From: Thermoplasmatota archaeon
GTDB lineage: Archaea; Thermoplasmatota; E2; DHVEG-1; B18-G2
Length of the DNA: 12,590 nucleotides
Assembly: GCA_029259115.1 (NCBI GenBank)
Contig: JAPDJO010000072.1
Location: 1-12,590 of the forward strand
Reading direction: 5' to 3'
Shown here: piece by piece, positions 1-12,590 of the stretch
Layout: each line of letters starts with the position of its first letter
How positions within the stretch are numbered: position 1 is the stretch's first letter
Notes under the pieces: generated by a model
What the model saw: only the letters and a program-made list of their open reading frames with translations
Told to the model about the DNA's origin: nothing
Databases searched by the model: none
Translations under genes and position numbers: made by a program

Positions 1-354
1 CCTACCGCCTGGACCAGTTCCCTCAACCTTCTCCAAGGATATCTTCAATTCTCTTGCGAGCTTTTTCGCGATGGGACTCGCCTTTATCTTAATCTTAGGC
101 TTAACTCTAGCCGGAGCCTCGGCTTCCTCTATTACGGCTATAGCTTCTCCAACCTTGACAACCTCACCGGATCTCTTCAAGATCTTGACGAGCTTACCCG
201 TGTATGGCGATTCCACCTCGAAGGTGGTCTTTTCACCTTCAACGACCAACACGGTCTCTCCCTTACGTACGTCATCGCCCTCCTTCTTCAACCACTCCAC
301 AATTCTCCCTTCTTCCATCACTGGATCAAGTCTAGGCATCTTGAGCTCCGCCAT
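1..354 (-). CDS. Dihydrolipoamide acyltransferase (E2, AcoC/PdhC-like), N-terminal part only; runs off the left edge
   Basis: Not in the ORF track. Manual translation from ATG 354: MAELKMPRLDPVMEEGRIVEWLKKEGDDVRKGETVLVVEGEKTTFEVESPYTGKLVKILKRSGEVVKVGEAIAVIEEAEAPARVKPKIKIKASPIAKKLARELKISLEKVEGTGPGGR. This is a lipoyl domain (lipoyl-Lys in EGEKT) plus a peripheral subunit-binding domain (ASP.A.KLARE..I.L..V.GTGPGGR). It starts 2 nt after the E1beta stop. Confidence 0.93.
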   Translation of the reverse strand, partial: MAELKMPRLDPVMEEGRIVEWLKKEGDDVRKGETVLVVEGEKTTFEVESPYTGKLVKILKRSGEVVKVGEAIAVIEEAEAPARVKPKIKIKASPIAKKLARELKISLEKVEGTGPGGR

Positions 355-356
355 CT

Positions 357-1343
357 TCACTTCACCAACCTTTTAACGGCGTCAACGATCTTATCAGAAT
401 CAACCATATACTGCTTCTCAAGCTGCGGTGAAAATGGTATCGGTAGCGGCGGAGAGTTCACCCTAATTATCGGAGCATCTAGATAGTCGAAGGCGAACTC
501 GCTGACGTAGGCTGAGACCTCGGCCGATATACCGCATGTCTTAACGCTGTCATCAGCTATGACAAGTCTATTCGTCTTCATAACGGATTTAACTATCGTG
601 TCATAATCCATCGGCTGAATAGTCATCAAGTCTATCACCTCCGCGCTTATCCCCTCTTCTGCGAGCTTATCGGCCGCCTTCAAAGCCTCGATGACGGTTC
701 TAGCCACAGCGACTATCGTAACGTCCTCGCCCTCACGCTTAACATCACATTTACCCAAAGGTATCAAATACTCATCTTCAGGAACAGGCCCCTTCAACCT
801 ATAAAGGACTCCTGATTCTATGAAGAGCACGGGATCATCATCCCTTATAGCGGACTTCAATAAGCCCTTGGCATCCTTCGGGGTTCCAGGTAAGACGACC
901 TTTATCCCAGGTGATTGAAGGAAGCATGCGGCTAGAAATTGACTGTGTTGACATCCATGAGCTCTCCCCAAACTATATTGAGTTCTAATAACCATCGGAA
1001 GCTTCACCTGCCCCCCGCTCATGAACCTCGATTTCGCCGCATGAGTTATGATCATGTCAGTGGCGAGAGTCAAGAAATCTAAATACATTATCTCGGCCAC
1101 GGGTCTAAGCCCCATCAAGGCGGCTCCGATCGCCGTTCCAGCTATGGCCGCTTCTGAAATCGGTGTGTCCAAGACTCTCTCCGGCCCAAATTCCTCTAAT
1201 AATCCCTTAGTCACTTTATAGACTCCTCCGAATACTCCGACATCTTCTCCGAAAACTATCACCTTATCGTCTCTTCTCATCTCTTCTCTCAAAGCCTCAT
1301 TTAAAGCCTCAGCATAACTTATCTCCCTAACGCCACTCGCCAT
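357..1343 (-). CDS. TPP-dependent dehydrogenase E1 beta subunit (AcoB/PdhB family)
   Basis: Motifs EALNEALREEM, GEDVGVFGGVYKVTKGL, RVLDTPISE, GLRPVAEIM, QHSQ, DAKGLLKSAIRDDDPV, YLDAPIIRV. Start moved from 1385 to ATG 1343 (MASGVREISY), which follows a GGGGTG SD-like site and overlaps the E1alpha stop. Confidence 0.95.
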   Translation of the reverse strand: MASGVREISYAEALNEALREEMRRDDKVIVFGEDVGVFGGVYKVTKGLLEEFGPERVLDTPISEAAIAGTAIGAALMGLRPVAEIMYLDFLTLATDMIITHAAKSRFMSGGQVKLPMVIRTQYSLGRAHGCQHSQFLAACFLQSPGIKVVLPGTPKDAKGLLKSAIRDDDPVLFIESGVLYRLKGPVPEDEYLIPLGKCDVKREGEDVTIVAVARTVIEALKAADKLAEEGISAEVIDLMTIQPMDYDTIVKSVMKTNRLVIADDSVKTCGISAEVSAYVSEFAFDYLDAPIIRVNSPPLPIPFSPQLEKQYMVDSDKIVDAVKRLVK

Positions 1344-2379
1344 ATCTCGCACCCCCACTAACATAGAGATAATCCCACATCTCATCGAATGGCATGATCG
1401 GAGCTTCCTCAGCTTCCTTAACGGCTTCCTCTAGAATTGAAGCTATTTCCTCATCCCATCTCTTAAACTCGTCCTCTGAGATTATTCCCAAGCTCTTGAG
1501 CTTCTTGAAGAATCTGTCTATCGGATCCTTCTTCATCCAGAACTCAACTTCATCCTTTGGCCTATACCAAGCAGTATCATAGACTCCGTGTCCCTTCTTT
1601 CTATATGTCCTGCACTCGATGAATGCTGGCCCATTACCGGATCGAATATATTCAGCAGCTTTGCTGGCGGCATAATAGACTGCGACTACATCGTTTCCAT
1701 CCTCAACAAGAAACGACTTTATTCCATAACATGCTCCTCTAGCAGCTATACTCTCACCGGCAAAGGACTTCTTATGTGGAACTGATAATGCATATAGATT
1801 ATTCTCGCATACAAATAGTATTGGGAGCTTCCAAACCGCAGCTAAGTTCACTCCCTCATTGAATGCTCCAGTATTCACCGCTCCATCTCCAAAGAACACG
1901 GCCGCTATCCTGTCTTCCTTCCTATACTTCAAGGCCAACCCCACTCCACATGCTATGGGTATACCGCTTCCAACGATCGCCGTGGCCATCGGAATATTAT
2001 GCTCAACGCTTAGAGCCGAATGCATGCTCCCACTCAATCCCTTACATGTTCCAGTGATCTTCCCGAAAAGCTCAGCCATCAATGCCTTCATTGAGACTCC
2101 TCTGGCGATCGCGTGACCATGTCCCCTATACGTCGTGACTATAACATCATCATCTCTAAGAGCTCCAATAACTCCAGCCGCAACCGCTTCCTCACCGAGA
2201 TAGAGATGCGCTGGACCTATGAGCTTTCCCTCCACCAAAAACAATCTCTCAACCATCTCCTCAAATCTCCTAGCCTCAAGCATCTTCCTCAACATCATTC
2301 TCAAATCTTCTTCCTTCAGCGGGAGATCCTTGTATTGCTCTACTGGAATTTCGCGTACTACTTCGACCATTCCTTTCAT
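1327..2379 (-). CDS. TPP-dependent dehydrogenase E1 alpha subunit (AcoA/PdhA family)
   Basis: HLYLGEEAVAAG, TYRGHGH, GSMH, TPP-binding motif GDGAVNTGAFNEGVNLAAVWKLPILFVCENN, ECRTYR..GH, KDPI. Alternative start ATG 2370. Confidence 0.95.
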   Translation of the reverse strand: MKGMVEVVREIPVEQYKDLPLKEEDLRMMLRKMLEARRFEEMVERLFLVEGKLIGPAHLYLGEEAVAAGVIGALRDDDVIVTTYRGHGHAIARGVSMKALMAELFGKITGTCKGLSGSMHSALSVEHNIPMATAIVGSGIPIACGVGLALKYRKEDRIAAVFFGDGAVNTGAFNEGVNLAAVWKLPILFVCENNLYALSVPHKKSFAGESIAARGACYGIKSFLVEDGNDVVAVYYAASKAAEYIRSGNGPAFIECRTYRKKGHGVYDTAWYRPKDEVEFWMKKDPIDRFFKKLKSLGIISEDEFKRWDEEIASILEEAVKEAEEAPIMPFDEMWDYLYVSGGARYGEWR

Positions 2380-2451
2380 AATTCTAGAAGTTCTGGAGAA
2401 GAATATCTACTTTTACTTGATATGAACACATGTGTGGGTGATGAAGGATTA

Positions 2452-2467
2452 AATGCTTATATAAAGC
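2452..2467. promoter_or_regulatory. Archaeal TATA box in the divergent E1alpha/ATPase intergenic region, possibly bidirectional
   Basis: aatgcTTATATAAagc. TTATATAA (2457-2464) is palindromic and lies about 28 nt upstream of ATG 2493; the minus strand reads TTTATATA. Confidence 0.6.
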
Positions 2468-2492
2468 CAGGCGGCTTATCGTAATCGAGGTT

Positions 2493-3596
2493 ATGGTATC
2501 GGTTAAAGTCGTAAATACTTCGAAGAAATTTGATGGCAAGAAAATATTGGATGATGTAACCTTCGAGGTCAAGGATGGAAGCTTTACATCGATTCTCGGG
2601 CCAGTCGGCGCAGGAAAGACAACGTTGCTTAGAATCATTGCCGGCGTTGAGTCCCCTGACAGCGGATCAGTCTACTTTGGAGGCAAGGATGTGACCATGA
2701 TGCCGGCTAGAGAGAGAAACGTAGCAATGGTGTACCAAACCTTCGCGCTTTATCCGCATATGAGAGTCTTCGACAATATCGCTTCGCCATTAGCCATAAG
2801 AGGAGTCCCAAAGGTGGAGATCGAGAAGAGGGTTAAGGAGGTAGCAGATTTACTGAAAATTAGTCATCTATTATCGAGATATCCTAGAGAGCTTAGCGGC
2901 GGTGAAGCTCAGAGGGTGGCTATTGCCAGAGCTCTGATAAAGAGAGCCGATGTCTACCTCTTTGACGAGCCTCTAACCAATCTTGATTATAAGATCAGGG
3001 AGAGCATGAGAGGAGAGCTCAGAAGAATTTTTAGAGAGCTTGGAGGCACGATAATCTACGCTGCATCCGACCCATTAGACACGTTCACAATGGCTCAATA
3101 TGTAGTGATCTTGCATAAGGGAAGGGTGTTGCAAACAGGGACTGTGGAAGACGTTTACCTTAATCCCAAGAACATGGATGTGAGTAGGATTCTCGCAAGA
3201 CCTCCCATGAACCTTATTGATGCTGAATTAAAGATCAGTGGAGACAGGTATATCCTAGATGTGAGGGGAATTGAGATCGATGTAAGCCACTTAAAGGATC
3301 TGTTAAAGGAGGAGGAATATGTTGTCGGCGTTAGACCTGAGCATCTCGTCTTCTCAACCGGAGACGAGAAAGATGTGATCAGCTTCCCGAGCACAGTTAT
3401 CGTGACGGAGATAGAAGGTTCAGAATCAATAATTCACCTGGATTGGAAGGGGTACAAGCTGATGATGTACTATCCGTATATTAGGAGGCTGGCTCCAGGA
3501 GAGCATCTTGTCGTGAACGTAAAACTTAAGGACCTCTACATATTTAGCAAGAAAAGTGGAGAATTGATAGCTAGATACTCAAGGGAGGTTGTCTGA
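2493..3596 (+). CDS. glpS: Carbohydrate (CUT1) ABC transporter ATP-binding protein, GlpS-like, with degenerate H-loop
   Basis: Walker A GPVGAGKT, Q-loop AMVYQ, signature LSGGE, Walker B/D-loop YLFDEPLTNLDYKIRE, H-switch replaced by YAASDP, C-terminal GVRPEH/TOBE region. NIASPL and NLDYK.RE match GlpS as I recall the family. GAGGT SD upstream. The symbol is family-level only. Confidence 0.9.
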   Translation: MVSVKVVNTSKKFDGKKILDDVTFEVKDGSFTSILGPVGAGKTTLLRIIAGVESPDSGSVYFGGKDVTMMPARERNVAMVYQTFALYPHMRVFDNIASPLAIRGVPKVEIEKRVKEVADLLKISHLLSRYPRELSGGEAQRVAIARALIKRADVYLFDEPLTNLDYKIRESMRGELRRIFRELGGTIIYAASDPLDTFTMAQYVVILHKGRVLQTGTVEDVYLNPKNMDVSRILARPPMNLIDAELKISGDRYILDVRGIEIDVSHLKDLLKEEEYVVGVRPEHLVFSTGDEKDVISFPSTVIVTEIEGSESIIHLDWKGYKLMMYYPYIRRLAPGEHLVVNVKLKDLYIFSKKSGELIARYSREVV

Positions 3597-3599
3597 GGA

Positions 3600-4673
3600 A
3601 TGGTCTCTATTAGATTAGAGAACATAACCCACATATATCCAGGAGAGGTTGTAGCCGTAAGAGATGTAAGTATAGCTTTCCAAGACAAGACCTTTAACGG
3701 CTTACTCGGTCCCTCTGGATGTGGAAAGACCACCCTAATGAAGATCATCGCAGGGCTACTGAAACCAACAAAAGGTAGGGTCTACTTCGACGATCAAGAC
3801 GTGACCGACATGTCGCCGCAGAAGAGAAACATCGCCATGGTTTTCCAGTTTCCAGTAGTCTACGATATGTCAGTATATGGCAATATAGCTTTCCCACTAC
3901 GAGTCAGGAAAATACCCGAAGATGAGATCAGGAGGAAGGTACATGAGGTGGCGGAGATGTTAGGTATAAAGCATCTATTACATGTTCATGCTGCAGCTCT
4001 CGATGCTAGTGGAAGACAGAGAGTTGCTATCAGCAGAGCATTGGTGAGAAGCCCTAATGCCTTTATTCTTGACGAACCCTTTAGTAACATAGATCCAGAG
4101 AGCAGGCTGGTCCTAAGAGCCAAGCTTAAGGAAATTCAGAGGGAGCTTAAGCAAACAATGATTTTCGTGACCCATGATCAAGCAGAAGCACTAACCCTAT
4201 CAGATAAAATAGCAGTGATGAGTGAAGGTAAGATTATTCAATACGATAGTCCGGAGGTAATCTATGAAAATCCGGCGAACACGTTCATAGCATACTTTGT
4301 AGGGATTCCGGCTATGAACTTGATTCCAGCCAGCCTACAGGGTTCTTTCCTAGTGGCGGGAGATTTAAGATACGATGTATCAAGATATAAACATTTATTG
4401 GAGCCTAGAGGTACAGAGTTTATTTTAGGAATCAGAGCTGAGAATATAGAGGTTAGCTTATCAGAAAAAGTAGACAAGGAGTGGCTAAAGATGAAATGCT
4501 CAATGATCGAGAGTTTAGGCGCTCTATTAATATTGCATTTAGAAGGAGCAGGAATTTACGTTAAAGCCAAGGTTCGGAGGATTCCTGTATCCGAAGGAGA
4601 TTCTGTCTGGATTAGATTGAAGCCGGAAAAGGTGAAGATCTTCGACAAGAAAAGTAGAGAGAGAATAATTTAG
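3600..4673 (+). CDS. Carbohydrate (CUT1) ABC transporter ATP-binding protein, ABC-type GlpT-like (not the MFS GlpT), with degenerate signature
   Basis: Walker A GPSGCGKT, AMVFQFPVVYD (typical of the GlpT-like ATPase), signature replaced by LDASG, FILDEPFSNIDP, intact VTHDQAEA. GGAGG SD upstream. Confidence 0.9.
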   Translation: MVSIRLENITHIYPGEVVAVRDVSIAFQDKTFNGLLGPSGCGKTTLMKIIAGLLKPTKGRVYFDDQDVTDMSPQKRNIAMVFQFPVVYDMSVYGNIAFPLRVRKIPEDEIRRKVHEVAEMLGIKHLLHVHAAALDASGRQRVAISRALVRSPNAFILDEPFSNIDPESRLVLRAKLKEIQRELKQTMIFVTHDQAEALTLSDKIAVMSEGKIIQYDSPEVIYENPANTFIAYFVGIPAMNLIPASLQGSFLVAGDLRYDVSRYKHLLEPRGTEFILGIRAENIEVSLSEKVDKEWLKMKCSMIESLGALLILHLEGAGIYVKAKVRRIPVSEGDSVWIRLKPEKVKIFDKKSRERII

Positions 4674-4695
4674 TCCCTGCAGGCTTCTAAGTCTT

Positions 4696-4875
4696 TTATG
4701 CAAATTTATAGAACAGCCACCCTATTATTCCTCCGATAATTAATGCCCCCCACAGTGACAATCTATAGATGGGTTCTATGGTCTTTAACCAGATGAAGCA
4801 TACAGCGAAAGTCAAGACTATTCCCACGAAAACTTTCTCACCTTTCGTTAACTTCACCGGCAGGAACCCCATCAT
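4696..4875 (-). CDS. glpU: Small two-helix membrane protein, GlpU/DUF2160-like accessory subunit (59 aa)
   Basis: Not in the ORF track. MMGFLPVKLTKGEKVFVGIVLTFAVCFIWLKTIEPIYRLSLWGALIIGGIIGWLFYKFA*. ATGATG overlaps the permease TGA (translational coupling). GFLP....G..(V/L)F.G........WL resembles the C-terminal part of DUF2160, and it follows the GlpQ-like permease as glpU does. Confidence 0.82.
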   Translation of the reverse strand: MMGFLPVKLTKGEKVFVGIVLTFAVCFIWLKTIEPIYRLSLWGALIIGGIIGWLFYKFA

Positions 4876-5690
4876 CTCACCGCCCCGAATGTTAGCGCCG
4901 TAGCGATGTGTTTCTGCAAGAAGTATATAACTATTATGACTGGTAGGTTGGCGATCACGGAGAGAGCGGCTATTTCGCTCCAGTTAACCCATATCTGAGA
5001 CATGTAGTGTAGTAAGCCGCCTGTCAATGGCATAGCTGCTGGTGAGGTTGTCAGTAGGGAGGCGAAGAGCATCTCGTTCCAGGTGAATATGAAGACGAAG
5101 AGAGAGCATACCGCTATAGCTGGCCTTAATATGGGTAAGAGAATCTTCCTCAACATTTGCCAGAAAGTGTATCCATCTATGTATGCCGCTTCTTCAATAT
5201 CTCCTGGAATCGCATCTATGAAGCCTTTAAGTACCCATATTACGAACGGCAAATTTCCTATGCTGTTGATGATTATTAATCCGTAGATGGTGTCGAAAAG
5301 TTTGAGGTAGGTGTAAAGAACCCAATAGGGTATTAGGAAGGCTGCTGGCGGAGCCATCCTATTTGTTAGGAACCAGAAGAGGAAGTGATTGTCAGCTTTG
5401 AACTTTAATCGTGAGAAGGCGTATGCGGCGAGAATACCTGGTGGAAGACAAAGAGCTATCTCCGCTATCGAAAGGATGAAAGAATTTCTTAGATATGCCC
5501 CATAAACATCCTCAAAAAGAGGTCTGTAATAGTTCATCCAGTTTAATTGATGAGGTATGAAGACTACTCCTCCAATTACCTCCAGCCTTGTCTTGAAGGA
5601 GGTAACTATCAGCCAGTATAATGGGAAGAGGATGAATATCAGCGTCAAGCCCACAAGGATTATAGACGCAGTTTTCTCCCAGTTGACCAT
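4872..5690 (-). CDS. glpQ: Carbohydrate ABC transporter permease (MalG-type, GlpQ-like)
   Basis: FPLYWLIVTSFK, FWFLTNRMAPPA (GlpQ-like), EAA loop IEEAAYIDG, FIFTWNE. GAGGTGA SD upstream. The symbol is family-level only. Confidence 0.92.
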   Translation of the reverse strand: MVNWEKTASIILVGLTLIFILFPLYWLIVTSFKTRLEVIGGVVFIPHQLNWMNYYRPLFEDVYGAYLRNSFILSIAEIALCLPPGILAAYAFSRLKFKADNHFLFWFLTNRMAPPAAFLIPYWVLYTYLKLFDTIYGLIIINSIGNLPFVIWVLKGFIDAIPGDIEEAAYIDGYTFWQMLRKILLPILRPAIAVCSLFVFIFTWNEMLFASLLTTSPAAMPLTGGLLHYMSQIWVNWSEIAALSVIANLPVIIVIYFLQKHIATALTFGAVR

Positions 5691-5699
5691 TTTTCCTGC

Positions 5700-6554
5700 T
5701 CACCTCTTTGTGACAACCTTTAAAGTTATAAAGGTTAGTATGATGACAATGTATAGGAAGAAGAGCGCGACCGCAGCGCAATATCCCATTTTCAATTCAC
5801 TTAAAGCCGTTTTAACGATATAGATGCTTAGATAGTTTGTAGCTTTTCCAGGACCTTCAGCCGTTAGAACCCATACTTCATCGAATATCCTGAGAGCATC
5901 CATCATTCTTATCAGGAATGCGATCATTATGCCGTACTTCATTCCTGGAAGCGTAATGTATCTGAAGATGTCCCAAGAGGAAGCGCCATCAACCATAGCT
6001 GAATCATAGGGTTCGGGCGGAATAGAGGCTCTTGCAGCAACTAAAACCAAAACCACGAAGGGTGTCCAGTGCCATACATCCATTAAAACCGTGGTGAAGA
6101 AGGCTTGAAGTGGAGAAGCTCCAATATCATAATTGAAGTTGAAAATTTGTTTCAGAACAAGTGGTATTGGTCCGATATCTGGTCTGACCATTAATAGCCA
6201 AATCGATCCAACAACTAAGGGCGGAATGAGCATGGGGGTAGCGAGGATCGTGCGGGTTATTCTGTTTATGCGGGTATCTTTGTAAAGTGCTAATGCGAGC
6301 GCCAACCCTAATGGAATTTCAATAACCATGCATATGGCCACGAAAGCAAACCCCTTAGCTAGGGAATCCCAGAAGATAGTGTCGAACATTAAGTGAAAGA
6401 AGTTGTCATAACCTATGAAGAGAGGGGGAACGCCTAACGTATACCTTTGGGTAGCTAGATAAGCGGCGTAAAATACTGGTAAGAAGGCATTGAATCCAAC
6501 AATTATGAAGGCAGGCAAAAAGAGTAACCATGGATTAATGGTTTGTCGGGTCAT
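5700..6554 (-). CDS. glpP: Carbohydrate ABC transporter permease (MalF-type, GlpP-like)
   Basis: IEIPLGLALAL, PMLIPPLVVG, MDVWHWTP, EAA-like YDSAMVDGAS, LIRMMDALRIFDE, GPG. Start set at ATG 6554 because the GTG at 6566 lies within an AGGTGA SD. Confidence 0.92.
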   Translation of the reverse strand: MTRQTINPWLLFLPAFIIVGFNAFLPVFYAAYLATQRYTLGVPPLFIGYDNFFHLMFDTIFWDSLAKGFAFVAICMVIEIPLGLALALALYKDTRINRITRTILATPMLIPPLVVGSIWLLMVRPDIGPIPLVLKQIFNFNYDIGASPLQAFFTTVLMDVWHWTPFVVLVLVAARASIPPEPYDSAMVDGASSWDIFRYITLPGMKYGIMIAFLIRMMDALRIFDEVWVLTAEGPGKATNYLSIYIVKTALSELKMGYCAAVALFFLYIVIILTFITLKVVTKR

Positions 6555-6582
6555 TTTCCACTTCACCTAATTTTGGACGCTT

Positions 6583-6607
6583 AAAAAAAGTATAAGGAGT
6601 ATAAAAA
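6583..6607 (-). terminator. Oligo-T tracts downstream of the SBP gene (putative partial archaeal terminator)
   Basis: The minus strand reads TTTTTatactccttatacTTTTTTT between the SBP stop (6641) and the first permease. Confidence 0.5.
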
Positions 6608-6640
6608 TTTAACCAGAGAGTTTTGAGTAGTTGAGCTATT

Positions 6641-8260
6641 TCACCACTTAACCGGATAGCCCAGTTCTTTGAGTTTCGCGTCTATCTCCTTTGCCAGCTC
6701 CTTGGCACACTCTTCAGGCGTCAGTTCTCCTGAGACCGCCTTAGCTAGCACCGTGTAAAAGACGTACAGTAGTGGCGCGTAATCTCCGATCTCTAGCGGT
6801 GTTCCTATGAAATACCTCCGAGCAATCATGTCCCTAATTTGGGTGAATATTCCTCCGAACTTGGCGTTCAATGGATCTAGCTCCGGGCTCATCAACACGG
6901 ATGTCCTTACCGTTGTGTTAATGGATTTCGCTCTATCTAGCTCATTCAGCGGCGAGATTACGAACTGGGACCATAGGAATCCCAGCTCCGGATCTGGTGA
7001 ACACCATGGAATACAGTATCCGCTGATGTCGGCGTATCCAATAGGCTTAAACGGCGTCCAATACTCTCTGTCAACTGGCGGGATAGCGACCTTGAACTTT
7101 CCAGCGATCTTAGAGACCTCTGGGTTAGCGAAGGTCGATAGGAACTGCGTGTAGGTAACTGTCTGAGTCACTTTTCCAGCAGCCACCTGTTCAGCACACT
7201 CTACATAAATCCAGCCCTTAATTCCTGGTGGAGCAAACTTCAAGAGCTTTAGGAACCAGTCGATGGCTTTAACAGCAGCTGGACTATCTAAGGCGCCGCC
7301 ATGCTCTGTCCTCGCACTCCAAGTCTCGGTATTGATTCCCCATCCCGGCAGTAGCTTTCTGTTATATGGGCTCAACCCCTCACCTCCAACTCCACAAGAC
7401 GTGAGCCACGTCTCGAAGAAGTCGAAGCCCAAAGCCTCATGCGCCTTAGCTCCACAGGCATTGATCCATCCATATAGGTCTGGCGGCCTCGTAAAGAACT
7501 CAGCAGTGTCATAGACTTGGTCCCAATATCTCGGCGGCTCTAAGTCGTATCCATATTTGCTCTTAAAGGCTTTCTTCTCATCCGGGTCCTCGAAGAGGTC
7601 AGATCTATAAACATATGTTTTAGGATAATACTCTGCTGGAATCGTTAGGATGTGTCCCCTTGGATCGACGCAATACTCTAGGCAGAATATATCATCTGGG
7701 TTGAATCCGGGCTCTACTAATTCAGGCCTCTCTTCCATTATTTTTGTTATATCGGTAACCCACCCCTTCCTGATCCATGTGCCGACCATGTCTTGATCAT
7801 CATATGTCACCGTGTAGATTCCGGTGCCCTTCTCCATATCCATTATTTCTTTCTCCATGACTAGCTCGTTAGAGGTTAATTCCCAGTCGATCTTAATTCC
7901 AGTCAGCTCCTCCCACTTCGGCCCGACAACATCCCTTAGGTAGTAGTTTGGCTCCCATGCCTGAGCTAGAATCTTTATTCTCTTACCCCTCCAAGGCTCG
8001 GTAACCTTCCTCCACCACTCCCGAAGCTTCTCAGCCATGGCTGGAGTTGGTGGGACGGTTGTAACGGTCTTAGTGACAGTTGTAGCTGCCCCTGGAGCAG
8101 TAACAGTAGTTGATTTCGTTACGGTGCTGGTAATGATCTTCTCCAAAACTTTCGAAGGCTTTGAATACCATCCAGCAGCCGCGCCAACAGCGATACCGAC
8201 TATTGCAGCAGCTATAGTCTGAATCCATGCCCTCCTACTAACTTTTCCCCCTTCAGACAT
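6641..8260 (-). CDS. glpV: ABC transporter solute-binding protein, GlpV-like family 1 SBP with twin-arginine-like N-terminal anchor and Thr-rich linker
   Basis: Start at ATG 8260 (MSEGGKVSRRAWIQTIAAAIVGIAVGAAAGW), 24 nt below a TATA box. Linker TSTVTKSTTVTAPGAATTVTKTVTTVPPTP. Family motifs EELTGIKI, YRSDLF...FKSKYGYDL.PP..W....D.AEFFT, GG.LDSPAAV.A, APPG. The symbol is family-level only. Confidence 0.9.
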   Translation of the reverse strand: MSEGGKVSRRAWIQTIAAAIVGIAVGAAAGWYSKPSKVLEKIITSTVTKSTTVTAPGAATTVTKTVTTVPPTPAMAEKLREWWRKVTEPWRGKRIKILAQAWEPNYYLRDVVGPKWEELTGIKIDWELTSNELVMEKEIMDMEKGTGIYTVTYDDQDMVGTWIRKGWVTDITKIMEERPELVEPGFNPDDIFCLEYCVDPRGHILTIPAEYYPKTYVYRSDLFEDPDEKKAFKSKYGYDLEPPRYWDQVYDTAEFFTRPPDLYGWINACGAKAHEALGFDFFETWLTSCGVGGEGLSPYNRKLLPGWGINTETWSARTEHGGALDSPAAVKAIDWFLKLLKFAPPGIKGWIYVECAEQVAAGKVTQTVTYTQFLSTFANPEVSKIAGKFKVAIPPVDREYWTPFKPIGYADISGYCIPWCSPDPELGFLWSQFVISPLNELDRAKSINTTVRTSVLMSPELDPLNAKFGGIFTQIRDMIARRYFIGTPLEIGDYAPLLYVFYTVLAKAVSGELTPEECAKELAKEIDAKLKELGYPVKW

Positions 8261-8284
8261 ACATTTGTGTATAAGCAATTCAGT

Positions 8285-8300
8285 TATTTAAAGTTTTTAT
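8285..8300 (-). promoter_or_regulatory. BRE-TATA promoter of the SBP-permease operon (likely leaderless)
   Basis: Minus strand ataaaaacTTTAAATA; the TATA box (8285-8292) ends 24 nt before ATG 8260. Confidence 0.65.
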
Positions 8301-8319
8301 AGGGAAATACTATTTTTGC

Positions 8320-8334
8320 GACAAGCTTTATATT
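8320..8334 (+). promoter_or_regulatory. BRE-TATA promoter of the kinase gene (likely leaderless)
   Basis: gacaagcTTTATATT; the TATA box (8327-8334) ends 25 nt before ATG 8360, and no SD is present. Confidence 0.65.
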
Positions 8335-8359
8335 AGACTGTTACGCGACTACCTATGCT

Positions 8360-9922
8360 ATGGATTATCCGTTATTTTTAGGCACGGATATAGGAACCTT
8401 TGGAACTAAAACTATCTTAGTGGATGCTTCTGGAAAAATTCTCGCCGAATCCTTCGTCGAAACGGATGTCATAATTCCAAAGCCCGGATGGGCTGAGCAA
8501 TGGCCAGAAGTATGGCTGAACGCATATGTTAAAAGTGTAAAGGAGGTGTTGAAAAAATCCGGGGCTAATCCAAAGGATATCAAAGGTATATCGGTTAGTG
8601 GGCTCTATACGGGTTCAGGGATCCCAGTTGATAAGGATTTCAAGCCTTTGAGACCGGCGATCATATGGATGGATAGAAGAGCTGTCCAAGAAACGGAGTG
8701 GATTAAAAACGAAATTGGAGAGGAAGAGATCTTCAGGAAAACTGGAAACATAATAGATCCATTCTTTGGAATAACGAAGATCTTATGGATTAAGAGGAAT
8801 GAGCCTAAGATCTGGGATAAAATACATCAGCTAGTGACATGCTACGGATTCGTAACTCATTACCTTACAGGAGTCAACTGTATCGACCACTCAAGCGCCG
8901 GTGTTATCGGCGGGATATACGATATCCATAAGAGACAATGGTCTGATGAATTTATGCGGGAGCTGGGTGTTCCAAGAGAATTCTTTCCAGAGAGGATAAA
9001 TTGGTCAAAGGACATCGTAGGAGAAGTCAGAGCAGAGTGCGCTGAAAGGATAGGGCTGGCAAAAGGGACTCCCGTGGTAGCGGGTGGAATTGACGCACCA
9101 ATGTCATCTTTAAGCGTCACAGCGCTAAACGATGGGGATTTAGCCTCCATGATAGGGACGTCGATGTGCAACGGCTTCATTCAAGATGAGCCCAGGCTCT
9201 CAAGGAGGCTCGTAAACCTGCCTCATGTAGCATATGATGACAAGAAGTTGTACTGCTTCGCTGGTATAATAACTGCTGGAGCAGTCGTTAGGTGGTTTAG
9301 AGATAATATTGCTCTTCAGGAGAAGAGCGTTGGAGAAAGAGCTGGAATCTCAGCATACGTCTTATTAGATAAGATGGCTGAAAAGATCCCGCCGGGAGCC
9401 GATGGAGTGATCTTCACGCCGCACATGACAGTAGGTGAGAGAGCTCCATATTGGAATCCATATCTTAGAAGCTGCGTCTTCGGATTAACGCTCTATCACA
9501 CGCAAGCGCATCTCTTTAGAGCTTTCCTTGAAGGAGTCGCCTTCGCGATTAAGGATAGCATCGAAGTTGCTAGAGAAGCTGGGATTCCATTAAAGAGGGC
9601 AATCTTAGTGGATGGTGGGGCAAAGTCTCCTTTATGGAGGCAGATAATCGCAGATGTCACCGGAGTAGAGTTCACCTATATCAAAGGAGCTCCAGGAGCG
9701 CCTTTAGGAGATGCTTTAATAGCAGGAGTGGGGACAGGATATTTGAAATATGAGACGATTTTCGACTGGGTGAAGGCCGCTCAGAAAGTCGAGCCGATTA
9801 AAGAGAACATGGAGAGGTATAATGCGCTATACGAGGTGTATGTTAAGGTCAGAGATGGTCTCCAAGAATGTTATAGACTGCTGGCCGAGAAGATGAAAAC
9901 TCAAGGTGATGTAACTAAGTGA
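8360..9922 (+). CDS. FGGY-family carbohydrate kinase, xylulokinase-like (substrate uncertain)
   Basis: LGTDIGTFGTKT, PGWAEQWP, PLRPAIIWMDRRA, KILWIKRNEP, PVVAGGID, MIGTS, GERAPYW...RSCVFGLT, RAFLEGVAF, DGGAKSPLWRQIIADVTG. It lacks GlpK hallmarks such as TNQRET and WQDRRT. Confidence 0.92.
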   Translation: MDYPLFLGTDIGTFGTKTILVDASGKILAESFVETDVIIPKPGWAEQWPEVWLNAYVKSVKEVLKKSGANPKDIKGISVSGLYTGSGIPVDKDFKPLRPAIIWMDRRAVQETEWIKNEIGEEEIFRKTGNIIDPFFGITKILWIKRNEPKIWDKIHQLVTCYGFVTHYLTGVNCIDHSSAGVIGGIYDIHKRQWSDEFMRELGVPREFFPERINWSKDIVGEVRAECAERIGLAKGTPVVAGGIDAPMSSLSVTALNDGDLASMIGTSMCNGFIQDEPRLSRRLVNLPHVAYDDKKLYCFAGIITAGAVVRWFRDNIALQEKSVGERAGISAYVLLDKMAEKIPPGADGVIFTPHMTVGERAPYWNPYLRSCVFGLTLYHTQAHLFRAFLEGVAFAIKDSIEVAREAGIPLKRAILVDGGAKSPLWRQIIADVTGVEFTYIKGAPGAPLGDALIAGVGTGYLKYETIFDWVKAAQKVEPIKENMERYNALYEVYVKVRDGLQECYRLLAEKMKTQGDVTK

Positions 9923-9997
9923 CGGTGATTATCAATGAGCTTACTCTCAGCTGAATGCATCTAAATCCACCTTTTTCAGCGTCATCTCCATGACTTT

Positions 9998-10386
9998 TTA
10001 CATTAACTCATGGCTAGCACTTCCGAAGGAGGTGTTAACTCCATCTGTAGCCAAGATCCCGATCAAAACCTTTCCCTCACCATCCTCATATAAAATATCT
10101 AAGGTCTCCATCCAAGGGGATGATGGAAGATGAGGCATTCCTTAGAAGAACTTGATCATAAACTCCGCCTTCGAAGAGATGAAACGGCTCTAGGAGTACG
10201 TTGCTATTCTCCAGCCAATTAATTTCAACATGATCTTCATAGAATGTCTGAGGGCCAGACTACTTGAACCGGCTGAAATCTACTGTCGACGTATAGACAT
10301 GTAACCTCGCTTGTAAATCCGATGCTTAAGATAAGAAGCGTTGCTATAAGACCAGCTACGATGATCAAAAGTAGTTGGTCTATCCA
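9998..10386 (-). pseudogene. Probable degraded fragments of a secreted/surface protein gene
   Basis: Consecutive segments in different frames: a signal-peptide-like WIDQLLLIIVAGLIATLLILSIGF, then FYEDHVEINWLENSNVLLEPFHLFEGGVYDQVLLRNASSSII, then METLDILYEDGEGKVLIGILATDGVNTSFG. They are broken by stops and frameshifts, and the first segment has no start codon. Confidence 0.35.
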
Positions 10387-10596
10387 ACCTGACCTATGAT
10401 GGTTTTGTTAAAAATATAAGTCTTAATGCATCCTCTACAAGTTGTAGCCATATGGAGAAAATGGAAACATTGTCTAAAGATTTGGCGTAAAGGAGATTCT
10501 GAGCCTTTAGCCATGAGGTTCTCGTTAAGGTTCTTGGACGGTGGAGAAGAGGGGGGTTGCAGGTGATTGTAAAGTTCACGGCGGATCTATCTAAAT

Positions 10597-11295
10597 TTAT
10601 TTCTTCTTTAATGCCATCTCTGCAGTCCTCCTTAATTCCTCTACAGCCTTCCTATAATCACTCGACCTGAAGATGAACTTTCCAACCACTAAGACATTTG
10701 CTCCGCTTTCAACGAACTTCGAAGCCGTTAGAGTATTAACTCCGCCGTCGATAGCAATATCTACTTTTCCTCCACAGATTTTTCTAAGTTTTTTCAGCCT
10801 CCTATAAGCTTCCTCGAACCTAATCCTTCCCCCAAAATTGGCGTTGACCGCCACTAACACGACCTCGTCGACTTGATCCTTTCTCCTCTCCACATGGGTT
10901 AGGTCGCTTGAGACCGTTACTCCAAGCCCCACCTCAACTCCTTCTGAAACTAGGTAATCTATGATGGCATCCGGCTCTTCAAGGATCTCTGGATGAATGA
11001 TGATCCTATCTGCTCCTAATTTCACGCACTTCTTCACAAATTCCAAGTCTGTATCTATGGATAAGTGTAGGTCTATCGGGATCTTTGTCCTCCGTTTAAC
11101 GAAGTCGAGTAGAAGTAGACCTATATTCAATGCCGTTAATTCACTATATAGGTAGGCTCCTAGAATAAAGGGATAAACATCTACATGCAGCATATCCGCA
11201 CCACTTTCATTTATCATCTCCAATTCTTCATCCAACTTATCAAACCGAGCTGTAATGATTGATGGCACTATCTTTATCCTCATCTTGCCATCCAT
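10597..11295 (-). CDS. rpe: Ribulose-phosphate 3-epimerase family protein (divergent)
   Basis: IVPSI, GADMLHVDV, PIDLHL, GAD.I.IHPE, VN..FGG, IAIDGGVN, GANVLVVG..IF. The His/Asp/His/Asp metal ligands are retained. Start could be 11301, 11295 or 11283; 11295 fits the TATA spacing best. Confidence 0.88.
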   Translation of the reverse strand: MDGKMRIKIVPSIITARFDKLDEELEMINESGADMLHVDVYPFILGAYLYSELTALNIGLLLLDFVKRRTKIPIDLHLSIDTDLEFVKKCVKLGADRIIIHPEILEEPDAIIDYLVSEGVEVGLGVTVSSDLTHVERRKDQVDEVVLVAVNANFGGRIRFEEAYRRLKKLRKICGGKVDIAIDGGVNTLTASKFVESGANVLVVGKFIFRSSDYRKAVEELRRTAEMALKKK

Positions 11296-11316
11296 TAGCA
11301 TCGTTATAGTCGTGGT

Positions 11317-11330
11317 CTTATAAGCTTTAA
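11317..11330 (-). promoter_or_regulatory. Putative BRE-TATA promoter of the epimerase gene
   Basis: Minus strand ttaaagcTTATAAg, about 22 nt upstream of ATG 11295. Confidence 0.5.
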
Positions 11331-11744
11331 GATATTGCGCACAGGTTTAATCAAGCTACCCTAGCCGGCGTATTCGCTCCATTGCAAGCTAAGATGCTGA
11401 TTTCAAGATCTCCTAAAGAAGATGAAGTGATAGAACCTTTTCATAGAAGCAATTATGACAGACAATCACTTCGACTTACCGCCTAGCTTCACACTCATAT
11501 TGAAAAGAACAACCCATTTATCCTGGTTACATCTTGATTAGATCCTTCCAACTCTGTTTGCAACGAAATGTGCTGCTCATCTCATTGCTCCATAGATCTT
11601 GTCCAACCCTAATTCTTATGTAATGATTTTTACTTAAAGAGGTCGCCCTTTGTAGACACTTTCCTTGGCTGGAGTTGACTTAAATGGGATAATCATTATT
11701 CATTATTTGTCTTGTAGCCCCAGCGGTATATGGATACCTTGTTC

Positions 11745-12305
11745 TCAATCATGTTCGTGTCGCAGCTTTTTTACTTCATTTAAGATAAGTTCAGCCGTCC
11801 ATCTAGCGGCATTGGCTACTACTGAAGGGCACCCTTTCGGAGTATGAGCGCCAGCTCTCTCAAACTCCTTATGCTGCTTAGGATCCCAGAGATCATACCA
11901 TTTTCCTAAGATCTTTGTTTGAATGTCTTTGCAAAGGGTGCTGCCGTATTCTTGAATGAATCTTTCACAAAGTTCCTTAGCCAGCCTAAAGGCGACATAT
12001 CTTTTTCTGGTCGGATCTCCTGATATGTAGTCAGAGTAACTCCTGCCAAAGAAGAGGCCGATGGCCATCGTCCCTCCGCATAAGGCGCCGCAAGTCAATC
12101 CCTTAAAGCCTATTCCAGCGGCAAAGCCTGTAGCTATCTTCACGTAGTCTCGAGGTAGATCGAAGCCTTCAAGCAACGCTAGGAAAGTGGCTTCACAACA
12201 TCCATGGTATACTTCTTCATAATGTGCAGCTTTCTTAACGATTTCTTCGATTAATTCTTGAGCTTCCTCATCGCTTAACTTCGTAAGCTTCTTCCTCGCG
12301 TCCAT
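11745..12305 (-). CDS. C-GCAxxG-C-C family putative redox-active protein
   Basis: YHGCCEAT, GFAAGIG..GLTCGALCGG, YGSTLCKDIQ, GCPSVV give the four-Cys pattern of this family. Start set at ATG 12305 because GTG 12317 lies within a GAGGTG SD. Confidence 0.9.
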   Translation of the reverse strand: MDARKKLTKLSDEEAQELIEEIVKKAAHYEEVYHGCCEATFLALLEGFDLPRDYVKIATGFAAGIGFKGLTCGALCGGTMAIGLFFGRSYSDYISGDPTRKRYVAFRLAKELCERFIQEYGSTLCKDIQTKILGKWYDLWDPKQHKEFERAGAHTPKGCPSVVANAARWTAELILNEVKKLRHEHD

Positions 12306-12346
12306 AAACTTCCACACCTCTTTGACGCTTAAATCCTAGCACTTGA

Positions 12347-12360
12347 ATTAAAAAGCTTTG
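12347..12360 (-). promoter_or_regulatory. Putative BRE-TATA promoter of the C-GCAxxG-C-C gene
   Basis: Minus strand caaagcTTTTTAAT, about 40 nt upstream of ATG 12305, leaving room for a short SD-containing leader. Confidence 0.45.
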
Positions 12361-12474
12361 CCGAAGATCCTATGAAGTGCTCAGCCAATCTTTCTCAAAT
12401 TTATTTCTTTCATAAGTTTGCAGAAGATTGATGCGTGCGTGACTTCAAACATGTGAAAGTGGCGGATTCAATAA

Positions 12475-12590
12475 ATGCTGGACATCTTGAGACATGATGA
12501 TCTATATGGGATATTCAGTGAATTGATTAATGTTGAAAGTTTTGTAAAAGAATATAATCGCGAGGTCATAGATATCGGAGTGCTTAAGGG
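12475..12590 (+). CDS. Possible N-terminus of a hypothetical protein, open to the right edge
   Basis: ATG 12475 begins MLDILRHDDLYGIFSELINVESFVKEYNREVIDIGVLK with no stop before the edge. No family recognised. Confidence 0.3.
   Translation, partial: MLDILRHDDLYGIFSELINVESFVKEYNREVIDIGVLK

Follow-up and report, generated by a model that had tools for sequence, protein, structure and literature searches.

Gene content of the window

The window, by which we mean the whole 12,590-nt stretch of DNA analysed, is an entire contig (C24) of its bin, so its left edge is an assembly break. On the minus strand, this break truncates the gene for a dihydrolipoyl acyltransferase (E2), leaving the N-terminal 120 residues (positions 1–360) with the lipoyl domain and the start of the E3-binding domain (Pfam Biotin_lipoyl 67 bits, E3_binding 45.2 bits); the full-length orthologue, with 373 residues and a 2-oxoacid_dh catalytic domain, lies on contig C5 of the MAG G041, and a profile search gave no PF00198 match elsewhere in the bin. 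The same strand carries E1beta (357–1385; Transket_pyr 143 bits, Transketolase_C 136.4 bits), which is 97% identical to its G041 counterpart, scores 389.8 bits against the PDH E1beta model NF006667 (NCBIfam; cut-off 321), and has an uncertain start codon because its reading frame shares 59 nt with the end of E1alpha. The TPP-binding E1alpha of this Aco/PDH-type complex (1327–2379, minus strand; Pfam E1_dh 268.5 bits) reaches 343.6 bits with TIGR03182 (PDH E1alpha type y), under the cut-off of 393.85, although this model does not separate genomic contexts, giving 420.6 to the E1 of an Atribacterota polyol operon and 370 to one from a canonical aco context. Among solved relatives, human PDH E1alpha (187.4 bits) and a Thermus 2-oxoacid dehydrogenase (186.5 bits) match it.

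In G041, E2 is translationally coupled to the first of two genes for Zn-dependent alcohol dehydrogenases (Zn-ADHs), an aco-like trait; after these come a class II aldolase resembling FucA, just past the point that corresponds to the left end of the window, and a small cupin. Both dehydrogenases (ADH1 and ADH2) score higher with threonine and sorbitol dehydrogenases (160–167 bits) than with the (R,R)-butanediol dehydrogenase of known structure (96 and 120 bits). The operon of the complex contains no E3 gene; the E3 of G041 is located on C4 with LipA and LplA. On C7 the same MAG encodes another OADH complex, distinct from this one (fused E1, E2 and LplA).

A divergent intergenic region of 113 nt (2380–2492), as originally predicted, separates E1alpha from the transporter ATPases and has TATA-like boxes on both sides, which are kept in the metagenome contig L134; comparison with L134 revealed no conserved palindrome. 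Downstream of it, on the plus strand, lie an ATPase of the MalK/UgpC type (2493–3596; ABC_tran 118.9 bits, OB_MalK 32.4 bits; 321 bits against the UgpC-type NF008653, under the cut-off) and a MalK/UgpC-like paralogue of about 35% identity (3600–4673; ABC_tran 95.3 bits, OB_MalK 31.3 bits, TOBE_2 20.7 bits), a pair kept in L134, L137, L142, L162 and G066. The minus strand then encodes a DUF2160-like membrane protein of 59 residues (4696–4875; PF09928 25.2 bits, E 2.1e-5, just below the cut-off of 28), translationally coupled to the permease gene and constituting a sixth transporter gene that the original prediction had overlooked, followed by MalG/GlcU-like (4872–5690; BPD_transp_1 62.5 bits) and UgpA/GlcT-like (5700–6566; 58.1 bits) permeases and a long solute-binding protein (SBP; 539 residues) of a polyol-type importer (6641–8260; SBP_bac_1 48.2 bits). 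The reading frame of the SBP, for which neither NCBIfam nor a sequence search of the PDB gave a match, extends to a TTG at 8278, but the in-frame ATG at 8260 is the likely start; the G041 orthologue aligns from residue 6. From this ATG the divergent gap to the kinase gene measures the predicted 99 nt (8261–8359), with TATA-like blocks kept in L134 and G041; from the TTG it measures 81 nt.

The kinase itself (8360–9922, plus strand; FGGY_N 204.2 bits, FGGY_C 102.2 bits) is an XylB-like member of the FGGY family (TIGR01312 XylB 346 bits, below the 380.25 cut-off; GlpK 192; LsrK 197), with E. coli xylulokinase 2itm as its best solved relative (190.9 bits). Next to it, 9923–10596 (minus strand) is an internally deleted pseudogene of a 613-residue membrane protein with an HExxH motif: two short reading frames (10237–10368 and 9998–10138) match the N- and C-termini of a gene at 8798–10639 on G041 contig C30, which is intact there and in L134 (82% identity) and matches no Pfam family. 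Beyond it lies a divergent paralogue of the ribulose-phosphate 3-epimerase (Rpe) family (10597–11301, minus strand; PF00834 119.4 bits), which retains the H-x-D, H and DGG positions, has a 7-residue insertion in place of the canonical MDGHFVPN stretch, and scores 139.6 bits against TIGR01163 (cut-off 212.6); a separate, canonical Rpe (299.9 bits) is encoded on G041 contig C1 together with a split transketolase and a transaldolase. Further right lies a gene of the C_GCAxxG_C_C family (11745–12317, minus strand; PF09719 90.1 bits; TIGR01909 63.3 bits, above the 47.4 cut-off). Thus every gene family that had been named at this locus is found in its place by reading frame, Pfam and NCBIfam analysis, including the Glp-type make-up of the importer, the XylB-like kinase and the atypical epimerase, and the 11 reading frames scanned contain no aldolase, transketolase, GlpK or GlpD, as had been noted.

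Origin of the contig and separability of the two units

The contig is out of keeping with its bin. Its GC content is 0.448, as compared with 0.376–0.412 for the 23 larger contigs (about 0.38 for the bin), and an E1alpha orthologue is absent from all 40 relatives of the bin (best match 24–30% identity, E 3.1e-8). By contrast, DNA identity to contigs C5 and C30 of G041, a Nitrososphaerota MAG with 45% GC, is 88–95%, and an archaeal 23S rRNA gene and an RNase P RNA also lie on C30. The contig is therefore probably foreign to the organism of its bin, yet archaeal, and we tentatively place its source in a thermophilic Nitrososphaerota archaeon close to G041. This misplacement, and the fact that the G041 assembly splits precisely at the two ATPase genes, could point to a chimeric assembly or to a juxtaposition without biological meaning. 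We consider either very improbable, since the independent 15.7-kb contig L134 shows the identical, continuous order from E2 to an NAD-epimerase gene (76–94% protein identity), at identities of 90% and above contigs of one DNA run (X1) tile most of the window, and a second arrangement of the same families occurs in L142 and L144.

The E1alpha/E1beta/E2 core and the importer–kinase–Rpe cassette can nevertheless exist apart. Contigs from three runs (two DNA libraries and one RNA library, from two studies) join position 2467 directly to 10607, skipping 8139 bases, so that 2467, inside the E1alpha/ATPase intergenic region, marks the left edge of a cassette polymorphism. The cassette is strain-variable: natural populations differ in whether it stands beside the same complex, and in the close relative G043 (E1alpha 91% identical) cupin, aldolase, ADH2, ADH1, E2, E1beta and E1alpha are followed after 270 bp by the NAD-epimerase gene, with neither the cassette nor the C_GCAxxG_C_C gene in between. 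In G066 the cassette resides on contigs C5 and C12 and the core (E2, E1beta, E1alpha, ADH1, ADH2 and cupin) on C41, while L137 and L138 carry cassette genes, and no E1 lies within the 10 kb covered on their kinase side.

The complex among sugar genes in other genomes

Across genomes, linkage held in a broader form than that of the window. Archaeal relatives, Atribacterota and other bacteria repeatedly have homologues of the complex beside, or in one operon with, sugar kinases and polyol dehydrogenases, but the exact linkage is rare: the SBP or epimerase of the window was present at none of 79 other E1alpha loci, and linkage with this SBP and Rpe clade was seen at three of 65 kinase loci. In G053 (E1alpha 70% identical) a single same-strand array runs from a DRL-like oxidoreductase through E1alpha, E1beta, E2 and ADH1 to an XylB-type kinase (404 bits), 2-hydroxyacid and aldehyde dehydrogenases, a cupin and a class II aldolase; through this pair of dehydrogenases an aldehyde released by the aldolase could become a 2-oxoacid. 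An XylB-type kinase and a xylose-isomerase-like TIM barrel adjoin the core in G045, and a PFK adjoins E2 in G061, G055 and G051, accompanied by RpiB in the latter two. In L142 and L144 the E1 genes again adjoin an Rpe–FGGY–importer set in a different gene order, which argues for more than chance. Overall, a sugar kinase, PFK/RpiB or class II aldolase lies nearby in 10 of the 11 rows of the subclade of the window (the one row without, G049, is a contig of 3.9 kb), a count to be read with the facts that labels were assigned after inspecting the loci and that related genomes are not independent.

More distantly, the Atribacterota loci L030 and L033 (and, partially, L058) form one same-strand array of a SorC-type regulator, PfkB kinase, mannitol-dehydrogenase family protein, Zn-ADH, fused E1alpha-beta, MFS, FGGY, TIM barrel, FGGY, Zn-ADH, SDR and one further gene; L033 differs in one extra TIM-barrel gene after E1 and stops before the point where E2 closes the array in L030. 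Other bacteria show PfkB–E2–E1alpha–E1beta (L038), PfkB–E1 (L074, L064), DeoR–mannitol dehydrogenase–ADH–E1–E2 (L057), or a RuBisCO-like protein and FGGY beside E1 (L054, L053). There are also loci with a core and no kinase: G042 and G043, where it accompanies an aldolase, and G066 and 11 Bathyarchaeia loci among 80, with ADH1/ADH2 homologues (42–52% identity in the latter) and a cupin (in three of these 11). A class IV aminotransferase lies upstream in G101 and G091 (62%), suggesting a 2-oxoacid substrate.

In quick trees, E1alpha belongs to a 20-row archaeal clade (SH-aLRT 98) and lies apart from two others, one whose loci show canonical aco context (E3 and an AcoR-like regulator) and an alphaproteobacterial PDH-like one; in both trees the archaeal clade shares its half with the latter, and the canonical aco clade lies in the other half.

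Candidate roles of the complex

Gene content, the separate existence of the two units and the recurring neighbourhood are observed, whereas all substrates and reactions given below are inferred. The complex may act on a small ketol, on pyruvate or on a ketose phosphate. Our tentative preference, in which source, island and routes are taken jointly, is that the window covers one end of a roughly 20-kb mosaic island for polyol and sugar catabolism, comprising an acetoin-dehydrogenase-type complex and a separable polyol cassette that feeds ordinary routes. The importer would take up a small polyol or ketose, a Zn-ADH would oxidize it to a ketose if it is a polyol, the FGGY kinase would phosphorylate this ketose and the Rpe paralogue would adjust C3, after which the product could enter the ordinary non-oxidative pentose phosphate route or be split by the FucA-like aldolase. 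The coupled Zn-ADHs may turn a vicinal diol into an alpha-hydroxyketone (2,3-butanediol into acetoin, or a similar short ketol), which the complex would cleave into acyl-CoA and an aldehyde. Several observations sit uneasily with acetoin: neighbours in the close relatives (G053, G045, G061, G055 and G051) are atypical of its catabolism, L142 and L144 pair E1 with an Rpe–FGGY–importer set, the ADHs are less like (R,R)-butanediol dehydrogenase than like threonine and sorbitol dehydrogenases, E1alpha falls outside the canonical aco-context clade, and G101 and G091 have their aminotransferase.

The original prediction joined the units in one pathway, the complex oxidatively cleaving a ketose or deoxyketose that the kinase has phosphorylated and the Rpe paralogue has prepared, for instance 1-deoxy-pentulose 5-phosphate to acetyl-CoA and GAP, or pentulose 5-phosphate to glycolyl-CoA and GAP. 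Speaking for it are the sugar operons of distant lineages, the co-linear (G053) or adjoining (G045) kinases, the rearranged adjacency in L142 and L144, the sugar genes in 10 of the 11 subclade rows (with the post hoc labels and non-independent genomes noted above) and a position of E1alpha outside both reference clades; our literature search turned up no account of such a function. However, the partners vary by lineage (FGGY, PfkB, PFK, different epimerases), a pattern better suited to a general downstream enzyme than to a single, specific cleavage of a ketose phosphate, the core occurs without a kinase, and the cassette is dispensable beside the same complex. Moreover, the FucA-like aldolase and the pentose phosphate genes of G041 provide conventional sinks, so that closing the pathway requires no unusual cleavage enzyme. 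The specific linkage was not conserved, the prediction as a whole is supported in part, and we regard this scheme as unlikely, though a serious contender.

An ordinary 2-oxoacid dehydrogenase, which we likewise hold to be possible but doubtful, would convert the end product of the sugar islands, pyruvate or perhaps branched-chain 2-oxoacids as in Thermoplasma, to acetyl-CoA and NADH, with the Zn-ADHs and aldolase forming the sugar branch. The best NCBIfam models are those of PDH subunits, human PDH and the Thermus enzyme score equally, the archaeal clade lies in the PDH-like half of the trees, and neighbours as diverse as PFK, RpiB, XylB and PfkB are expected of a shared downstream step; the G053 dehydrogenases and the aminotransferase point the same way, and a table in PMC8305020 lists the T. 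acidophilum complex as acting on branched-chain 2-oxoacids. Against this stand the sub-threshold PDH score of E1alpha (from a model blind to context), the operon without E3, the aco-like coupling of E2 to Zn-ADH, and the C7 complex of G041, which could itself be the 2-oxoacid enzyme; the same table records that tests excluded pyruvate and 2-oxoglutarate for Aco-like E1 pairs of Haloferax volcanii. Since the complex also stands among sugar genes in several unrelated microbes, it may contribute to sugar breakdown in a way not so far recognised.

The likeness to acetoin dehydrogenase that had been predicted is supported in that the complex lacks its own E3 and is followed by Zn-ADHs, as in aco clusters, and Bathyarchaeia homologues are annotated as acoABCL in PMC11619403; the Fontibacillus homologue (48% identity), in turn, belongs to a cluster of E1alpha, E1beta, E2, E3, sigma54 and an AcoR-like regulator. 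On the cassette side, an SBP of R. etli p42e is 31.9% identical to that of the window over 84% of its length, and its cluster contains a DUF2160 gene in the same place as the 59-residue reading frame, a Zn-ADH and two SDRs. A complex that did cleave a ketose phosphate would amount to a phosphoketolase counterpart that depends on lipoate.

Gene content and origin of the window

A six-frame ORF listing, combined with Pfam and NCBIfam scans of 11 ORFs, located every gene of the original prediction at its predicted place. The left edge carries, on the minus strand, the first 120 residues of E2 (1–360; lipoyl and E3-binding domains), which run off the contig, together with E1beta (357–1385; PF02779, 143 bits; PF02780, 136.4 bits) and E1alpha (1327–2379; PF00676, 268.5 bits). 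Exactly the predicted 113 nt separate E1alpha from the first of two MalK/UgpC-like ABC ATPase genes on the plus strand (2493–3596 and 3600–4673), whose products share ~35% identity. Two permeases (4872–5690 and 5700–6566) and a long SBP_bac_1 protein (6641–8278) follow on the minus strand, the FGGY kinase on the plus strand (8360–9922), and an Rpe-family protein (10597–11301) with an adjoining C_GCAxxG_C_C protein (11745–12317) on the minus strand again. The predicted 99-nt gap between the binding protein and the kinase holds if the former starts at an in-frame ATG at 8260, a start that agrees with the point at which its orthologue in G041, a Nitrososphaerota genome, begins to align. Two elements are additional to the predicted list: a 59-residue, DUF2160-like two-helix membrane ORF that overlaps a permease stop (4696–4875, minus strand; PF09928, 25.2 bits against a cut-off of 28, E 2.1e-5), and a remnant (9923–10596) of a 613-residue HExxH membrane protein that matches no Pfam family, of which only N- and C-terminal pieces are left and whose gene is intact in G041 (C30:8798–10639) and in the metagenome contig L134. 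A perfect 10-nt palindrome within 2380–2492, considered as an operator common to both divergent promoter regions, was rejected because L134 does not conserve it; TATA-like blocks alone are shared, so that nothing points to a common regulator.

The window corresponds to contig C24 over its full length, and the bin to which this contig is assigned (94 contigs, 1.40 Mb, estimated contamination 5.48%) is an improbable source of this DNA. The GC content of the contig is 0.448, as against 0.376–0.412 in the 23 larger contigs of the bin; a search for the remainder of E2 gave 0 PF00198 matches in the bin; and an E1alpha orthologue was found in none of the 40 relatives searched, 30 of which gave weak matches (24–30% identity, best E 3.1e-8). 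The window is 88–95% identical at the DNA level to two contigs of G041, the fetched stretches of which have a GC content of 0.44–0.48 and, beyond the contig itself, a single weak 472-bp match to the bin. Since C30, one of the matching G041 contigs, bears archaeal genes for 23S rRNA and RNase P RNA a few kb from the epimerase gene, the cluster is archaeal. (The 23S gene, within positions 1–5384 of C30, locus L102, spans 5008 bases against a 2987-position model and contains ORFs with LAGLIDADG domains, typical of intron homing endonucleases; the RNase P RNA lies at the start of the contig.) The most likely explanation is mis-binning of DNA from a G041-like organism; a recent transfer is a less probable, still conceivable origin. 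The G041 assembly itself breaks exactly at the two paralogous ATPase genes. L134, an independent contig of 15.7 kb, preserves the whole order from E2 to the gene past the right end of the window, which rules out a chimeric assembly and establishes that the juxtaposition is real.

G041 also supplies what lies beyond the left edge. Its contig C5 encodes a full E2 of 373 residues with the catalytic acyltransferase domain (PF00198, 233.9 bits), directly after which a Zn-ADH gene begins in overlap with the E2 stop. Farther out, the opposite strand encodes another Zn-ADH, then a class II aldolase and a small cupin, beyond which housekeeping genes begin. The operon includes no E3; the search of G041 gave one Pyr_redox_dim gene, which lies on C4 with lipoyl synthase (LipA) on one side and lipoate ligase (LplA) on the other. 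A second, distinct OADH complex (fused E1, E2 and LplA) is encoded on C7; ~3 kb from it lies a 48-residue match (62.5% identity) to the C_GCAxxG_C_C protein of the window. The two Zn-ADHs score 96.4 and 119.8 bits against the solved (R,R)-butanediol dehydrogenase 6ie0 and 160–167 bits against threonine dehydrogenases. The aldolase is nearest to L-fuculose-phosphate aldolases (129.4 bits to 4c24) and falls under every NCBIfam cut-off. The cupin was considered as the methylsulfurylase of the MTA-isoprenoid shunt, a source of DXP, and discarded with only 21.8 bits to Rru_A2000 (3jzv); among solved structures it comes closest to the uncharacterised Mn cupin TM1459 (58.8 bits). The predicted lack of an aldolase and a transketolase is accordingly true of the window only, because G041 has the aldolase on C5 and, on C1, a split transketolase together with a transaldolase and a canonical Rpe.

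A conserved core and a swappable cassette

Among NCBIfam models the kinase scores best on XylB (TIGR01312; 346 bits, below the cut-off of 380.25), followed at a distance by LsrK (NF008187; 196.7 bits, cut-off 528) and GlpK (TIGR01311; 192.4 bits, cut-off 590), and its best solved relative is E. coli xylulokinase (2itm, 190.9 bits). The adjoining Rpe paralogue reaches 139.6 bits on TIGR01163, against a cut-off of 212.6 and 299.9 bits for the canonical copy on G041 contig C1. The metal and catalytic positions (H-x-D, H and the Asp of DGG), which are H42, D44, H75 and D184 in the canonical G041 protein, do not vary among the 7 Rpe-family sequences compared and are kept in the paralogue. In the window-type protein the canonical MDGHFVPN stretch is replaced by a longer loop with a 7-residue insertion and the Met-containing motifs are altered, traits common to the copies in G041 and in two further genomes, G066 and G053. 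By sequence, the binding protein has 0 matches among solved structures at E values up to 0.01. It matches 770 plasmid records, with 31.9% identity over 84% of its length to plasmid-borne rhizobial proteins, the best of which is on R. etli p42e. The cluster there comprises the binding protein, two permeases, a DUF2160 protein, a Zn-ADH, one UgpC-type ATPase, two SDRs and an AraC regulator, a context that is polyol-type.

The original prediction expected the linkage of the complex with this binding protein and Rpe clade to be conserved; the census contradicts it. It covered the best 80 loci out of 589 confirmed E1alpha relatives, each species being represented by a single genome, and with the G041 locus set aside neither partner gave a hit in any of the other 79. 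Within the same best 80 of 589, weak FGGY matches (22–30%) occur in 4 of the 79 loci, and the conserved partners are two Zn-ADHs, present in 11 Bathyarchaeia loci at 42–52% identity, and the cupin, present in three. Among 61 genomes around G041 a close relative of the binding protein was found only in G041 itself (94%) and in G066 (70–76%). G066 holds the cassette (both ATPases, the permeases, the binding protein, the Rpe paralogue and the kinase) on C5 and C12 with unrelated flanks, and the core (E2, E1beta, E1alpha, ADH1, ADH2 and cupin) on C41.

The reciprocal view comes from 65 metagenome loci with a kinase relative. E1alpha is present in three of them (L134, L142 and L144), the binding protein in nine and an Rpe-family match in 11, while a class II aldolase lies directly upstream of the kinase in two (L136 and L139). 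In L142 and L144 (kinase 67–68%, E1alpha 55–59%) the same families as in the window occur in another order: E1beta and E1alpha diverge from an Rpe–kinase pair, and then come the permeases, the binding protein and the two ATPases. L144 additionally has, just upstream of the full E1alpha gene, a 104-residue fragment that duplicates the E1alpha N-terminus (1759–2073). L137 and L138 have cassette genes and no E1 within the 10 kb fetched on the kinase side. A short lipoyl-domain ORF stands 0.2–2.8 kb upstream of the kinase in seven loci with kinase relatives at 56–58% (L151–L155, L164 and L179), and L153, the sole annotated locus among them, has a lipoate ligase and a radical-SAM gene beside that ORF; in L140 (7463–9946) two URO-D genes neighbour a kinase relative (64%).

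Naturally occurring forms of the locus bear on how firmly the two units are joined. Contigs from two DNA runs and one RNA library, belonging to two studies, carry a joint from 2467 to 10607 that skips 8139 bases and has 28 other letters between (flanks of 76, 56 and 28 letters); it represents a natural haplotype that lacks importer and kinase and places E1alpha directly against the Rpe paralogue. The genome G043 (E1alpha 91%) presents a third form: cupin, aldolase, ADH2, ADH1, E2, E1beta and E1alpha are followed after 270 bp by a NAD-epimerase gene, and the interval between the last two lacks the importer, the kinase, the Rpe paralogue and the C_GCAxxG gene. L139, finally, has the outer flanks of the G041 island with only an aldolase–kinase pair between them. 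Together, the joint, G043 and L139 mark the stretch adjoining E1alpha as a hotspot of gene-content change and the two units as separable. At the level of structure we conclude firmly that, in this archaeal island, a conserved core of E1/E2 and ADH, with cupin and aldolase in part of the cases, adjoins a swappable importer–kinase cassette. As to transcription, contigs of the metatranscriptome libraries X19 and X20 match E1, both ATPases, a permease, the binding protein, the kinase, the Rpe-like gene and the C_GCAxxG gene; since these are contigs, which do not show levels and may stem from DNA carry-over, they say nothing firm on co-induction, and the uncovered parts carry no evidential weight.

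Sugar genes and phylogeny of the E1/E2 homologues

Sugar genes recur beside other members of the family, as the annotation of 12 more E1alpha loci from genomes around G041 revealed. The richest array is in G053 (70%; L213, G053:C15, 1171–19264), where a DXR-like (DRL-like) oxidoreductase, E1alpha, E1beta, E2, ADH1, a XylB-type kinase (404 bits), a glyoxylate-reductase-like 2-hydroxyacid dehydrogenase, an aldehyde dehydrogenase, a cupin and a class II aldolase share one strand, and where a Zn-ADH, a second FGGY kinase, an Rpe paralogue (44%), an SDR, another Zn-ADH and a DeoC-type aldolase adjoin them. In G045 (65%) the core stands by ADH2, a 2-hydroxyacid dehydrogenase, a XylB-type kinase (394.5 bits), an ADH and a xylose-isomerase-like TIM barrel; the kinases of both genomes pass the TIGR01312 cut-off that the window kinase stays below. 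PFK adjoins E2 in G061, G055 and G051 (58–67%), joined by RpiB in the latter two, and in G101 and G091 (62%) a class IV aminotransferase lies upstream and an aldehyde dehydrogenase with a thiolase downstream. The E1alpha loci of G078 and G089 have nothing telling among their neighbours; on C17 of G089 a DRL-like gene occurs with an FGGY kinase and the importer.

Bacterial loci extend the pattern. Two Atribacterota loci (L030, 6864–20940; L033, 5813–20945), with a partial third (L058), hold a long same-strand polyol-type operon in the order SorC-type regulator, PfkB kinase, mannitol-DH family protein, Zn-ADH, fused E1alpha-beta (50% identical to the window E1alpha), MFS, FGGY, TIM barrel, FGGY, Zn-ADH, SDR and an unassigned gene. 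Its TIM barrels are xylose-isomerase-like and its polyol dehydrogenases of three kinds; L033 has one extra TIM-barrel gene directly after E1, and E2 lies eight genes past E1 in L030, beyond the point where the L033 locus ends. PfkB adjoins E1 in L038, L074 and L064, and DeoR, a mannitol-DH family protein and an ADH precede E1 and E2 in L057. A RuBisCO-like protein is found beside E1 in L053 (3266–6482) and L054 (6205–13235), the latter with an FGGY kinase as well; URO-D/B12-type methyltransferase genes also lie beside E1alpha in both. Fontibacillus (48%) shows the classical E1alpha–E1beta–E2–E3–sigma54–AcoR-like layout.

Two quick maximum-likelihood trees of E1alpha (85 and 58 rows, SH-aLRT support only) agree in placing the window sequence in an archaeal clade (100 and 98), apart from a Bacillota clade with E3/AcoR context (97 and 99), from a PDH-like clade of Alphaproteobacteria (99) and from the clades formed by Bathyarchaeia and by Atribacterota. 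The expectation that E1 would lie outside the PDH and AcoA clades is borne out to this extent, namely for PDH-like and aco-context clades in quick trees built solely from experimentally uncharacterised sequences. An 11-row group of the smaller tree unites the window with L134, the G041 locus (L013), G055, G051, G053, G049, G045, G061, G042 and G043; in ten of these rows a sugar kinase, PFK/RpiB or a class II aldolase lies close by, according to labels assigned post hoc and in related genomes that are not independent, and the exception, G049, is a 3.9-kb contig. Other means of typing the complex proved uninformative. E1alpha scores 343.6 bits on TIGR03182 (PDH E1alpha type y; cut-off 393.85), and this model, tried as a discriminator of PDH and Aco, failed to separate the contexts (443.1 in L084, 420.6 in L033, 414.1 in L021 and 370 in L048). 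The near-tie of human PDH (187.4 bits) and the Thermus 2-oxoacid E1alpha (186.5 bits) likewise makes PDB similarity useless for the purpose. In a large protein search the names of the 120 best of 5932 matches are all of a general kind, for example 'TPP-dependent pyruvate/acetoin dehydrogenase alpha subunit'.

Candidate roles and known systems

Overall, the observations behind the original prediction are confirmed, and its interpretation, that the complex oxidatively cleaves a ketose phosphate supplied by the kinase and the epimerase, is sustained in part: sugar kinases do co-locate with the complex, while the linkage with this binding protein and Rpe is not conserved. We tentatively prefer, with a confidence that stays short of even, to read the complex as an acetoin-dehydrogenase (Aco)-type enzyme: it has no E3 of its own, E2 is coupled to an ADH, the ADH pair recurs in Bathyarchaeia, and E1alpha is 48% identical to that of a classical aco cluster. 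Cleavage of a ketose phosphate, which we regard as unlikely, would fit the co-linearity with XylB-type kinases in G053, G045 and Atribacterota, the adjacency retained in L142 and L144 despite their rearranged order, and the position of E1alpha outside clades of characterised context. A plain pyruvate or 2-oxoacid enzyme, in our judgement as unlikely as ketose-phosphate cleavage, would fit the matches to PDH models, the fact that the sugar partners are so varied, the presence of aldehyde and 2-hydroxyacid dehydrogenases in G053 and the aminotransferase context of G101 and G091.

A wider proposal, to which we also give a low probability, is that these E3-less Aco/PDH-like complexes form a clade performing lipoate-dependent oxidative C–C cleavage of sugar-derived ketols, with an acyl-CoA and a shorter aldose (phosphate) as products. 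The ketols would be ketose or deoxyketose phosphates, or free ketoses from polyol dehydrogenases, and the acyl-CoA would be acetyl- or glycolyl-CoA; in the window, the Glp-type importer, the XylB-like kinase and the special Rpe paralogue would feed the reaction. If true, this would be an undescribed exit of polyol and pentulose catabolism in Nitrososphaerota/Thermoproteota, Atribacterota and several other bacterial phyla; the literature covered, drawn mostly from outside subscription journals, describes no Aco/PDH-like complex in polyol or sugar-phosphate catabolism. If the complex handles acetoin or pyruvate only, the island is an ordinary catabolic one with presence/absence polymorphism. The comparative result reaches beyond the window: at least four archaeal sublineages and several bacterial phyla encode close and distant E1/E2 homologues, labelled PDH or acetoin dehydrogenase by automatic annotation, in one operon with sugar kinases, polyol dehydrogenases and sugar-phosphate isomerases. 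These offer concrete candidates for a reaction new to sugar catabolism or, at the least, for a dedicated polyol-to-acetyl-CoA link. The proteins are small, thermophilic and easily expressed, so the question, and with it a potentially new biochemical role for the complex, is directly testable.

Set against known systems, the cassette recalls Lsr at the level of gene-family logic only (ABC importer, FGGY kinase and what would be a CoA-dependent cleavage). On the side of differences, the kinase stays below the LsrK cut-off, neither an LsrF-type (DeoC/LacD) protein nor LsrG is among the 11 ORFs, and in NCBIfam the parts of the window importer match maltose/Ugp-type ABC models. From XylB the kinase differs in the linkage of its clade to Rpe-family genes (11/65 loci), this importer (9/65) and a class II aldolase (2/65). 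[quoted passage not shown] The window importer is alike in gene make-up, with two distinct ATPases, two permeases and one binding protein, whereas the best rhizobial match has one ATPase; the 59-residue ORF, placed by the permeases as in the R. etli p42e cluster and scoring under its cut-off, is probably a sixth subunit. Unlike the Glp system, the window has no GlpK, GlpD or GlpR, and the partner kinase is XylB-like.

The complex shares its Pfam families with PDH type y and the 2-oxoacid complex of Thermoplasma acidophilum, and PDH models score best in NCBIfam. In B. subtilis and P. carbinolicus, acoL (E3) lies within the aco cluster. The predicted heteromeric TPP-dependent E1alpha/E1beta and lipoyl-domain E2 resemble AcoABC(L), as do the alcohol dehydrogenase gene directly 3' of E2 in G041 and the 48% identity of E1alpha to its Fontibacillus counterpart, whose cluster also includes E3 together with sigma-54 and an AcoR-like activator. 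In contrast to AcoABC(L), acoL/E3 is absent from the operon, the ADHs score higher against threonine and sorbitol dehydrogenases than they do against the solved butanediol dehydrogenase, the neighbourhood contains sugar kinases along with an aldolase and a polyol importer in place of acetoin genes, and E1alpha falls outside the clade with canonical aco context (E3 and AcoR-like regulator). Acetoin is the substrate of AcoABC(L) in Pelobacter carbinolicus and Bacillus subtilis (PMC8305020), and a genome survey already calls the Bathyarchaeia homologues acoABCL (PMC11619403). The former source also describes oadhAB2 and oadhAB3 of Haloferax volcanii as E1 pairs most similar (40–54%) to bacterial AcoAB, excludes pyruvate and 2-oxoglutarate for them and lists their substrate as an open issue (PMC8305020). 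By that published description the window complex is likened to them as an archaeal AcoAB-like E1alpha/E1beta pair, and its sugar-gene context bears on the role of archaeal Aco-like complexes that these Haloferax pairs exemplify.
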